From contig JAWWBR010000002.1 in the NCBI GenBank assembly GCA_033720855.1, positions 972-64,971 on the forward strand: a stretch of DNA of 64,000 bases, written 5' to 3'. How positions within the stretch are numbered: position 1 is the stretch's first letter; each line of letters opens with the position of its first letter. The position numbers and the translations under genes are program-made. Below are positions 1 to 64,000 of this stretch, one piece after another. This stretch comes from Alphaproteobacteria bacterium. Its GTDB lineage: Bacteria; Pseudomonadota; Alphaproteobacteria; SMXQ01. The notes under the pieces are model-generated. The model had not been told where the DNA came from, did no database searches, and was given only the letters and a program-made list of their open reading frames with translations.

Positions 1-1255
1 TGTTGGCGTAATTCACGGTGCCGTCATGGGGATCACAGGTCAGAATATTGATCGGCATTTCCTCGACCATCTGCTTTATCCGGAAGTTCTCGCCCACGGC
101 GAGCTTCAGCTTGTCCAGGGCACGCCAGACCATCCCGATTTCGTCCCGGCGCTCGGTGCCGATGACCTCGATGTCGGTCCGACCATGGGTCAGCTTCTCC
201 ATGCCCGCAGCGAGCCGCACCAATGGATTGGAGATGGCGGAGCCGATGACGTAGGAAAACAGCACGATGAAGCCCAAGGCGACAAGCACGGCAAGCAACG
301 TATAGAACTTTGTCGCCTCGCCATTGGCGTCCAGGGTGGCGCGGGCGGCCTCGGCCTGTTCCTTGAAAGCCTTCACCATCTTCTCCATGACGGGCACGGT
401 CTTGGCATAGCTGGCACTGAGAAGCTTGAGATTGTCCCCCAAGGTGAGATAGCCCTTGGCCATGGCGGCGAAGGCCGACTGGTAGGCGGCCAAATGCCTG
501 GTGATCTCCGCCTTTTTCGCCGGTGGAAGCGGGGAGGCCGCGAGGCGCTTGCTGAAGGTTTCCGCGCGCTTGACCATGCGGGTGACGTATTTCTTGTCGA
601 GGCGGAGGAGGAAGTCCTTCTCATGGCGGCGCATCATCAGCATGGTCACCATCAGGTTATCGGCGCCGACACCTTTGAGGGCCGATTCGATATCGTGGAC
701 GGATTTCCGCGCATTGCCGCGAAGGCCGCTCTTCTCGTCGAGGCCGAGGGTCTTTTTCATCTCGACCACCTTGCGGAACTGGGCGCCGTAGGCATCGATG
801 AGCGGCTTGAGCGCCTGGATGTGGGCCTCGGTCTCCGGCGTCAGGCCACTTTTGTTCAGCGCGTCCAGATAGGTATAGACCTCCGCAAGATTCTTCTCGT
901 GGCGTTTGGCGTATTTGGTGCTGGAGCGCAGGAGAAAGTCCTTTTCGTTTCGCCGCAGCTGCAGCATGCCGATCTGGGTCGCATTCACCTTCGCTGCCCG
1001 GTTCTCTGCCGCTTCGAATTCATTAACAACCGCGATGCCCTCGCTCATCGAGAGATGGGTGAAGGTGCCGACGCCGGCCAGCGCGACTACGCCCACCAAC
1101 GCAAGGGCGCTCACCTGGTACTTGATCTTGAACCGAGACAGGAAGGCGCCGAAGCGGAGCAATTCCGCCAAACGGCCCAGGACCGACATCGCCGCCTTTG
1201 CGGGCGCCTTTTTAGCGTTTCCCGCGTCTTGCGAAACTTCTTGGGACATGTTCAT
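1..1255 (-). CDS. Methyl-accepting chemotaxis protein, N-terminal part. It has two TM segments, a 4HB/CHASE3-like periplasmic region with KDFLLR motifs, a HAMP domain and the start of a PAS domain (MPINILTCD). The C-terminal signalling domain lies beyond the window start.
   Basis: I translated the minus strand by hand. Met (MNMSQE...) is at 1253-1255 and the frame stays open to position 2. The ORF is absent from the track because it runs off the edge. HAMP and PAS motifs are recognisable. Confidence 0.75.
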   Translation of the reverse strand, partial: MNMSQEVSQDAGNAKKAPAKAAMSVLGRLAELLRFGAFLSRFKIKYQVSALALVGVVALAGVGTFTHLSMSEGIAVVNEFEAAENRAAKVNATQIGMLQLRRNEKDFLLRSSTKYAKRHEKNLAEVYTYLDALNKSGLTPETEAHIQALKPLIDAYGAQFRKVVEMKKTLGLDEKSGLRGNARKSVHDIESALKGVGADNLMVTMLMMRRHEKDFLLRLDKKYVTRMVKRAETFSKRLAASPLPPAKKAEITRHLAAYQSAFAAMAKGYLTLGDNLKLLSASYAKTVPVMEKMVKAFKEQAEAARATLDANGEATKFYTLLAVLVALGFIVLFSYVIGSAISNPLVRLAAGMEKLTHGRTDIEVIGTERRDEIGMVWRALDKLKLAVGENFRIKQMVEEMPINILTCDPHDGTVNYAN

Positions 1256-1661
1256 TTTCCTTTCAATCTGTCAGGAGTGCCGAGCCCTCCATTCCGGCGA
1301 TGGCACGCCACTTTGCCGGGAACATGCGATACATATTTCCTGGTTAAAGCTAATTAGTGAAAATCCTGTTAATGATAAAATATAAGATCCCAATAACATT
1401 ATATTATCCTATGATATACTATACATTTTGTTTCAGTTTATTACGTGTGTAACACAGAATTACAATCGAGCCCTACGATTTTCTGGTTAACCCGAATTCC
1501 CCTGGATGAAGCCAAGGGGAGGGGCTGCAAGCGCGGATCGACGCAAGGTTGCGCATTGCTTACCATCGCGCCAGACTGGGCCGTTCTAAGGAAGGCCGGG
1601 GGTGAACCCGCGAGGGTATCGCAGCCCGGGTGTCGTCCGCTGCCGAGGTCAACCGAACGTC
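1256..1661. promoter_or_regulatory. Divergent intergenic region between the MCP and the response regulator. About 1330-1500 is an unusually AT-rich stretch containing the inverted repeat TGTGTaACACA. A GC-rich leader of about 160 nt then precedes the response-regulator start.
   Basis: The base composition contrasts sharply with the GC-rich flanks. Genes diverge from this region on both strands. Confidence 0.4.
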
Positions 1662-2375
1662 ATGTTGGCGAAGCGAAATATCCTGATTGTCGAGGATGAT
1701 CTGGAGGTCTGTCGGGTCGTCGCCGCGCTGATGGAACAAGAGGGTGCACGCCTCACGCAAGTGCATAGGGGCGCGGAGGCCGAGGTCGCCCTCGGAGGAG
1801 AACCGTTCGACCTTGTGCTGCTGGACCTGAATTTACCCGACCAGCATGGGCTCGATATCCTGCGCAGTATACGTCAGTCATCGATGATGCCGGTCATCGT
1901 GCTGACGGCAAGAAGCGATGACATCGACCAGGTCCTCGGCCTCGAACTGGGCGCCGACGACTACGTGACAAAGCCGTTTTCCAGTCGCGTTCTGTTGGCG
2001 CGGATGAACAACGTCTTGCGGCATTGGGATTCAATGAACACGACGGAGAAGCCGGATTCCGTCCCGGACGCGGATATCGCCGGTTGGGGCTTCGATGCCG
2101 CCGACGCCAGTCTGGTATCGCCTTCGGGTGATCGCGTGCCCTTGACGGGGGCCGAATATCGGCTCCTGCGGACCTTATTGGCGCATCGAAACAGGGCCAT
2201 TTCGCGCCAGGAACTTTCGTTGGTGGTGCTGGGGCGAAAGCTCGAGAACAGCCGAAGCGTCGACGCGCTCGTCGCCCGCCTCAGGGTTAAAGTCAACGCC
2301 GCGGGAAAGGCGGCATCCGCGATCCGCACCGTCCATGGGGTGGGATACGGCCTCTTCACCGACGAGGCCCCATAG
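1662..2375 (+). CDS. OmpR-family two-component response regulator (REC plus winged-helix DNA-binding domain).
   Basis: ORF 1602..2375 on the + strand. I place the start at the internal Met of MLAKRNILIVEDD (1662). REC motifs include LLDLNLPD. The C-terminus matches OmpR-like wHTH (RTVHGVGY). Confidence 0.85.
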   Translation: MLAKRNILIVEDDLEVCRVVAALMEQEGARLTQVHRGAEAEVALGGEPFDLVLLDLNLPDQHGLDILRSIRQSSMMPVIVLTARSDDIDQVLGLELGADDYVTKPFSSRVLLARMNNVLRHWDSMNTTEKPDSVPDADIAGWGFDAADASLVSPSGDRVPLTGAEYRLLRTLLAHRNRAISRQELSLVVLGRKLENSRSVDALVARLRVKVNAAGKAASAIRTVHGVGYGLFTDEAP

Positions 2376-2413
2376 CCAAGTCGGGCCTTCCCCTGACAGC
2401 GCGATAGCGCGGG

Positions 2414-5044
2414 TTAGACGACAGCCGCGTCCAATGCCGCGCGCACCTTACGGGCGAGCTCCGACAGGCGGTATGGTTTATGGAGCAGAGTGGTCCTTTT
2501 ATCCAAGGCGCTCGAATCGAAATTGGATAACTCCGCATATCCGGAGGTGTAGAGCACCGGCAAACCGGGATGGCGTTTTTGGACCTCTGCGGCCAGTTCG
2601 CCGCCATTCATCCCCCCCGGCAGAACGACATCGGTGAACAAGAGATTGACGCGCGGGGCCTTTTCCAAGGCCCGGAGCGCGCTGTGGCCGTCGGCGGCCT
2701 CCACGATCCCGTATCCCAGCGCGGTCAAAAGCGAGACCGAGAGCGTGCGGACGTCGGCATCGTCCTCGACCACCAGCACGGTCTCGCCCCGCGACTCGGG
2801 TATGTCGTCGCCATCGGCCTCCGTCAGCTCTTCCTCCGCCTGTACCGAGCGGGGCAGGTAGAGCTTGATGGTGGTGCCAAGGCCCTCCTCGCTTTCTACC
2901 GTCACGTGGCCGCCCGATTGTTTGACAAAGCCGTAAACCATGGAGAGGCCAAGGCCGGTCCCGCGCCCCACTTCTTTGGTGGTGAAGAAGGGATCGAAAA
3001 CATGCTCCATCACATCCTTCGACATGCCCGTTCCGGTATCGCTCACCGCCACCATCACGTAATCTCCGGGCTTTGAGCCGGACTGAGCCCCGGCATCCTC
3101 GCCATCGAAGCGGGCATTGCCGGTCGTGATCGTCAAGGTGCCGCCCTGGGGCATGGCGTCCCGAGCGTTGATGGCAAGGTTGAGAATGGCGCTTTCCAGA
3201 AGATTCGGGTCGGCTTCGCAAAGCCACAGGCCGTCCTGACCGGTAACCTTGACCTCGATGGTCTCGCCCAAGGTGCGGCTCAACAAATCGGTCATCTCAC
3301 GGGTCAGTTTGCCGACGTCAAGAGCGACCGGGAACAAGGTCTGACGCCGGGAAAACGCCAGCAGTTGATGGGTCAGGGATGCACCGCGCTCGGTCGCGCG
3401 CTTGATCGCCGCCAAATAAGGACGCACATCGCCGCCCGACCGGGCGGCATCCTCGGCCAGTTCGACGTTGCCGAGGGCGACCGCGAGGAGATTGTTGAAA
3501 TCATGGGCGATGCCGCCGGTCAGCTGGCCCACCGCCTCCATCTTCTGAGCCTGCTGCAGCTGCTTTGCCGTCTCCCGTTGGGCGGTGACGTCTCGGACGA
3601 TCGCAAGAACCTGATCTTTTCCGCTCACCACCATGCGACAATCGAAGGACCTGTAGCCGTCTTCGAAATCAAGCTGGTATTCGAACTGTTGCAGTTGCTG
3701 GGTCCGTAGGGTGTCCGAAATCCGCTTCTTGTAGAGCTCGGCGATATCTGCGGGCAAAACCTCGTCGACACGGCGGCCGAGAAATTTCTCTGGCTCAACA
3801 AGGAGATCTTCCAGACTGGAAGCGTAATAATCCAAATGGACCCCTTCACGGGAGAGCATGAATATCAAATCCGGTTGCGCGGCCATGATTGCTCGGTATT
3901 TAGCTTCGCTCTCCCGAAGTTGTTGCGTGGTGTGTTGCTTCAAGCGCCGGTTTCTGACCACGGTGACCAGCCAAAAGCCGAGCCCTAGGGTAAGTGCCGC
4001 GATAGTCAGGCCGATGGCGAATCTGTGGGTTTTGGTAATCCGATCGCGGGCCAGCTGATGGCGGTCGTAGATCGCTTGCTTCTCCTCGAATTGACCCTTC
4101 ACCAGGCCGATATCCTTGAGGGCGGCGTGCATCCGCCCCCAACGCGCGTGGTTGATGTGGCCGAGGGTAATGACGTCGGCTTGGATCAGCCGGGCGACCT
4201 GTTCGATCTGAAAGCGATTGAAACCCCGCGCATCCTTGAGAGGAATTCGGCGCGGCAGTTCGGCGGCAATCCGGTCGGCGATTTCCTCGCCATGGGTCAG
4301 GGCGTACCGCCACCCTTTCAGAGAAGCCCGGATGAAGGCCTCGGCGGTCTCCGGAGACTGATCGAGAAGGCGCTTATGGGTGAAGAGAGCGCCGCCATAG
4401 AAATCGACCCCGTATGAGGACGGATAGAGGGCGGTCAATGCCAGGTTCAGTTCCCGCGCGATCCAGCCCGCGGATATCGTGAACCCCGCCGCGACGTCGA
4501 CATTTCCGGCGGAAAGATCGCGCAGGCCGAGCCGCAGGCGAATCGGCTGCGTTCGGATCCGCGCAGGCGGGATGTTTTCCGCCCGCAACATGGCCATCAG
4601 TTCGGGATAAGCCCTGCCATTAATTCCGCGGGTGGCGACCGTCAGCCGGGTCAGGTCGGCGGGTGAGCGCAATTCGGTGCCCGCCCGGGCGTAGAACGCG
4701 ACGGGACTGTGCTGATAAACCGAGGCAAGAATGACAAGGGGCCGACCCTGATCCCGGGCCTTGAGGATATCGATGGCGCCCACGCCAAAATCGGCCCGTC
4801 CCGTTGCGACTTCCTCGGTTGGTTTGTGAAATTTGCCGTCGGGTTCGAACGCGGAGCGAATGGTGACGGTCAAGCCTTCTTCGGCGTAAAAGCCCTTCCA
4901 CAGCGCGGCATAATAACCGGCGAACTGAAATTGGTGGTCCCACTGCAACTGTAGCGTGACCGTATTCGCTTTCGTGGCGGCCACGGCACCCAAAGGAAAG
5001 CCGAACGCGAAGGCTAAAATCGCTAAGCGCCAAAACCGCGACAT
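2414..5044 (-). CDS. Hybrid sensor histidine kinase. Domain order is signal peptide, periplasmic NMT1/SsuA-like solute-binding domain, TM, PAS, HisKA, HATPase_c, and a C-terminal REC receiver.
   Basis: ORF 2414..5230 on the - strand. The likely start is Met63 (MSRFWRLAILAFAF signal-like), whose codon is at 5042-5044. H-box GGIAHDFNNLL, G-box motifs and the receiver motif ETVLVVEDD are present. Confidence 0.85.
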   Translation of the reverse strand: MSRFWRLAILAFAFGFPLGAVAATKANTVTLQLQWDHQFQFAGYYAALWKGFYAEEGLTVTIRSAFEPDGKFHKPTEEVATGRADFGVGAIDILKARDQGRPLVILASVYQHSPVAFYARAGTELRSPADLTRLTVATRGINGRAYPELMAMLRAENIPPARIRTQPIRLRLGLRDLSAGNVDVAAGFTISAGWIARELNLALTALYPSSYGVDFYGGALFTHKRLLDQSPETAEAFIRASLKGWRYALTHGEEIADRIAAELPRRIPLKDARGFNRFQIEQVARLIQADVITLGHINHARWGRMHAALKDIGLVKGQFEEKQAIYDRHQLARDRITKTHRFAIGLTIAALTLGLGFWLVTVVRNRRLKQHTTQQLRESEAKYRAIMAAQPDLIFMLSREGVHLDYYASSLEDLLVEPEKFLGRRVDEVLPADIAELYKKRISDTLRTQQLQQFEYQLDFEDGYRSFDCRMVVSGKDQVLAIVRDVTAQRETAKQLQQAQKMEAVGQLTGGIAHDFNNLLAVALGNVELAEDAARSGGDVRPYLAAIKRATERGASLTHQLLAFSRRQTLFPVALDVGKLTREMTDLLSRTLGETIEVKVTGQDGLWLCEADPNLLESAILNLAINARDAMPQGGTLTITTGNARFDGEDAGAQSGSKPGDYVMVAVSDTGTGMSKDVMEHVFDPFFTTKEVGRGTGLGLSMVYGFVKQSGGHVTVESEEGLGTTIKLYLPRSVQAEEELTEADGDDIPESRGETVLVVEDDADVRTLSVSLLTALGYGIVEAADGHSALRALEKAPRVNLLFTDVVLPGGMNGGELAAEVQKRHPGLPVLYTSGYAELSNFDSSALDKRTTLLHKPYRLSELARKVRAALDAAVV

Positions 5045-5436
5045 GAGCAATGGCCTCCGCTCGCTCTCACGACCTGTTACCTTCCGTGACGGGGACAACA
5101 TCCCGCTTCTGCGGTGTACCGCTGTCGGACATGACCCTACTGCAACTTCGCGACGCAAAATGGCATCTATTTTAGGTGTCGGTCGATCCTCACCCCTGAC
5201 AGAAAATCTGGAATCACATGGTGAGCACAATCTGACCGCCCCAATCTGCGCGTTCCCGACGCCGACCGGGACACAACTCTATCAGAGCCCCCATGCGTGC
5301 GAAAGCCGCGTGCACCGGATCGATTCGACCTATCATCCAAGCGGAGGGTTGCGCTTTTTTTGCGATCCAGACGTTGGCCGCGTGACGGGGCGGGCACTGC
5401 CGGTAGCCAGCGCGATTCTGGCGAGGCGGAGCCGCC

Positions 5437-5868
5437 TCAGCCTTGGGTAACGTAAGTTCTAAGGGCCTCGGCCTCGGCCTCGATTTCCTGAACCCGGCAA
5501 CGCACCACGTCGCCGATGGATATGATCCCGGCGAGACTCCCGTCGATCAGAACCGGAAGATGGCGGATGCGCTTCTCGGTCATCGTCACCATAAGTTCGG
5601 CAATGTGGTCCTCGGGCTTGCAGGTCACCACGTCCCGCGTCATCAAAGCCGAAGCCGGCAGTTCCAGCGCCGCCGGTCCCTTGGCGGCGATGGCGGCAAC
5701 GATATCCCGTTCGGAAAGAATGCCGCTCACGCGGACGTCGTCGGCGCTGATGACGACGGCGCCGATTTTGGCCTCGTCCAACAACCTCGCGACATCCTCC
5801 ACCGATGCGTCCGGTTTAGCGGTGACGACCTGAGCGCCCTTGGACTTGAGAACGGATTCGACGTACAT
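5437..5868 (-). CDS. CBS-pair domain protein.
   Basis: ORF 5437..5868 on the - strand. The 143-aa product has the typical CBS tandem (GAVVISADD...GIISIGDVVR). Confidence 0.75.
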   Translation of the reverse strand: MYVESVLKSKGAQVVTAKPDASVEDVARLLDEAKIGAVVISADDVRVSGILSERDIVAAIAAKGPAALELPASALMTRDVVTCKPEDHIAELMVTMTEKRIRHLPVLIDGSLAGIISIGDVVRCRVQEIEAEAEALRTYVTQG

Positions 5869-5968
5869 GGCCGTCTCCCTCTACAAATCATATTGGCGTC
5901 AGTCTAACAGATCGCACCGTCGATGGTCGAAATAAAGCACGCCGTGCCGTGGAGCGGGAGAGGTGCCG

Positions 5969-6436
5969 TCAGGGCGAATCGCTCGATTGCGCAGGAACGC
6001 CGGGGCGGCTCGCGATGAAGACGCCGAGCGGGCCCATAACCAGCCCCAAGGCGAGAGGAAGCACCCAATTCTCGGCCGCGACGACGGCGACCAGCAGCCA
6101 ACTCAAGCTCATCAGGCAAAGTGCCGCGACCTTGGCGGAGCGAGGTATCGCGCGCCGCGCATGCCACGCCCGCAACGTCCGCCCGAGCCGGGGATGGGTG
6201 TAGAGCCAATGGTGAAAGCGTTGGGAGCTCTTGGAAAACAGCCAAAGCGCAATCAACAGGAATACCGTCGTCGGCACCAGCGGCAGGAACAGTCCGAGCA
6301 GGCCAAGGCCGACATTCACCCAGCCGAGCGCGACCAGCAGGAGGCGCGCGGGGCCGCAAAGATGCGGCTCCGGCTGCGTGCGGTCTTGGGCCTGTGCCGT
6401 GCCTGCCGCCGGCCTAAATCCGTGAGACTCGGTCAT
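5969..6436 (-). CDS. ybaN: YbaN/DUF454 family inner-membrane protein.
   Basis: ORF 5969..6595 on the - strand. The start is likely the internal Met of MTESHGF (codon 6434-6436). Two hydrophobic TM helices match the DUF454 topology. Confidence 0.7.
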   Translation of the reverse strand: MTESHGFRPAAGTAQAQDRTQPEPHLCGPARLLLVALGWVNVGLGLLGLFLPLVPTTVFLLIALWLFSKSSQRFHHWLYTHPRLGRTLRAWHARRAIPRSAKVAALCLMSLSWLLVAVVAAENWVLPLALGLVMGPLGVFIASRPGVPAQSSDSP

Positions 6437-6551
6437 GGCCGGCAGCCTAGGCCGCAGCGGTGAAAGACCGGTTAATCGGCAATCAGGCAATGCATCCGCC
6501 GGACCATTGCGCCACAGGTGGTGGCGGAGCGGATCCGCGGCGCGCCGGGCC

Positions 6552-6878
6552 TCAGTCCGCGCGTGCCGCCAATGCGCGCAGCCGGACCTGGCCAAGGAAC
6601 TGTTCGTCGGATTCGGGCACCAGGGTCAACATGAACTCGCCCTCCGGCGCGGCATTGACGGCGATCCGACGCGCCCGCGATGCATCCAGGGCCCGCACTT
6701 GGCGAACCACCATACTGGCGCTTCCCGCGGCGTCGGCGAAGACATAGCAGGCATTCCATATCCGGGGCTCGGGCTTGGAGGCGGGAACGGGGGACGAGGC
6801 CTTGGACGGGGAGCATGCCCGCCCAACGGCGTCCTTGCCGCGCACCGGCGCGGGTTTGGAGCGCGCAGACCGCACCAT
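6552..6878 (-). CDS. Hypothetical small protein of about 108 aa. It has a Pro/Ala/Ser-rich N-terminus and a conserved-looking C-terminal region (IWNACYVFADAAGSASMVVRQVRALD...FMLTLVPESDEQFLGQVRLRAL).
   Basis: This is part of minus ORF 6552..6926. The ATG at 6876-6878 overlaps the TAA stop of the upstream lipoprotein gene, giving a TAATG coupling. GC3 is about 80% across the ORF. I recognise no family for it. Confidence 0.35.
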   Translation of the reverse strand: MVRSARSKPAPVRGKDAVGRACSPSKASSPVPASKPEPRIWNACYVFADAAGSASMVVRQVRALDASRARRIAVNAAPEGEFMLTLVPESDEQFLGQVRLRALAARAD

Positions 6879-7180
6879 TACTGGGGATAGACCCTGACCC
6901 GACCGGGAACAGGCTTGTCGTAGCAATCGATCTTGCCGATTGATCGATAGCAGTAATTGTCGACGATCTTTTCCGAATGGCAGCGGCTCTGGGTCGCGAA
7001 CGACAAAGGAAGGCGAGCCTTTTCGCAGACGCGATAGACGGTGACCTTGCGCCCCTGGTCATCGATTGTGACGGTCTTGCCGACCTGGGTGGGACGATTA
7101 TCGAGCAGCACACAGCCGCCGAGGACCAATGCGATGCCCGCAAGGACAGCGGGCCGGGCTAGGGAACCGATTGTGGACAT
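6878..7180 (-). CDS. Small lipoprotein of about 100 aa, with signal peptide and lipobox LVLGGC.
   Basis: ORF 6878..7336 on the - strand. The start is likely MSTIGSLARPAVLAGIALVLGGC (codon 7178-7180). A GGAGG RBS lies upstream. Confidence 0.6.
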   Translation of the reverse strand: MSTIGSLARPAVLAGIALVLGGCVLLDNRPTQVGKTVTIDDQGRKVTVYRVCEKARLPLSFATQSRCHSEKIVDNYCYRSIGKIDCYDKPVPGRVRVYPQ

Positions 7181-7390
7181 GTACGAAAAACCTCCGCCGA
7201 CCAAGGTAGATCGGAATGGTAAAATTTGCCTTAATTGCCGTCTATTTCGGCCCCGCGTATTTGCAATAACCAGCTGATATTCATAAATTAATGCCCGCCA
7301 AAGCGGGACCGTCCGCGGGCGCGGCGGGAATTCCATAGTAGCGTCCTCGACCAGAACCTATATAAACATCCCCATGGTTCGCTTCCGGAG

Positions 7391-7714
7391 TTGTCCATGA
7401 AGAAATCTTTTGCCAGGTTCCATGTCGGCCAACCCATCCACCACAAGCTGTTCGACTATCGCGGCGTGATCGTGGACGTGGATGCCAGCTACCAAGGCAG
7501 TGCGGAATGGTATGAGCGGGTCGCGCGATCGAAGCCGCCCAAGGATGCGCCGTGGTATCACGTGCTGGTCGACGGCGCGGACCACTGGACCTACGTGGCG
7601 GAGCGCAATCTCGAGGAGGACCATTCGGGTGAACCCATCGATCACCCGGACCTTGGCGAGATCTTCAAGAATTATTCCGGCGGCCAGTATAATCGCCGCC
7701 AAGGGCTGAATTAG
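7391..7714 (+). CDS. hspQ: Heat shock protein HspQ (YccV-like hemimethylated-DNA-binding domain).
   Basis: ORF 7391..7714. The FHVGQPIHHKLFDYRGVIVDVD motif is characteristic of HspQ. Confidence 0.8.
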   Translation: MSMKKSFARFHVGQPIHHKLFDYRGVIVDVDASYQGSAEWYERVARSKPPKDAPWYHVLVDGADHWTYVAERNLEEDHSGEPIDHPDLGEIFKNYSGGQYNRRQGLN

Positions 7715-7806
7715 CCTCCGGCGATGGGATCGCGCCGAGAGAGGCCACAGGCCGGCTTCAACGGCCGCCCGCACGGAGCAGCGCAACACCGGTCCGATCA
7801 ACGGCC

Positions 7807-8634
7807 ATGAGCCATGACGACATGAAGAAAGGGGGGGATAACGCACCCCCCTCGGCGCAACCGCCTCACGGCCGGCAGTCTTTTAGCGCCCGACTCTTGC
7901 ACCGCATACGGAATTACCTGATTGCGGGGATTCTCGTGACCGCGCCGATCGGCCTGACGGTTTGGCTGTCCTGGGCGATCGTGACCTGGATCGACGACCG
8001 GGTGATGCCACTGGTGCCCTTCAAGTATCACCCCGAAGCCTACCTGCCGTTCTCAATACCTGGGCTCGGGCTGATTATCGTGCTGATCGGCCTGGTCTTG
8101 ATCGGCGCCCTCACCGCCAACCTGCTGGGCCGCACCTTCTTCAGGATGTCGGAGCGCTTGCTCGAACGCATGCCGATCATCCGTGGCGTCCACGCCACCA
8201 TCAAGCAGGTCTTCGAAACCGTCCTCAGCCATCAATCGGATGCCTTTCGCCAGGTCGTCCTGGTGGAATACCCCAGGCGCGGCATCTGGGCGCTCGGCTT
8301 TTTGACCGGCGAGACGGTGGGAGAGGTTCAAAACCTGACCAAGGAACGGGTGCTCAACATCTTCCTGCCGACCACCCCCAATCCTACCTCCGGGTTTCTT
8401 CTGTTCGTGCCCCAAGAAGACGTCGTCGTCCTCGACATGACGGTGGAGGAGGGGATCAAGATGGTGATGTCCGGCGGCATCGTTACGCCCGAGGACCGTC
8501 GCCCCTTGGAGGTCAGGAACACGCCCCAAGTATCCGGCAAGACCTTCGAGGACCTGGATATCCTTCGCGAGCGCAACAAAGGCCGCGCTGCGGCGGTTGC
8601 CGAACCGCTCGACGATCAGCCCGACCGCGCATAA
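7807..8634 (+). CDS. DUF502 family membrane protein.
   Basis: ORF 7807..8634. It has two N-terminal TM helices and a conserved DUF502 core (LVEYPRRGIWALGFLTGE). Confidence 0.8.
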   Translation: MSHDDMKKGGDNAPPSAQPPHGRQSFSARLLHRIRNYLIAGILVTAPIGLTVWLSWAIVTWIDDRVMPLVPFKYHPEAYLPFSIPGLGLIIVLIGLVLIGALTANLLGRTFFRMSERLLERMPIIRGVHATIKQVFETVLSHQSDAFRQVVLVEYPRRGIWALGFLTGETVGEVQNLTKERVLNIFLPTTPNPTSGFLLFVPQEDVVVLDMTVEEGIKMVMSGGIVTPEDRRPLEVRNTPQVSGKTFEDLDILRERNKGRAAAVAEPLDDQPDRA

Positions 8635-10712
8635 CCGACCGCCGCATCCCGCTCGAACAGGTAGAGCAGGACCCTAAGCGCCTCCCCGCGGGCGGAGGCG
8701 AGCCCGGCGTCCTTTTCCAGGATCAGCGCCGCGTCGTCCCGAGCGGTCTCCATGAGCGGGCCGTGGGCGGCGATATCGGCAATACGGAAGGACGGCAATC
8801 CCGATTGCCGCGTCCCGAGAATCTCGCCGGCCCCGCGCAAACGCAGATCCTCCTCGGCAATGCGGAAGCCGTCCTCGGTTTCGCGCAGGATCTTCAAACG
8901 TTCGCGCGCGGTCGCGGTCAGCCCCGGGCCGTAGAGGAGGAGACAGGTGGAGCGGGCCGCCCCGCGCCCTATGCGCCCGCGCAACTGGTGAAGCTGGGCA
9001 AGGCCGAAGCGCTCCGCGTGCTCCACCACCATCACCGTCGCCTCAGGAATATCGACGCCGACTTCGATCACGGTGGTGGCAACCAGGATGCGGATGCGCC
9101 CGTCGGCGAAGCCCGACATGGCGGCGTCTTTTTCCGGACCTTTCATGCGCCCATGGACCAAACCGGCCTTGCCGGGGAAAAGCCGTGAAAGCGCGCCGTA
9201 CCGTTCCTCGGCGGCGGCAAGGTCGAGGGCCTCGGAGTCCTCGACCAAAGGACACACCCAGAACACCTGCTGACCGCCCTGGGGCCCATCGCCGATGGCC
9301 CGGCCGACGGCGGCGACGACCTCGTCAAGGCGGGCCAACGGCACCGTCCGCGTGTCTACGGGCTGGCGGCCGGCGGGTTTTTCGGTGAGGCGGGAGACGT
9401 CGAGATCCCCATAGGCGAGCAGGGTGAGCGTGCGCGGGATCGGCGTCGCCGTCATCACCAGGACATCGGTGCCGCGCCCCTTCTCCGCGAGTTGCAGGCG
9501 CTGGGTGACGCCGAAGCGGTGCTGCTCGTCAACCACCGCGAGGGCGAGGTCGGCAAATTTTACGTCCTCTTGGATCAGGGCATGGGTGCCGACGAGGGCA
9601 TGGGTTTCTCCTGCGGCCAGGGCCTCCAGCAGGCGCCGGCGCGGCGCCCCTTTGTGACGGCCGGTCAGCAAGGCGACCTTTGCGCCGGCAGCCTCGAACA
9701 GGGGGGCGACGGCGGAAAAATGTTGGCGCGCGAGAATTTCCGTCGGCGCCATCAAGGCCGCCTGGCGGCCCGCGCCGAAAGCCTCCAACATCGCCAGCGC
9801 GGCGACCACCGTCTTGCCGCTGCCGACATCGCCCTGCAGCAGGCGCAGCATGCGAAGGTCCGATCCCATGTCGCCGAGGATCTCTGCGAGAGCCTGCGCC
9901 TGCGAGGCGGTTAAGGTGTAGGGAAGAACCGCGCGCGCCGCATCCCCTGCCGTGCCATCGGACCTCGTCGCCCGGCCGCCCTGTCGGCGCATATGCAGGC
10001 GCACCAAGGCCATGGCCAACTGGCTCGCCAGCAGCTCGTCATAGGCGAGCCTTTGCCGTTCCGCCGTCAGGGGGTCGAGATCGCTCTCTTCCTGGGGGCG
10101 ATGGGCGCCGCCGACCGCCGTCTTCCAGTCCGGCCAGCCTTCCCGCGCGCGGTGGGCCGGATCGAGCCATTCTGGAAGGTCGGGCAGCATGGAAAGCGCC
10201 GCTGCTACGGCCCGGTTCAGGGTCTTGGGCGACAGCCCCTGGGTCAGGCCATAAACCGGCTCCACCCCGGCCAGGCTGGCGCGCTCCTCGGGTAGGGCGA
10301 TATGATCGGGATGGGTGATCTGCACCGCACCTCGATAGTGTTCGACCTTGCCGGAAATCACCCGCTCGGCGCCCACCGGCAGGGTCTTCTCCAGCCAGTC
10401 GGGGCGGGCGTGAAAAAACACCAGCTCCACCTCGCCCGTTTCATCGGAACACAGAACCTTGTAGGGCAGACGCCGGTTCGGCGCGGGCACGTGCTTGTCG
10501 ACGGTCAGAAGCAGGGTCGCGATCCGTCCCGCCGGCGCATCCTTGACCAGGGGCTGGAAGCTGCGGTCGATGAGACCGGTTGGAAGATGCCACAACAAAT
10601 CGACCACATGAGGGCCGCCGGCCACGTGCTCGATCAGCTTCGCGTTGCGCGGCCCTATCCCAGGCAAGGTGGTGAGGCCCTTGAAGACAGGATAAAGAAT
10701 TTCGGGGCGCAT
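8616..10712 (-). CDS. recG: ATP-dependent DNA helicase RecG.
   Basis: ORF 8616..10712 on the - strand. Walker A GDVGSGKT and DEQHRFG are present. The wedge domain and the C-terminus are typical of RecG. Confidence 0.9.
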   Translation of the reverse strand: MRPEILYPVFKGLTTLPGIGPRNAKLIEHVAGGPHVVDLLWHLPTGLIDRSFQPLVKDAPAGRIATLLLTVDKHVPAPNRRLPYKVLCSDETGEVELVFFHARPDWLEKTLPVGAERVISGKVEHYRGAVQITHPDHIALPEERASLAGVEPVYGLTQGLSPKTLNRAVAAALSMLPDLPEWLDPAHRAREGWPDWKTAVGGAHRPQEESDLDPLTAERQRLAYDELLASQLAMALVRLHMRRQGGRATRSDGTAGDAARAVLPYTLTASQAQALAEILGDMGSDLRMLRLLQGDVGSGKTVVAALAMLEAFGAGRQAALMAPTEILARQHFSAVAPLFEAAGAKVALLTGRHKGAPRRRLLEALAAGETHALVGTHALIQEDVKFADLALAVVDEQHRFGVTQRLQLAEKGRGTDVLVMTATPIPRTLTLLAYGDLDVSRLTEKPAGRQPVDTRTVPLARLDEVVAAVGRAIGDGPQGGQQVFWVCPLVEDSEALDLAAAEERYGALSRLFPGKAGLVHGRMKGPEKDAAMSGFADGRIRILVATTVIEVGVDIPEATVMVVEHAERFGLAQLHQLRGRIGRGAARSTCLLLYGPGLTATARERLKILRETEDGFRIAEEDLRLRGAGEILGTRQSGLPSFRIADIAAHGPLMETARDDAALILEKDAGLASARGEALRVLLYLFERDAAVGYARSG

Positions 10713-10835
10713 GGACCGTCGTTTCCAACGAGGGTGGCTGACAGGACCGTCTGGAAGGCTTATATCCTACGCACACCGTCGCGCCCTGTCACTGGCTGGG
10801 GGCGGGGGGTTATTGTGCGTGAAGGATGAACCCCC

Positions 10836-11099
10836 GTGGACGACCTTGTGCTGAGACGCAAACGGCTACTCTACAAGGCCCGGCACCGCGGCACTCAGGA
10901 GAGCGACCTGGTGCTCGGCGGCTTTGCCGAGCGGCACGTTGGCACCTTCAGCGCGCCTGAACTCGATCAGTTCGAGGCCCTGGTGGAGCAAGCCGATGCC
11001 GAACTGATGGATTGGATCTCGGGCCGCGCTCCGGTGCCCCAAGGGCTTGAGGGATCGGTGTTTCAACTTCTTGTGAATTATAAAAACTCTATCATATGA
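10836..11099 (+). CDS. sdhE: Succinate dehydrogenase flavinylation/assembly factor SdhE (DUF339).
   Basis: ORF 10836..11099. The RKRLLYKARHRGTQESDLVLGGFAE motif is present. Confidence 0.8.
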   Translation: MDDLVLRRKRLLYKARHRGTQESDLVLGGFAERHVGTFSAPELDQFEALVEQADAELMDWISGRAPVPQGLEGSVFQLLVNYKNSII

Positions 11100-14000
11100 C
11101 ACTGCAAAATAAAGATTTTAAGGCATCGCCGATGAGCGATATTCTGATTGCGGCTGCGCCTGGACCGACCGACTGTTTTTGGCTGGCCGAACGGTTTCGC
11201 CGGGGCGATCTCAAGACCCTGCTTCACGTCGCGGTCGACGACCGCGCCCTGGAGCGAACCGCGGGCGCCCTCGGCACCCTGGTTCCGGGCATTGAAATCC
11301 TGCGCTTTCCGGCATGGGACTGTCTGCCCTACGACAGGGTCGGGCCCAACGGCGCGATCGCGGCCCGGCGCATCGAAACCTTGTGGACCCTGGCCCAGCG
11401 GCTCGACGGCGACGATACGCCCGATACGGGGCCCCGCGTGGTGCTGACCACGGTCAATGGTTTGGTGCAGAAAGTCCCGTTGCCCTCGGCTTTCCAGGAC
11501 GTCGCCTTCACCGTCGCGGCGGGGGCTCCCTTCGATGTCGACGAATTTCTCGCCTATGCCGCACGCAACGGCTACATGCGCACGGAAACGGTGATGGAAC
11601 CAGGCGAATTCGCCATTCGTGGCGGGATCGTCGACCTGTTCCCCTCGGCCCACGCCCAGCCGGTTCGCCTCGATCTATTTGGCGAGGAGATCGAGCAGAT
11701 CCGCCCCTTCGACCCGGTCTCGCAAATGACGAAAGGGGATGCCGAGACTGGCAGCATCATCCTCAAGCCGATGAGCGAGGTGGTCCTGACCGAGGACAGC
11801 ATCAATCGCTTCAGGCGCGGTTACCGCCAACAATTCGGCGCCGCCAGGGAGGGCGATCTTCTTTATGGCGCCATATCCGAGGGCCGACGTATCGCCGGCA
11901 TGGAACACTGGCTTCCACTGTTCCACGAAGGTATGGGGAGCCTTCTTGACTTCCTGCCGGAAGTGACGGTGAGCCTCGGCGCCGGTGTGGAGGATGGCCG
12001 GAATTTACGTCTCGAGCAGATCGAGGATTACTACGCCGCACGCCGAGACCTGGGTGCCGCCCATGGCGATAGCGGCGGCGAGATTTACAATCCGCTGCCC
12101 CCGGACCAGCTGTATCTCACTGGCTCGGCCTGGACCAAGGCCCTTTCCGATCACCGGCTCCTAACATTCGATGCCTTCTCACGGCCCTCGGGCGCCCCTG
12201 GGGTGGTCGATGCCGGCGCCCGACTGATGGCCAGTTTCGCAACCGCGGCCCGCAGCGAACAGGGCAACCCGTTCGACCTCGCCGTCGCTTTCGCAAGGGC
12301 ACAGGCCCGCGCCGGCGCGCGCGTCATCTTTGCCTGCGCCAGTGCCGGCAGCATGAGCCGCATCCATCGGCTTTGTGTCGAGCACGGGCTGCGTGAGATC
12401 GCGCCCTGCGCGAATTGGTACGAGGTCGAGGCGCTGGACCCCGCCGTGCCCGCGATCCTGGAGCTCGATCTGCAACAGGGGATTACCGCGCCCGGTCTCG
12501 CGGTCATCGCCGAGCCCGATATCCTCGGCCAGAAATTGACCCGGCCGCGGCGGCGCGGACGCTCGGCGGAGGCGTTCGCCGCCGAACTTTCGAGCCTGGA
12601 AGAGGGCGACCTGGTGGTTCACGTGGATCATGGCGTCGGTCGCTACGAGGGGCTCGAAACCCTTGAGGTGCCGAGCGCACAAGGCGGGCGCACCGCCGCC
12701 CATGACTGTCTGCGTCTGACATACGGGGGCGGGGACAAGCTCTACGTGCCGGTGGAAAACATCGATGTCCTGAGCCGCTACGGCGAGGACCAGGGGACGG
12801 TGGCGCTCGACCGGCTCGGCGGCGCCGCATGGCAGGCAAAGAAATCGCGCCTGCGTAAACGTATTCGCGAGATGGCCGAAGAGCTGTTGAAGGTCGCCGC
12901 CCAGCGCATGCTGGCCCGCGCCCGGCCCATGACGGCCGGCGGCAGCGAATACGAGGAATTCTGCGCGCGCTTTCCCTATGAAGAAACCGAAGACCAGCAG
13001 AGCGCCATCGCCGAAACCCTTGCCGACCTGGCCGGGGACCGGCCGATGGACCGGTTGATCTGCGGCGACGTGGGCTTCGGCAAGACCGAGGTTGCGCTGC
13101 GGGCGGCCTTCGCCACCGTCATGTCGGGACGCCAGGTGGCGGTGGTGGTGCCGACGACCCTTCTCGCACGACAGCATTTGGAGGTCTTTACCCAGCGATT
13201 CCAGGGCTTACCCGTCGAGATCGCCCAATTGTCACGCCTGGTGACGGCGGCGGAAGCGGCCCGCATCAAGGAAGGCTTGAGCGCGGGCCGGATCGACATC
13301 GTCATCGGCACTCATGCCCTGCTCGCCGAATCGGTCAAATTCCACGACCTCGGTCTTCTCGTGGTCGACGAGGAGCAACACTTCGGTGTTGCCCATAAGG
13401 AGCGCCTCAAGCGTTTGCGAACCAACGTCCACGTTCTCACCCTGACGGCGACGCCGATCCCGCGCACCCTGCAGCTGGCGCTGACGGGGGTCAAGGACAT
13501 GAGCATCATCGCCACTCCGCCGGTGGACAGGCTGGCCGTCCGCACCTTCGTATTGCCCTACGATCCGCTGGTGGTGCGCGAGGCGATCAAGCGCGAGATC
13601 CATCGCGGCGGTCAGTGCTTCTACGTCTGCCCGCGGATCAGCGACCTCGCCGCCGTCACCGCGCAGATCGGCGATATCGTTCCCGACGCCCGCCTGCGCT
13701 CGGTCCATGGCCGGATGTCGGCGGGTGACATCGAACGAACCATGGAGGATTTCTTCGAGGGAGCCTTCGATATCCTGGTATCGACCAATATCATCGAATC
13801 CGGGCTCGACCTTCCCAACGTCAACACCATCGTCATCCACCGGGCCGACATGTTCGGCCTGGGCCAGCTCTACCAGCTGCGCGGCCGGGTGGGGCGCTCC
13901 CGGGTACGCGCCTATGCCTACCTGACCCTGCCGCCCCGGCGCATCCTCACTCCCGGCGCCGCAAAGCGGCTCGAGGTGATGCAGACCCTCGACAGCCTTG

Positions 14001-14641
14001 GAGCCGGTTTCACCCTGGCGAGCCACGACCTCGACATTCGCGGCGCGGGCAACCTTTTGGGGGACGAACAATCCGGCCATATCCGCGAGGTCGGGGTGGA
14101 GCTTTACCAGCACATGCTCGAAGAGACCGTGGCCGAACTGAAGGGCGGCGCACCGGTCGAGGACGAATGGTCGCCACAGGTGAACGTCGACATTCCGGTT
14201 CTGATCCCGGAGTCCTATGTCGCCGATCTCGGCCTCAGGCTGAGCCTCTATCGCCGCATTGCCGGGTTGGTGACCCGCGATCAGGTGGAGGGTTTCGCGG
14301 CGGAATTGATCGACCGCTTCGGGCCCCTGCCGCGGGAGGTGGAGAACCTTCTCTCCGTCGTCACCCTGAAGCAGGGTTGCCGCGCCGCCGGCATCGAGAA
14401 GGTGGAGGCGGGCCAACGCGGGTGCCTGATTTCGTTCCGGGGCGACAACTTCGCCAACCCCGATGCGCTGATTGCCGCCATTGCCGGCAAGCCCGACAGT
14501 CTGCGCCTCAGGCCCGACCATACCCTGGTCATCAAGGCCGATTGGCCGACCCCCGAAAGGCAGATTGAGGGACTGGCGCAGCAGTTGGAGGTCCTTGGAC
14601 GGATGGCCGGGGCCGGAGGGGAGGCCGCGTCGGTCGGCTAG
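11096..14641 (+). CDS. mfd: Transcription-repair coupling factor Mfd.
   Basis: ORF 11096..14641, 1181 aa. The start overlaps the sdhE stop as ATGA. Helicase motifs GDVGFGKTEVA and DEEQHFGV are present, along with the TRCF domain. An alternative start is Met13. Confidence 0.9.
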   Translation: MTLQNKDFKASPMSDILIAAAPGPTDCFWLAERFRRGDLKTLLHVAVDDRALERTAGALGTLVPGIEILRFPAWDCLPYDRVGPNGAIAARRIETLWTLAQRLDGDDTPDTGPRVVLTTVNGLVQKVPLPSAFQDVAFTVAAGAPFDVDEFLAYAARNGYMRTETVMEPGEFAIRGGIVDLFPSAHAQPVRLDLFGEEIEQIRPFDPVSQMTKGDAETGSIILKPMSEVVLTEDSINRFRRGYRQQFGAAREGDLLYGAISEGRRIAGMEHWLPLFHEGMGSLLDFLPEVTVSLGAGVEDGRNLRLEQIEDYYAARRDLGAAHGDSGGEIYNPLPPDQLYLTGSAWTKALSDHRLLTFDAFSRPSGAPGVVDAGARLMASFATAARSEQGNPFDLAVAFARAQARAGARVIFACASAGSMSRIHRLCVEHGLREIAPCANWYEVEALDPAVPAILELDLQQGITAPGLAVIAEPDILGQKLTRPRRRGRSAEAFAAELSSLEEGDLVVHVDHGVGRYEGLETLEVPSAQGGRTAAHDCLRLTYGGGDKLYVPVENIDVLSRYGEDQGTVALDRLGGAAWQAKKSRLRKRIREMAEELLKVAAQRMLARARPMTAGGSEYEEFCARFPYEETEDQQSAIAETLADLAGDRPMDRLICGDVGFGKTEVALRAAFATVMSGRQVAVVVPTTLLARQHLEVFTQRFQGLPVEIAQLSRLVTAAEAARIKEGLSAGRIDIVIGTHALLAESVKFHDLGLLVVDEEQHFGVAHKERLKRLRTNVHVLTLTATPIPRTLQLALTGVKDMSIIATPPVDRLAVRTFVLPYDPLVVREAIKREIHRGGQCFYVCPRISDLAAVTAQIGDIVPDARLRSVHGRMSAGDIERTMEDFFEGAFDILVSTNIIESGLDLPNVNTIVIHRADMFGLGQLYQLRGRVGRSRVRAYAYLTLPPRRILTPGAAKRLEVMQTLDSLGAGFTLASHDLDIRGAGNLLGDEQSGHIREVGVELYQHMLEETVAELKGGAPVEDEWSPQVNVDIPVLIPESYVADLGLRLSLYRRIAGLVTRDQVEGFAAELIDRFGPLPREVENLLSVVTLKQGCRAAGIEKVEAGQRGCLISFRGDNFANPDALIAAIAGKPDSLRLRPDHTLVIKADWPTPERQIEGLAQQLEVLGRMAGAGGEAASVG

Positions 14642-15327
14642 GGGACACTCTCGGCGGCGAGTTCCAAGGCCCGAACGATGGCTTCGGGCGCCACCGCACC
14701 GGCAAGGGAGTAGCGCCCATCGATCAAAAAGAAAGGGACCCCGGTGATGCCGCGCTGCCGCGCAGCGGCGTCCTCGGCACGCAGGGCATCCGCCCCATCG
14801 CCGCTTAGACAGCTCGCGACACTATCGGCATCGAGGCCGATATCGGCCGCCAGCTTCGTCAAGACCTCTCGATCGCCTATATCGCGCCCCTGGGTGAAAT
14901 ACGCCGCGAAAAGACGCTCCACCGCGATCGATGCAAGGCCGGCGGCCTGCGCCTGCCGAATCAACCCATGAGCCATCAGGGTATTGGGTGTGCGACGGAT
15001 ACGATCGAACGCGAAATCGATGCCTTCGCCGCGCCCCTCCCGTCCGATCACCCTGTAAACCTCGGCCGCGCGCTCGGCGCTCCCGAACTTGGCGGCAAGA
15101 TAGGCGGACCGATCCATGCCCCCGGCCGCCATATTGGGGTTTAACTGAAAGACTCGCCAGCGGACGCGGGCTCGCCTCTCCGGGGTCGCCTCCGCCATTC
15201 GCGCCAACGCGCGGTCGAGGCGGCGTTTGCCGATCATGCACCATGGGCAAATGGGGTCGGAAAACACATCTATGACGGGTGGGTGCAAATGCGCTGTCCT
15301 CGATCGTTCACCCGAATCCGATAGCAT
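14638..15327 (-). CDS. DsbA-family thiol:disulfide oxidoreductase (FrnE/HCCA-isomerase-like) with a CPWC active site.
   Basis: ORF 14638..15327 on the - strand. The N-terminal region carries PICPWCMIGKRRL. Its stop overlaps the mfd stop as CTAG. Confidence 0.8.
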   Translation of the reverse strand: MLSDSGERSRTAHLHPPVIDVFSDPICPWCMIGKRRLDRALARMAEATPERRARVRWRVFQLNPNMAAGGMDRSAYLAAKFGSAERAAEVYRVIGREGRGEGIDFAFDRIRRTPNTLMAHGLIRQAQAAGLASIAVERLFAAYFTQGRDIGDREVLTKLAADIGLDADSVASCLSGDGADALRAEDAAARQRGITGVPFFLIDGRYSLAGAVAPEAIVRALELAAESVP

Positions 15328-15427
15328 GCCTGCATGCGTCTTGTGAATGGCCCGCAGGGAAGATTGGGCAAGAAGGTTTTATATCCGGAAAATCATAGTC
15401 CGTTGCCTACAGCGGAGAGGAGGCAAT

Positions 15428-15871
15428 CTAGACCATGAATTCGCGCCGCGTCAGGGGGAGGGCGAAGGGCTGACTTGAGTTCGCAAACCTTACCAGATGT
15501 GCCGGACAGCGGCGGCAGTCGCTGGCACCGAACCCTGCGATCGGCACCTCCGCCCCGGAAACTGCGGAAAAACGCGAGAACAAGCCGCATTCATCTCCTC
15601 CCGGCGCAACGATCACTGCAGCAATCCGTCCCGCCCGCGTTAGGCGATCGACATGCCAGCGCAAGGCTTTTTCTCGCCTCAGATGCCGCCCGACCCGGCC
15701 GGCGATGCCGCCCGGCCCATTGGCGCTGCCGCAATAGAGATAGAGCCCAGGGGCGAGCACACGGCCGCGGCGCCCGATACGCACCGCCACCGCGCTCTCG
15801 GAGTCGATGAGGAGCCCGTACGCGCCGCGGTCCGAGGGCAGGGTGATGTCAGTGTCAGCGTCCGTGATCAT
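15428..15871 (-). CDS. DUF123 domain protein (GIY-YIG/URI nuclease-like superfamily).
   Basis: ORF 15428..15970 on the - strand. The ATG at 15869-15871 is the likely start; the longer ORF begins with GTG. Motifs YGLLIDS...RIGRRG..LAPGLYLYCGSA..G..GRVGRHLRR and C-terminal Cys residues are present. Confidence 0.6.
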   Translation of the reverse strand: MITDADTDITLPSDRGAYGLLIDSESAVAVRIGRRGRVLAPGLYLYCGSANGPGGIAGRVGRHLRREKALRWHVDRLTRAGRIAAVIVAPGGDECGLFSRFSAVSGAEVPIAGFGASDCRRCPAHLVRFANSSQPFALPLTRREFMV

Positions 15872-16021
15872 GGCCCCGTCGCCGGCCCCCGCCCACGACG
15901 AGGCGAGCGGCTTGCGCCAAACTGACGTATGGTTATTGTTGCGCCAGGCGTCATGCGCGTACCCTAACACCGTTAACCGCAGCCGGCACCGTTCGGCAAT
16001 TGATGACAGAGGGCCTTATCA

Positions 16022-18499
16022 TTGAACACCGATCGCTTTGCAACTGTTGCGTATGGTCTGGCCCTGCTCGGAATCCTGCTGTTGCCATCGGCCGGTGCGG
16101 CCCTGGCGCAGGAGGACGTGCTTAACCCCGAGGTTCGCTACGATGTTCTTCGCCATCAGTTGAGCATGGCGATTCGCGCCAAGAAGCCTCGCGAAACCAT
16201 CGACATCATCGCCAAACTGCGAAAATCGCCTCTCGGCATCAGTGGCGAGATCTTGTTCTATGAAGGTCACGCCTATTATCAGCTGAAGGAGTGGACGAAT
16301 GCCTACCGCTCCCTCGTTGCCTACCTCAACACGGTTGGCCGCAAAGGCCGAAACTACAAGGTGGCGATCGGATTGTTTGTCGAGGCCGAGCGCGCGATCA
16401 AGTCCCGAAAACGCGAATCGGAAGCATCGGCGCGGGCCGAGCGCAGCTGGTCCTTGGCGGCGTCGGCGTACGACCGTCTCAAGCCGCAACGCGACGCCTG
16501 GCGGGAAAAGGTCGTGACCTTCGGCGGGCCCCGCAACGATTCCGCCTGGGTCATGGCGCGCAGGGCCGATGGGGGATTTCTGGTGGGCGGAACCTTCGAA
16601 CAAAAGGCGGACAAGAAGACACGGCAAAAAGCCAGCCGCAGCATGGGGCTGATGGCCTTGACCAAAAGCGGGCGCATGGCCTGGAACCGGATTCCCCTCG
16701 GCCCCGCAGAAGACGGCGCCATCAAGTCGCTGACGGCGCTGCCCGACGACGGCTTTCTGATCGGCGGCATTCACCGGGGCTTCCAGATCGCCGCCCGCAT
16801 GGATCGCAACGCCGTTCCCATCCGCAATCACGACGGCAAGCCCTGGGTCAGCCCCCTGGCAAAAGCCAAAGACGGCTCGATCGCGGAGGTCGTAAGGCTT
16901 GCCAACGGCGACGTGCTGGCGATCGGATCGGAGCGCGTCACCAAAGACGGCAAGAGTCCCCGGCTACCCTTCGTGGTTCGGCTGTCCAAAGACGGAAAGC
17001 CTTTGGGCAAGACCGTCTTTACCGGAGATGCGGCGCGGTTCTGGCACGACATTACCGCCGCCGTGAGGATGGAAGGCGGCGACATCCTCGCCGTCGGCAC
17101 GACCCGCCCGCAAGCCGCCTGGGACACCCGGTCGGGCCTAGGCTATCTGTTGCGCGTCACCGAAGATGCCAAGATGGTTTGGGCGCGGAGGGTGCCGGCC
17201 CGCGGTCAAGGCGAGATCCAATTTTCCGGCGTGGCTCGCGCCAAAGACGGCGGCCTTTTGGCCGTGGGACAAGAGGGCAAGCGCCTGCTGTTGTTCAAGG
17301 CTTCCGCTGCAGGCGAAGAGGAATGGCGCAAGACGCTCGCCTATCGCAGCCCCATGCCCGCCGGGGCAGGCGATCTTTGTGCGGTCTCCGACCTGATCCC
17401 GCAGCTGAAGAAATCCAGCAAGTTCCTCGACCGCCCGCTGCCGACGGCGGACCGGATCGCGGCGGTGCGCGGCCTGGCCTGTCCCCAAGGCGCGCCACTC
17501 GCATCGGCGACCGGCATAATCCGTCACCAGGATGGTTTTCTCGTCCTCGGCCTTCAGGCGCCGGGCCCAGGGGAAAAGGTCGATATCCGGCTAATCGCTT
17601 TGGACCACGCGGGTACTATCCAGTGGGACAAAGTCTATGGCCATGACGGTTTCGATATTGCCACCAGCGCCCTGCCCACCGAAGACGGCGGCGCCATCAT
17701 TGCCGGGGCGACCGATTCCATCGGCGCCGGCGGGCGTGACATCCTGATCTTCAAGGTCGACAAGGATGGCAACTTTGCGAACTGGTCGGCCCTCGGCCCA
17801 CCGGCCGGGCCGAAGCCGGCAACCGCCGCCAAGTCGCCCGCCGAAACGGCCGTCCCATCATCACCGAAACCCAAACCCGGGGCCGCCGCAACGCCGGAGG
17901 AGGGTAAGCCGAAGGATACAGACGCCAAGCAGGCCGCGCCATTGGCACCCGAGGCGGAGGCCGAGGCTGTTGCAACTCCGGAGGAGGGTAAGCCGGAGGA
18001 TACAGACGCCAAGCAGGCCGCGCCATCGGCGCCCGAGGCGGAGGCCGAGGCTGTTGCAACTCCGGAGGAGGGTAAGCCAGAGGATACAGACGCCAAGCAG
18101 GCTGGTTCCGGCGCGCCGCCTCGGCCCGAACCGGAAGCTCGAGCCGAGCCGGAAGCGGAAACGGAGGACGATGGCGCCCCCAAACCGGACGCGCCGGAGG
18201 CATCGGCTTCGCCCAAAGCGGTGATCGAGGACCCGGAGGCGACACCGGCCGCTGAAGACCCCGGCACCCCGAAAAAGGCGGATGCGGGCGCCGGGGACGA
18301 GTCGCTGGGGACGCCGAAGACGCAAGGGCAGGGCGCCTCTCCGCCCGGGGCTTCGCAAAACAGCGACGAGCCGCCCGCAACCTCGTTCCGCTCGATCTTC
18401 GGCTCCATCTTCGGCGGATCGGAGGAAGAGAAATCAGCCCCCACGGATCAGTCCGGCGACGGAGACAAGACGCCGCCGGCTTCCGGCGAGACGGAATAA
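16022..18499 (+). CDS. Large secreted or periplasmic protein. Domain order is signal peptide, an N-terminal helical (TPR-like) region, about seven beta-propeller-like DGG-[FL]-L-x-GG repeats, and an acidic Pro/Ala/Glu-rich C-terminal tail with 28-aa tandem repeats.
   Basis: ORF 16022..18499, 825 aa. The signal peptide cleaves at ALA-QE. Repeated motifs include ADGGFLVGG, DDGFLIGG, GGDILAVG, DGGLLAVG and DGGAIIAG. Confidence 0.75.
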   Translation: MNTDRFATVAYGLALLGILLLPSAGAALAQEDVLNPEVRYDVLRHQLSMAIRAKKPRETIDIIAKLRKSPLGISGEILFYEGHAYYQLKEWTNAYRSLVAYLNTVGRKGRNYKVAIGLFVEAERAIKSRKRESEASARAERSWSLAASAYDRLKPQRDAWREKVVTFGGPRNDSAWVMARRADGGFLVGGTFEQKADKKTRQKASRSMGLMALTKSGRMAWNRIPLGPAEDGAIKSLTALPDDGFLIGGIHRGFQIAARMDRNAVPIRNHDGKPWVSPLAKAKDGSIAEVVRLANGDVLAIGSERVTKDGKSPRLPFVVRLSKDGKPLGKTVFTGDAARFWHDITAAVRMEGGDILAVGTTRPQAAWDTRSGLGYLLRVTEDAKMVWARRVPARGQGEIQFSGVARAKDGGLLAVGQEGKRLLLFKASAAGEEEWRKTLAYRSPMPAGAGDLCAVSDLIPQLKKSSKFLDRPLPTADRIAAVRGLACPQGAPLASATGIIRHQDGFLVLGLQAPGPGEKVDIRLIALDHAGTIQWDKVYGHDGFDIATSALPTEDGGAIIAGATDSIGAGGRDILIFKVDKDGNFANWSALGPPAGPKPATAAKSPAETAVPSSPKPKPGAAATPEEGKPKDTDAKQAAPLAPEAEAEAVATPEEGKPEDTDAKQAAPSAPEAEAEAVATPEEGKPEDTDAKQAGSGAPPRPEPEARAEPEAETEDDGAPKPDAPEASASPKAVIEDPEATPAAEDPGTPKKADAGAGDESLGTPKTQGQGASPPGASQNSDEPPATSFRSIFGSIFGGSEEEKSAPTDQSGDGDKTPPASGETE
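17888..18112 (+). repeat. In-frame 84-bp tandem repeat, about 2.6 copies. It encodes ATPEEGKP(K/E)DTDAKQAAP(L/S)APEAEAEAV.
   Basis: Copies at 17888-17971 and 17972-18055 differ at about 4 positions. A third, partial copy runs 18056 to about 18112. Confidence 0.85.
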
Positions 18500-18533
18500 C
18501 CGATCGGCCGCCGGCCGAAAAAGCGAAGAAGAC

Positions 18534-19907
18534 CTATTTACCGATTCGCGGCTTGATGACCGCGATCAGCGAGGGCGCACCCTCGATCCCGAAATCGTTG
18601 TCGTTGAGCAGCGCGATCGTGCCATCACCCAATAGCGCCATGCCTTCCAGCTTCTCAGGTATGTCCCCATAGGCATCGCCGTCGAACGCAAGCGCCTTTG
18701 ACACTGGCCGGATGGCGGACCTGGATACAAGGATCTGCTCGAGGCTCGGCCGTGTCGACTCCCGGTCCCAGCGGGATCCGAGGATATTCGTCGCGGTGCC
18801 GAGGTCGACCGCGAAAAGTTTCGTGGACTTGCGAATTCGTTCCAGGACGAGAAGCCGATCGCCCCCTATGGCCGTCATCGCGCTGATCTTGACCGCGCTT
18901 TGTTTGTCCGAATCATCGCGGCGAAAGCTTTCCGGTCGCTCCAGCACGTAAACGAATTCACCCACTGCCTTTTGCGCGGTTCTGTCGAACTTATACAAAC
19001 GGATATTGCGGCTGCGCTTCGCGTCTTTTGCCCGGGGATTCGCGAGCGGGCCTTGGGTCGCGAAATAGAGGAACCGCTCGTCAGGGCTGAGGGCGAGGGA
19101 TTCCAGGCCGCGGTTCCTCCGGCGCTTGGCGAGCATTCGGGGCAACCCTCCGGAAACCTGGTACCTTTCGGTCCGGATTCCAGACTCCATGCCAAAGGGC
19201 ACGAGTCGCAAAGTGACCCGGCCCGACGGCGATACCCGCAACAGGGACGGCGCGCTCTCATCGGCGATCCAATAGCTCCCGTCGCCCAGCCTCACCATGG
19301 CCTCCGGGTCCACCGCGGCCATATCCCGCTTGAGCGCTTTTCCCTCGGCGTCGAAAGCAGGACGGGAGTCCCCCTTTCCGGGGGGAAGGAAAAGTCCGCT
19401 CAGCGGCTTGCCGTCCCGGTCTTTCAATACGACGCTGTCAAGCACCCGGAACCGTCCGTCGGCATCGAGCCGGAGCGTATAAATGGATGGGGCATAGGCG
19501 GGCAAGGGATGGATGAGGGCCTTTTTGAGGCCCGCGCAAAGGGCATCGCGCGTGAGGGTCGTCAGTTTTGCCCCTTTCTTGCAACCAAATAGGGGGCCGG
19601 CATCGGTGATCGTCTGCAAAACCATGGGCGGCATGGTGGGATGGCGAAAGGCACCGGAACCCAGGCCGGCTCGGAAGCGCAGGCTGATCCCATTTGGAAA
19701 GCGGGCAACCCCTAAATCCAGCCTGGGATCGGAGCTGGAATAAATTTTTGGCGATGAACCAGGCGCATCGGCCGCCCCACTCGCCGTCCCAGAACAAAAG
19801 AGCATTGCGGCGGTCAACAGGGCGCAAAAACCCCTGCCGTTCCTAAAAAACCGCCCCGCGCGCTCCCGGCCCACCCCCAGGGGCGGTATTTTCTTCTGCT
19901 CATCCAT
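18534..19907 (-). CDS. Secreted phytase-like esterase family protein (PF13449-like).
   Basis: ORF 18534..20024 on the - strand. The start is likely MDEQKK... (codon 19905-19907) with an AAGGGGGTG RBS. A signal peptide is present. The C-terminal LEGMALLGDGTIALLNDNDFG is characteristic of the family. Confidence 0.65.
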   Translation of the reverse strand: MDEQKKIPPLGVGRERAGRFFRNGRGFCALLTAAMLFCSGTASGAADAPGSSPKIYSSSDPRLDLGVARFPNGISLRFRAGLGSGAFRHPTMPPMVLQTITDAGPLFGCKKGAKLTTLTRDALCAGLKKALIHPLPAYAPSIYTLRLDADGRFRVLDSVVLKDRDGKPLSGLFLPPGKGDSRPAFDAEGKALKRDMAAVDPEAMVRLGDGSYWIADESAPSLLRVSPSGRVTLRLVPFGMESGIRTERYQVSGGLPRMLAKRRRNRGLESLALSPDERFLYFATQGPLANPRAKDAKRSRNIRLYKFDRTAQKAVGEFVYVLERPESFRRDDSDKQSAVKISAMTAIGGDRLLVLERIRKSTKLFAVDLGTATNILGSRWDRESTRPSLEQILVSRSAIRPVSKALAFDGDAYGDIPEKLEGMALLGDGTIALLNDNDFGIEGAPSLIAVIKPRIGK

Positions 19908-20107
19908 GGGGCACCCCCTTGAAGAACGCGCGCTCATTTCACGGTGAATTCCAAAAAACGGCCGATTTGAGAGACCTAAAAAAACGTTAGAAAACATGAG
20001 GATATCGGTGTGCTTGTTAAGCAAATCATAACCAAATTCCGATCATTTTAAAGGTATGCATCACGAATGAAACAAGTCCTGTTCCACCTAAGATAAAGGA
20101 AATTGTC

Positions 20108-21052
20108 ATGGGTAATGGAAATGCTGCCTTGACTTCCGCCGTGGCCCGCCGCATGCGGCGGGCGAAATACAGCGCCGTCACCGCGGTCCTAGGCGTTTCG
20201 GTTCTTGCCTTTTCGGCCTTCGGCGCCGCCGCCGAGACCAAGATCGTCTTCGGCGCCTATTCGTCGGACAAACCTTCGGCGATGATCGCGCAAGTGCACC
20301 CGACCCTTGATGCCATCGCCAAAAAGATGATGGAGATGTATGGCGAAAAGGTGTCGTTCCGCATGCAGATCGTGCGCGGCTACAAGAAGGGTGTCGATCA
20401 CCTGGTTGCGAAGAAATTCGATATCATGCGCCTGGGCCCCGCGTCCTACGTCATGGCCAAGAAACGCGCGCCGCAAATCACCATTTTGGCGATGGAGAAC
20501 AAGCACGGCAAGAAAACCTTCAACGGGATCATCGCCGTCCACAAGGACAGCACGCTGACAAGCCTCGACCAATTGCGTGGCCGGACCTTCGCATTCGGTT
20601 CCAAGCGTTCGACCTTGGGACGCTTCTTCGCCCAGCTGACCTTGACCGAGGCCGGCGTCCTTGCGAAGGACCTTGCGCGTTTCGAGTATCTCGGACGCCA
20701 CGACAAGGTGGGCCGAGCCGTTGGCGCCAAACTCTTCGAGGCCGGCGCCCTCGAGGGAACCACCTTTGCGAAGCTCGTGCGCAAGGGTGTTCCCATCCGC
20801 GCCCTGGCCAAATTTTCCAACGCCACGCGGCCCTGGATCGTCAGGGAAGGGATGAACCCCGGGCTTGCAGACAAGATTCGGAAGGCCATGCTTGCCGTGA
20901 CCGACAAGGCGGCCACCCGCGCGCTGCGGTTCGACGGCTTCCTGCCGGGCGACGATTCGGACTACGCGCCTACGCGGATGGCAATCCAGGAGAATCATCT
21001 ATTTTTCGAAGGTTTCACGGGCTTCAAAACCCAGCAGCAAAGCCGCCGCTGA
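20108..21052 (+). CDS. PhnD/SsuA/transferrin-family periplasmic substrate-binding protein.
   Basis: ORF 20108..21052. A signal peptide and the conserved PhnD-like core are present. An AAGGAAA RBS lies upstream. Confidence 0.8.
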   Translation: MGNGNAALTSAVARRMRRAKYSAVTAVLGVSVLAFSAFGAAAETKIVFGAYSSDKPSAMIAQVHPTLDAIAKKMMEMYGEKVSFRMQIVRGYKKGVDHLVAKKFDIMRLGPASYVMAKKRAPQITILAMENKHGKKTFNGIIAVHKDSTLTSLDQLRGRTFAFGSKRSTLGRFFAQLTLTEAGVLAKDLARFEYLGRHDKVGRAVGAKLFEAGALEGTTFAKLVRKGVPIRALAKFSNATRPWIVREGMNPGLADKIRKAMLAVTDKAATRALRFDGFLPGDDSDYAPTRMAIQENHLFFEGFTGFKTQQQSRR

Positions 21053-21084
21053 TTTGAAATCAGTGGCCCCCAAAACCCTGGCCG

Positions 21085-22563
21085 ATGGTGAGGGTGCGAG
21101 TGCCGCACTTTAGACTAAGTTCGCAAGTGCTTATTTCCCTGGTCCTGTTGGCGGTCATCACCGCCTTCGGGACCGGGCTTGCGATTCAATGGTTCGAAAG
21201 ATCCTACCTGGTGTCCCAGATCACCGAACGCGCCAATGACAAACTGCGCATCCTTGTCGCGTCGTCGCTGGACGATCTGATCAGTGAGGATGTCCCCCGC
21301 CTGGAGACGACCGTCCAACAGCTGGCGGAGAAAGACCCGAAGCTGGTCGGCGTCACCATCCTCAACGAAGAAAAGGCCGAACTCTTCGCGTGGCGGAAAA
21401 AGCCCTTTCCGCCGAGGGAAGACGTCTACGTTTTTTCGAATAAGGTTGATTTTCACGGCCAGCATTTCGGCACCATTACGATCCTTTGGAACAAAAGGCA
21501 GAGCGAACAGGCCTTTATCCTTCACTCCTACCGCATCGCGGTGTTCGTCAGCTCCACCTGTTTCGTGATCGGATTGCTGGCCTTCTTCGTCATTCGCATC
21601 CTCGTGGTCGAGCCCGTCCATACCATCGCCAATCGGGCGCTCAATTTCCGGCGACACATCTTTGACGACGGCAAAAAAGTGGGTTCCTACGCCTCTTCGG
21701 AGCTGAAGCGTCTGGATGACGCTGTGAACTCGTTGGGCGAACTGCTTCAGTCGCAGGAAATGAGGGAAACGGAACTCAAGACCGCCAAGGAACTTGCCGA
21801 GACCGCAAACCGCGCGAAATCGAATTTCCTTGCGAATATGAGCCATGAACTGCGTACCCCTTTGAACGCCATCTTGGGCTTCTCCCAAATCATGGAATCC
21901 CAAATATTCGGCCCCCTCGGCGACGCAAAGTACCTGGCCTACGTGAAGGACATCAGGGTCTCGGGCGACCATCTCTTGAAGATCATCACCGAAATCCTGG
22001 ACGTATCGAAAATCGAAGCCGGCAAGCTCAGCCTGGACATCGGCCGCGTGCACCTGCCCAAGACCATCAAGTATGCGCTTGGGCTTCTGAGTTCGGATAT
22101 CGAGAACGCCAAATTGGAGTTTATGGTCGACGTCCCCGATTCGGTGCCGGAGCTTCAAGCCGACGAGCTGCGGATGCGTCAGATCATCATCAATCTCGTG
22201 TCCAACGCGCTCAAATTCACGCCGGAGGGGGGAACCGTCTCTCTGAACTTGAAGTGGCGGCAGTCCGAGGGGGTGGAGATTTGCGTGAAGGACACCGGCG
22301 TCGGGATCACCGAAGATAAAATCCCCCGTATCCTGTTGCCGTTCGAGCAGATCCACGACGCCATGACGGAAGCGAACCAGGGGGCGGGACTTGGGTTGCC
22401 CCTCGCCAAGGCGCTGACCGAGCTTCAGGGCGGAAGGCTGACCCTGACAAGCACATTAGGCGAGGGGACCGAAGTCAGAATCTTCTTCCCGAGCGAACTT
22501 CTTCTTACCTCGGACGTGGATCTCCCAAGCGACGGGGAAGGGCCGGCGAAGAGGATTGCTTAG
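21085..22563 (+). CDS. Membrane sensor histidine kinase. Domain order is TM, periplasmic loop of about 130 aa, TM, HisKA, HATPase_c. There is no receiver domain.
   Basis: ORF 21085..22563. H-box [17 protein letters not shown]-box and G1/G2 boxes are present. It sits immediately downstream of the substrate-binding protein gene. Confidence 0.85.
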
Positions 22564-22564
22564 G

Positions 22565-23824
22565 CTAGAACCTCCCGAACCATCCCTCTTTCTTCTTTAT
22601 CTGGCACTCGGCCCGCCAGTTGGCCGGAATCGCGTCGGCGACAACCTTTCGGAACCGTTCGAGGGGGCAGAACCCGCCACCGCAGCCCGGGATCTCGATG
22701 GTCTTCTCGGCCTCCTTGGACACGAATTTCAGCCGCACCGAATAGGCTTTGGGCGCGGTTTCGTGAAGCTCGAACGCGTAACGGGAGCCGAGCGGCGGAA
22801 CGCGGCCCTTGAACAGCGGCCCCTCGGTCCGCGCGGTCTCGATCCCAAGCGCCGCTTCGAGCCCAAGCACCGTGCGCTGATGGCCGGAATAGATGTAAAG
22901 CTTGCGCGCGGTTTTGGGGTCTTTGGCGTATTTCAGGAAATTGCCCAGGACCTCGCCGACCATCGGCCCACCGGTCAAACGGCCCATCTTCTTGCCCAGG
23001 AATTGATGGTGATAGTTCCAATCCGAGAGCAGGCGCAGAAGCTCCATGTCCTTCTCGGTGATCTCGCTGGACAAGGGTTTCTTGTGGGCAATGAACGCCG
23101 TCAGGGGTTCATAGATTTCGTTGATCCCGTAGAGGATCCTTGCCGGACTCTTGCCCTCGTTGATGCCGGTAATCGACGCTATGCGCCGAAGGAACGGCTC
23201 GAAACGTTTCGCCTGCGCCTTGTAGAGCTTGCTCTTGGGAAGCGCCTTCACGAATTGCCGGTAGCGCTGGCAGTTCGCCTGACCGGTCCAGGGGCGCAGC
23301 ACGGCATCATTCCTGAGCGACACCGCGTGAATGGGCACCGGGGTGAAAGCCAAATCGGGGCGCGGTACCGCCTTGAGCGAATTATCGTAAACCGCGGGGT
23401 CCGGGCCTGTCCCCAGGGGGTAAAGGCCAAGCGCCAAAACCTGGGCGGTCTGCAATGCCCGGTCGGCATTGCTGGCCCGGAAATAGACTTCCTTGAGATT
23501 GTATCGCGGGGATATAAGCCCCAGCTGGTCGACGTACAACTTCCGCAATTCCTGGCCGTTGGCATAGGTCTTGGTCACACCGATGGCGGTGAGCTGCCGG
23601 TACCCCATGGGCCAGTCCGTCTTGAGCTTGGGCGGGCTGTATTTGGGCGAGATCACGCTGTGGCGGAACAGCAGGCTCACGGACCTTAGAGTCTTGCGGT
23701 CCGCCTCGAGGGCCTCAGAAGATTGGGCGATCGCCCCCTCGCTCACGATGCTCGAGAGCAATATCGTCGCGAGCGCGATCGCTGACCCAGCCAGCCAAGA
23801 GGAATTTTTCGCGCATGTAATCAT
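22565..23824 (-). CDS. Secreted histidine acid phosphatase-family protein (branch 2) with non-canonical active-site motifs: RHSVISP instead of RHGxRxP, and HQ instead of HD.
   Basis: ORF 22565..23824 on the - strand. A signal peptide is present. The overall AppA-like pattern is conserved (FRHS...P...G.L...G...RT..SA.A...GL.P ... SGHQ). Confidence 0.65.
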   Translation of the reverse strand: MITCAKNSSWLAGSAIALATILLSSIVSEGAIAQSSEALEADRKTLRSVSLLFRHSVISPKYSPPKLKTDWPMGYRQLTAIGVTKTYANGQELRKLYVDQLGLISPRYNLKEVYFRASNADRALQTAQVLALGLYPLGTGPDPAVYDNSLKAVPRPDLAFTPVPIHAVSLRNDAVLRPWTGQANCQRYRQFVKALPKSKLYKAQAKRFEPFLRRIASITGINEGKSPARILYGINEIYEPLTAFIAHKKPLSSEITEKDMELLRLLSDWNYHHQFLGKKMGRLTGGPMVGEVLGNFLKYAKDPKTARKLYIYSGHQRTVLGLEAALGIETARTEGPLFKGRVPPLGSRYAFELHETAPKAYSVRLKFVSKEAEKTIEIPGCGGGFCPLERFRKVVADAIPANWRAECQIKKKEGWFGRF

Positions 23825-24527
23825 GAGACGTCTCCATTGCCATGGCGTATTTCGATAGGGTTTGCTGCTCCATGCCCAGATACCGAAGCTTTTGCAGAAG
23901 GGTTTCCGATATCCGGTCGTTGAACTTCAATTCGACGATGAAATGGGTCGGCGGCACGACCGCGATAAGGTCCCCGGGCGGTACGTTCAAGGTGGTGGAA
24001 AGGGAGCAATGCAGTTCCTCGTCTAAGGTAAGGCGGACATTGTCCTGGAACTGCCCGTTGAGCGCGGTCCGGTAATAGACCACGGTCGTGACCGGGGAGA
24101 GGGCAAAGCGGTCGTGCAAATATTTGAATTCCGCGAGAACCGAGTTTTCGAGTTCGCGATCGCTCAGAAACAGCGGACCGCGTGAGAGAAGACGCCGGGC
24201 AAGATCCAAGTCGATCGGCACACGCCGTTTCTCGACGATGCGGTCGTAGCGCGCCTTCAGTTCCAAAAAGACCGCGGATGGCGGTGCGGACGGTGCGGAT
24301 CTGTAGAGGCGAATGCGGGGCTTGATGCGAACCAAATCGCCTTCGCGTTTTTCACCGTAAAAACGGTAATTGGGCGAATCGAAATATATCGAGTAGTTGA
24401 CGTATGTCCCCTGGCTGTCGCCGTTGGGGTCAGTCGAGAAAAAGCCGCCGATCGTCTCCCGCAGTTCCGCTTTGCGCGTCGCCTCGACGAGATACTTGAT
24501 CTCATATCTGTTGGTGAAAGCGAACAT
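23715..24527 (-). CDS. VTC-domain (polyphosphate-polymerase-like) protein.
   Basis: ORF 23715..24527 on the - strand. The YEIKYLV... motif of VTC/CYTH-like domains is present. The 3' end overlaps the phosphatase gene by about 110 nt in another frame. Confidence 0.7.
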   Translation of the reverse strand: MFAFTNRYEIKYLVEATRKAELRETIGGFFSTDPNGDSQGTYVNYSIYFDSPNYRFYGEKREGDLVRIKPRIRLYRSAPSAPPSAVFLELKARYDRIVEKRRVPIDLDLARRLLSRGPLFLSDRELENSVLAEFKYLHDRFALSPVTTVVYYRTALNGQFQDNVRLTLDEELHCSLSTTLNVPPGDLIAVVPPTHFIVELKFNDRISETLLQKLRYLGMEQQTLSKYAMAMETSHDYMREKFLLAGWVSDRARDDIALEHRERGGDRPIF

Positions 24528-24599
24528 TCACTGGGACCGCGGATCAAGCTTCCTAGCAACGGGCCGTAGAGCGCCGGCCTAAATCGATCAATTGGTCCC

Positions 24600-25289
24600 T
24601 CATGCGTTGACCGTGCCTTCACCGACCAGCAGGCTCACCGACAGCGGATTAACCGCCTGGGACAGCTTTTCCACGAGCTGGTCGTAATCGACCCCTCGCT
24701 TGAGGTGCACCTCATAGACGACGTCTTCCAAATCGTCGCCGGTTTCCATGCGGCTCACGGAAACCACCGACATGCGATCGCACATGGTTTTGCAGAGCTC
24801 CGCAATCCTGTCCCGGTCTCCGGGCCGCATGCGCATCTTCAGGACATAACCACTGGACCGCACGTCGCCGAAGCGCCAGTAATGCATGGCCACCACGACG
24901 ATGATCATGAAGCCGACGAAAATACCCGCGAAATCATAGAACCCGGTGCCGCAAGCCATGCCCACGGCGATGCCGGCGAAGAGAAAGACGAGATCCTTGG
25001 TGTCCTTGACCGGTGTCCGGAATCTGACGATCGACATGGCCCCCACCAGGGCAAAGGCACGGGCGATGTCGGAGCCGATGATGACCATGATCAGGGTGAC
25101 GGTAATGCCAACCAGAATGAGGGCTTGGACAAACGACTTGGAGTAGGAATACCCGCCATGGGTCGCCATGTAGAGTTTGGCGAGAATGCCGTTGAGGACT
25201 GCGGTCAGAAGCAGGGCCAACCCGATGTCGAGTGGGGTCGCCGAACTCAAGAGCGCCGTTTCTTGCAAAATCTGGTCGCTGAAATCCAT
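24600..25289 (-). CDS. DUF4956 domain membrane protein, the usual partner of bacterial VTC-domain proteins.
   Basis: ORF 24600..25289 on the - strand. Several TM helices are present. The DUF4956 signature region is IVRFRTPVKDTKDLVFLF. Confidence 0.7.
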   Translation of the reverse strand: MDFSDQILQETALLSSATPLDIGLALLLTAVLNGILAKLYMATHGGYSYSKSFVQALILVGITVTLIMVIIGSDIARAFALVGAMSIVRFRTPVKDTKDLVFLFAGIAVGMACGTGFYDFAGIFVGFMIIVVVAMHYWRFGDVRSSGYVLKMRMRPGDRDRIAELCKTMCDRMSVVSVSRMETGDDLEDVVYEVHLKRGVDYDQLVEKLSQAVNPLSVSLLVGEGTVNA

Positions 25290-25590
25290 CCTGACTGCAT
25301 CCTCCCTGTAAGGTCGCGGGTCTCACATTCGAAACCGCCACGCGCACTCAACCCAGAACCGACCGCACCGCGAAAGCCATCTCTCCGGTCATCACCCCGA
25401 CACCGGGGGAACCATGGCGTGAGTCAATGCTGTTGAGAGCCCCCAAGGTGCCTGTAACCGGCTATCGGCCATAAACCCATACCTCACACCGAGGATTCTC
25501 AGGCGCAATAAGCCAACCAGCCCGGTTAACAAACTTGGTAAAGAGTTTATTAACAGCCTGTGAATAATTGCAAGTGCATAATTATTAAAA

Positions 25591-25606
25591 GATTATCATG
25601 ATAATC
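25591..25606. promoter_or_regulatory. Perfect 16-bp palindrome GATTATCATGATAATC inside an AT-rich island (about 25525-25650). It is a candidate operator for a metalloregulator (Fur/Zur-like hexamer content) or another dimeric transcription factor.
   Basis: I read this directly from the sequence. It lies about 300 bp upstream of the DUF4956-VTC-phosphatase operon start. A flanking TTAACA...TTAACA direct repeat and a small hairpin (25654-25669) are nearby. Confidence 0.45.
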
Positions 25607-25776
25607 ACACAGGCCTTTGAGCGAATTACGCTAAGCACCTGATTTCATGACAACATAGGGGGGCTTCGCAAGTGCGAAGAGGCCTGTCGCGGCCCGCAGC
25701 GACCCAGGGGATGTGGTTCCCCTGCCAGGACAGACCAAAAATAGCGGTGGTTTTTTGAGGGTGCCCGGAAGCGCGG

Positions 25777-26112
25777 CTAGCGCCCCATGCCGAGGAGCCC
25801 CCGCGTCCACCATTCAGGGCGGCCGCGACGCCGTTTCAAGACCTCGCGGCGACAGGTTGCGGGCACGGGATGCCGGCTTATCAGACGCTCGAACAGCTTC
25901 GGGGAAACCAGGGCGGCGAGCTTCATGACCATCGCCTCGGACAGGTAGGGCTGCTGAATGATCGCAGCATGAAGCGATTCATCGCGGGGGTCCGCATCCA
26001 GCGCGGCCATCATCTGCGCTTCTTTCGCCTCGGCGCTATCATCGTCGGGCTGATCGATCGCCGACGCCTCGTCAGGCTGCCGCGCGAGAGGATCCAACAT
26101 TGAAGAATTCAT
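25777..26112 (-). CDS. Hypothetical small acidic protein of about 111 aa.
   Basis: Part of ORF 25777..26340 on the - strand. The start is likely MNSSML (codon 26110-26112) with a GGAGG RBS. I recognise no family for it. Confidence 0.4.
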   Translation of the reverse strand: MNSSMLDPLARQPDEASAIDQPDDDSAEAKEAQMMAALDADPRDESLHAAIIQQPYLSEAMVMKLAALVSPKLFERLISRHPVPATCRREVLKRRRGRPEWWTRGLLGMGR

Positions 26113-26329
26113 GGGCCTACCTCCGCGCAGATTGTGGCCGCCGTACGTAAAGGAAGTGTTAAAGCCGCGCACCGGTGGGCCCGTCGCGGCCTTGGAACAT
26201 GGCGCGTTAGCAGGTCGCGCGAGCCGGGCCGGACGCGTATGCGGCCAGGCGGAATGCATAATGGAAGGAGACGAACCGTAGGATCGCGCTATACTCAAAA
26301 AAAACGACCGCGCAGGCTCGAAGCGCCGC

Positions 26330-27157
26330 ATGACACACACCGCGGGGAGGCCGACAATGACCGCCAGTCCGATTCGCTATCTCGCGTTCCTCAGCGACGA
26401 TCCGGGAGCGCTCGCCGATTTCTACGCGGGCCATTTCGGCCTTGACGAGCTGGGCCGCTCCAATGAAGGCGACGTCTCGCTGAGCGATGGATTCTACAAC
26501 ATCACATTCCTGCGCCGACGCCCGGATCTTCAGGAATTGCACACCGATACCGGTCTCCACCATGTGGGCCTGCAGGTCGACGACATCGGCGAAGCGACCC
26601 GGGCCTACCTGCGCACGGTGCCCGACGGGGTCATCATAGGTGAACGCGGCGGCCTGCATTTCGGCGAACGCCGGTTTTTCGATCCCGAGTGCAATCCGGT
26701 GACGGTCTCGACCGGCAGCTTCGGGGCGCCCGAGAAGCGTGATCCGAGGCTGCCACGGATCGCCCATATCGCGCTCAATGCGCTGATCCCCCAGCGCATG
26801 CTCGAGTTCTATTCCGCGGTCTTCGGATTCCGCGAGGTCAACACCAGCCTCACCTACCGGGAGCGCGGACGCCTCAACCGCTTTGCCGGCGACGGCGTGA
26901 CCAATCTCGCCATCCACCCGTTCTACAACGACTCCGTCGGCCACGAGGCGCGCTACGGGGTCAACCATTTCGGCTTCCTGGTCGACGATATCGAGCGCAA
27001 GCTGGACGTTCTGTCAAAGGAGATCGAAATCGCGGCTCGGCCGGAAGACCGGCCGTTTGCCGAATACCGGCTGTTCGACCCCGAAGGCAACAAGTTCGAC
27101 CTCTCCCAAAACAAAGGCTGGGAGGTCGACGTCGACAAATGGGATACCGCGGCATGA
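26330..27157 (+). CDS. Two-domain VOC (glyoxalase/bleomycin-resistance/extradiol dioxygenase) family protein.
   Basis: ORF 26330..27157. Two repeated VOC modules each contain LHHVGLQVDD / NHFGFLVDD motifs. Confidence 0.75.
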   Translation: MTHTAGRPTMTASPIRYLAFLSDDPGALADFYAGHFGLDELGRSNEGDVSLSDGFYNITFLRRRPDLQELHTDTGLHHVGLQVDDIGEATRAYLRTVPDGVIIGERGGLHFGERRFFDPECNPVTVSTGSFGAPEKRDPRLPRIAHIALNALIPQRMLEFYSAVFGFREVNTSLTYRERGRLNRFAGDGVTNLAIHPFYNDSVGHEARYGVNHFGFLVDDIERKLDVLSKEIEIAARPEDRPFAEYRLFDPEGNKFDLSQNKGWEVDVDKWDTAA

Positions 27158-28209
27158 GCACCGAGCTGGAAGGGGGCGCGGCCAACTGCGTCATCGATTG
27201 CGCCGGTGTAAACAAGGATACCCGGCTGTTCGTCGTCAGCGAAACCGGCGCCGTGGACGAGGCGGTCGCCGATGCCGTGGAGCGGGCGGGCCGCGATGCA
27301 GGTGCCCGGGTCGAGACCGTCTGGGTCGACCCCATCCCCAAGGAGACGCCCGATGCCATCCCCGAGGCGGCGCTCACCGCCTATCGCGAGGGCGACATCG
27401 TCATTTCCCATTTCCCCTCGCTGACCCGGGAGGCGCTCCATCCCCATTTCCCCGGCGAGACCCGGGTGCGTGTTCCCAACCGGGCACGGACGGTAGAGCT
27501 GCTGTCATCCGAGTGGGCTCGATTTCCCTACGGGGTGCAGCTTGCCTTGGCCACAAGGCTGCAGGAAAAGATGACGCCGGGTAAATCCTGGCGAATCACC
27601 AGCCCCGCGGGGACCGACCTCAGGGGCGTCTTTGGCGGCGCCGGCGGCCTGGTGGGATCGGCGTTCTTCGTCGACGGCGGCGAGACGGGCAGGGCGCGCA
27701 AGAACTTCCCCGGCGGGGTCCACGACCCGCGCGCCTCAGCCGAGTTGGACGGCGTGCTGATCGTGGAATACATGGATCACGTCGAACAGTCCGAGGACGA
27801 CCCGCCCTTGCGGCTCGAGATCAAGGACTGCCGTATCACGGAAATCACCGGCGGCGCGGAGGATGGCCGCCTGCGCGACGCCATCGCCGCCAGCGACGGC
27901 TGGATCGATTCCTGGCATGCCGGCGACAACCCGTGCACCCTGACACCGGTGACGCGGGGGAAAAACAGCCGCTCCTGGTTTGGCTACGGCCACTGCAGTC
28001 CGGCGATCATGCACTATCACTTGGGCCGCACCCATGAGACCACGAACCTGGCGTCGTTCGACCATACCCTGGTGGTCGACGGCGAGACGCTCTACCAGGA
28101 TGGGCAGCTTGGCCCCGATTTGCTCGAGGACGCCATAGTGGCCGATGCCATCAAGGCCGCGGAAGTCAGCGACGACATGCTGGCGACCCGGCCGATGCCC
28201 ATGTGGTAG
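27154..28209 (+). CDS. AmpS/NicX (COG2309, M29-aminopeptidase-like; 2,5-dihydroxypyridine dioxygenase-like) family protein. The assignment is tentative.
   Basis: ORF 27139..28209. The ATG at 27154 overlaps the upstream stop as ATGA. The family call is from recalled similarity only. Confidence 0.45.
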   Translation: MSTELEGGAANCVIDCAGVNKDTRLFVVSETGAVDEAVADAVERAGRDAGARVETVWVDPIPKETPDAIPEAALTAYREGDIVISHFPSLTREALHPHFPGETRVRVPNRARTVELLSSEWARFPYGVQLALATRLQEKMTPGKSWRITSPAGTDLRGVFGGAGGLVGSAFFVDGGETGRARKNFPGGVHDPRASAELDGVLIVEYMDHVEQSEDDPPLRLEIKDCRITEITGGAEDGRLRDAIAASDGWIDSWHAGDNPCTLTPVTRGKNSRSWFGYGHCSPAIMHYHLGRTHETTNLASFDHTLVVDGETLYQDGQLGPDLLEDAIVADAIKAAEVSDDMLATRPMPMW

Positions 28210-28217
28210 GCGGCGGC

Positions 28218-29963
28218 CTATTCCATTCTTTCGAGATTGCCGAGACGCAGCACCGCCTCGGTGACGATCTGCACGTCGCGGAGCAGATTGCTCAGCAGCT
28301 TGAACTCGTTGGGTTTATGGGCGCGGCCCCTCTGCCCGGGCACCCCGGGCCCGAACTGCACGCCGTTGGGAAGCTGACGCGCCGAGGTATAGCCGTTGGA
28401 TGACCGCGGCTTGGCGTCGATCCCGCTCACCTCGCGGAAGGTCACAAGCAGGTGTTGGATCCACGGCCCCTTGGGATCGCGATACATGGGTCGTTTGATC
28501 TTGACGCTGATGGATACGTCGGTCCCGGTGCGCCGCTTCCAGGTATCGAGCGCGCGCCTGATCTCGTCAACCAGCTGATCTCGATCCTTGCCACGGGGTG
28601 CGCGCGGATTGACCACAAGATGTAGCGCGCCGTCTTTGACCTTCACGTAGGTGACCGGCGTCGTCAGCGCCCCCATGAAGGGATCGGAATATCCGATACC
28701 GAGCTTTCCGCCGTGATAGTTCAGGCCCCAGTTGTCCGAGACATAGGCGGCGGCATCGGTGAAATGGTTGCGTTTGAGGGGCGCCGCGCGGCGCACCTGA
28801 TGGAGGAAATCGAACAGCCTGGAAACCGGATTGACGCCGCGCGACGGGCGCGCCGAATGGGCACCCTCGCCGAAAACCGTGAGCCTGACGCGATCGCCCT
28901 CGACCCGGGTTTCGATCTTGAAGTTCGCGCCATTGGCGGCGACGTAGCGCGCCGCCAGTGGGTCGAGGGCGCGTTTCAGGGCCGGCGCGTCGGCGGCCGC
29001 GATCACGGCCAGGGCCTCGGCAGGGATCTGATTGAAAACCACGCCGCCGGTAGCGTGGAGGATCTCGCCACCGGGGCCCGATCCCTTGCGCACCGGAAAC
29101 TTCGCCATAACGATCCCGAAGCCCTTCTCCGCGACGCCCACGGGATAGCGTCCGTCCAGCACCAGGTTGTAGGGCGCCAGGGTGGTCTTGGTCTTGTAGT
29201 ACTCGGTCGCCGAACCCCCTGTTTCCTCCGTGGTCTCTATCGCCAGGCGGATGGTCTTGGAGGGGATGAAGCCTTCCCGCTTGATGGACCCGAGCACATA
29301 GAGCGCGGCGGCGATGGAACCCTTGTTATCGGAGGCCCCGCGGCCGTACATGCGATCGCCCATCACCGTCAGTTTGAACGGATCCAGCTTCTTTCCATCC
29401 CTGAGCAACCACTTGGCAGGGTTGACGGGAACCACATCGGAATGGGTGAAGATGCCGATCGAACCGGATCCTGTTCCCTTCAGGGTGACTTCGAAAATGC
29501 GGTTATCGAAGTTGCGGAAGGCGAGGCCGAACTTTCGGGCGACCGCTTCGATGGCCCTGCCCATACGGTGGATGTTGGGATTGTCGTGCTGAGCCAGGTT
29601 CTCCTTCTTGTCGGTGGGGATGGCAACGAACCGGGCGAGCGTCGCGATGAGCTCATCGCGGTATTTGATCCGGGTGTAAAGCCCAAGCAAGCGATACAGA
29701 TTGACCCGGTCGGCATCGTCGAGGGCCGCCTTCGTCTGACGCCGGTCAAGGGCCCGGGCCAGGCCGTCGTGCGCCAGTCCCGGCCGCAGGTCTTTTGCGA
29801 AGGTAGCGAAATCCCGTGGGCGCGTCGCGGAGACGCGCTGCAGCAGTTCTTCCAAGCCGGCCTTCTGGATGACCTCCTGTGCGGACGTGGAACCGGGCAG
29901 GGCGGTCAAAAGGGATGCCACCCCCAGAGAACACAGGAATAGTCGAGACAATCTCTTGCCCAT
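28218..29963 (-). CDS. Secreted M20-family metallopeptidase (Sapep/dipeptidase-like).
   Basis: ORF 28218..30038 on the - strand. The start is likely MGKRLSRLFL... (codon 29961-29963) with a GGGGGAT RBS. M20 motifs HSDVVP and GASDNKG are present. Confidence 0.8.
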   Translation of the reverse strand: MGKRLSRLFLCSLGVASLLTALPGSTSAQEVIQKAGLEELLQRVSATRPRDFATFAKDLRPGLAHDGLARALDRRQTKAALDDADRVNLYRLLGLYTRIKYRDELIATLARFVAIPTDKKENLAQHDNPNIHRMGRAIEAVARKFGLAFRNFDNRIFEVTLKGTGSGSIGIFTHSDVVPVNPAKWLLRDGKKLDPFKLTVMGDRMYGRGASDNKGSIAAALYVLGSIKREGFIPSKTIRLAIETTEETGGSATEYYKTKTTLAPYNLVLDGRYPVGVAEKGFGIVMAKFPVRKGSGPGGEILHATGGVVFNQIPAEALAVIAAADAPALKRALDPLAARYVAANGANFKIETRVEGDRVRLTVFGEGAHSARPSRGVNPVSRLFDFLHQVRRAAPLKRNHFTDAAAYVSDNWGLNYHGGKLGIGYSDPFMGALTTPVTYVKVKDGALHLVVNPRAPRGKDRDQLVDEIRRALDTWKRRTGTDVSISVKIKRPMYRDPKGPWIQHLLVTFREVSGIDAKPRSSNGYTSARQLPNGVQFGPGVPGQRGRAHKPNEFKLLSNLLRDVQIVTEAVLRLGNLERME

Positions 29964-30074
29964 CGCATCCCCCGTTATGACGCGGTTCTCCATGATCACG
30001 GCTGCGGGCCTGGGCGCCGGAAAAAAGGGCCGGGGCAAATGCCGCCGGCCCCTCTTTTCAAGGCGGCGATCGTT

Positions 30075-31304
30075 TTATGACTTGCAGTCGATTGTCTTGG
30101 CTTCGAACCGCCCGTTGCGGTCCGCCGCCGTGACCGTGCAAGCCATCCCGGCTTTCAGCGCCTTGCGCTTGCCCTTGGCGCCATTGATCATGATCTTGCT
30201 GCGGGACTTGGAGACCCGCACCTTCTTGCCGCCGATCTCGAGCACCCGGCCGCCCTTCTTGACCGAGACCAAATTTCCCTTGAGCTTATCGACGGGAACC
30301 GCCATCAGGCCCTTGAAGCGGGCGACGACGCTTTCCGGCGCATTCAGCACCTGGGCATAGATCTTGACCATGTCCTCGCCGCTGGTATAGCCGATCGAGC
30401 GGCGCGCCTTTTTGGCTTCGGCGAGCAGGTCCTTGTCCTTCAACGCGTCGCGGAAGGCCACGCGCAGCGCCTTCAAGACATCGGGCTTGAGGCCAGGCGG
30501 CCCAAAGAATGGCCGGCCGGCAATGTCTTGTCCGCCGGCAAAGGCGGCCAGCGCCGCACCGTTCTTGCTCATCACCTCGGTCGCCTGCTCGGCGCCGTCG
30601 GTTTCCGGATGGTAGCCCATGCGGCCGAGGATGGTGAGCTTCTCGTCCCTGATGAAGGTGCGCAGGCTCTCGTAGCTGCCGCTGGTGGCCTCGACGTCCC
30701 CGCGGGCGATGGCCAGAACTTTTTCCTCGCTGCCGTCGTATCCGGTTATGACGCGGACGGGATAGCCGTCCACCTCCAGCAACTTGACCCTCTGGTAGGA
30801 GGCGCTGCCGCGGCCGGTGCCCGAAAACTTGATCTCGCCTTTATAGGTCTTGAGTTGGGTCAGGGATTTCACCGGATGATCGCCCTTGATCACCCAGACC
30901 CAGGTTGACGCGGTGGTCGAGCCGATCGGGTTCAACTTGGCCACGTCATACTTGATACCGGGCTCGTTCAGTTTCTGGGCCAATGTCACGCCGCGGGTCA
31001 GGATCGCGATCACGGTGCCGTCCCGCTTGGCCCGATTCATCAGGTAATTGGCGGCAACGATACCGCCGGCGCCCGACATGTTGGTGGCAATCGATCTCGG
31101 CTTGCCCGGCAGGTACTTGGGCATGTGCCGCGCGATCAAGCGACCGTAGAAGTCATAGCCTCCGCCGGGGCTAGAGCGGATGACGACGTTGAAGGTCTTG
31201 CCTTTCCAACTGGGACCGGCGGCCGCCGCCTGGTCGACGCACAACGCGCCGAGGCCGATTACGGCTCCAAGACCGAGGCTTAAAAAGACCGATTTCCTTG
31301 ACAT
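30075..31304 (-). CDS. tctC: Tripartite tricarboxylate transporter substrate-binding protein (TctC/Bug family) with an extra C-terminal domain of about 75 aa ending ...AGMACTVTAADRNGRFEAKTIDCKS.
   Basis: ORF 30075..31304 on the - strand. A signal peptide is present. The Bug-family core motifs (IRSSPGGGYDFYGRLIARHM..., AGGIVAANY) are present. It sits immediately downstream of tctB and tctA. Confidence 0.8.
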   Translation of the reverse strand: MSRKSVFLSLGLGAVIGLGALCVDQAAAAGPSWKGKTFNVVIRSSPGGGYDFYGRLIARHMPKYLPGKPRSIATNMSGAGGIVAANYLMNRAKRDGTVIAILTRGVTLAQKLNEPGIKYDVAKLNPIGSTTASTWVWVIKGDHPVKSLTQLKTYKGEIKFSGTGRGSASYQRVKLLEVDGYPVRVITGYDGSEEKVLAIARGDVEATSGSYESLRTFIRDEKLTILGRMGYHPETDGAEQATEVMSKNGAALAAFAGGQDIAGRPFFGPPGLKPDVLKALRVAFRDALKDKDLLAEAKKARRSIGYTSGEDMVKIYAQVLNAPESVVARFKGLMAVPVDKLKGNLVSVKKGGRVLEIGGKKVRVSKSRSKIMINGAKGKRKALKAGMACTVTAADRNGRFEAKTIDCKS

Positions 31305-31389
31305 ACCGAAGTCTCCCGTCTGTCGTGAATTTCTCTTTGATTGGCGTTTCGATCCCCATTACGTGCTGCCGGTGGGGAACACTCCATCC

Positions 31390-31878
31390 CTAATCCCATC
31401 CCAACATTTCGAACACCACGCCCGGCGGGAAGGGAAGGTGCAGCAGGTTGTTGAACAGCAGCCAAGTCGCTCCTCCGGCGACCACCGGCATGGCAATGGT
31501 GACAACCCACCCCTCGCGGTGCCGCAGGAGATACAGGAATACCATCACCGGAATGGCGACGAAAAAGCCCAGAACCCAGAGGGCAAAGCCGAAGGCATAA
31601 ACCCAGACAAACAGTTCGAAGGCCCGCTTTCTGCCCTCCACGGAAGCTTCTTCCTCGGTGAAATCGACGTCGGCGCCGGTCTCACGGGATTCCGGGGTCT
31701 GTGAGAAAAACACCTCGCGCACGATCTGCCAGGTCAGTAGCGCAAGGGCGATGATGGCGATCGTATAGGGGTAGAGGCGCGCCTGCTCCGGCATGTCCTT
31801 CGACTCGTAAAGCACATAGGCGAAGACGATGATGAAGAATACGGTCAGCAGCGAGCGAATCTGGAGACGGATTCCCAT
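31390..31878 (-). CDS. tctB: Tripartite tricarboxylate transporter TctB small membrane subunit.
   Basis: ORF 31390..31878 on the - strand. The product has four TM helices and lies between tctA and tctC. Confidence 0.75.
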   Translation of the reverse strand: MGIRLQIRSLLTVFFIIVFAYVLYESKDMPEQARLYPYTIAIIALALLTWQIVREVFFSQTPESRETGADVDFTEEEASVEGRKRAFELFVWVYAFGFALWVLGFFVAIPVMVFLYLLRHREGWVVTIAMPVVAGGATWLLFNNLLHLPFPPGVVFEMLGWD

Positions 31879-31879
31879 G

Positions 31880-33376
31880 TCAGACCTCCACGTTCCGCTC
31901 GAAGCGTTTTGAGAACCTGTCCTGCCACAGCGGGTAGGCGACGCTCGCCACCAACAGGGCGAAGATCACCAGAACCCCCGGCCGGAACAGGAACCCGAAG
32001 CCATAAAGCTGGACCGAGGTCCACATATAGCGTTCAGCGATGGGGCCCAGAACCAGGCCCAAAAGCAGCGGCGGACGCGGCCAACCGGCCATCCGCATGA
32101 AATACCCCAGGGTCCCGAAGGCGATCATCACCAGGATGTCCTCGAAGCGCCCGGATGCGGCGAAGCTGCCGATGACCGCCATCGCCAGGATCATCGGAAT
32201 CATCAAGGTGGGACGCAGTTTGGTCGCCATCGCCAGCTGCCGTGTGAAGGCCAGACAGAGGATCGAGGTCAGCACGCTGCCGATCAGCAGAAGCCAGATC
32301 ATGGAGAACGTGACGTCGAGGTCCTTGGTCAGCATGTCCTTGCCCGGCGTGATGCCGACGATGATCAAACCGCCGAAGATCAGGGCCAGGGTACTGGAAC
32401 CGGGGATACCGAAGGCGAGGGTCGGGATCAACGACCCGCCCTCCTTGGCATTGGTCGCGGCGTCGACGCCGATCACGCCGCGCACGTCGCCGGTGCCGAA
32501 GGTTTCCCGCGCCCCCTTGCAGGTTTGCTTGGCGTGGCCGTAGGCGAACCAGTCCGCGACCGAAGAGCCCAGGCCGGGAATGATGCCGACCCAAACGCCG
32601 ATAAAGCTGCAGCGGAGAATCAGCCACCAGTGCTTGAAGGCATCCTTGATTCCCTGCCGCCGCCCGGTGGTGAGGTCACCCAGAGGAACGTCGGAGATTC
32701 CGGTCCCCTTGCTCGCCATGTAGAGCATTTCCGGAATGGCGAACAGGCCAATGGTCATGGGGACCAGCTTGATGCCGTCGACCAGGTAGAGCTGATCGAA
32801 GGTAAAGCGATGGATGCCGGTCAGGATATGCACCCCGATCATCGATATCGCCAGGCCGAAGGCGCCGACGATGATGCCCTTGACCGGGGCCTTTCCGGAA
32901 AGGGCGCCGACCATGGCGACGCCGATCATGACCAGCATGAAGAATTCAGGCGGGCCCAGCAGAAGCACTAGAGGCCGGAGCACGGGGATCGCAGCCAACA
33001 GCACGATGGCGCCGATGATGCCGCCGATGGCCGAGGAGGTGAAGGCCGCGGCCAGCGCCCGCGCCGCCTCGCCCTTCTTGGCCATGGGATAGCCGTCCAT
33101 GATGGTCGCCTGGGAGCCACCCCCGCCCGGCACGCTGAACAGGATGGAGGTAATCGAATTGGCGGTGTTGCTGACCGCCCAGATGCTGACGATGAGCGCC
33201 ACCGCCTCGAATTTGTTGAGAACGAAGGCAATGGGCAGAAGCAGGGCAATGGCGGTCTTCGAACCGATGCCCGGCATCGCCACCAGGGTGGAGCTGATGA
33301 CGATGCCGAACATCATCAGCAGAAATGCCTTCCAATGGAGTATGCCCAACAGGCCTTCGATGGCAGCTTCAATCAC
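31880..33376 (-). CDS. tctA: Tripartite tricarboxylate transporter TctA large permease subunit.
   Basis: ORF 31880..33376 on the - strand. The 498-aa product is a multi-TM protein with the TctA (DUF112) pattern. Confidence 0.9.
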   Translation of the reverse strand: MIEAAIEGLLGILHWKAFLLMMFGIVISSTLVAMPGIGSKTAIALLLPIAFVLNKFEAVALIVSIWAVSNTANSITSILFSVPGGGGSQATIMDGYPMAKKGEAARALAAAFTSSAIGGIIGAIVLLAAIPVLRPLVLLLGPPEFFMLVMIGVAMVGALSGKAPVKGIIVGAFGLAISMIGVHILTGIHRFTFDQLYLVDGIKLVPMTIGLFAIPEMLYMASKGTGISDVPLGDLTTGRRQGIKDAFKHWWLILRCSFIGVWVGIIPGLGSSVADWFAYGHAKQTCKGARETFGTGDVRGVIGVDAATNAKEGGSLIPTLAFGIPGSSTLALIFGGLIIVGITPGKDMLTKDLDVTFSMIWLLLIGSVLTSILCLAFTRQLAMATKLRPTLMIPMILAMAVIGSFAASGRFEDILVMIAFGTLGYFMRMAGWPRPPLLLGLVLGPIAERYMWTSVQLYGFGFLFRPGVLVIFALLVASVAYPLWQDRFSKRFERNVEV

Positions 33377-33587
33377 GGTCTTAGCCCCCCGGCGGCCGGT
33401 TCGATCGCGAATTCATTCCGCCTTTACCTACCCGTACCGCGTGTTGTGTTGAAGGACGCTAACCCAACGCCAGCCTTGTTTCAATGATCCATATTGCCGA
33501 ACGCCTCGCCCGCGGCCGCGTCCTGCGCTAGCATCAGGACACAAAGGGGCGGCGGGAGCGCCGCGGCCAAAGGACAGGGAGACGGTC

Positions 33588-34382
33588 ATGGAGCTCAACA
33601 CCGAGAAGATGCTCGCCGAAAAGGAAAACGGCATCGGTTGGATGACCTTCAATCAGCCCGAGCGGCGAAATGCCATCTCCCACGAGATGCGCGAGGCGAT
33701 CCTCACCATCCTCGACGATTTCGAGGCCGATCCCGCGGTCCGCGTGATTGTCATGACCGGCGCCGGCGACAAGGCGTTCGTCTCCGGCTCCGACATCTCC
33801 CGTGGGGAAAAGGGCGAGGCAACGCCGGAGCAGCTTGAACGGCAGGGCCAGCTCTCGAACCTGGTCCGGGACCGGTACCTCAGCCTGAACAAGCCGCTGA
33901 TCGCCATGATCCGCGGCTACTGCCTGGGCGGCGGAGTGGCGACGGCGCTCTATGCGGATCTCCGCATCGCCGCCGAAGATGCCCAGTTCGGCATCCCGGC
34001 GGCCAGGCTCGGCAATGCCTATAATTGGAGCTATACGCGCATGTTGGTGGATATCGTCGGCGCCGCGCGAGCCAAGGAGATCCTGATCACTGCGCGCCGC
34101 TACTCGGCCGCGGAATCGCTCCAGATGGGCCTGGTGCACCAGGTCGTGGCGCCTAACGCGCTTGAACAGACGGTACGGGACATCGCCGCGGCTATCGTCG
34201 ACAACGCGCCGCTCTCGGTCATCGCCGCAAAGGCGATGATCGACGAAATCGTGAAGGATCCCGATGCGCGCGACATGAATAGGGTCCGTGCCGTCCGCAA
34301 GGCCTGTATCGAAAGTGCCGACTTCGCCGAGGGCCGGCGCGCATTCAACGAAAAGCGCAAGCCGGTCTGGACCGGGACCTGA
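33588..34382 (+). CDS. Enoyl-CoA hydratase/isomerase (crotonase) family protein.
   Basis: ORF 33588..34382. The crotonase fold motifs are VIVMTGAGDKAFVSGSDI ... GYCLGGG. Confidence 0.85.
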   Translation: MELNTEKMLAEKENGIGWMTFNQPERRNAISHEMREAILTILDDFEADPAVRVIVMTGAGDKAFVSGSDISRGEKGEATPEQLERQGQLSNLVRDRYLSLNKPLIAMIRGYCLGGGVATALYADLRIAAEDAQFGIPAARLGNAYNWSYTRMLVDIVGAARAKEILITARRYSAAESLQMGLVHQVVAPNALEQTVRDIAAAIVDNAPLSVIAAKAMIDEIVKDPDARDMNRVRAVRKACIESADFAEGRRAFNEKRKPVWTGT

Positions 34383-34463
34383 GGCGGACGGCCGGGCGAC
34401 GCGCCAATCGAAAGGGGCGGCTACCTCAGAGCCGCCCCTGTACATTTTGTCTTTATTTTCAGC

Positions 34464-35486
34464 CTATTGCATCAGCTTCTTGAACTGCGCCATGACCATG
34501 TCCGATGCGCCGAGGATGTCCAGATTGGTCTTGCGCATTTGCTCCGGGTCGGTCGGCGATATGCCCTTCCGCGCCTTCTTGGCCTCGGCCAGCAGCTTCG
34601 GATCCTTGAGCGCGGCCGCGAACGCCGCCCGCAGGATCTTTACCCGGTCGGCAGGAACGTTGGGGGCCGTGTAGAAGGGGCGCCCCGCCTCCAGCGGCGC
34701 CACCAGCAGGCTGGCCAGGGAGCGCCGCTCGGCCGAGACCACGTCGCGCAGATCAACGAGATCGCGCGGCAGCTCGGGGTGATCGGCCCCGAGCTTGCCG
34801 ATGATCTTGAATTTTTCCTCTTTGATCGCCGTGCGCATGGTTTCGTAGCTGCCGGCCGTCATCTCGACCTCGCCGCGGGCCACCGAAAGCACCTTTTCGC
34901 CCGTCGAGCCGTAGCCGGTGATGATCCTCATGGGATAGCCGTCCAGTTTCATCACCATCGAGCGCTGATAGGCGCCGCCGCCGGGCCCCGTGGTGCCGAC
35001 CTTGATCTCCCTTCCGCCGCGTTTGATGTCCTTGAGAGAGTTCAACGCCGAAGTCTGCGCGACAAGGAACACCGCCGTGCTGGACGCGGTGCTGCCGAGC
35101 GGAATCAGATTGCGGACATCGTATTTGACGCCTTTGTTCTTGCTTCTCTGGACGACGGCGATGGCACGGCTCAGGATGGCGATCTCGGTGCCGTCCCGCT
35201 TGGCCCGGTTGTGCATGTAATTGGCCGCAACGATACCGCCCGCGCCCTTCATGTTGATGGGGATGGAATTGGGATTGCCGGGAATATGGCGCGGCATGTG
35301 GCGCGCCATCAGGCGGCCGTAGAAATCATTGCCGCCGCCGGGGCTCGACCGGATGATCACTTTGAGGGTTTTGTCCTTGTAGAAATCCTCCGCCGCCATC
35401 GCCGGCGCCGGGTCAGCAAGCATGGCGGTCGTCGCCAAGGCCGCACAGGTCATCGTGGTCGCAAACGATCGTTGCCAAAATCTCAT
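34464..35486 (-). CDS. TctC/Bug-family periplasmic substrate-binding protein with no C-terminal extension.
   Basis: ORF 34464..35576 on the - strand. The start is likely MRFWQRSFATT... (codon 35484-35486). The Bug core motif is IRSSPGGGNDFYGRLMARHM. Confidence 0.8.
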   Translation of the reverse strand: MRFWQRSFATTMTCAALATTAMLADPAPAMAAEDFYKDKTLKVIIRSSPGGGNDFYGRLMARHMPRHIPGNPNSIPINMKGAGGIVAANYMHNRAKRDGTEIAILSRAIAVVQRSKNKGVKYDVRNLIPLGSTASSTAVFLVAQTSALNSLKDIKRGGREIKVGTTGPGGGAYQRSMVMKLDGYPMRIITGYGSTGEKVLSVARGEVEMTAGSYETMRTAIKEEKFKIIGKLGADHPELPRDLVDLRDVVSAERRSLASLLVAPLEAGRPFYTAPNVPADRVKILRAAFAAALKDPKLLAEAKKARKGISPTDPEQMRKTNLDILGASDMVMAQFKKLMQ

Positions 35487-35694
35487 GAGTCCGCCTCTCT
35501 GCCTAGTGTGATGGGCGATACCGCCCGATAATGCTTTACGCTTGTTGTTCGTCAAAGCATGAGCGCTCGGCGCCATCCTGTCAACGACCCCAGCGCGCGT
35601 CCCTAGACAGCTCTGACCGTCGCCTGTAGCCTAACCGCCAATACCCGACCGGCCATCAAGGCCCTGAGGCAAGGGATCAACACGGAGCAACGCC

Positions 35695-36906
35695 ATGGCT
35701 ATCCCGCCGCCGTCGACCGCCCTCAACGGGCTGACCGTCCTCGACATGACCCAGGCCCGCGCCGGCCCCGTCTGCGTCCGCCAGCTTGCCGACTGGGGCG
35801 CCAACGTGATCAAGATCGAGAGGCCCGGCGACCCGCCCGATTGGGCCGGGCGTTATGAGGCGGATTTCCAGAGCAAGCATCGTAACAAGCGTTGCATGGT
35901 GCTCGACCTCAAAAGCAAGGAGGGCCGAGCGGTTCTCGATCGGATGGTGGCCAAGGCCGATGTCGTGGTCGAGAATTTCCGGCCGGCGGTAAAGGAGCGG
36001 CTGGGCTTCGATTACGATTCGCTGGCCAAGATCAATCCCCGCATCATCCTTGCCAGCATCTCCGCCTTCGGCCAGGACGGCCCGTACAAGGACCGGCCGG
36101 GCCTCGACCAGATCGTCCAGGGCATGTCCGGGTTCATGTCGGTGACCGGCGCCCCCGGCGGCGGGCCCATCCGCGCCGGCATCGCCATCGCCGACGTGGC
36201 GGCGGGCCTGTTCTGCGCCCTCGGCATCCTCACCGCGCTATACGAACGCGAGCGCTCGGGCCGCGGCCAGTGGGTGCAGACCTCGCTGATGGAGGCGCTC
36301 CTGTCGATGATGGACCTCCACGCCGCGCGGTATCTCATCAACGATATCGTGCCCGAGCAAGTCGGCAACGAGCATCCCACCGGCGTGCCCACCAACACCT
36401 ACAAGACCTCGGACGGGTATGTCAGCATTTCGATCATGCCGCGCATGTGGCCCGACCTTTGCCGCGCCATCGAGCGCGAGGATGCCGCCGAAGACCCCAG
36501 GTTTGACACCCGCGAGGCGCGCCGCGCCCATCGCGAGGAGTGCAACGGCATGATCGCCGAAGCCATGGCAAAATTCACCACCGAGGAAATGCTCGAACGG
36601 CTCGCCGCCAGCGATATTCCGTCCGGGCCGGTCTATACCATCGACCAGACTTTCGCCGATCCGCAGGTCCAGCACCTCAACCTGGCCCAGGAGCTCAACT
36701 CTCCCTCCATGGGCGATTTCCAATTGCTCTCACAGGCGTTCCGGCTCAGCCGCACGCCCACCGGCAACTGGTCGGGAATCCCCGAATATGGCGAGAACAC
36801 CGAAGAGGTGCTGGCCGAGTTCGGCTTCTCCGAGGAGGAGATCGTCGAGCTGGAACGCAACGGGACCGTGACCTCTCAGGGAACGGCGACGGCCGAGGCG
36901 GGATGA
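35695..36906 (+). CDS. Family III CoA-transferase (CaiB/BaiF/Frc-like).
   Basis: ORF 35695..36906. The N-terminal LNGLTVLDMTQARAGP and VENFRP motifs are typical. Confidence 0.85.
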   Translation: MAIPPPSTALNGLTVLDMTQARAGPVCVRQLADWGANVIKIERPGDPPDWAGRYEADFQSKHRNKRCMVLDLKSKEGRAVLDRMVAKADVVVENFRPAVKERLGFDYDSLAKINPRIILASISAFGQDGPYKDRPGLDQIVQGMSGFMSVTGAPGGGPIRAGIAIADVAAGLFCALGILTALYERERSGRGQWVQTSLMEALLSMMDLHAARYLINDIVPEQVGNEHPTGVPTNTYKTSDGYVSISIMPRMWPDLCRAIEREDAAEDPRFDTREARRAHREECNGMIAEAMAKFTTEEMLERLAASDIPSGPVYTIDQTFADPQVQHLNLAQELNSPSMGDFQLLSQAFRLSRTPTGNWSGIPEYGENTEEVLAEFGFSEEEIVELERNGTVTSQGTATAEAG

Positions 36907-36951
36907 AACCACACCGCTTTACAGGCTGACGGGTTTCAGCCGGCCTTTTCC

Positions 36952-37725
36952 TCAGGCGATGGTGACGTAGCGAGCGCCGTTGACGTGCAGCATCTGGCCG
37001 CTCATGTATCGGCACCCGCCGGCACAGAGGTAGAGCGCCAAGTCGGCGATTTCCTCCGGCTCGGCGGAGCGGCCCATGGGGCTGTCGCCGCGGCCAGTGC
37101 GGTGCTCGTTGCGGTCGCCGCTGGGCTTTTTCGCCGTATCCACGCGGCCCGGAACGATGCAGTTCACGGTGATGTTATGGGGGGCGAGCTCGGCCGCAAG
37201 CGCCCCGGTCATCCCCGCGATCCCGGCCTTGGCGGTGGCGACGTGGCAGCGGTTGGCAACGCCCGAATGGCCGGACCCGCCACCGATGTTGACGATGGTC
37301 CCGCCGCCGCGCTCGATCATGTGCGGCGCGCAGTTCTTGACGCAGAAGAAGAAGCCGTCGAGCGAGGTCTCCATGGTCGCCCGCCACTCCTCGGCCGTGA
37401 GTTCGGGCAATGGACGATAGCTGCGGATATTGGCGTTGTTGACAAGGATATCCACGCCGCCGAAGCGCGAGACCGTCTCCGCCACCATGGCCTCGACCTC
37501 GTCGAATTTCCGTATATCGGCACAGTGGGAGAGGGCGCTGCCGCCGTCGGCCTCGATCTCGCTGACGGTCGCTGCCGCCGCCTCGGCGGAGGTCAGGTAG
37601 TTGACGACCACGCTGGCACCGGCACCCGCCAGCATCTTCGCGATGACGCTGCCAATATTCTGGGCGGCACCCGTGACAATGGCGACTTTACCGTCGAGAC
37701 CGGTCCCGTAATCCCGAACACTCAT
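36952..37725 (-). CDS. SDR-family oxidoreductase (3-oxoacyl-ACP reductase-like).
   Basis: ORF 36952..37725 on the - strand. The TGAAQNIG Rossmann motif and the catalytic motif region are present. Confidence 0.85.
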   Translation of the reverse strand: MSVRDYGTGLDGKVAIVTGAAQNIGSVIAKMLAGAGASVVVNYLTSAEAAAATVSEIEADGGSALSHCADIRKFDEVEAMVAETVSRFGGVDILVNNANIRSYRPLPELTAEEWRATMETSLDGFFFCVKNCAPHMIERGGGTIVNIGGGSGHSGVANRCHVATAKAGIAGMTGALAAELAPHNITVNCIVPGRVDTAKKPSGDRNEHRTGRGDSPMGRSAEPEEIADLALYLCAGGCRYMSGQMLHVNGARYVTIA

Positions 37726-37916
37726 GGCCTGTCATCCGCAGGTTCGAACGCGCGGTTGCGCGGAAGGTCGGGTTTGTGATCGGGCATTTCTCGGCCTCCA
37801 ACTCTTGGCTGTTGCGGGCGGTTCCGGTACCGCCGCCGTTGACACTGGCCAAACAATAGCAGGAATTGGCCTGACGGCCACGATGCGCGGCGCCGGACGC
37901 GGCAAGCGCCCGATCG

Positions 37917-38735
37917 TCATTTCCGCGTAAACAGCCGGTTTTTCGCGCCGCCCTCCACACGCGCCGCGGGCGAGAGGCCGGCTTGCTCCAGCAACGGGAC
38001 GATCTCACCGTCGAAGCGCGCGCGATTGCGGCCTTCGACCTCGATGATCACGCTGCGCGCCCCACCGAGCACCTTCGCCGCCCCCTTCAAAATCGGGATT
38101 TCGATACCGTCGACATCCAGCTTGACATGGGCCGGCGGCGGCAGATCGAAGCGCTCCACCAGGTCGTCGGCGGCATAGGCGAGGACCGCTTGGCGAAAGC
38201 GCGGCTCGAAGGCCGAGAACTGGCTCTCGGGCTGCCCGATGGTGCTGAAGGCGTGACCCGGCTCGAAGCCGCTCATGAACAGCGCCGTGGCTTCGCTGCG
38301 TTCGCCGAGGGCGAGGCAATAGGGGGCCAACCGGTCGCCCAGACCGTTCAACTCCGTATGGGCGACCAGCAGCCCGAAATTGATCCCGCTCGGCTCGAAG
38401 GCAAGGACCTCGGCCCCGGCTTTGGCGGCGTAACAGGAAAAAATCCCGACATTGGCGCCGATGTCCCAAAGCACGTCCCCCGCCGCGACTTGGTCATCGA
38501 TCCAGGCGATGGTCTCCGGTTCGTCCTGCTGAAAGGTGTGGAGGGCGCTCGCCGCCGCCGCGCCCAGATTGGAGTAGAATCTGATCGGGCCATGTGGGGT
38601 CTCTACGGTATGGACCGACGCGCGGTCGAAGTGATCGCGCACGCGGGCATAGACCCGCGCCCTCTGCCGCGCCGAGGTGGGCAGGGTAATCATCCGGGCG
38701 AAGCCGGCAACCAGGCTTGCCAGCGTCCGGCTCAC
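37917..38735 (-). CDS. FkbM-family methyltransferase.
   Basis: ORF 37917..38735 on the - strand. DIGANVGIFS, FEP and the LKLDVDGIE motifs are present. Confidence 0.75.
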   Translation of the reverse strand: MSRTLASLVAGFARMITLPTSARQRARVYARVRDHFDRASVHTVETPHGPIRFYSNLGAAAASALHTFQQDEPETIAWIDDQVAAGDVLWDIGANVGIFSCYAAKAGAEVLAFEPSGINFGLLVAHTELNGLGDRLAPYCLALGERSEATALFMSGFEPGHAFSTIGQPESQFSAFEPRFRQAVLAYAADDLVERFDLPPPAHVKLDVDGIEIPILKGAAKVLGGARSVIIEVEGRNRARFDGEIVPLLEQAGLSPAARVEGGAKNRLFTRK

Positions 38736-38871
38736 GGGCGCCAGCCGATCACGCGATCGGTCCAGTGCCCGACCGCGCGCCAGGCGGGGTGTAGCGTCAT
38801 TGCCAGCCTCCCGAGATCAAGCTTCTGGGCGTAGTTCCCAGGGGCCGCCCGCATCGATCGCGGAGCCCGGG

Positions 38872-39615
38872 TCAGCCCAAATGCTTGGCGAAGAACGCAA
38901 AGACCTTTTCCCAGCCGTCCTGGGCCTGCTCGTAACGGTAGCGCCCCGCGGCGTAATTGAAGAACGCGTGGCCCGCATCGTCGTAGCGGTGAAACTCGTA
39001 GTCCTTTCCCTGGGCCTTCAGTTCCGCCTCGATCCTGTCGACCTGCTCGGTGTCGGGATTGCCGTCGTCATTGCCGAACAGGCCCAGCAGCGGCACCGAG
39101 ATCTCCGGCGTCATGTCGATCGGAGCGACCGGCTGATTGTCGTTCAGCTTTGCCGGCGGCGACGTCACGTTGCCGCCCCAGCAGTCCACGGCGCAGTCAA
39201 GCCCCGGCATCTTCGCTGCCGCCATATAGGCGACCCGGCCACCGGAGCAGAAGCCGATCAGCCCGATCTTTCCGTTCGAGGTGGGAAGGTCACGGAGATA
39301 AGATTCGCCGCCGGAGAGATCGTCGATGACGAATTCGTCGATCTGGCCGCCCATTTCCCGGACCCGATCCGCCTTCTCCGAAGGGGTACCCGGCCCTTGA
39401 CGAAAATGCAGGTCCGGCGACACCGCGTTGTAGCCGTGATGGGCGACCTTGCGCACCACCTCCCGGGTCCATTCGTCCCATCCCGGCATATGATGGACGA
39501 CGATCACGCCGCCGAGCGGACCGGCGCCGAGCGGCCTCGCCGCGTAGGCATCGATCAATTCCCCGTCATGGCCGTGGACCCGAACGGTCTCGGCGATCAT
39601 TCCCTCATAGGACAT
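38872..39615 (-). CDS. Dienelactone hydrolase family protein.
   Basis: ORF 38872..39690 on the - strand. The start is likely MSYEGM (codon 39613-39615) with a GGAGGGA RBS. The GFCSGG nucleophile motif is present, and the DLH fold ends in DAGHAF. Confidence 0.8.
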   Translation of the reverse strand: MSYEGMIAETVRVHGHDGELIDAYAARPLGAGPLGGVIVVHHMPGWDEWTREVVRKVAHHGYNAVSPDLHFRQGPGTPSEKADRVREMGGQIDEFVIDDLSGGESYLRDLPTSNGKIGLIGFCSGGRVAYMAAAKMPGLDCAVDCWGGNVTSPPAKLNDNQPVAPIDMTPEISVPLLGLFGNDDGNPDTEQVDRIEAELKAQGKDYEFHRYDDAGHAFFNYAAGRYRYEQAQDGWEKVFAFFAKHLG

Positions 39616-39820
39616 CGATCTTTTCCTCCCTCCAAGCTTTGGATATTCCCCACAGCATGATAAGCGCGCGCCACCCTTGCAAGGGAGCAAAAAAGCTCGA
39701 CCGCGATGGGCAGTTGAACCCCTTGCTGTGGTCGGCTAGCATCCCCTCCGAAATGTCGTCGACCGCTCAAGCTCAGAAACAATGGGTTGCGGTCTGGTTT
39801 TTTCAACACGGGAGACTCGA

Positions 39821-41137
39821 ATGTTTTCTATCCCCATAAAATCGGGAGGGCTCGGCGCCCTTGCTTTATCTACAGTGATTGCCACGGGCTTCGGCGCCGG
39901 CATGGCCGGCACCGCCGAGGCCGTGAACTTCAAGGGCAAGACCATCACGGTCGTGATCGGCTACGCCGCCGGCGGCGGCTACGACCGCTATGGCCGCCAG
40001 GTGGCACGCCACATCGGCCGGCATCTGCCGGGCAACCCCCAAGTCATCGCCCAGAACCGGCCCGGCGCCGGCAGCTACAAGGCGGTCAACTACATCTATC
40101 ACCAGGCGCCCAAGGACGGCACCGTATTCGGCACCTTCGCCCGCTCGGTTCCGATTCTGTCGTTTGCCGGCAAGCTGAAACAAGCGGACTTCGACCCGCG
40201 CAAACTGACCTGGATCGGCACCTCCTCGAGCTATAAGGGGGAGAGCTATCTGATGGTGGTGCGCAAGGATACGGGCATCAAGTCCATCGAGGATATGCAG
40301 AAACTCAAGAAGCCGCTCAACTTCGCGGCCACCTCGTTCGGTTCCGACGGCACCGACGTGCCGATCATTCTTAAGGACATCCTTCGCATCAACGTTCAAC
40401 CCTTGCGCGGCTATCCCGGCGGCAACACCCTTTACCTCGCGGTCGAACGCGGCGAGGCTCAGGCGCGGATGGTCGGCTACGCCTCGATGAAGACGGCGAT
40501 GCCGCACTGGCTCGACCCCGCCAAGACCCCGATCCGCGTGGTTTTGCAGTTCGCTACAAAGACGCGTCTGCCGGAATTTCCTGACGCGCCGACAGCGCGG
40601 GAACTGATGACCAATCAGGCCGACCGGGACCTTATCGAAATGCTCGAGGCCCCGTTCTTCATGGCCCGGCCCTTCGCGGGGCCTCCGGGGCTGAAACCCG
40701 ACGTGACGAAGGCGCTGCGCAAGGCGTTCATGGACGCCCATGCGGATCCCCTATATATCGCCGAAGCCAAGAAGGTTCGGCTTCTCACCAGCCCGTCCGA
40801 CGGAGAGACCGTGCAGAATCTCGTCGAAGAGCTGGGCAAGAAGCCGCGGGCCCTCTACGACCGCTACTCTAAGCTCCTCGCAAACCCGAAATCGCCGGTT
40901 CGCCAGGTCCAGTGGCAGACCGTCACCGGAACCATCACCAAGGTCAACAAGCGCGGCAGCAAGTTCTCGATCAAGGTCGACGGCAAGGTTCACAATGGTC
41001 GCATGCGCGGCCGTTACACCAAGGCCAAGATCGACGGCAAGAAGGCCAGCCGCAAGAAGATCAAGGCCGGCATGACCTGCACGATCAAGTGGGAAGGCCC
41101 GAAGAGCTACGCTGGGGAGATGGACTGCAAGTCCTAA
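39821..41137 (+). CDS. TctC/Bug-family substrate-binding protein with a C-terminal extension homologous to that of the gene at 30075-31304 (...KAGMTCTIKWEGPKSYAGEMDCKS).
   Basis: ORF 39782..41137. The start is likely MFSIPIKSGG... (39821). A signal peptide and the Bug core are present. Confidence 0.8.
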   Translation: MFSIPIKSGGLGALALSTVIATGFGAGMAGTAEAVNFKGKTITVVIGYAAGGGYDRYGRQVARHIGRHLPGNPQVIAQNRPGAGSYKAVNYIYHQAPKDGTVFGTFARSVPILSFAGKLKQADFDPRKLTWIGTSSSYKGESYLMVVRKDTGIKSIEDMQKLKKPLNFAATSFGSDGTDVPIILKDILRINVQPLRGYPGGNTLYLAVERGEAQARMVGYASMKTAMPHWLDPAKTPIRVVLQFATKTRLPEFPDAPTARELMTNQADRDLIEMLEAPFFMARPFAGPPGLKPDVTKALRKAFMDAHADPLYIAEAKKVRLLTSPSDGETVQNLVEELGKKPRALYDRYSKLLANPKSPVRQVQWQTVTGTITKVNKRGSKFSIKVDGKVHNGRMRGRYTKAKIDGKKASRKKIKAGMTCTIKWEGPKSYAGEMDCKS

Positions 41138-41164
41138 ACAGCTCCACCAACCAAACTCGAACCA

Positions 41165-41194
41165 AGGGCGGGGCCTCGGCTCCGCCCTTTTTCC
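41165..41194 (+). terminator. Rho-independent terminator. The stem is GGGCGGGGCC...GGCTCCGCCC, followed by TTTTTCC.
   Basis: A GC hairpin plus T-run lies 28 nt after the stop of the TctC-like gene. Confidence 0.7.
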
Positions 41195-41333
41195 GTTCGT
41201 GGCTCCGGCATCCCTGGAAAAAGCCCGATCCGGTGGCCCTCAATCGCTTTGTCTTTTCCGCCCCATGTTTTATGAGTAGTGATCCCGGCTGACACACGAT
41301 CGCAAGACACCGCAGCCGGTCACAAGCCCGCGG

Positions 41334-42581
41334 ATGCCGGGCCGGAGCAAACGAGAACGAGGACGACCCAGGTTGGCCGATACCGCCACCGACGAGATAC
41401 CCCTGCGCGTGCAAAACGCGGTCTATGCATCGGGCTATCTCTCCACCAGCATGCAGAACATGGCGGGACTTCTCGTTCCGCTTTGGGTCGTTGCGACCCT
41501 GCAACCTTCCGCCTTCGTGATCGGGATCATCCTGGGTGCGCGGAACTTCCTGCCGACCCTGCTGTCGATACATGGCGGCGCCATGATGGACCATCTCGGC
41601 GCCAAGCGGGTGATGATGGTCTTCGCCGTCGTCGGCGTCATCGTCCACCTTATCTTTCCCATGGCCGACTGGGTGTGGGCGGTCATCCTCCTGCAGATGC
41701 TGGGCGGCCTGGCGACGACCATGTCGTGGGTAGGGACCCAAACCCTGATCGGGCAGATCATGAAGGGGGATGCCATCCATTCGGGGCGGCTGAGCTCGGC
41801 GGCGTTGATCGGCAACCTGACGGTGCCGCCGATCATCGGCGCGGCATGGGATCATCTCGGCGCGTGGGGCGGGTTTCTGACCATGGCCTTGTGGTCGGCG
41901 GGAGTGTTCGTCGCCGCGCTCATCTTGCCCGCGCCCTCCAAAGAGCTTGCCCGTGCCGGAGACCGCATTCGCGCCCGCGACTTCATCCCCCGCCTGTCGA
42001 GCTATGTGGAGGCGTTCGCGATGCTCGCGGTCCCCGTCATCGCCCTGGTGGTGATGATTTCGGTCCTGCGCAACACCACCTATGCCGTCCGCGGCTCGTT
42101 TTACGTCGTCTATCTCGAAAGCATCAACCTGACCGGTACCGAGATCGGCTTTCTGATGTCCGCCGCCGGCCTGTTCGGTGCAGGCGCGGCCCTGCTCGCC
42201 GGCCGCCTGGCGAAAATCGTCAAACCGCTGATCCTGCTGTTCATCACCGTTGCGGGCACGATCGTCTTCATCTCCATCCCGCCTTTGTTCGACACCTATT
42301 GGGTGTTGATGATCGTCGCCGGAGTTTGGGGTGCCTCGGCCGGCATGAGCATGCCCCTGATGCTGTCGATCCTATCCCAGGCGGCCGATGCCCAGTCCCA
42401 GGGCAAGGGGGTCGGTGTGCGCATCACCGCCAACCGCATGGCCTCAACGGTGCTGCCGGTCATCATGGGCGCGGTCGCGGATGCGTCTGGCATCGGCGGA
42501 AGCTTCCTGATCATCGGCGCGGCAATGATCTTCGCCCTAGGGGGTATCGCCCTTTTCGCACGGCGCGTCGCCGGGGCCTGA
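41334..42581 (+). CDS. MFS transporter.
   Basis: ORF 41334..42581, 415 aa. The product has about 12 predicted TM helices and an MFS-like loop motif. Confidence 0.8.
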   Translation: MPGRSKRERGRPRLADTATDEIPLRVQNAVYASGYLSTSMQNMAGLLVPLWVVATLQPSAFVIGIILGARNFLPTLLSIHGGAMMDHLGAKRVMMVFAVVGVIVHLIFPMADWVWAVILLQMLGGLATTMSWVGTQTLIGQIMKGDAIHSGRLSSAALIGNLTVPPIIGAAWDHLGAWGGFLTMALWSAGVFVAALILPAPSKELARAGDRIRARDFIPRLSSYVEAFAMLAVPVIALVVMISVLRNTTYAVRGSFYVVYLESINLTGTEIGFLMSAAGLFGAGAALLAGRLAKIVKPLILLFITVAGTIVFISIPPLFDTYWVLMIVAGVWGASAGMSMPLMLSILSQAADAQSQGKGVGVRITANRMASTVLPVIMGAVADASGIGGSFLIIGAAMIFALGGIALFARRVAGA

Positions 42582-42683
42582 CGCCAGGCGGGCCTCGCCG
42601 ACGAGGTATACGGCCCATGACGGGACGCGCCCTTGAGAGGCGTTTTGGTTTAGAATTCATATTTTGAGGGAGGATGCGGCGCG

Positions 42684-43538
42684 ATGCGATTGTGCAGGTT
42701 CGGCCATGACCGTTTGGGACTCGTCGTCGGCGATGAGGTTGTCGACGTCAGCGCCGCCCTCGATAGCCTCGAGCCGGTCCGTTGGCCCTATCCCAGCGGC
42801 GATGCGCTCATTTCCAACGTCGCGGCGCTGCAGCCCGCGATCGAGGCCGCAGCCGAGGCCGGCGCCCGTGAGCCGCTTGCCGAGATCGCCCTCCGGAGCC
42901 CCGTCGCCAACCCCGGCAAGATCATCGGCATCGCCCGCAACCGCCGGGACCTCGCCAAGGAGTCCAATCCACTGGGAAGGGGAAGCCAGAGCCGGCAGGA
43001 CGGCGATCCGGTTCACATGTTCATCAAGGCGACCAGTGCCCTGGCCGGACCTTCGGACGGCATCGCCTTGCGCTTCCTCGACAGGCGGAACGATCCCGAA
43101 GCCGAACTGACGGTGGTGATCGGTACGGGCGGGACCGATATTCCCCGAGAGGCGGCGCTCGATCACGTGTTTGGCTACTGCATCGGCCTCGATATCAGCC
43201 TGCGCGGCACGGAAAGCCCGAGTTCAAGAAAATCCATCGACAGCTATGCCGTCCTCGGGCCCTGGATCGTCACCAAGGACGAGCTTCCCGACCCGGACAA
43301 CGTCGAGAATTCGCTTCGGGTCAACGGCCAGTTGGTGCATGAGGCGAACACCCGGGACTTCGCCTTTGACGTCGCCACCCTGATCGCGCATGCCTCGAGC
43401 TTTTATACGCTCTATCCGGGCGACGTCATCATGGCGGGCACCCCCGCCATCTCAGAGCCGGTTCACCCCGGCGACGTCATCTCAGCCCGCTTCGAGGGCA
43501 TCGGCGAGATGACCGTCGCGGTCGGGGCGCACGCCTGA
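42684..43538 (+). CDS. Fumarylacetoacetate hydrolase (FAH) family protein (HpaG/2-keto-4-pentenoate hydratase-like).
   Basis: ORF 42684..43538. The FAH C-terminal fold motifs are present (GDVIMAGTP...PGDVI). Confidence 0.85.
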   Translation: MRLCRFGHDRLGLVVGDEVVDVSAALDSLEPVRWPYPSGDALISNVAALQPAIEAAAEAGAREPLAEIALRSPVANPGKIIGIARNRRDLAKESNPLGRGSQSRQDGDPVHMFIKATSALAGPSDGIALRFLDRRNDPEAELTVVIGTGGTDIPREAALDHVFGYCIGLDISLRGTESPSSRKSIDSYAVLGPWIVTKDELPDPDNVENSLRVNGQLVHEANTRDFAFDVATLIAHASSFYTLYPGDVIMAGTPAISEPVHPGDVISARFEGIGEMTVAVGAHA

Positions 43539-43549
43539 GGGGCGGCCGA

Positions 43550-44869
43550 TCAGGACGGTCCTTTTTGCCCCTCGGGACCGGTGTATTTGAGGATTTCCAG
43601 TCCCTTGAAACGGTCAATCAGGAAAATCCGCCCGGCATCGTCGACGAACACATCGTTGGACTGCACGGTCTCGGTTCCCGGCATTGGCTCGGGAATGAAA
43701 TAGCCGACCTCCTCGGGCTTCATGGGATCGGCGATATCGACCACACGCAGGCCGCCGCGGAACCAGGCGACATAGACCAGGCTGTCGGTCATGCGCTCGT
43801 GGCACTGATGGGCACCGAAGCGCGCCACCCGCGGGCTCAGATCGCCAAGCCGGTGGGGCGTCGATTCCTCCAGCACCGTGAAGGACGAAAGCGGTTGGGG
43901 ATCGGTCTCGTCGCTGACGTCGAACAACCACATGAACGCCGGCACCTGCCCCTCACGCGGGCGGCCCGGCTGCTCGTCGACCACCACCGCGACATCGCGG
44001 CCGCCCAGGGGGAAGGGCATGCGGGCGAAGGTATGGGTCGAGGGGCGGAACGGCGGATGATAGTTGTAGTGGCTCAGCATGCGCGGTTTGGTGATGTCGC
44101 TGATATCGAGAATGACGATGCCGGCGGCATGGTAGCTGACATAGAGGCGATCGCCGAAGCGCAGCGGGTGGTGGCATTCGTAGCGCAGTTCGGTCTCCGG
44201 CGTCTCGCCGCCGGCGACCCATTGGCCCGGCAGCCACCAGCGCGAGACCTCCCGGGGATTGGCCGGGTCGGAGAGATCCACGATCACCACGATATTGCGC
44301 GCGTAGCCCTCCATGCCGGTGGAAAGGTAGGCATAGGTGCCATCGAAATCGAACCGGTGTACGCCGTTGCCGTGGGTTTTGAAGAACGCCGTCTCGCGCG
44401 GGTTGGCGGGATCGGAAATATCGAAAACCCGCATGCCGCCGGAATCGTACTCGCTCTCCGCCGCTTTCAGCATGGCGGGGATGTCCTCGGCCCTGTAATT
44501 GAACACCGCGGCCAGTTCACTGTCGCTGGGCGCGCGGCCGAGCTCGGTGGTTAGCCGTTCGCGGGCGGCCGGCAGTTGCAGGCCCGCCGCGCGGAGGTGG
44601 CGGGTATGGTTCTCGTTGTTGATGACCATCACGTCGCCATGGACCCGGACCTTGTGGGAATGGTTGCCCGGCTCGATCTCGAGGCGGCTCAAAAGCTTGG
44701 GGTTCTCGATATCGGAAATGTCGATGATCGAGGTCCCTGCCGGCGGATCGATATGGCCGACGAAGGCGAGATCCCCCTGCACCGTGATCTGCCCGCCGCC
44801 GGGGATATCCATGCGGCTGATCCGTTCCACGTTCTTGGCGACATCGCCGATTGCCGAGGCATCCATCAC
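43550..44869 (-). CDS. LVIVD-repeat beta-propeller protein with no signal peptide.
   Basis: ORF 43550..44869 on the - strand. Repeated motifs include RVFDISDPANP, IVDLSDPANP, ILDISDITKP and VVDIADPMKP. Confidence 0.75.
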   Translation of the reverse strand: MMDASAIGDVAKNVERISRMDIPGGGQITVQGDLAFVGHIDPPAGTSIIDISDIENPKLLSRLEIEPGNHSHKVRVHGDVMVINNENHTRHLRAAGLQLPAARERLTTELGRAPSDSELAAVFNYRAEDIPAMLKAAESEYDSGGMRVFDISDPANPRETAFFKTHGNGVHRFDFDGTYAYLSTGMEGYARNIVVIVDLSDPANPREVSRWWLPGQWVAGGETPETELRYECHHPLRFGDRLYVSYHAAGIVILDISDITKPRMLSHYNYHPPFRPSTHTFARMPFPLGGRDVAVVVDEQPGRPREGQVPAFMWLFDVSDETDPQPLSSFTVLEESTPHRLGDLSPRVARFGAHQCHERMTDSLVYVAWFRGGLRVVDIADPMKPEEVGYFIPEPMPGTETVQSNDVFVDDAGRIFLIDRFKGLEILKYTGPEGQKGPS

Positions 44870-44961
44870 TTAACTCCTTCTCTTTCGCATCGGCCCATAC
44901 CGCCTGGTAACGATATCGCCGGATTGGTGGTACTTGGCAGCCGCAAGCATAAAGCCCGCCG

Positions 44962-46059
44962 TCACTGCCGGAACAACGTGCAGGCCTCGGGACGAAAGGC
45001 CAGGTACAAGGTCTCGCCGAGGCCGAGCTCGGCGTTCTGTTCGACCTTGGCGCGAATGACCTGATCGCCGACCGAAACCTGGCAGTCGATGGAATCGCCC
45101 AGGAACACCGCTTGCTGCAACTGGCCCTTAACGACGTTGAGGCCGTTCTCCTGGGTCATGGTTCGCGACGCGTTCATGCTTTCGGGCCTGACGGCGACGA
45201 CCACCTTGTCGCCGACGCCGACACCGGGGGGCAGGGCACAGGCCACCGCACTGCCGCCGATATCTACCCTGGCCATGCCGTTTTCCGGGGCCGCGGCCAC
45301 GCCGCCCCGGAAGAAGTTCACCTGGCCCACGAACTGGGCGACGAAGGGCGTTTCCGGCTTGAGGTAGATCTCGCGCGGCGTGCCCTGCTGCAGGATGCGC
45401 CCTTCCAGCATCACCGCGATCCGGTCCGACATGGCCAAGGCCTCGAGCTGATCATGGGTCACGTAAAGCGAGGTGATGCCGAGCTTGCGGGTAAGCTCCT
45501 TGATCTCCAGGCGCAATTCCTCGCGCAGCTTGGCATCCAGATTTGACAGCGGCTCGTCGAGCAGCAACACCTCGGGCCGGGACACCAGGGCCCGGGCCAG
45601 GGCGACCCGCTGCTGCTGGCCGCCCGACAGGAACGGCGTCGGCCGGTCGGCGAGCTCCTCCATCTTCACCAGCCTGAGCGCCTCCATCACCCGTTCGGTG
45701 CGCGCGGGGTTGGGCACGCGCGACTTCATCTGCTTGAGGGGAAAGGCGACATTGTTGAACACCGTCATGTGGGGCCAGATGGCATAGGATTGAAACACCA
45801 TGCCGATGGGCCGCAGATTGGCCGGCAACGATCGTCCGCCGCCGGCGACGGTCTTGTCACCGATGACGATTTCGCCGCCGTCGGGATACTCCAGCCCGGC
45901 AAGGCACCGAAGGGTGGTCGATTTGCCGCAGCCCGACGGCCCGAGAAGCGTGTAGAACTCGCCCGGCTCGATGTCGAAATCGATGCCGGCCAGCGCCGTT
46001 ACCCGCCCCTGAGCGGTATCGTAGTTCTTGACCAATCGGCGGACGCTGACCTTCATCAT
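44962..46059 (-). CDS. ABC transporter ATP-binding protein (FbpC/PotA type with a C-terminal TOBE domain).
   Basis: ORF 44962..46059 on the - strand. Walker A GPSGCGKST, the LSGGQQQRVALAR signature and Walker B LLLDEP are present. Confidence 0.9.
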   Translation of the reverse strand: MMKVSVRRLVKNYDTAQGRVTALAGIDFDIEPGEFYTLLGPSGCGKSTTLRCLAGLEYPDGGEIVIGDKTVAGGGRSLPANLRPIGMVFQSYAIWPHMTVFNNVAFPLKQMKSRVPNPARTERVMEALRLVKMEELADRPTPFLSGGQQQRVALARALVSRPEVLLLDEPLSNLDAKLREELRLEIKELTRKLGITSLYVTHDQLEALAMSDRIAVMLEGRILQQGTPREIYLKPETPFVAQFVGQVNFFRGGVAAAPENGMARVDIGGSAVACALPPGVGVGDKVVVAVRPESMNASRTMTQENGLNVVKGQLQQAVFLGDSIDCQVSVGDQVIRAKVEQNAELGLGETLYLAFRPEACTLFRQ

Positions 46060-46066
46060 GCGGTAC

Positions 46067-47833
46067 CTATCTCTGTTCGCTGATCTGGGTAATGAAGCGG
46101 CGCAACAGCAGCGTCAAGGGGATCAGCACCAGAATCATCAAAACCCCAAGGGCCGACGACAGGGACGCCGAACCCTCGTCCCAATATTCCCACAGGAGAA
46201 CGGCGAAGACCTCGTTATCCCGGCTCGCCAGCATGATGGGGATGGAGAAGGACCTCAGCGCATGCACCGCGACCCAGATCCAGCCGGCGGCGAAGGCGGG
46301 GAAAAGGAGCGGCAGGGTGATCGCGAACATGGTGCGCATGGTGCCGGCACCGGCGACATAGGCGGCCTGCTCGAGCTCCTTTTGCACCTGCATGATGGCG
46401 CTGTTCATCAGCCGCGTTCCGAACGAGATGTAGGAAACCACCAGTCCCATCACCAGGATGGTCATGGAACCGTAGATGCCGAGGTACCTGAGGGGCGGGC
46501 TGAGATAGGCCATGATCAGCGCCAGCGCGATGACGATGCCGGGGATAGCGTGGGGGATAAACACGAAACTGTCGAGCAGTCCGGCGCCGCGCACCTGGGA
46601 ACGCACGATCCCCCAGGAGGTTATGAAGGCGAACAGCATCGTCACCGTCGCCGTGACCAGCATCAGATAGAGCGTGTTCCAGACCACGTCGAGGACGCGC
46701 TCGGTCTCGAACACCTCGATGTAGTTGGAAAGGGTGAGCAAGGGTAGGGCGCTTGCCGAGGGGATGCGGTAGCTCGGCAGGAACGAGGTCCAGGCGAGGA
46801 TGATGAACGGCGCCACCACGGCGACCAGGAAATAGACCACGAACATGCCGAAGGCAGGCCAGCGCCAGCGGCCGATGCTGGTCACCCGGGGACGAAAGCC
46901 CTTGCCGGTGATGGTCGAGTACTTCTCCGAATTGCGCACCACGCGGCGGTAGCCGATCAGCAGCAACACCATGATCAACATGTAGGTCACGCCGAAAACG
47001 GCGGCGAGGCCGTAATCGAGGGGCGCCTGGATGCGGGTGGTGAAGTAGATCAGGGTCGAGAGCACGAAGATGCCGCCCGGAAGCCCGACCGCAAGGGGGG
47101 CTTCGAAGCTCTCCATGCTGGAGATGAAGGAATACATCCCCGCCGCCAGCACCGCCGGCAACATCGCCGGCAGGGTGACCTGCATGAAAGTGCCGAAGGT
47201 GCCGGCCTTGGAGACCCGCGCCGCCTCCTCGAGGCTCGGGTCCATCATGCGGAACGAGCCCACCACCATCAAAAACACGGTGGTCACGCCGCGCACGCCG
47301 TCGAGGAAGATCAGGCCGCCCAACGAGTAGATGTTGATCGGCCCTTGATCGAAGGTGATGCCGATCAGGCCGAACGCGTCGCGCAACAGCATGTTGAGCG
47401 CCCCCACCTTGGGCGACAGCAGCAGCGTCCAGCCGAGGGCGAAGAGGACGCCCGGGATCGCCATGGGGATCAGAATCAGGACCCAGGCGAGGTTGCGGAA
47501 CGGCATATCGGTGCGTTCGATCAGCCAGGCGAACAGCACCGCGATGGCCAGGGTCACGAAGGTGCCGACGGCCGAGATCCAAATGGTCGTCCCCAAGGCC
47601 TTGTAGAAGATCGGCAGGGAAAAGGCCGAAACGTAGTTGTCCAGCGTCCAGCCTTCGGGCACCGAGGGGTGTCCTTCGAGGAAGCTGTTGATGATCAGAC
47701 GCACCACCGGCACCAGGATCAGGAACACCAGCACGGCGCTGACGCCCAGCACCATTGCGTTGTTCCTGATCCGGTCCCAGGTGCCGCCGAGCCGCCCGAG
47801 GAGACTCGGGCGGGCGGCGGGATCGGAGTACAT
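46067..47833 (-). CDS. ABC transporter permease, fused double-domain (FbpB-like iron(III)/polyamine type).
   Basis: ORF 46067..47833 on the - strand. The 588-aa product has two permease halves, each with an EAA-like loop. Confidence 0.85.
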   Translation of the reverse strand: MYSDPAARPSLLGRLGGTWDRIRNNAMVLGVSAVLVFLILVPVVRLIINSFLEGHPSVPEGWTLDNYVSAFSLPIFYKALGTTIWISAVGTFVTLAIAVLFAWLIERTDMPFRNLAWVLILIPMAIPGVLFALGWTLLLSPKVGALNMLLRDAFGLIGITFDQGPINIYSLGGLIFLDGVRGVTTVFLMVVGSFRMMDPSLEEAARVSKAGTFGTFMQVTLPAMLPAVLAAGMYSFISSMESFEAPLAVGLPGGIFVLSTLIYFTTRIQAPLDYGLAAVFGVTYMLIMVLLLIGYRRVVRNSEKYSTITGKGFRPRVTSIGRWRWPAFGMFVVYFLVAVVAPFIILAWTSFLPSYRIPSASALPLLTLSNYIEVFETERVLDVVWNTLYLMLVTATVTMLFAFITSWGIVRSQVRGAGLLDSFVFIPHAIPGIVIALALIMAYLSPPLRYLGIYGSMTILVMGLVVSYISFGTRLMNSAIMQVQKELEQAAYVAGAGTMRTMFAITLPLLFPAFAAGWIWVAVHALRSFSIPIMLASRDNEVFAVLLWEYWDEGSASLSSALGVLMILVLIPLTLLLRRFITQISEQR

Positions 47834-47860
47834 CGGCCTCAGTCCCGGTCGTCGGACGAC

Positions 47861-48922
47861 CTACCTGGCCTTGGGGAACCCCCAAGCCTGGATGATCTCG
47901 CCGCTGGCCGCCGCTTCGGCCTTGCCCGAGGCTTCCCATCCACCCCAGACCGGCTTGGCGCCGCTTTGCTGCAGCATCTTCCAGGACTTCGAGCCCTTGA
48001 CGAAGGGTGACGAACGGCCCTGAAGGTAGTAGTGGGACTGCCCCTCGGCCGAGGCCAGGAAACCGACCACCAACACCGCCGCGTTGGGCGCTTTCGAATC
48101 CTTCATCAGCGCCAGCGCCTCGCCAACCTGGATCGGCAGGTCCTTGGGCATGACGAACGCGAGCGGCGCCGTCGGATCGCGCCGTTTCACGTTGACCAGC
48201 GCGTGCAGCCCCATGCCGCAGGCGATAGGAAATTCGCCAGTCGCGACCTTGGTGCCGGTATCGGTGTTGCCGGTGCTCCAGACCGGACTATTGGCCTTGA
48301 GCTTGCGATGGAAGGCGAGGCTCTTCTCGCGTCCCCATCCGGCCCACAGGGCGGTGTACGCCCGCGGCCGCGTCATCACCCCGACCTTGCCCTTCCAGCG
48401 GGCCGATATACAGTCGTCCCAACCGGTGGGAACCTTGTCCTTCGGCACCAGCTTGGTGTTGTAGAGAATGCCGTATTTGCTGAAGCCGGTCGCGGCGAAG
48501 TAGCCGTCGGGGCTGAAGGTCTCGGCATCGAGATCGGGGAAGTAGTTGCGGAACGGCACTTTGACGATGGCGCCGGCCTTCTTGTATTGCTCCCGCAATT
48601 CGCCGGAGACATTCACCAAGTCGAACTTGTTCACGCCGCCGATGGCCTCGTTGAGGATGCGTTCGCGGCTGGCCAGCCCGCGCACGCGGGTGACCTTGAT
48701 CTTGACGCCGGTGTTTTTTCTGATCGCCTTGGTGAGCGCCTTACGGAGTTTCTTGCGCCAGGTGACGGCAAGGTGGACCGTGCCCTCACTTTTCGCGCGG
48801 GCCTTGACTTCCTCGAGGGTCTTACCCAGTTCGGCGGCGCTGCCCTGGGGTATTCCCAGGCCCATCACCGCAACGAGCGCAATCAGCGCCGGGGTGAAAC
48901 GGATTCTCGGAAAAGATACCAT
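47861..48922 (-). CDS. ABC transporter periplasmic substrate-binding protein (family 1, FbpA-like).
   Basis: ORF 47861..48994 on the - strand. The start is likely MVSFPRIRFT... (codon 48920-48922), with a signal peptide. It is the first gene of the operon. Confidence 0.8.
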   Translation of the reverse strand: MVSFPRIRFTPALIALVAVMGLGIPQGSAAELGKTLEEVKARAKSEGTVHLAVTWRKKLRKALTKAIRKNTGVKIKVTRVRGLASRERILNEAIGGVNKFDLVNVSGELREQYKKAGAIVKVPFRNYFPDLDAETFSPDGYFAATGFSKYGILYNTKLVPKDKVPTGWDDCISARWKGKVGVMTRPRAYTALWAGWGREKSLAFHRKLKANSPVWSTGNTDTGTKVATGEFPIACGMGLHALVNVKRRDPTAPLAFVMPKDLPIQVGEALALMKDSKAPNAAVLVVGFLASAEGQSHYYLQGRSSPFVKGSKSWKMLQQSGAKPVWGGWEASGKAEAAASGEIIQAWGFPKAR

Positions 48923-49357
48923 GCCTGTGTCCTCCCTTACCTTTGATGGCACTTGACTTGTGAAACTATACGCGTGCCCGGACGGGCCTGCCAACCGGGA
49001 GCTTCGCGGCCGGCGGTCCCGGCTCGTCGCCGCGATCCCGGCGGGCCGGCATATGCGAGAATGTCGGGATCGGCGCTCCGGCGCGCGCTATGCGCGACGA
49101 CCCGGTCGACGGTCTGATCCATGGTCTCCCCCTGTGCTCCCGCGCGTTAAGCGCGGCGGCGCCGTTGGCCCGGCGCCGTCTGGTATTTCGCCCTCGTGAT
49201 GTTAGCGCAAATCGCTCATCGGGAAAGGCCTATTCGGGAACCGCTGATACCCGGCAAACTCACGGCCGCGTGAAGGCGCCGGTTGACGAATTCCTCGTGC
49301 CGACCGGACGCCTGAGTGGCATCTGGAATCCCCTTACCATGCGTGGTTAGATGCCGC

Positions 49358-50434
49358 ATGCATTACCCCTCCTTTTGCAAGTTTCTCGTGTTCGCCGTCA
49401 TCATCGCCGGCACCATCGTCCCCGCCCAGGCCGAGCAAAAGCCGGATCCGATCTCCGCCACGGTCACTTTGGAGCTCCAGAACGATTGGAATTTCAAATC
49501 CGACGACCCGGCTGAGGAGCGGAACGACACCTTCGCCACCATAGAGGCGGCCATCACCGCGACGCTGGCGCCCAGGATTGCCCTCAAGTCCCTGTTCGTG
49601 TTCGAACCCGTTCTCGACCCCGGCCCCGGCGAAGACCGGTTTTTCGAAGATCTCGGCCTCTACGTCGAGGAGGTTTACGGCACCTACGACGATGGCGCGC
49701 TGGTCTTACGCATCGGCAAGTTCGGACAGAAATTCGGCATCGCCTGGGACCGCACGCCCGGCATCTGGGGCGGTGACTTGGCCGATTACGAGATTTCAGA
49801 ACAGATCGGCATCGCCGCGGAGCTGCGCATTGGCGACCGGCAAAGCGGCACCCACAGCCTGACCTTCGGCACATTTTTCGCAGACACCACGGCGCTCTCC
49901 GATTCGGCGTTCGCCAGCCGCGGCCGCTTGCGGAAATCCGATGGCGGGGCGGGCAATACCGAGGATTTCTCGTCCTTCTCTATCGCCGTCGATGGTGCGG
50001 AGGTACCGTCCCTGCCCGGGTTTGCCTACCACCTGGGCTATCTTTACCGGGACTCCGAAGGTTCCGGCGAACATGCCGAAACCGGTTTCGCCATCGGTGT
50101 CACCCAAGAGTTCGCCTTGGCCCCGATGACCCTGGCCTTACTCCTCGAATGGGCGCGGCTTGCGGATTTCAAAGGCACCGCCCAAACCGATGCCGAATTC
50201 CTCACCACCGCCGCCGAGATGCGGCGCGGCCCCTGGTCCCTGGTTCTCTCCTGGACGGGACAGGAAACCAGGGCCCCGGGGACGGGAGACAACGATGACA
50301 GCCAGACCGAGATTTCGCTCGGCTATACCTTCGAGAACAAGGTCAAGCTCAGCGGCGGTTGGCGCCACCTGGACACGGCCGGCATCGTGACCGAAACCCT
50401 GGGACTGTTCCTCGAATACGAATTCGGGCTTTGA
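49358..50434 (+). CDS. Putative outer-membrane beta-barrel protein of unknown function.
   Basis: ORF 49316..50434. The start is likely MHYPSFCKFLVFAVIIAGTIVPAQA (49358). A signal peptide is present, with amphipathic alternating beta-strand patterning and an aromatic-rich C-terminus (LEYEFGL). Confidence 0.55.
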   Translation: MHYPSFCKFLVFAVIIAGTIVPAQAEQKPDPISATVTLELQNDWNFKSDDPAEERNDTFATIEAAITATLAPRIALKSLFVFEPVLDPGPGEDRFFEDLGLYVEEVYGTYDDGALVLRIGKFGQKFGIAWDRTPGIWGGDLADYEISEQIGIAAELRIGDRQSGTHSLTFGTFFADTTALSDSAFASRGRLRKSDGGAGNTEDFSSFSIAVDGAEVPSLPGFAYHLGYLYRDSEGSGEHAETGFAIGVTQEFALAPMTLALLLEWARLADFKGTAQTDAEFLTTAAEMRRGPWSLVLSWTGQETRAPGTGDNDDSQTEISLGYTFENKVKLSGGWRHLDTAGIVTETLGLFLEYEFGL

Positions 50435-50567
50435 CCGCGCGCCCGGTGCGCCCGCGGACCGATCGGTCGGATCCCTAGGAAAAAGAGGGCTCCATCGGCG
50501 CGGTGGAGGAGGCCGGCGATAAGGCGCCGATGGAGCCGGAGGCCTCTAGGGGTAGGCCGGGAGGGGC

Positions 50568-51383
50568 CTAATCCTCGGCGACGTCGACGCAGCTTTCCAC
50601 CGAGGTTTGATTGCCGCTGGCCTCACGCGACAAGACCGCGAATTTGAACGCGGTACCGAGCGCCATGAAGGCTGCGGGGACGGTGAGGGTGGTCGCGTCG
50701 GCCGGAAGATCGACCCGGTAGACGAGTACCGGCTCCGGTTCCTCGCGCTCGACCGTCACCTCGTAACCGGTAATGACGATCCCCGGGTCGCTGGTACCGA
50801 TGGTCGGATGGGAGGTCGTCACCGCATCCCAGGCGATCACCAAATCGACCCCTGCGCCCAGCTCGATCGGCGTCTCGCAATCGCTGACCGGACTGGTGAT
50901 GTTGGCGGGAGCGGGCATCACGTGGGTGAATAGCGCCTCACCCTCGAGCGTGTCGCCTTCGATGCCGACGGCTTCGATCTCATATTCCCCTTCGGGGAAC
51001 CGTTCGAAGAATTCCTCGGCGGTGAGTTCGTCGAATCCGGGCTCCGCGCTTTCGAAGAACAGTTCGGTCAGGCCCTGCTTGGCAAGGCGTCCCTTGTTCA
51101 TCACATCGAGGATCACGCGTTTGCTGGGATCGACGATCTTGAGCCGCTTCCAGCCCTCGCCGTCGATCAGGGCGTGGAAGCCCAGATCGCCGTCGGTATC
51201 GTTGAGTTCGGCAAGGACGACCGCCTCGGCGAGGGGGATTTCCTCGGCCAAGACCGGCGACGGCGCGAGGGCCGCTATGGCGATGGCTGCAACCGATGCC
51301 CTAATCCATTCAGGCATCCCACGGCGGGGGCCCGAGGAGGCGGGCAGGTGGGCAGGAAGGGCCGGTTGAAGGGGGTATCGCAT
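50568..51383 (-). CDS. Secreted acidic protein of unknown function.
   Basis: ORF 50568..51638 on the - strand. The start is likely MRYPLQ... (codon 51381-51383) with an AAGGAG RBS. A signal peptide (AIAIAALAPSPVLA) and two Cys residues are present. Confidence 0.55.
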   Translation of the reverse strand: MRYPLQPALPAHLPASSGPRRGMPEWIRASVAAIAIAALAPSPVLAEEIPLAEAVVLAELNDTDGDLGFHALIDGEGWKRLKIVDPSKRVILDVMNKGRLAKQGLTELFFESAEPGFDELTAEEFFERFPEGEYEIEAVGIEGDTLEGEALFTHVMPAPANITSPVSDCETPIELGAGVDLVIAWDAVTTSHPTIGTSDPGIVITGYEVTVEREEPEPVLVYRVDLPADATTLTVPAAFMALGTAFKFAVLSREASGNQTSVESCVDVAED

Positions 51384-51708
51384 GGGCTTTCTCCTTATCC
51401 AAAAGTCGGGGCCTTGGTCCCCGGATCGCGCCGCCGCCCAGTCTTCCCGCATGGTCCGGAAACGGTCGGAGGTGCGCCAAACGCGACCATCATCAGCCAC
51501 GCCCTCTCCGCAGATAAATCGGACGGCCGCAGGAAAAAGATCATGCATGTGCCGGATGCCGGGCCCGGACCGCCGCCGATTTATCCGCCATTCGACGGAG
51601 CGCGCGCGAAAACGAGCGCCGACCGCGGTCGTCCGCATGGTTAGAAACGGTCGCGCTGCCTACGGGTGCGGCGGCACAAACGAGAGATGGTGGTGCCGGG
51701 ACCGCCGG

Positions 51709-52260
51709 TCAGTGCGGCCAGTGGCCGTCGCCGGCCATTTCGGGGGCGAACACATCATCGAGAAAATAGGCGGAAAAAGCGGTCTTGCCGGGCAAGTTCG
51801 ATTTGCCGTAGATCGATTGGGCCTGCTGGCGCACGGTCGCCTCCGAGGTCCCCCTCAGGGAGGCGATCTCCTTGTGGCTCAGGCCTTTGAGTATGAGCAG
51901 GCCGATTTCCCTTTCGGCCGCCGTCATGCCCCACTCATCGAACTGCTTCTCCATTTCGACCCGCACCCCGGCCATGTAGGATTCGACCTTGGAGCGCCAG
52001 TGGTCGCCCTGCGACCGGGCCGCATCCAACTCCCGGATCAGGGTCAGTCTCTCTTCGTGCTGGCTGTGGATGCGCTGGGCCAGCAGGGCGACGCCGACGG
52101 CGGCACCGATGGTGAGAAGGATGGTGAGCGCATCGACGGCGACGTCGAGGAGGGAAATCTCGTCGCTCTCAGTGGCGATTTCGAGGGTAAGCAACAGGGC
52201 GAAGCAACCGAGGCCGAACGCCGCCAACACGAGCCTGACCTGTTTTTCGCTGAGAACCAT
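51709..52260 (-). CDS. Membrane-anchored LuxR/GerE-family transcriptional regulator, with two N-terminal TM helices and a C-terminal HTH.
   Basis: ORF 51709..52260 on the - strand. The HTH is LTAAEREIGLLILKGLSHKEIASLRGTSEATVRQQAQSIYGK. Confidence 0.7.
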   Translation of the reverse strand: MVLSEKQVRLVLAAFGLGCFALLLTLEIATESDEISLLDVAVDALTILLTIGAAVGVALLAQRIHSQHEERLTLIRELDAARSQGDHWRSKVESYMAGVRVEMEKQFDEWGMTAAEREIGLLILKGLSHKEIASLRGTSEATVRQQAQSIYGKSNLPGKTAFSAYFLDDVFAPEMAGDGHWPH

Positions 52261-52568
52261 GTCTTGCTCCTCCGTTCCGCCGCCGGGCGGCCCAATCTTG
52301 AGGATTCAGGCTGACATAATCCTCCGCCGAGCGATATCGCACAAACGTTAGATGCCATGAGAGACGAAGAGCGCCACCGGCCAACGCCTCCGACCGCCTG
52401 CCTGTCGGCCGTCGATGCGCCAGGGTTACGCCTCTCCTGAGCCCAGGCCTGGGCCCGGCGGCAGGTGGAATGCCGAGCCGCGAGATGACGGTCCCGGTGC
52501 AGAATTAGCCGTTGCATTAGCCCGGTTTTAGGTGCACCTCACTGTCCACTCGATCGAAATTCATCAAG

Positions 52569-54707
52569 GTGATCATGACGGTCAATCCGCAGGACCTTCT
52601 TGAATCGGCGCTTCACGATGCCCGTGCAGAGCGGTTTACGGCTGCGGAGAAGACGCTGCGCCTGCTGCTGAGCGAACCCCTGAACCAACAGGATAGGGCC
52701 GCTGTCCAAGGGCTGCTTGGTGCGGTCTGTGCCTCCTTGGGCGATCATCCCGCCGCGGTTGAAGAGCTCGAGAGCGCCGCCGCCGCGCTCCCCGATGATG
52801 CATCGATCGCCGCCAACCTATCGGTCTCCCTGAGGGAGGTCGGCCGCCTGGATGACGCCATAGCCGCCGGCAAGAAGGCGACCGCGTTGCATCCTCAATT
52901 TGCCGAAGCCCATTGCAATCTGGGGGTTGCGCTGAGGACCAAAGGCGATTTGGCGGGCGCCGCGGTCAGTTACCGGCGCGCCTTGCAGGTCCGCCCCGAT
53001 TTTGCCGAGGCCCACAACAATCTGGGAATCGTCCTTAGGGACATGGGTGAGCTCGAGGACGCCATCACCAGCTACCGCAGGGCGCTCGAGCTTCGCCCCG
53101 ACTATGCCGAGGCCCACAACAACCTCGGCGTCGCGCTGAAGGACAAGGGCGCGTGTGACGACGCCGTCGCCGCCTACCGAAGGGCGCTCGAGCTTCGCCC
53201 CGACTATGCCGAGGCCCACAACAACCTCGGCGTCGCCCTCAAGGACAAGGGCGCGTGTGACGACGCCGTCGCCGCCTACCAAAGGGCGCTTGAGCTTCGC
53301 CCCGGCTATGCCGAGGCCCACAACAACCTCGGCGTCGCCTTGCTGGATAGGGGCGATGCCGAAGACGCCGCCGCGAGCTTCCAACGGGCGCTCGAGCTTC
53401 GCCCCGGATACGCCGAGGCCCACAGCAATCTCGGCATCGCCTTCAAGGACCTCGGCCGTCTGGAAGACGCCATCGCAAGCTATTTGGATGCGTTGCGCGC
53501 GAAGCCCGATCTTGCCGAGGCCCATGACAACCTGTGCGAATTGTACGAAAGAACCAACAAGGTGCCCGAATTCGAAAAGGCTCTCGCCAATGCACAACGG
53601 GTCCTGAAGGAAGACTCGCCGAAGATCCTGCTGCGACGGGCCCAGCTCGCGAGCCGAAAGGAGCGCTTCGAAGAGGCGATTTCCGATCTGGAGAAAATCA
53701 GAGCCGAGGATTTCAACCCGCAGTTCAGGAGTATCTACCTCGTCCTGCTGGGCAAAACCTACGATCGGCTTCAGCGCTTCGACGACGCCTTCAGCGCGTT
53801 TTGCGCGGTCAACGAGCTGGCGGAAGCCTCTCCGCAGTATCAACGCTTCGATCCCGACAAGTTCCTCGACGCCGTCCTATCCAGGAGAGACTCCTGGAGA
53901 TCGGGCACGGCGCCGGCCTGGACGGTCCCAGAGGCCGGCCCTGCCGAGCCGTCACTGACTTTTCTGGTGGGCTTCCCGCGGTCGGGAACGACACTGCTGG
54001 ATACCATCCTCCGCGGCCATCCGGAGATCAGCGTCGTCGAGGAGATGCCGATGGTCGACACCATGAGAGCGGCCTTCGGGCGGCCCGAAACCGTCGACTC
54101 CCTCAACCGGTTGTCCGAAGGCGACATCGAGCAACTGCGGGCGACCTATGCCCAGGAGCTCGATCGGCAGATCCCCCCCTCGCAACGGCGCAAGGTCGTG
54201 GTCGACAAATATCCACTCAACATCACCAGCGTCGGCCTCATCCACCGGGTGTTCCCGAAAGCCAAATACATCTTTATCGAGCGCCATCCCTGCGACTGCG
54301 TTCTCAGCTGCTTCATCCAGAACTTCGATGCCAACGACGCCATGGCGAATTTCCTGAGCCTCGAGCGGACGGCCACGCTCTACGATGCGGTGATGGGGCT
54401 GTGGCAGGCCTACAGGAGCCGCCTCGACCTCGAGGTTCACGAATTGCGATACGAGGCGCTGGTTCACGACCTCGAGGACGCCTGCCGGCCGCTGATCGAT
54501 TTTCTCGGCCTCGAGTGGAACGACAACGTCCTCAACTATCGGGAAACGGCCTTGAACCGGGAGACCATCAAGACGCCCAGCTACAACCAGGTCATCAAGC
54601 CGCTCTATTCCCAAGCCATCGGGCGGTGGAAGAATTACGAGGACAAGTTCGCGCCCGTTCTGCCGATCCTGAAGCCCTGGATCGAGGCCTTCGGTTACGA
54701 GGACTGA
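52569..54707 (+). CDS. TPR-repeat protein with a C-terminal sulfotransferase domain.
   Basis: ORF 52569..54707. About 10 TPR units (AEAHNNLG...) are present. The sulfotransferase PAPS-binding motif GFPRSGTTLL and the 3'-PB motif region are present. Confidence 0.85.
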   Translation: MIMTVNPQDLLESALHDARAERFTAAEKTLRLLLSEPLNQQDRAAVQGLLGAVCASLGDHPAAVEELESAAAALPDDASIAANLSVSLREVGRLDDAIAAGKKATALHPQFAEAHCNLGVALRTKGDLAGAAVSYRRALQVRPDFAEAHNNLGIVLRDMGELEDAITSYRRALELRPDYAEAHNNLGVALKDKGACDDAVAAYRRALELRPDYAEAHNNLGVALKDKGACDDAVAAYQRALELRPGYAEAHNNLGVALLDRGDAEDAAASFQRALELRPGYAEAHSNLGIAFKDLGRLEDAIASYLDALRAKPDLAEAHDNLCELYERTNKVPEFEKALANAQRVLKEDSPKILLRRAQLASRKERFEEAISDLEKIRAEDFNPQFRSIYLVLLGKTYDRLQRFDDAFSAFCAVNELAEASPQYQRFDPDKFLDAVLSRRDSWRSGTAPAWTVPEAGPAEPSLTFLVGFPRSGTTLLDTILRGHPEISVVEEMPMVDTMRAAFGRPETVDSLNRLSEGDIEQLRATYAQELDRQIPPSQRRKVVVDKYPLNITSVGLIHRVFPKAKYIFIERHPCDCVLSCFIQNFDANDAMANFLSLERTATLYDAVMGLWQAYRSRLDLEVHELRYEALVHDLEDACRPLIDFLGLEWNDNVLNYRETALNRETIKTPSYNQVIKPLYSQAIGRWKNYEDKFAPVLPILKPWIEAFGYED
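53073..53276 (+). repeat. Near-identical 102-bp tandem duplication encoding two consecutive TPR units (YRRALELRPDYAEAHNNLGVALKDKGACDDAVAA). Flanking units are progressively more diverged.
   Basis: Copies at 53073-53174 and 53175-53276 differ at about 4 nt. Confidence 0.8.
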
Positions 54708-54813
54708 CGCGGCCCGCCGGGCCATCGATCGGCCGGCGGGGGAAACATCCCGGGCACGGAGGGGCGCATTCCCGCCCTCGGCTCGTTAGGTCCCGCAATT
54801 CATCGAACGAAAA

Positions 54814-54903
54814 TGGCGGAGAGGGAGGGATTCGAACCCCCGGAGCCTCTCGGCTCAACGGTTTTCAAGACCGCCGCATTCGACCACTCTGCCACCTCTC
54901 CGC
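54814..54903 (-). tRNA. tRNA-Ser with anticodon UGA, 90 nt with a long variable arm.
   Basis: The reverse complement reads GCGGAGAGGTGGCAGAGTGGTCGAATGCGGCGGTCTTGAAAACCGTTGAGCCGAGAGGCTCCGGGGGTTCGAATCCCTCCCTCTCCGCCA. It has a 7-bp acceptor stem, a TGA anticodon in a CT-TGA-AA loop, a GTTCGAATC T-loop and an encoded CCA. Confidence 0.85.
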
Positions 54904-55047
54904 ATGGCGATCACATAGCCCCAGGCGCCGCCATCCGCAACCCCGTAGCGTGAAACCGGCGGCGGCGCCGGCCCGCGGACAAACGGCTGATGGGAGGTCA
55001 AGCGCCCCGTCGCGGGCAAGCCCTGGGCCCGGCCGGGCGCCGGTGCC

Positions 55048-55551
55048 TCAATCGGCGGCAGCGGAGGTCCCGCCGTCGGGCTGACCGGGTTCCGTCGTCT
55101 CCGTCGCTTCCACGACCAGTGTCGCCCCGGTGACATCCACCACCTTGACGGCCGTGCCGGCGCGCAGTTCCGTGCCGCCCGGCGCCAGCTTGACCGACCA
55201 GACGGTGTCGCCGATGCGGACCTTGCCGTGCCCGTTTTCGGTATCGCCGACCAGAAGATAGGACGACCCGACATGGCTGCGGCCGCGCTGGTTGAGGCCG
55301 GGGCGATCGCTGGGTTTGGTGGTGCGCCCGATCACCATCCGGGCGGTGACGGTGGTGATCACCGCGACCACGGCGAAGATCACGACCTGGACCTCCACCG
55401 GCATCGCCGGGAACAAAAGCAAGCACAGGCCGGCGACGATGCCGGCGATGCCGAGCCACAGGAAGGCGATGCCGGGAACGAAGATTTCGATGATGATGAA
55501 CACCGTCGCCAGGGCGAACCAGTGCCAGAAAGCCAGATCGTCAAAGGACAT
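55048..55551 (-). CDS. NfeD-family membrane protein (short form, OB-fold C-terminus), the partner of SPFH proteins.
   Basis: ORF 55048..55551 on the - strand. The product has three TM helices followed by a beta-rich C-terminus. It is located directly downstream of the SPFH gene. Confidence 0.8.
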   Translation of the reverse strand: MSFDDLAFWHWFALATVFIIIEIFVPGIAFLWLGIAGIVAGLCLLLFPAMPVEVQVVIFAVVAVITTVTARMVIGRTTKPSDRPGLNQRGRSHVGSSYLLVGDTENGHGKVRIGDTVWSVKLAPGGTELRAGTAVKVVDVTGATLVVEATETTEPGQPDGGTSAAAD

Positions 55552-55608
55552 GGGTCGGTCTCTCCGTTTCTGCGCGCCGCTTGGGCGAACCCCGTCTCCG
55601 CTCGGCCA

Positions 55609-56607
55609 TCAGGTGCCGGTGCGCGGAATGGCGCTGCCGCCCGACGGACTGCCGCCACCGCCACCCGTCCCACCGCCGGGCCCGGTGCGGGGCAGGGCGT
55701 CTCGGGCAATCTCGGCGATGCCGGCGATGGAGCCGATGACGCTGGAGGCCTCCAGGGGCATCATGATGAGCTTCTGGTTGTTGGACGAGGCGATATCCTT
55801 CAGCGCCTCGACGTAGCGCTGGGCGACGAAGTAGTTGATCGCCTGCACATCGCCGGAGGCGATCGCCTCGGACACCATATTGGTGGCCCGGGCCTCGGCC
55901 TCCGCCTCGCGTTCGCGCGCCTCGGCATCGCGGAAGGCGGCCTCGCGGCGCCCCTCGGCTTCCAGAATGGCAGATTGCTTTTCGCCCTCGGCCTTGAGGA
56001 TCTGCGCCTGGCGCTCGCCCTCTGCGGTAAGGATCTCGGCCCGCTTGTCGCGCTCCGCCTTCATCTGCCGGGCCATCGCATCGACCAATTCGGCCGGGGG
56101 TGAAATGTCCTTGATCTCGATCCGCGTCACCTTGACGCCCCAGGGCGTCGTCGCCTCGTCGACCACGGTCAGCAGCTGCGCGTTGATGCGGTCGCGCTGG
56201 GACAGCAGTTCGTCGAGGTCCATCGATCCCATCACCGTCCGGATGTTGGTGGTTGTGAGGTTGAGGATGGCAAGCTGCAACTGACGCACCTCGTAGGCGG
56301 CGCTGGCCGCATCGACGACCTGGTAGAAAACCACGCCGTCCACCGCGACCATGGCATTGTCCCTGGTGATGACCTCCTGGTTGGGGACATCGAGCACCTG
56401 CTCCATCATGTTGAGCTTGGCACCGACCCGGTCGATCATCGGAACGATCAGGTGAAGCCCCGGCCGAAGGGTGTGGGTATAGCGGCCGAAACGCTCGATG
56501 GTGTACTCGAAGCCCTGGGGCACGGTCTTGACGCCGAGGAAAATGACGACGATGGCCAGGCCAAGGAAACCAATCACGAAAATGGTGAACGGCGTTATCA
56601 AAGCCAT
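55609..56607 (-). CDS. SPFH/Band-7 (stomatin-like, QmcA-type) protein.
   Basis: Part of ORF 55609..56817 on the - strand. The start is likely [13 protein letters not shown] (codon 56605-56607) with a GGAGG RBS. It has an N-terminal TM, an SPFH core, a coiled-coil EAEAR region and a Gly-rich tail. Confidence 0.85.
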
Positions 56608-56895
56608 GATGAACCTCCGGTATGTGCGTCGTGAGACGCCGACGCTGGACCACCGGCCGGTACATTGCGCGACGGTCAAAGGAAGCAGAAAAGCGACTGA
56701 AACGCCGTTCCAACTACTCAAAAAGTATAAAAATTCTCTAAAGGACGAAATACATGCGAAAGGCAGGCGAGGGCACATCGAAATAGGCATTTTCAATTCT
56801 GTTTTTAATACTCGCAAAATTTGTTTTGCATTTTATCCATATGTCGCGGGAAATGCCTATAATGCGTCCGCCATCCGTCAACGGCCATCGGGATT

Positions 56896-58269
56896 ATGAT
56901 CGTGTCGAGCCCACCGGAACACCACAGCCCCCAAGAACCGGTCCTTGAACCGGAATTGGAACCCTCCGCCAGACGAGAAACAGAATCGTGGGATATCCCG
57001 CTGGAAGAGGGCGCCTTGGTGGCCACCCGAATCCCGCGGCCCGACGCGCGCAACAGCCCGCGCTTGGAAATGTACGCCCGCCTTCTGGCGGCGCTCGGCG
57101 CACTGTTCCTTCTCGGCGCCGTTTTGATGTGGATGTTCCTCGCCGATCCCGGTGTCGTCTCCCGGCTCTTCTTCGGCGGCGGCACCGTCACCAGCATCGG
57201 CGTGCTCAAACTCGGCGGTGCGTTCACCATTGGCGCCGTGCTTCTCGGCCTGATCCTTCATCCCGTCATGCGCGCCCTGATCCTGTCCAAGGTCGCGCCG
57301 CGAACCCTCGATGCCGGACAGCGCGCCGCCATCGAAATGGTGCCGAGCCCGATGTTCTTCGTCAATGCCGAGGCACGCATCGAAGAGGTGAATTCGGCCT
57401 TCGCCAAGGCCATGGGCCGTTCCGTGAACACCATCATCGGCCGCAGCCTGTATGACCTGATTCCCAAGGACCAGCAGGAGGAGGCCTACAAGGCATTCCT
57501 CAAAGCGACCTCCGGCGAAGAGGACAGGTTCCTCTGCATGTTCAACACGCGGCACGGCCCACGCACGTTTCAGATCCAGGCCGAGCCCTACCAGGGACAC
57601 AATGCCGATACGCGCTATCTCGTCGGGACCGCCATCGACGTCACCGAGGAAGTGGATGCGGCAGACGCCCTGCAGTCGCAGTACCGCAACCTGCGCACCG
57701 CCACCGCCCAGACGCTCGAAGAGATGGCGCACGTCGTGGAGATCCGCGATCCCTACCTGCACGGCCACCACGCCCGTGTGACCAAGCTGGTGGGCGCGAT
57801 CTGCGACGAGCTCAAACTTCCGGCCGAGGAGAAAGAGGGCATCGAAGTCGCGGCCCGCGCCCATGACATCGGGACCATCCAGATCCCCTTCGAGATCCAG
57901 ATCAAGCCCGGTCAGTTGAGCGAGGCGGAATGCGCCATCGTCGAGCTGCACGCCCAGGCGGGCGCCGACATCCTGGCGCGGGTCGATTTCCCCTGGCCGG
58001 TGGCCAAGATCGTCGCCCAGCACCATGAATTCTTCGACGGCACGGGCTACCCCAACGGCATCAAAGGCAAAGACATCCTGATCGGCGCCCGCATTCTCGC
58101 CGTCGCCGATGCCTACGATGCCTTGACCTCGCAGCGCCCCTACCGCGCCGCCATCAGCCGGGGCGAGGCGCTGCAACGCCTGATGACCCTATCGGGAACC
58201 CATTACGACCCGCGGGTGGTCACGGCCTTGACCACCATTCTGCAGAAGACCACATCGGAACTCCGCTGA
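56896..58269 (+). CDS. HD-GYP domain c-di-GMP phosphodiesterase with an N-terminal TM region and a PAS-like sensor.
   Basis: ORF 56896..58269. HD motifs are HHARVTKL ... HDIG ... HHEFFDGTGYP ... DAYDALTS. Confidence 0.8.
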   Translation: MIVSSPPEHHSPQEPVLEPELEPSARRETESWDIPLEEGALVATRIPRPDARNSPRLEMYARLLAALGALFLLGAVLMWMFLADPGVVSRLFFGGGTVTSIGVLKLGGAFTIGAVLLGLILHPVMRALILSKVAPRTLDAGQRAAIEMVPSPMFFVNAEARIEEVNSAFAKAMGRSVNTIIGRSLYDLIPKDQQEEAYKAFLKATSGEEDRFLCMFNTRHGPRTFQIQAEPYQGHNADTRYLVGTAIDVTEEVDAADALQSQYRNLRTATAQTLEEMAHVVEIRDPYLHGHHARVTKLVGAICDELKLPAEEKEGIEVAARAHDIGTIQIPFEIQIKPGQLSEAECAIVELHAQAGADILARVDFPWPVAKIVAQHHEFFDGTGYPNGIKGKDILIGARILAVADAYDALTSQRPYRAAISRGEALQRLMTLSGTHYDPRVVTALTTILQKTTSELR

Positions 58270-58354
58270 GGCCACGGCATGACCTGACGGACGGCCTGCC
58301 GCAAGATCGGCGCGCCCCAAGGCGGCCCGCGGCGCGGCAGGCGCGGGGTATCCG

Positions 58355-60352
58355 CTAGCGTCCGAACAGGCCTTTCAGTCCTTCTTCGATCGGCGATGAG
58401 GACGGTTTTTCCGTCGGCTGCGTGGTGGTGCCCGACCCGGAGGATCCACCGCCCATCCCCGGAATCAGCCCCTTGACGCCCTCCAGCGCCTTTTCCGGCT
58501 GCTTGGCGATGCCGCCGAGCGCCGCGCCGAGATCCGGCGTGTAGCTGATGTCGTGCCAGGGCCCCTTGACGTTCACCGGCACCGAAATGCCGGTCGCCGA
58601 GGCGGCGCCGCCCTGTCCCGTGGCCGTCGCCACGAGTTTCGGCTCGACCCGGTAATCGATCGTGCGCTTGGGCAAGTCCACGGTCCCCTTGCCGGTCAGC
58701 CTCAGCAGCGGCGACTTCAACAAGAGATCGTTGTTGGTCAGGATCCCCCGCCGGATGACGAAGGTCCCGCCCATCTCAGAGAAGTCCGTCTTCTGGGTTT
58801 CCCGCGCGCTGGAATCGAGGAATGCGCTCTTCACGTTCCGCACCATGGCGCCCAGGTTGACCCCCTTGATGGCGCCATCCCGGAAGGTGACCTTGCCGTT
58901 GCCGGCGAGGGCCTCGATCATCTGGCGCTGGCTGCGGCCCTGGGTGTTGATACTGACGTCGGCATCGGCGGCCCCTTCGATGCGATCGAAATTCATGGCA
59001 TCGCGCATGAACGGATTGGCCTGGAATTTGGTCAGGGTCGAGGTCAGGGTCACCGAGGGCACGGCACTGCCACCCCGGGTCGTGACCTTGGCCTTACCGA
59101 CGCCGCCGTAGAGCGCCATCTTGGAAAGGTCGGTGACCAACGTGCCGTTGTTCAGGGTCACCTTGAGGACCGATTCGCCGATCTTGATCTTGCGCATGAC
59201 GATACCGGCGACCGTGAGGTCCAGGGCCGCATTCATCGCGTCGAGGGCCTTCAGATCGATGGGATCGTCGCTCCAGTCGCCGGGGCCCTGCTGTGCCGTC
59301 CCGGATTTGGCCGGTGCCGCCTGTTCGGGCGGCAAGTAGGGGTTAAGGTCGAGCTCGCCCAGTTTCAGCGCCGCGGTGATCAGCGGCTTGCGGCCGCGCT
59401 GGTCGAACGCCAGGCTGCCCTCGCCCGCGATCGCATCGAGGCTGAGCTTGGCATTGCGAAAGGCCGTCACCTTGCCCTTCATGTCGAGGTCGCCGGAAAT
59501 CTTGAGCGGCCCCAGGCCGGTGCCCGGCGCGTTCAATGGCGACCCTGCCCAGGCCGCGAGCTTGCGCACCGAGGGAACCGCGAGGTCGATGCGCCCGGCG
59601 ACGGCGACCGCCGGGCCCGTGGACGCCTTGCCCTTGAAGGACAACCCCACCGGCGCCGACTTGAGAGAGATATCGACACCGGTGCTGCGCCCGGCAAGGG
59701 CCGCGTTGGGATCGGAGAGCACCGCGGTCAGGGTCAGCTGTTCCTTGTTCCACACCACCGACCCTTCGGCGCGCATGGGACTGGAGAGGGAGGGGAGGGC
59801 GACCTTGAGATTGATGTCGTCGACGCTATGGGCGGCGCCGGTCTTCATATCGAGATAGCTGATGCGGCCGTCGACCAGACGTACGTCGCCGAGCTTCAGT
59901 CCGCCGAGACCGGGCCCGCCCGCCGCCGCGCCGGCCTCGGGCTTGGCCGCGCCCGGTTTGGCGCCGGTGCCGAAATCCCAGTTGCCGCGCCCTTGCCGGT
60001 CGACCTCGAGGTTGATGACCGGCTTCTCCGCGACCAGGGCATCGACCTCCAGGTTGCCGCCCAGCAGCGGGAAGATGCCGACCTTCACCGTCAGCCGGTC
60101 CAGGGTCATCATGTTCTCGGCCTTGCCGCCCTTGGCATTGCCGAGCGATACCTTGCCGGCGACGAATTCGGCGCGCGGCAGGACGGAAAGCTTGAAATCG
60201 CCGTCGATTCGCGCCTTGCGCCCGGTGGCCTGCTCGATGCCGGCGACGATCTCGCGCTTGTAGACCTCGACCGGGATGAAGGCGGGCACGATCAGGGCGG
60301 CCGCGATCACCAGAACGACCAGCACCCCAAGACCGATGAGAACCTTTTTCAT
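58355..60352 (-). CDS. AsmA-family protein.
   Basis: ORF 58355..60394 on the - strand. The start is likely MKKVLIGLGV (codon 60350-60352) with a GGGGAGAG RBS. It has an N-terminal TM anchor and the AsmA-like repetitive beta-rich body. Confidence 0.8.
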   Translation of the reverse strand: MKKVLIGLGVLVVLVIAAALIVPAFIPVEVYKREIVAGIEQATGRKARIDGDFKLSVLPRAEFVAGKVSLGNAKGGKAENMMTLDRLTVKVGIFPLLGGNLEVDALVAEKPVINLEVDRQGRGNWDFGTGAKPGAAKPEAGAAAGGPGLGGLKLGDVRLVDGRISYLDMKTGAAHSVDDINLKVALPSLSSPMRAEGSVVWNKEQLTLTAVLSDPNAALAGRSTGVDISLKSAPVGLSFKGKASTGPAVAVAGRIDLAVPSVRKLAAWAGSPLNAPGTGLGPLKISGDLDMKGKVTAFRNAKLSLDAIAGEGSLAFDQRGRKPLITAALKLGELDLNPYLPPEQAAPAKSGTAQQGPGDWSDDPIDLKALDAMNAALDLTVAGIVMRKIKIGESVLKVTLNNGTLVTDLSKMALYGGVGKAKVTTRGGSAVPSVTLTSTLTKFQANPFMRDAMNFDRIEGAADADVSINTQGRSQRQMIEALAGNGKVTFRDGAIKGVNLGAMVRNVKSAFLDSSARETQKTDFSEMGGTFVIRRGILTNNDLLLKSPLLRLTGKGTVDLPKRTIDYRVEPKLVATATGQGGAASATGISVPVNVKGPWHDISYTPDLGAALGGIAKQPEKALEGVKGLIPGMGGGSSGSGTTTQPTEKPSSSPIEEGLKGLFGR

Positions 60353-60446
60353 GACACTCTCCCCTGTTCGGGCACCCCGTGCTCGATGCCGCATCGCGTT
60401 GCAATACTACTATATGTATGCGCCCGACCCTAAGGTTGAAAGGGCC

Positions 60447-60782
60447 TCAATCGTCGAACCAGGTCCGCTGCCAGGGAATCACCTTGATGCTGCGCTGGCC
60501 CTCGCGGCAATAGGGCTCGGTCTGCGCCAACGCCTCGGCCTCGGCCAGGCTGCCGCCGCGGACGACGATGAAGCCGCCGGCCTGGCGTCCGCCGTCGGTA
60601 AAGCGCCGTCCTTCCGAATCCCTGGCCGACCCGGCGCCCATCAGTCGCCCCTCGTCCTTGAGATTCTGAATGAAGGCCGTGTGCTGTTTGGCGAGCTCGT
60701 CATCGCTGAGCGACGTCGGCGGCGGATCGGTCTCCATCGCCGACAACAAGACGTAGAGCTGATCGACCAGCCGCTCGTTCAT
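60447..60782 (-). CDS. YciI-like (dimeric alpha/beta-barrel) family protein.
   Basis: Part of ORF 60447..61151 on the - strand. The start is MNERLVDQLYVLL (codon 60780-60782) with an AGGGAGGG RBS. It forms an ATGA overlap with the upstream amidohydrolase stop. Confidence 0.7.
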   Translation of the reverse strand: MNERLVDQLYVLLSAMETDPPPTSLSDDELAKQHTAFIQNLKDEGRLMGAGSARDSEGRRFTDGGRQAGGFIVVRGGSLAEAEALAQTEPYCREGQRSIKVIPWQRTWFDD

Positions 60783-62260
60783 GGCGATTTCCCTCCCTGG
60801 CCCAGGACCTTGGCCGCGGCATCCTCGACCGCGGTGCCCTTGAAGAAGTCGGGATTGACCTCTCCGTGCAGCCGCACGATGTTGGCGAAGGTGAAATCGC
60901 GGAAGTCGTTGTCGTCGATCAGGCCCTTGTCGACGAGACTGTGAGCCTGGACCAAGGTTTCGGTCATGTCGGGCACGTCCCAATGGGACACGTCGGAAGA
61001 GAACATGGCCGCCAGCCGCGCTTCCTCGTGGTTGAGCTCCGAATTGAACGCCATCGCCACGGTCCGGTCGTCGGCCTCGCAGCCGAAGAAGAACTTGGGC
61101 ACGAACAGATCGTAGATGTCCTCTTCCTTCTCGATCTCGCAGGCGGCCCAATCGTTCATGAAGTCGTAATCCTCGACATTGAACCCGGGCCGTGCGCCCA
61201 TCATCTTGTCGTCGTGGTCCTTGAAATTGTCTAGATAGGGCGCGTAGGCGTCGCCGCCGTACTCGGCGACCAGCTCACGCAGCAGATCGCGGTCGATCTG
61301 CGCCGGATCGAGGTTTTCCTTGAGGGCAGCGATGTTGCGCTTTTCCCAATGCTCGAACAGGTCGTTGTAGAGCATCACCGCCCAGGCGACGCCGCCCTCG
61401 AGGAAGCCGAAGCGCAGTTCGGGGAAACGGCGGGTGACGCCACCCAGGAACAGCGCCTTGCAGGAGGCGTCGTTGGCCGCGGCGAAGGAGCCGAGATGGT
61501 TGTAGACGTAGTTGGTGGTCGAGCGCCGCGCTCCCCAGCCCTGGCCGCCGACGTGACAGGTCGGCGCCACCTTGAGGTCGACGCATTTCTGCCACATCGG
61601 ATCGTAATCGTAGGGGCTGTCGAGGGCCAGCGGGTCGATCCAGGAGACGTACTGGGAGACGTGCGGTGCCTCGCGCTCGACGATCGGGATCGGCCGGTAA
61701 TTGAGATCGGTCAGCTGAATCGCCTTCAGGCCCAATTCGTTGACCGAATACTCCAGTTCCTCGATGGCCTCCTCGGGGGTCCAGGTGGGAATCACCGCCG
61801 CCGGCGTCATGCGGTCGGCGTAGGGTGCGAACAGGTCCCTGTTCATGGTGTTGACGGCGCGGCAGCCGGCGCGTCGCAGCTCCTCGTCGCGGGTGTTCGC
61901 GAAGAAGAATTGCGACGAATAGACCACGGCGAAATCGATCCCCATGTCGTCGAGGCGCGCGCGGAACAAGTTCGGCAACATCGCGGTGGCGAGGTCGAGG
62001 GTGTTTTTCGAGGGCATCGTCCAGAACGGCGGCCGACGGGTCTGCTTGTCGAAACGTTCCTCGGGCGTTTGCTTCTGCCAGCTGCCGCCGCCAAAACGCA
62101 CCTCGCGGTAGTGGGCGACCAGATCGGGGCCTCCCGCATCCTTGAGGTAGTCGAGCAGAATCGGGTGGTATTCCTGGGTGTGTCCGTCGCCATCGACGAC
62201 CGGATGGTCGAGTTTCTGGCGCAGCTTGAGCGAACGGGACTCGGTCTGATCGAACGGCAT
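60779..62260 (-). CDS. Amidohydrolase_2 (PF04909; ACMSD/metal-dependent hydrolase-decarboxylase superfamily) protein.
   Basis: Part of ORF 60779..62905 on the - strand. The start is likely MPFDQTE (codon 62258-62260) with a GGGAGGA RBS. A TIM-barrel amidohydrolase-like HxH region is present. The upstream 215 codons of the ORF are low-complexity non-coding read-through. Confidence 0.7.
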   Translation of the reverse strand: MPFDQTESRSLKLRQKLDHPVVDGDGHTQEYHPILLDYLKDAGGPDLVAHYREVRFGGGSWQKQTPEERFDKQTRRPPFWTMPSKNTLDLATAMLPNLFRARLDDMGIDFAVVYSSQFFFANTRDEELRRAGCRAVNTMNRDLFAPYADRMTPAAVIPTWTPEEAIEELEYSVNELGLKAIQLTDLNYRPIPIVEREAPHVSQYVSWIDPLALDSPYDYDPMWQKCVDLKVAPTCHVGGQGWGARRSTTNYVYNHLGSFAAANDASCKALFLGGVTRRFPELRFGFLEGGVAWAVMLYNDLFEHWEKRNIAALKENLDPAQIDRDLLRELVAEYGGDAYAPYLDNFKDHDDKMMGARPGFNVEDYDFMNDWAACEIEKEEDIYDLFVPKFFFGCEADDRTVAMAFNSELNHEEARLAAMFSSDVSHWDVPDMTETLVQAHSLVDKGLIDDNDFRDFTFANIVRLHGEVNPDFFKGTAVEDAAAKVLGQGGKSP

Positions 62261-62497
62261 TTCATCCTCCCATGACGGCAACGGCAGATCCCGTGCGGCG
62301 GCCTCCATGGGATCGCCGCGCGTCTCGGAAAAGGGTACTCCTCGGGCCCGGTGGCGGCAAGGTCGATCCCGGAGGCCTGAGCGGGCCGCGATGCCGGCAT
62401 CGATTGCGCCGGCACGGCCATTGCCGGCGGCCTGGGCGCCTTGGCCATTGCGCCCGGCGCGCGGCTGTGGCACAAGGGCCGCAACACGGAGGCCCCC

Positions 62498-63535
62498 ATG
62501 ACCCGCCGTCGATTTTTGTTGTTCGTTCTCGTTGGCGCCCTGCTGGCAGCGCCGTCCGGGGCCGGTGCCGCCACGCCGATAGCCCAGGCGGACGGGTTCG
62601 CCGCCTGGCTCAAGCAGGTGTACCAGGAGGGCCTGGAGCGGGGCATTTCCAAGGCCACCCTGGATACCGCCCTGACCGGATTGACGCCGCTGGAGCGCGT
62701 GATCAAGCTGGACCGGCGCCAGCCCGAGTTCACCCAGACCTTCCGCGAATACATCAATCGACGGGTCAGCCCCTGGCGCGTCAGCACCGGACGCGAGCGC
62801 CTTGCCACCCATGGCACGGTGCTGAAGGCGGTCGGCCAACGCTTCGGCGTACAGCCCCGCTTCATCGTGGCGCTGTGGGGCATAGAGACCAATTTCGGCC
62901 GTCATACCGGCGGGTTTTCGGTGGTCCGCGCGCTGGCGACGCTGGCCTTCGACGGCCGCCGGTCAGCCTATTTCCGCAAGGAATTGTTCAACGCGCTGAC
63001 GATCATCGATCAAGGGCATATCGCCGCCGCCGACATGAAGGGCTCCTGGGCGGGCGCCATGGGCCAGAATCAGTTCATGCCCTCCAGTTTCCTGTCCTAC
63101 GCGATCGATTACGACGGCGACGGCCGGCGCGACATCTGGGGCACCCTCGAGGACGTCTTCGCCTCCGCGGCCAACTATCTGCGGCGCGCCGGCTGGCGCG
63201 CGGACCAGACCTGGGGCCGCGAGGTGACGCTGCCCGACGGCTTCGACCAGAGCCTCGCCGCCCTGATGCCGCAGGACAAGCCGCGAGGCTGCCGGGCGCT
63301 GCGCAAATTGACGGTGGCCAAGACGCTGCCCGAATGGCACGCCATGGGGCTGCGCCGGGCCGACGGAGGACCGCTTCCCACGCGTCCGCTCGAGGCCTCC
63401 TTGGTCCTGCCCGACGGGCCGGGCGGTCCGGCCCTCCTGGTCTACCAAAACTTTCGCGCGACCTTGCGCTGGAACTGTTCGGTCTCTTTCGCTGCCGCCG
63501 TGGGCATGCTGGCCGACGCGCTGGTGCGGCGCTAA
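62498..63535 (+). CDS. Lytic murein transglycosylase (MltB family).
   Basis: Part of ORF 62441..63535. The start is likely MTRRRFLLFVLVG (62498). The IVALWGIETNFG catalytic Glu region and the C-terminal PG-binding-like domain are present. Confidence 0.85.
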   Translation: MTRRRFLLFVLVGALLAAPSGAGAATPIAQADGFAAWLKQVYQEGLERGISKATLDTALTGLTPLERVIKLDRRQPEFTQTFREYINRRVSPWRVSTGRERLATHGTVLKAVGQRFGVQPRFIVALWGIETNFGRHTGGFSVVRALATLAFDGRRSAYFRKELFNALTIIDQGHIAAADMKGSWAGAMGQNQFMPSSFLSYAIDYDGDGRRDIWGTLEDVFASAANYLRRAGWRADQTWGREVTLPDGFDQSLAALMPQDKPRGCRALRKLTVAKTLPEWHAMGLRRADGGPLPTRPLEASLVLPDGPGGPALLVYQNFRATLRWNCSVSFAAAVGMLADALVRR

Positions 63536-63568
63536 TGGGCGGGCGGCCTGACCGTAAGGGGGAGACGG

Positions 63569-64000
63569 AAACGAGGTGATGGGAAGGTATCGACGATCTG
63601 GGGTGGCGGTGATCGTGCTCATGGCGCTCGGCAGTTGCTCGGAAACGCAACTGGTGGTCCACACGGCGAAAACCATCGCCCGCGACAGTTCGCCGCCGGC
63701 GCGCGGCGTCTACAAGATCGGCAAGCCCTATAAGATCGGCGGCGTCTGGTACTACCCCAACGTCGATTACAATTACCGGGAAACCGGCATAGCCTCCTGG
63801 TATGGTCCCAAATTCCATGGCAACGGGACCGCCAACGGCGAACGCTTCGACCAGAACGCCATCACCGCGGCGCACCGCACCCTTCCGTTGCCCAGCATGG
63901 TGCGGGTCACCAACCTGGAAAACGGCCGTGCCATTCGCGTGCGGGTCAACGATCGCGGCCCCTTCGCCCATGGCAGGATCATCGACCTTTCCCGGCGGGC
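63569..64000 (+). CDS. rlpA: Septal ring lytic transglycosylase RlpA (DPBB domain), 5' part. It continues beyond the window end.
   Basis: ATG 63569, or GTG 63566, after an AAGGGGGAG RBS. Motifs [16 protein letters not shown]...ASWYG..FHG..TANGE.F...[22 protein letters not shown] are present. The ORF is absent from the track because it is open-ended. Confidence 0.8.

What the first reader, a model, noticed from the sequence alone, without database searches (positions are those of the whole stretch)
25525..25670. AT-rich island with a perfect 16-bp palindrome GATTATCATGATAATC upstream of the DUF4956-VTC-phosphatase operon
In a genome that is about 65% GC, a stretch of roughly 125 bp falls to about 35% GC. 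It contains a perfect 16-bp inverted repeat made of GATAAT/ATTATC hexamers, which is Fur/Zur/Mur-box-like content. It also has a TTAACA...TTAACA direct repeat and a 7-bp stem hairpin at 25654-25669. This is the kind of operator a dimeric metalloregulator or another repressor would bind. It implies that the downstream phosphorus/polyP operon is under metal or nutrient control rather than, or in addition to, PhoB control.
Basis: seen in the sequence. Interest (0 to 1): 0.5.

Follow-up and report, generated by a model that had tools for sequence, protein, structure and literature searches.

The report
Lineage-specific palindrome in a CtrA-box promoter
The perfect 16-bp palindrome is real, but it is found only in this lineage and does not fit the Fur, Zur or Mur boxes known for Alphaproteobacteria. 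It sits in an ordinary AT-rich promoter region whose conserved parts are a -35-like TTGCAA and a CtrA-type (cell-cycle regulator) box.

Summary
GATTATCATGATAATC is present at 25591-25606, inside a 33%-GC stretch. It lies 302-317 nt upstream of the minus-strand DUF4956-VTC-histidine phosphatase operon.

Five other lineages carry the same operon (75-85% DUF4956 protein identity) and the same AT-rich island. None has the palindrome or any Fur-like site. They all conserve TTGCAA-N14-TTAA-N7-TTAAC(CA), which contains a textbook CtrA box. In the window the 3' half-site is TTTAC.

A second CtrA box lies 34 nt before the ATG of the adjacent small DUF2336/SpbR-like gene. It is conserved in all relatives where that region was recovered.

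The palindrome matches the classical Fur box only 13/19, and its half-sites are everted. It scores 3.1 bits on a Caulobacter Fur matrix whose training sites score at least 15.5. It lacks the Zur core GTTA-N5-TAAC and has no Pho box. It has no second copy in 64 kb, and as RNA it folds at only -2.6 kcal/mol.

Verdict: this is a normal promoter and control region, probably CtrA-controlled. The palindrome is a young, lineage-specific feature of the AT-rich DNA upstream of the promoter. A newly acquired operator for an unknown dimeric regulator is not excluded. Interest is low to moderate.

The parts
25591..25606 (.). Perfect 16-bp palindrome GATTATCATGATAATC. It is lineage-specific. It is centred about -60 if TTGCAA is the -35 element.
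   Evidence: It is absent from the homologous, collinear position in L003, L004, L014, L016 and L018. As RNA it folds at -2.6 kcal/mol, no better than shuffles.
25484..25681 (.). AT-rich island (100-bp windows at or below 42% GC; the core 25525-25650 is 33% GC). It is the promoter and control region of the operon.
   Evidence: An AT-rich island at the same relative place is seen in all relatives.
25568..25573 (-). TTGCAA, a -35-like hexamer that is itself a 6-bp palindrome. It is the core of the invariant block CTTGCAATT.
   Evidence: Invariant in six lineages. It reads TTGCCT in L021 and is lost in L008/L020.
25578..25585 (.). 8-bp A/T palindrome ATAATTAT just upstream of the -35-like hexamer. 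Relatives carry AATATATT or CAAATATATTTG at the same place.
25538..25553 (-). CtrA-type box TTAATAAACTCTTTAC (TTAA-N7-TTTAC, one mismatch to TTAA-N7-TTAAC). Its first TTAA is inside the invariant TTAATA.
   Evidence: The orthologous boxes are perfect TTAA-N7-TTAAC(CA) in L003, L004, L016 and L018, read TTAAT in L014, and have N6 spacing in L021.
25525..25530 (.). Third half-site GTTAAC (TTAAC), 8 nt downstream of the box. It is conserved in most relatives.
25631..25635 (-). CTTAG on the operon strand. This is the left half of the CTTAG-N9-CTAAG inverted repeat seen in L003, L004 and L016. The right half is degenerate in the window (CTCAA).
   Evidence: TTAG at -61/-62, and CTAA at -49 and -24, relative to TTGCAA in the relatives.
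25664..25679 (.). The TGCGAA part is conserved in relatives; the hairpin is not.
25290..25537 (-). Long GC-rich leader (248 nt) between the box and the DUF4956 ATG. It has a conserved CTTGGGG block.
   Evidence: No Rfam family matches and there is no covariation support.
24600..25289 (-). DUF4956 membrane protein gene, the first gene of the operon.
   Evidence: Pfam PF16316, E = 1.1e-14.
23715..24527 (-). VTC-domain (polyphosphate-polymerase-like) gene.
   Evidence: Pfam PF09359, E = 3.6e-29.
22565..23824 (-). Histidine acid phosphatase (branch 2) gene. The gene caller's start is at 23746.
   Evidence: Pfam PF00328, E = 1e-23; gene call in L001.
25777..26112 (-). Small DUF2336/SpbR-like gene upstream of the island, on the same strand as the operon.
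   Evidence: Synteny is conserved in L014, L016 and L018.
26147..26162 (-). Second CtrA-type box TTAACACTTCCTTTAC, 34 nt before the ATG of the SpbR-like gene. It is followed after 10 nt by the -10-like CACAAT (26131-26136).
   Evidence: The box is perfect TTAA-N7-TTAAC in L003, L004, L005, L009, L014, L016 and L018, in GC-rich surroundings.

Best explanation
The AT-rich island is the ordinary, conserved promoter and control region of the DUF4956-VTC-phosphatase operon.

Its conserved core on the operon strand has three parts:
- a short A/T palindrome;
- the -35-like hexamer TTGCAA;
- 14 nt further on, an array of TTAA half-sites forming a CtrA-type box (TTAA-N7-TTAAC; TTTAC in this lineage) plus a third TTAAC.

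The inferred mechanism is as follows. RNA polymerase uses TTGCAA as the -35 element. The response regulator CtrA, in its phosphorylated form, binds the box. The box would then start near -14, which is the position associated with repression in Caulobacter. If instead the box serves a downstream promoter from the -35 position, CtrA would activate. Either way, expression of the polyphosphate-like operon would be tied to the cell cycle or developmental state. The neighbouring SpbR-like gene has a canonical promoter with a CtrA box at the -35 position.

The 16-bp palindrome lies further upstream, at about -53 to -68. It arose in this lineage by substitutions in a poorly conserved stretch. Its right arm overlies a conserved CTAA(T/G) motif; its left arm overlies non-conserved sequence. 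It is most likely not a Fur/Zur/Mur operator. I take it to be part of the A/T-rich upstream promoter DNA (like an UP element, or a target for a MucR-type silencer) with no dedicated, conserved regulator.

Shown: the sequence features, their conservation or lack of it, and the motif statistics.
Inferred: the transcription start site, CtrA binding, the direction of control, and the lack of a specific function for the palindrome.
For: (1) The island and its core are conserved. CTTGCAATT and TTAATA are invariant in six lineages, while the N7 spacer and the flanks vary. L021 keeps TTAATA and TTAAC with N6 spacing; N6 spacing occurs in real CtrA sites (PMC11264516, PMC4287350).

(2) The box is perfect TTAA-N7-TTAAC(CA) in L003, L004, L016 and L018. 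The consensus and the position rules (about -39 for activation, about -14 or over the -10 for repression) come from PMC11264516 and PMC4287350.

(3) An independent second box lies before the SpbR-like gene in every lineage where that region was recovered. It sits in GC-rich context, at a fixed 34 nt from the ATG, and is followed by a -10-like GACAAT or CACAAT.

(4) CtrA-type sites are enriched in the window:
- 8 strand hits with at most 1 mismatch, against 1.18 expected;
- 6 against 0.54 within AT-rich islands, with local composition preserved (1 of 2000 shuffles);
- 5 exact TTAA-N7-TTNAC sites against 0.24 expected, all upstream of and co-oriented with a gene.

(5) The palindrome is not conserved. 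The window is collinear with the relatives across this stretch (TTAG at -61 against -62), so this is not an alignment artefact.

(6) The palindrome fails the Fur-alpha, Zur and Pho tests and has no second copy.

(7) Its RNA hairpin is negligible.
Against: - No transcription start site data exist. TTGCAA to TAATAA is a 15-nt spacer, shorter than the usual 16-18, and position 6 of that candidate -10 varies among lineages. The consensus promoter scan found nothing.
- The window's own box has a mismatch (TTTAC). Taken alone it is not significant: P(at least 1) = 0.07 in island shuffles.
- Neither ctrA nor its absence can be checked, because only 64 kb of the genome is available. The one OmpR-family regulator in the window is not CtrA.
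- A perfect 16-bp palindrome in a 136-bp island has a probability of about 0.003 by chance, and it sits at a typical class I activator position. A newly acquired operator therefore remains a real possibility.
- The more distant relatives L008/L020 and L009 lack both TTGCAA and the box upstream of DUF4956.
Confidence: 0.55

Rival explanations
1. The palindrome is a newly evolved operator for an unidentified dimeric transcription factor that is not of the Fur family. The site is centred about -60 from the promoter, so the factor would act as a class I-type activator or an upstream co-repressor. This would add a lineage-specific input to an ancestrally CtrA-controlled promoter.
For: - It is a perfect 8+8 dyad, with a chance probability of about 0.003 within the island.
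- It lies in the promoter-upstream region of a conserved control region.
- Relatives carry a different dyad nearby (CTTAG-N9-CTAAG in L003, L004 and L016). That dyad is degenerate in the window, which would fit turnover of binding sites.
Against: - It is not conserved in any relative.
- It is a single copy in 64 kb, even when variable spacing and 2 mismatches are allowed.
- No transcription factor gene lies next to the operon.
- It matches none of the motif families I tested.
- Perfect 16-bp palindromes occur about 1.7 times per window by chance.
Confidence: 0.25
2. The palindrome is a Fur/Zur/Mur-type metalloregulator operator that places the phosphorus/polyphosphate operon under metal control.
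For: - It contains GATAAT/ATTATC hexamers.
- The best matches are 13/19 to GATAATGATAATCATTATC, 13/18 to the 9-1-9 form and 11/14 to the 7-1-7 form. These are somewhat better than composition-matched shuffles (P = 0.02-0.05).
- Fur sites upstream of the -35 element can activate transcription in Caulobacter (PMC2724300).
Against: - The half-sites are everted with a 2-nt spacer, not head-to-head around one base.
- On the validated alphaproteobacterial Fur matrix the region scores 3.1 bits, against at least 15.5 for real sites. The Mur box is described as similar to that box (PMC1698941).
- The Zur core GTTA-N5-TAAC is absent (motif from PMC4176598). The match to the E. coli Zur consensus is worse than in shuffles.
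- No Fur-like site occurs in any orthologous island.
- There is no second copy in the window.
- The P values are post hoc, because the site was picked for this sequence content.
Confidence: 0.07
3. The palindrome overlaps a divergent plus-strand promoter found only in the window. It would use TTGCAA (25568-25573) as -35, a 17-nt spacer, and GATTAT (25591-25596) as -10. It would drive an antisense or non-coding transcript running towards the SpbR-like gene.
For: - TTGCAA reads the same on both strands.
- The spacer is the optimal 17 nt.
- GATTAT has the key A2 and T6 positions of a -10 hexamer (sequence).
Against: - The combined hexamer match is only 8/12, below the scan threshold, and the scan found nothing.
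- It is not conserved: relatives have GACTTA or CGAATT at that place.
- There is no downstream plus-strand gene for about 720 nt.
- No terminator or Rfam family was found.
Confidence: 0.05
4. The palindrome acts as an RNA hairpin followed by a U-run (UUUUAAUAAUU on the operon strand). It would be an intrinsic terminator for the upstream SpbR-like gene.
For: On the minus strand the palindrome is followed directly by TTTT. It lies downstream of the SpbR-like stop codon at 25777.
Against: - The hairpin is 6 bp, almost all A-U, at -2.6 kcal/mol, no better than shuffles (114 of 200 fold at least as well).
- The terminator scan found none.
- It is not conserved in relatives.
Confidence: 0.03

Closest known systems
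CtrA-controlled promoters of Alphaproteobacteria (Caulobacter fliQ, ctrA P1/P2/P3, hemE Ps, pilA)
   Same: - The consensus is TTAA-N7-TTAA(C), with N6 variants, extra half-sites and CTAA-type degenerate halves.
- A box whose 5' end is near -39 activates; a box near -14, or over the -10, represses (PMC4287350, PMC11264516).
- The SpbR-like promoter here has the canonical arrangement with the box at the -35 position.
- The island has a conserved full box plus a third half-site.
   Different: - In the window both orthologous boxes, and three other sites, read TTTAC or TTCAC instead of TTAAC.
- The island box lies 248 nt from the ATG, behind a long leader.
- No binding, transcription start site or ctrA gene could be examined.
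- The target, a DUF4956-VTC-phosphatase operon, is not a CtrA target known to me. My literature search for DUF4956 found nothing relevant.
Classical Fur box (GATAATGATAATCATTATC; 9-1-9 AATGATAATnATTATCATT; 7-1-7 TGATAATnATTATCA)
   Same: It is built from GATAAT/ATTATC hexamers, is A/T-rich and has dyad symmetry. The best matches are 13/19 and 11/14.
   Different: - The hexamers are in the opposite (everted) order, with an even 2-nt spacer.
- It lies upstream of the promoter rather than over it.
- It is not conserved and occurs once.
- Alphaproteobacterial Fur, as validated in Caulobacter, recognises ATTGCGAAnnnTTCTCAAT-type sites, which this palindrome does not resemble.
Upstream auxiliary sites and UP-element-like A/T tracts, and AT-rich CtrA promoters silenced by MucR
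   Same: - It is A/T-rich DNA between about -40 and -70 of a promoter in a GC-rich genome.
- MucR1/2 repress CtrA-activated G1-phase promoters in Caulobacter (PMC6847485).
- The pilA promoter has extra regulatory sites upstream of its -35 box (PMC11264516).
   Different: No MucR motif or protein could be tested. A perfect 16-bp dyad is not a requirement of either an UP element or a MucR target.

Membership tests
Classical Fur box (gamma-proteobacteria and Bacillus) | Sequence match to the 19-bp consensus and to the 7-1-7 core | tested here: inconclusive
   Matches are 13/19, 13/18 and 11/14, with P = 0.05, 0.03 and 0.02 against dinucleotide shuffles of the island. The comparison is post hoc.
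Classical Fur box (gamma-proteobacteria and Bacillus) | GATAAT and ATTATC halves head-to-head around a single central base (odd symmetry) | tested here: not met
   The sequence is ATTATC-AT-GATAAT: everted order and even symmetry.
Classical Fur box (gamma-proteobacteria and Bacillus) | Conserved in orthologous promoters, or recurring in a regulon | tested here: not met
   No Fur-like site occurs in seven related islands. No second copy occurs in 64 kb. A genome-wide regulon could not be scanned.
Alphaproteobacterial Fur-alpha and Mur box | 19-bp 9-1-9 motif of the ATTGCGAAnnnTTCTCAAT type (27 Caulobacter sites, PMC2724300) | tested here: not met
   The best matrix score overlapping the palindrome is 3.1 bits. 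Training sites score 15.5-26.7 bits.
Zur box (Proteobacteria) | Core GTTA-N5-TAAC (PMC4176598); E. coli 23-bp consensus | tested here: not met
   No hit with at most 1 mismatch falls in the island. The E. coli consensus matches 11/22, worse than shuffles (P = 0.98).
Pho box (PhoB) | Two CTGTCAT repeats 11 bp apart | tested here: not met
   The best match in the island is 8/14 (P = 0.93). In the intergenic region the window has only two 10/14 matches, and relatives have none at 10/14 or better.
Irr ICE box and RirA box | TTTAGAA-N3-TTCTAAA; TGA-N9-TCA (PMC1698941) | tested here: not met
   The ICE best match is 10/14 and lies away from the palindrome (P = 0.16). By inspection of the sequence, no TGA-N9-TCA spans the palindrome.
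CtrA box (applies to the neighbouring conserved element, not to the palindrome) | TTAA-N7-TTAA(C) direct half-sites | tested here: met
   The window has TTAA-N7-TTTAC at 25538-25553, one mismatch. The box is perfect in L003, L004, L016 and L018 at the homologous place. A second conserved box lies before the SpbR-like gene.
CtrA box (applies to the neighbouring conserved element, not to the palindrome) | Placement over the -35 (activation) or the -10 (repression) of a mapped promoter | tested here: inconclusive
   The SpbR-like promoter reads box-N10-CACAAT, which fits the -35 class. For the island box, placement depends on an unmapped transcription start site. If TTGCAA is the -35 element, the box starts near -14.
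CtrA box (applies to the neighbouring conserved element, not to the palindrome) | The organism encodes CtrA, and CtrA~P binds the site | not testable with these tools
   Only 64 kb of a metagenome-assembled genome is available. The regulator at 1602-2375 is a generic OmpR-family protein: 110 bits against the 350-bit CtrA cut-off.
Intrinsic terminator | Stable GC-rich hairpin followed by a U-run | tested here: not met
   The fold is -2.6 kcal/mol with z = 0.26. The terminator scan found no sites.
Known RNA families (Rfam 15) | Covariance-model match in the island or the leader | tested here: not met
   Nothing was found at gathering score or at relaxed E-values, in the window or in nine related loci.

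The most novel reading that the evidence does not exclude
A bacterial VTC-domain/DUF4956/acid-phosphatase (polyphosphate-like) operon and the adjacent SpbR-like gene belong to the CtrA cell-cycle regulon in an uncultured alphaproteobacterial clade. In this one lineage two further changes would have occurred. The CtrA 3' half-site has shifted to TT(T/C)AC. The promoter has also gained a brand-new perfect-dyad operator for an unidentified dimeric regulator, possibly one responding to metals or nutrients.
Probability: 0.15. Interest if true: 0.45.

Novelty: new member of a known kind. Interest (0 to 1): 0.25.

Why it matters
If the CtrA reading holds, it links a poorly understood bacterial VTC/DUF4956 polyphosphate-type module, and a secreted acid phosphatase, to cell-cycle or developmental control in free-living Alphaproteobacteria. 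It also gives two compact promoters that can be tested directly. On its own the palindrome matters little. It illustrates how a striking perfect dyad can arise in AT-rich promoter DNA without being conserved, and how hexamers that look like a Fur box are a poor guide in Alphaproteobacteria, where the validated Fur box is different.

Tried and rejected
- **Rfam.** Gathering and relaxed searches of the window and of nine related loci found nothing in the island or the leader.
- **Promoter and terminator scan.** The consensus scan of 25000-26100 found no sites.
- **Leader RNA.** The RNAalifold consensus was weak and the covariation term was unfavourable (+1.27 kcal/mol), so I dropped it as a riboswitch candidate.
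- **Closer relatives.** The closest lineage (P0002, 87% identity) has only 92 bp of upstream sequence. A search with the SpbR-like protein returned only the protein itself. Conservation in closer relatives therefore could not be tested.
- **Viral contigs.** A scan of IMG/VR for the 16-mer gave 20 single-copy hits in 2.9 million contigs. I judged this to be about chance level, with no recurring context, so it was uninformative.
- **Literature.** A search for DUF4956 found only a non-significant (P = 0.175) entry in a Bacteroides iron stimulon table.
- **Other motif families, by inspection of the sequence.** I considered and rejected sigma-54 (no GG at -24), CRP/FNR/FixK boxes (at most 3/5 per half), an ARG box (half only), IHF, DnaA, the SOS box GTTC-N7-GTTC, and a dif site (poor arms, no GC-skew switch, not conserved).
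- **Deletion origin of the palindrome.** I rejected this because the window is collinear with its relatives.

Full report
**1. The observation**

The window is 63.2% GC. The stretch 25525-25650 is 33% GC. GATTATCATGATAATC is a perfect 16-bp palindrome at 25591-25606. TTAACA occurs at 25526-25531 and 25550-25555.

The operon is on the minus strand:
- DUF4956, 24600-25289 (PF16316)
- VTC, 23715-24527 (PF09359)
- histidine acid phosphatase, 22565-23746/23824 (PF00328)

The palindrome lies 302-317 nt upstream of the DUF4956 ATG. It sits in a 487-bp intergenic region whose other boundary is the stop codon (25777) of a small DUF2336/SpbR-like gene on the same strand.

**2. Is it more than chance?**

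Perfect 16-bp palindromes are not rare. The window has three, against 1.7 expected from composition. One inside this 136-bp island has a probability of about 0.003 (590 of 200,000 shuffles). After allowing for the many intergenic regions that could have been looked at, this is only modestly significant.

The AT-rich island is not exceptional either. The window contains six such islands. Those I examined lie just upstream of gene starts.

**3. Comparative evidence**

The source is an uncultured alphaproteobacterial MAG. I recovered upstream DNA for the same operon from several other lineages:
- L003 = L005/L006
- L004 = L007
- L014 = L015
- L016
- L018
- L021
- L008 = L020
- L009

Their DUF4956 proteins are 72-85% identical to the window's. 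All keep an AT-rich island 250-400 nt before the DUF4956 ATG.

Six lineages (the window, L003, L004, L014, L016, L018) share, on the operon strand, the invariant blocks CTTGCAATT and TTAATA, followed by TTAAC(CA) and usually a further (G/A)TTAAC. The sequence between these blocks varies freely. L021 keeps TTAATA and TTAAC with one base less between them. The more distant L008/L020 and L009 have lost TTGCAA and the box.

The window is collinear with its relatives through the palindrome. TTAG is at -61 from TTGCAA in the window and at -62 in the relatives. The palindrome therefore occupies a homologous position. Its right arm overlies a conserved CTAA(G/T) motif. Its left arm overlies non-conserved sequence.

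No relative has the palindrome. The longest perfect palindromes in their islands are 6-12 bp, and these are the A/T dyads directly next to TTGCAA.

**4. What the conserved core is**

TTAATA-N5-TTAAC is TTAA-N7-TTAAC, the consensus CtrA box of Alphaproteobacteria (PMC11264516, PMC4287350).
- It is perfect in L003, L004, L016 and L018.
- It reads TTAAT in L014.
- It has N6 spacing in L021. N6 spacing is known from ctrA P2 and from pilA sites 2 and 3.
- It reads TTAA-TAAACTC-TTTAC in the window, at 25538-25553.

Three further observations support a real CtrA-type regulon.

(a) A second box sits 34 nt before the ATG of the SpbR-like gene.
- It is present in the window (26147-26162, TTAACACTTCCTTTAC).
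- It is perfect TTAA-N7-TTAAC in L003, L004, L005, L009, L014, L016 and L018.
- Its surroundings are GC-rich.
- Ten to eleven bases later comes a -10-like GACAAT or CACAAT.
- This is the canonical arrangement with the box at the -35 position.

(b) CtrA-type sites are enriched.
- Sites with at most one mismatch give 8 strand hits against 1.18 expected in the window.
- Within the AT-rich islands the count is 6 against 0.54, with each island shuffled separately (1 of 2000 shuffles).

(c) The five exact TTAA-N7-TTNAC sites (0.24 expected) all lie upstream of, and co-oriented with, a minus-strand gene:
- a CHASE3/HAMP sensor
- a DUF454 protein
- a small lipoprotein
- DUF4956
- the SpbR-like gene

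Taken alone, the window's island box is not significant (P = 0.07). The inference rests on conservation and context.

**5. Promoter geometry (inferred)**

If TTGCAA (25573-25568 on the minus strand) is the -35 element, then TAATAA follows after 15 nt. The start site would be near 25538, the CtrA box would start near -14, and the palindrome would span about -53 to -68.

In Caulobacter a full box whose 5' end is at about -14 represses, and one at about -39 activates (PMC4287350). The same box could also activate a promoter further downstream, as at ctrA P2/P3.

The geometry is not settled. The 15-nt spacer is short, position 6 of the candidate -10 is not conserved, and the consensus scan found no sigma-70 promoter.

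**6. Tests of the metalloregulator reading**

- *Classical Fur consensus.* The best matches are 13/19, 13/18 and 11/14, with P = 0.02-0.05 against island shuffles. The hexamers are everted (ATTATC-AT-GATAAT), whereas the Fur box has GATAAT-n-ATTATC.
- *Alphaproteobacterial Fur.* The validated box is different: ATTGCGAAnnnTTCTCAAT (Caulobacter, PMC2724300). It is similar to the predicted Fur-alpha and Mur boxes (PMC1698941). A matrix built from the 27 published sites gives 3.1 bits over the palindrome, against 15.5-26.7 bits for the training sites.
- *Zur.* The proteobacterial core GTTA-N5-TAAC (PMC4176598) is absent.
- *Irr and PhoB.* The Irr ICE and Pho box consensus sequences do not match.
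- *Relatives.* None of the related islands contains a convincing Fur-like site. P = 0.25-1.0 in six of them; the L021 values of 0.04-0.16 come from matches over its conserved TTAATA...TTAAC block.
- *Copies.* No second copy or gapped variant occurs in 64 kb.
- *RNA.* The palindrome is a 6-bp A-U hairpin of -2.6 kcal/mol, no better than shuffles, so it is not a terminator.

**7. Conclusion**

The island is an ordinary, conserved promoter and control region. Its functional core is most probably a CtrA-type box array next to a -35-like TTGCAA.

The palindrome is a young feature specific to this lineage, within the A/T-rich upstream part. I consider it most likely to have no dedicated regulator. 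I give about 0.25 to a newly acquired operator for an unknown dimeric factor, and about 0.07 to a Fur-family operator.

Nothing here departs from known kinds of bacterial promoter architecture. The modest novelty is the putative link between a VTC/DUF4956 polyphosphate-like operon and CtrA control.

Noticed in passing
window 1357-1372, 6460-6475, 7219-7234, 25538-25553, 26147-26162 (all minus strand): There are five exact TTAA-N7-TTNAC sites against 0.24 expected. All lie upstream of, and co-oriented with, a gene. None has the canonical TTAAC 3' half: three read TTTAC and two read TTCAC. The orthologous boxes in relatives read TTAAC. This could be a lineage-specific shift in CtrA half-site preference, or these could be weaker sites.
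   Followed up: partly
window 26131-26162 (minus strand) and the homologous places in L003, L004, L005, L009, L014, L016, L018: The small DUF2336/SpbR-like gene has a conserved canonical promoter of the form CtrA box, N10-11, GACAAT or CACAAT. The box ends 34 nt before the ATG.
   Followed up: yes
window 25290-25537 (minus strand); leaders of L003, L004, L014, L016, L018, L019: The long leader has a conserved GGGAGGT..CTTGGGGC block. L003, L004, L016 and L018 may carry a 12-codon upstream ORF starting at TTG, with aligned stop codons, but the substitutions do not look codon-like. L004 and L019 have a hairpin followed by a T-run (GGGGG-N7-CCCTC-GCTTTTTGG), which resembles an attenuator. There is no covariation support and no Rfam match.
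   Followed up: partly
L003, L004, L016, about -62 to -44 from TTGCAA; window 25617-25635: The inverted repeat CTTAG-N9-CTAAG is conserved in three relatives (a perfect 11-bp stem in L003), with a further CTAA 25 nt downstream. In the window only the left half survives. This may be an ancestral operator that has been lost or replaced in the window's lineage.
   Followed up: partly
window 1-1600: The 443-aa plus-strand ORF at 26-1357 has no Pfam match and is probably spurious. A minus-strand ORF starting at ATG 1255 runs off the start of the window and has weak, below-cut-off Pfam matches to CHASE3 and HAMP domains. It is divergent from an OmpR-family response regulator (1602-2375) across a 237-bp AT-rich island (1285-1521).
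   Followed up: partly
window 19919-20144: An AT-rich island lies upstream of the pair formed by a PhnD-like binding protein gene (20108-21052) and a histidine kinase gene (21085-22563). This pair is convergent with the operon. The island contains TTAAGCAAATCATAAC (TTAA-N7-ATAAC), which ends 76 nt before the ATG.
   Followed up: no
window 60335-60353: The best match in the window to the Caulobacter Fur matrix is GATGAGAACCTTTTTCATG (13.0 bits, below the training minimum of 15.5). It lies near the 5' end of the ORF 58355-60394.
   Followed up: no
window 20145-20162 and 29643-29660: The window's two other perfect palindromes (18 bp, GC-rich: CCCGCCGCATGCGGCGGG and CGCGATGAGCTCATCGCG) both fall within ORFs listed.
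   Followed up: no
window 25664-25679 and relatives: The block TTGCGnCTGCGAA(A)AA is conserved in all lineages between the SpbR-like stop codon and the AT-rich island. It forms a hairpin only in the window. Its function is unknown.
   Followed up: no

What the first reader, a model, noticed from the sequence alone, without database searches (positions are those of the whole stretch)
30075..30300. Conserved Cys-containing C-terminal extension of about 75 aa on two of three TctC/Bug-family binding proteins
Bug/TctC proteins normally end right after the two-lobe solute-binding-protein fold at about 300-325 aa. The paralogs at 30075-31304 and 39821-41137 both carry an additional lysine-rich, beta-strand-like domain. 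Its conserved pattern is ...G.K(V/F).(V/I)K..G..V......R..K.KIDGK.A.RK.IKAGM.CT(V/I)........(A/G)..(I/M)DCKS, with two invariant Cys. The third paralog (34464-35486) lacks it. An appended domain shared by paralogs suggests a second function, such as tethering, partner docking or a disulfide-stabilised lid. It may define an undescribed subclass of TTT substrate-binding proteins.
Basis: seen in the sequence. Interest (0 to 1): 0.55.

Follow-up and report, generated by a model that had tools for sequence, protein, structure and literature searches.

The report
OB-fold tail on periplasmic binding proteins
Two of three TctC-like solute-binding proteins here end in a real, conserved, probably disulfide-stapled 75-residue OB-fold domain that also occurs alone and on an unrelated ABC-type binding protein in uncultured Alphaproteobacteria, and whose function is still unknown.

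Summary
P1 (30075-31304, -) and P2 (39821-41137, +) carry a ~75-aa C-terminal domain that P3 (34464-35486, -) lacks. It is not an artefact. An exhaustive profile search found 585 representative proteins, and the tail is under purifying selection (dN/dS about 0.3). AlphaFold models it at pLDDT 91. The fold is an OB-type beta-barrel, not SH3/KOW; the nearest solved structures are PilY2, CusF/SilF and tRNA-synthetase or SSB OB domains. Pfam, NCBIfam and PDB sequence searches find nothing. A profile-profile comparison links it to DUF5666 repeats (97.9%, E 4e-13). The module is mobile. It occurs once or twice after a divergent TctC core, after an unrelated ABC-type SBP_bac_1 protein, and alone behind a signal peptide. 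It almost always sits at the extreme C-terminus, after a variable Lys-rich linker, and has exactly two Cys in 289 of 292 copies. Those are the only Cys in mature P1 and P2. All genome hits are MAGs, mostly Alphaproteobacteria, often in arrays of 2-5 paralogs. Function is inferred only: most likely an autonomous binding or adaptor module, not part of the solute cleft and not specific to TctAB. I rate it a new variant of a known kind, of moderate interest.

The parts
30078..30293 (-). P1 C-terminal OB-fold tail (residues 338-409; six predicted beta-strands; ends ...TIDCKS)
30294..30308 (-). Short linker (LMAVP) between the last helix of the P1 core and the tail
   Evidence: Across homologs the spacer from core end to the beta1 Gly is 7-36 aa, median 16, with 20% Lys.
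30138..30140 (-). P1 Cys389 codon, first invariant Cys (GM.C motif, start of the penultimate strand)
   Evidence: Invariant in 292 non-redundant tails. Position checked.
30084..30086 (-). P1 Cys407 codon, second invariant Cys, three residues from the C-terminus (end of the last strand)
   Evidence: The two Cys lie on the two strands of the final predicted hairpin.
30309..31217 (-). P1 mature TctC-like two-lobe solute-binding core (residues about 30-332)
   Evidence: Pfam TctC 45.4 bits against a cut-off of 27. Foldseek best matches are TphC, TBP, Bpro_3516 TctC, BugD and others, E 2e-16 to 1e-12.
31218..31304 (-). P1 N-terminal signal-peptide-like segment (residues 1-29; judged by eye, low pLDDT)
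   Evidence: Sequence. pLDDT is 48-58 for residues 1-30. No signal-peptide predictor was available.
40904..41134 (+). P2 C-terminal OB-fold tail (QVQWQTVTGTITKV...EMDCKS), with Cys420 (41078-41080) and Cys436 (41126-41128)
   Evidence: HMM match 89.5 bits. BLASTP against the P1 tail gives E=4e-7.
39821..40903 (+). P2 signal peptide plus divergent TctC-like core and linker. This is an orphan gene with no tctAB next to it.
   Evidence: The family core HMM gives E 3.5e-105. Pfam TctC scores only 25.5 bits, below the cut-off of 27.
34464..35486 (-). P3, a tail-less paralog of the same TctC-like subfamily. It stops 3 residues after the core.
   Evidence: Its ortholog in the syntenic locus L091 is also 340 aa and tail-less.
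31390..31878 (-). tctB (162 aa), immediately upstream of P1 in the same orientation
   Evidence: Pfam TctB E 3.4e-14. The same order is found in L091.
31880..33376 (-). tctA (498 aa), large membrane subunit, first gene of the tctA-tctB-P1 run
   Evidence: Pfam TctA E 9.4e-120.

Best explanation
Shown: the tail is an independently folding, extracytoplasmic OB-type beta-barrel of about 72 residues. It belongs to an uncurated, divergent branch of the DUF5666 / CusF-like group of small barrels. It is a mobile module with several architectures. It occurs as a stand-alone secreted protein of about 90-100 aa. It occurs as one or two C-terminal copies on a divergent TctC-like subfamily. It also occurs at the C-terminus of an unrelated ABC-type (SBP_bac_1) binding protein. 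It almost always sits at the very C-terminus, joined to the core by a variable, Lys-rich linker. Inferred: the two invariant Cys sit on the two strands of the last hairpin, are the only Cys in mature P1 and P2, and the protein is exported, so they most likely form a stabilising disulfide. Inferred: the core still does the normal TTT job of binding a solute (probably a carboxylate) and delivering it to TctAB, encoded next to P1. The tail is most likely a separate binding or adaptor module. Through its conserved S-G-S-R-T loop and invariant Arg, it would attach the binding protein to a partner common to the periplasm or envelope of these bacteria, for example an envelope polymer, a membrane surface or a channel protein. 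This would localise or concentrate binding proteins regardless of transporter class. My confidence in the identity and anatomy is about 0.9. My confidence in the adaptor function is about 0.35.
Against: No partner has been identified, and no binding, localisation or oligomerisation data exist. Gene neighbourhoods of the stand-alone forms show no recurring partner. By my own reasoning (no tool), a simple two-residue hairpin register would put C389 opposite residue 406, not 407. P1 has only a 5-residue linker and high linker pLDDT (87), so in this clade the tail may be rigidly packed rather than flexible. The tail was lost repeatedly, so its contribution may be small. The basic charge tracks the core's charge (r=0.82), so it cannot be used as evidence for binding an anionic partner.
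Confidence: 0.55

Rival explanations
1. The tail is a second ligand site. It would be a CusF/SilF-like periplasmic chaperone or capture module that binds a metal ion or a small anion through the conserved SGSRT loop, the Arg or the Cys pair, and hands it to or regulates the attached binding protein. The precedent is the CusF-like C-terminal domain of SilB.
For: Apart from PilY2, the closest compact solved structures are CusF (TM 0.65-0.71), SilF and the SilB C-terminal domain. There are weak single-member Pfam hits to CusF_Ec (E 0.049) and DUF1344 (E 0.094). The related DUF5666 repeat proteins also score on CusF_Ec. The Ser/Thr/Arg/Lys-rich loop is conserved even where the rest of the surface turns acidic. 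Stand-alone forms imply an autonomous activity.
Against: The CusF ligand set (His, two Met, Trp; from my own knowledge) has no counterpart here. Only one Met is conserved, and no His or Trp column is conserved. The two Cys are on neighbouring strands of an exported protein and are the only Cys, which fits a disulfide better than a thiolate site. No metal-resistance genes lie nearby.
Confidence: 0.2
2. The tail is a self-association module. It would dimerise or cluster binding proteins, or link them to the stand-alone OB proteins, raising local concentration or allowing cooperative delivery.
For: An S-layer self-assembly domain (9fs9) is among the structural matches. The relatives are multi-repeat DUF5666 surface proteins. 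Tandem double tails and free-standing copies exist in the same lineages, and genomes carry many tailed paralogs.
Confidence: 0.15
3. The tail is a docking aid specific to the TTT membrane subunits TctA/TctB. It would help the many orphan binding proteins compete for one shared transporter.
For: P1 is encoded directly after tctA-tctB. Most tailed paralogs are orphans that must share a TctAB. One stand-alone copy lies between tctA and a tailed tctC (L082).
Against: The same domain sits on SBP_bac_1 proteins inside an ABC-transporter operon and occurs alone in loci with no transporter operon. Tail-less paralogs of the same subfamily coexist, and one (P3) lies next to the same tctAB cluster. TctA (498 aa) and TctB (162 aa) here have ordinary lengths and no extra domain that could act as a receptor.
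Confidence: 0.1
4. The tail has no specific partner. It would be a passively retained stabilising or solubilising appendage, or a selectively near-neutral domain accretion, in a lineage with expanding binding-protein families.
For: The tail was lost repeatedly and cleanly without loss of the gene. Constraint is more relaxed than on the core (dN/dS 0.31 against 0.16). Its charge simply follows that of the core.
Against: Conservation is strong and position-specific, including apparently surface-exposed polar residues, across sequences of 30-40% identity and three architectures. It was recruited independently onto two binding-protein families and duplicated in tandem. It is maintained as a stand-alone gene.
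Confidence: 0.1

Closest known systems
TTT (tripartite tricarboxylate transporter) solute-binding proteins: TctC / Bug family (PF03401). Solved examples are TphC, TBP, BugD, BugE, Bug27, AdpC and MatC.
   Same: P1's core has the same two-lobe fold (Foldseek E 2e-16 to 1e-12, about 20% identity). It passes the Pfam TctC threshold and is encoded next to tctB and tctA. Large families of mostly orphan paralogs resemble the Bug expansions (the comparison is from my own knowledge).
   Different: All solved members end at the binding fold (288-302 residues). P1 and P2 add an OB domain. The subfamily is divergent: P2 and P3 fall below the Pfam cut-off. All three proteins are strongly basic.
DUF5666 (PF18914), repeated small beta-barrel domains of secreted or surface proteins, function unknown
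   Same: Profile-profile match at 97.9% probability, E 4.4e-13 over 63 of about 66 columns. The strand pattern and the 'T.I...G.....L..G..V.V.Y' core motif are shared. Both are extracytoplasmic.
   Different: The Pfam model does not detect the tail. The tail has its own signature (SGSRTK, KR..LK.GM.C, C-terminal D-C-K) and a fixed Cys pair. It occurs as a single terminal copy on transporter binding proteins rather than in long repeat arrays.
CusF / SilF periplasmic metallochaperones and the CusF-like C-terminal domain of SilB
   Different: There is no significant sequence match (best single-member E 0.049). No His/Met/Met/Trp site is conserved. No metal-efflux genes are nearby.
PilY2 (PA4555, PDB 3tdq)
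   Different: Identity is 11-14% and the match is by fold only. PilY2 is a type IV pilus biogenesis protein, and no pilus genes are near the tail-bearing genes.
Binding domains permanently attached to their transporter or membrane: lipoprotein SBPs of Gram-positives and SBDs fused to GlnPQ/OpuA permeases (from my own knowledge)
   Same: The concept is the same as the proposed function, namely keeping a binding protein near where it is needed instead of letting it diffuse freely.
   Different: Those use a lipid anchor or a covalent fusion to the permease. Here the candidate tether is a soluble OB domain with an unknown target, in a diderm periplasm. This is an analogy only.

Membership tests
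TTT solute-binding protein (TctC/Bug, PF03401) | Match to the Pfam TctC model above its gathering score | tested here: met
   P1 scores 45.4 bits against a cut-off of 27. P2 (25.5 bits) and P3 (22.2 bits) fall just below. They match the P1-family core HMM at E 3.5e-105 and 2.9e-138.
TTT solute-binding protein (TctC/Bug, PF03401) | Two-lobe binding-protein fold closest to solved TTT SBPs | tested here: met
   The full-length AF2 model has pLDDT 91.3. The top 17 Foldseek PDB matches are all TTT SBPs (TphC, TBP, Bpro_3516, BugE, BugD, AdpC, MatC, Bug27), E 2e-16 to 3e-12.
TTT solute-binding protein (TctC/Bug, PF03401) | Genetic linkage to tctA and tctB membrane subunits | tested here: met
   tctA (31880-33376), tctB (31390-31878) and P1 are in the same orientation. 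The order is conserved in L091. P2 and P3 are orphans, as are most family members.
TTT solute-binding protein (TctC/Bug, PF03401) | Binding of a carboxylate solute and delivery to TctAB | not testable with these tools
   A P-G-G-G-Y-D loop resembles the Bug carboxylate-clamp motif that I recall from the BugD literature. No ligand or transport test was possible.
DUF5666 (PF18914) | Match to the Pfam DUF5666 model | tested here: not met
   There is no DUF5666 hit at E<=1 for the two window tails or for any of 26 aligned tails.
DUF5666 (PF18914) | Homology to bona fide DUF5666 repeats at profile level | tested here: met
   hhalign of the tail profile against 48 repeats, gathered from a Pfam-labelled DUF5666 unit, gives probability 97.9%, E 4.4e-13 over 63 columns. 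The tail is best described as a superfamily relative, not a member of the curated family.
OB fold | Small closed beta-barrel superposable on known OB domains | tested here: met
CusF-type metallochaperone (PF11604) | Match to the CusF model and a conserved His/Met/Met(+Trp) metal site | tested here: not met
   Only 1 of 26 tails gives a sub-threshold hit (E 0.049). Column conservation shows one conserved Met and no conserved His or Trp. The resemblance is in fold only.
Disulfide-stabilised periplasmic domain | Two Cys close enough to bond, in an exported protein | tested here: inconclusive
   Both Cys columns are invariant and 289 of 292 tails have exactly two Cys. They are on adjacent antiparallel strands and are the only Cys of mature P1 and P2. 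The redox state is not testable here.

The most novel reading that the evidence does not exclude
A lineage-specific periplasmic 'address tag'. In this reading, a small disulfide-stapled OB domain is free-standing in some genomes and fused to binding proteins of two unrelated transporter classes (TTT and ABC) in others. It would dock these proteins onto a common envelope receptor such as an outer-membrane channel, peptidoglycan, a periplasmic glycan or the membrane surface. This would organise solute capture spatially in a diderm periplasm, as a soluble-domain counterpart of the lipid anchors and permease fusions used by monoderms.
Probability: 0.2. Interest if true: 0.75.

Novelty: new variant of a known kind. 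Interest (0 to 1): 0.5.

Why it matters
Binding proteins of TTT, TRAP and ABC importers in diderm bacteria are usually treated as freely diffusing single-fold proteins. Here the same small OB module has been attached, sometimes twice, to two unrelated binding-protein families. It has been kept under purifying selection through large paralog expansions in uncultured Alphaproteobacteria. If it proves to be a localisation or clustering device, or a second ligand site, that would add a new layer to how high-affinity uptake systems are organised in oligotrophic bacteria. It would also give a first functional handle on the DUF5666-like barrels. In practical terms, it defines a domain family of more than 500 representative sequences that is missing from Pfam and NCBIfam, and it corrects annotations that call these proteins plain TctC or label fragments as 'ribosomal protein S1' or 'IS1 transposase'.

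Tried and rejected
- **Pfam** scans of the two tails and of 26 aligned tails gave nothing significant.
- **NCBIfam** gave nothing.
- A **PDB sequence-profile** search gave nothing below E 0.29.
- The **afdb50** fold library was not installed, so there was no survey of AlphaFold DB architectures.
I repeated it with six closer sequences. That scan sees only tails carrying AK[VI]SGSRTK or the ...EA..[VI]DC motif, so the taxonomic picture is biased toward one clade.
- **Literature** searches found no functional work for DUF5666, 'tripartite tricarboxylate transporter' plus OB-fold, or TctC plus C-terminal extension.
- **Split gene rejected.** L071 looked like separate core and tail genes, but the two ORFs overlap in different frames, which indicates a frameshift.
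- **Odd N-termini rejected.** Some short hits have unusual N-termini (P0215, P0218, P0183, P0157). I treated them as chimeric or fragmentary calls on contigs of about 500 bp.
- **Basic charge rejected as a tail-specific clue.** It correlates with core charge at r=0.82, and tail-less P3 is also +20.
- **Artefact or read-through rejected**.
- **NicX/M29 check.** The weak resemblance of the 356-aa ORF at 27139-28209 to a NicX/M29-like neighbour of the ABC fusion is only E 3e-4 in a single pairwise comparison.

Full report
**1. The observation**

The ORF list confirms three paralogous binding-protein genes. P1 is 30075-31304(-), 409 aa. P2 is 39821-41137(+), 438 aa. P3 is 34464-35486(-), 340 aa from the proposed start. 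Aligned together, the three share a core of about 330 residues. P3 stops there, while P1 and P2 run on for 77 and 87 residues and both end in DCKS.

The two tails match each other by BLASTP at E=4e-7 in a single comparison. A six-frame scan with family HMMs finds exactly three cores and two tails in the 64-kb window. Window 30078-30293(-) translates to VDKLKGNLVSVKKGGRVLEIGGKKVRVSKSRSKIMINGAKGKRKALKAGMACTVTAADRNGRFEAKTIDCKS.

**2. The tail is real and conserved**

A search with P1 returned an identical protein from an alphaproteobacterial MAG and 178 homologs. These fall into two length classes, about 407-434 aa and about 331-344 aa. In alignments, every long homolog carries the same tail, down to 30-35% overall identity. 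Invariant Gly, Arg, Gly, Cys and Cys columns are shared.

An exhaustive HMMER search of 1.84 billion representatives with a 26-sequence tail profile found 585 proteins at E<=1e-3 and 292 at E<=1e-10.

Against an ortholog whose synonymous sites are not saturated, dN/dS is 0.20/0.67, about 0.31, for the tail. It is 0.13/0.81, about 0.16, for the core. The tail is therefore translated and under purifying selection, somewhat more relaxed than the core.

**3. What the tail is**

Sequence libraries are silent. Pfam gave nothing significant for the two tails or for 26 aligned tails; the best single-member hits were CusF_Ec at E 0.049 and DUF1344 at E 0.094. NCBIfam gave nothing. The PDB sequence-profile search gave nothing below E 0.29.

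- PriB, SSB, MCM and RPA

Foldseek ranked PilY2 first (E 3.9e-4, TM 0.70). It then ranked CusF (TM 0.65-0.71), an S-layer self-assembly domain, SilF and a DUF1344 protein.

The exhaustive search also picked up multi-repeat secreted proteins (P0125, P0152, P0158, P0199, P0205, P0257). Pfam labels most of them DUF5666 and/or CusF_Ec-like; P0125 matches only CusF_Ec, and P0257's DUF5666 score is just below the cut-off. I collected 48 repeats from these proteins, starting from a Pfam-labelled DUF5666 unit. I then compared profiles. hhalign gives 97.9% probability, E 4.4e-13, over 63 columns. The tail is therefore a divergent, uncurated relative of DUF5666.

**4. Anatomy and distribution**

The module appears in several architectures.
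- **After a TctC-like core, once.** This is the commonest form.
- **After a TctC-like core, twice in tandem.** Examples are P0121, P0122 and P0126.
- **After an unrelated SBP_bac_1-type binding protein.**
  - P0185 sits inside an ABC-transporter operon with an ATPase and a permease.
  - Five further proteins are similar: P0200, P0231, P0241 and the ORFs in L065 and L075.
- **Alone behind a signal peptide, as genes of 87-104 aa in the middle of contigs.**
  - Examples are P0177, P0188, P0191, P0204 and P0223.
  - Others are P0310, P0312, P0313, P0315, P0316, P0320, P0323 and L082 2240-2650.
- **Cys-less stand-alone relatives.** P0324 and P0325 are examples.

I also analysed 292 non-redundant tails.
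- 289 have exactly two Cys, and both Cys columns are invariant.
- The domain ends within one residue of the protein's C-terminus in 276.
- The best-conserved positions, with the fraction of tails carrying the residue, are S39 0.97, T43 0.92, G49 0.99, R54 0.96, K58 0.89, G60 1.00, M61 0.91, C63 1.00, A74 0.90 and C79 1.00.
- The spacer between the core's last helix and the first-strand Gly varies from 7 to 36 residues, median 16, and is 20% Lys.

Mature P1 and P2 contain only two Cys each, both in the tail. In the models these lie on the two strands of the last hairpin.

A neighbour-joining tree of 140 complete cores shows a strictly binary state. A protein has either a tail of 77-105 aa (167-198 aa with two copies) or 0-6 residues after the core. 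Tailed and tail-less clades interleave, which implies repeated loss or gain.

In a syntenic contig, the P1 ortholog keeps the tail and the P3 ortholog lacks it. There the genes run in the order DLH, SDR, CoA-transferase, P3 ortholog, ECH, tctA, tctB and P1 ortholog.

A motif-based scan of one genome per GTDB species found 78 loci, all in MAGs. Nearly all are labelled Alphaproteobacteria, Rhodospirillales, Hyphomicrobiaceae or Xanthobacteraceae. Many loci hold arrays of 2-5 adjacent tailed genes. Only about 14 of 78 have tctA within 4 kb.

**5. The core**

P1 passes the Pfam TctC threshold and lies directly after tctA and tctB. Its full-length model (pLDDT 91.3, pTM 0.78) matches TphC, TBP, Bpro_3516 TctC, BugD, BugE, AdpC, MatC and Bug27 at E 2e-16 to 3e-12 and about 20% identity. 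All of those chains are 288-302 residues and have no tail. P2 and P3 fall just below the Pfam cut-off, but they clearly belong to the same subfamily.

**6. Charge**

The tails are very basic, with a median net charge of +15 (P1: +15 in 72 residues). The cores are basic too (P1 +16; tail-less P3 +20). Tail and core charge correlate at r=0.82, and some lineages have acidic tails. Lysine-richness is therefore a feature of the lineage or of the whole protein. It is not evidence for what the tail binds.

**7. Mechanism**

The following is shown. The tail is an exported, autonomous OB-type module with an invariant Cys pair and a conserved polar or basic loop. It can be moved between binding-protein families. 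It is dispensable for membership of the TTT family.

The following is inferred.
- The Cys pair forms a structural disulfide.
- The tail does not belong to the solute cleft and is not a TctAB-specific device. It works on an ABC-type protein and on its own, and tail-less paralogs coexist beside the same tctAB.
- The tail most likely binds a partner common to the periplasm or envelope, and so localises or clusters binding proteins.

I give the adaptor reading about 0.35. The rivals are:
- a second ligand or metal site, as in CusF and the SilB C-terminal domain, about 0.2
- self-association, about 0.15
- TctAB docking, about 0.1
- a passive appendage, about 0.1

None could be tested directly.

**8. 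Novelty and verdict**

The tail is present in orthologs, and it is not a known TctC domain. I found no curated model and no paper for it.

It is best filed as a new variant of a known kind: a TTT binding protein (and also an ABC one) with a DUF5666-related OB tail. Interest is moderate (0.5). The architecture and its spread across transporter classes are new and well supported, but the function remains open.

Noticed in passing
window 28218-30038 (-): A 606-aa M20-family peptidase with a signal-peptide-like N-terminus starts 37 bp downstream of the P1 stop, on the same strand. It may be co-transcribed with tctA-tctB-P1. It is absent from the otherwise syntenic locus L091. It may hint at the P1 substrate, for example an amino-acid derivative.
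   Followed up: partly
window 27139-28209 (+): A 356-aa ORF has no Pfam match. It shows a weak pairwise resemblance (24% identity over 237 aa, E 3e-4) to a NicX/M29-like gene that neighbours the ABC-type tailed binding protein in L004. A 350-aa gene without Pfam hits lies immediately after the P1 ortholog in L091.
   Followed up: partly
window 30309-31217 (-), 34464-35486 (-), 39821-40903 (+): All three binding-protein cores are unusually basic (net +16, +20 and +16). Across 183 homologs the mean core charge is +14.6. I would expect periplasmic binding proteins to be closer to neutral. The reason is unexplained.
   Followed up: partly
L013, L027, L042, L044, L068 (whole loci): These loci hold arrays of four adjacent tailed TctC-like genes within about 8 kb, in alphaproteobacterial MAGs. 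Most have no tctAB nearby. This is a Bug-like paralog expansion made of tailed proteins.
   Followed up: partly
L001 9387-10811; L004 5380-6738; L005 692-2050; L070: MmgE/PrpD-family genes sit next to tailed binding proteins of both classes, TctC-type P0093 and ABC-type P0185. This may reflect a shared substrate class or may be coincidence.
   Followed up: no
L082 2240-2650; proteins P0320, P0323: A stand-alone sub-type has four Cys (…SGSRTNVC.KG.CDEDR…GM.C…SCK), which suggests a second disulfide. In L082 it lies between tctA and a tailed tctC.
   Followed up: no
proteins P0323, P0292: Public annotations of tail-only sequences look wrong. JGI calls P0323 (101 aa) 'ribosomal protein S1', perhaps because S1 domains are also OB folds. 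NCBI calls the 61-aa fragment P0292 'IS1 family transposase, partial'.
   Followed up: no
L071 2944-4222: The core and tail of a tctC next to tctA-tctB lie in overlapping ORFs in different frames. This is a frameshift, from either a sequencing error or a pseudogene, and not a natural split gene.
   Followed up: yes
window 33588-39690: The tail-less P3 is embedded among catabolic genes: enoyl-CoA hydratase, family III CoA-transferase, SDR, FkbM-type methyltransferase and dienelactone hydrolase. Apart from the methyltransferase, this set recurs with P3's ortholog in L091. This suggests a CoA-dependent acid degradation pathway served by this transporter cluster.
   Followed up: partly
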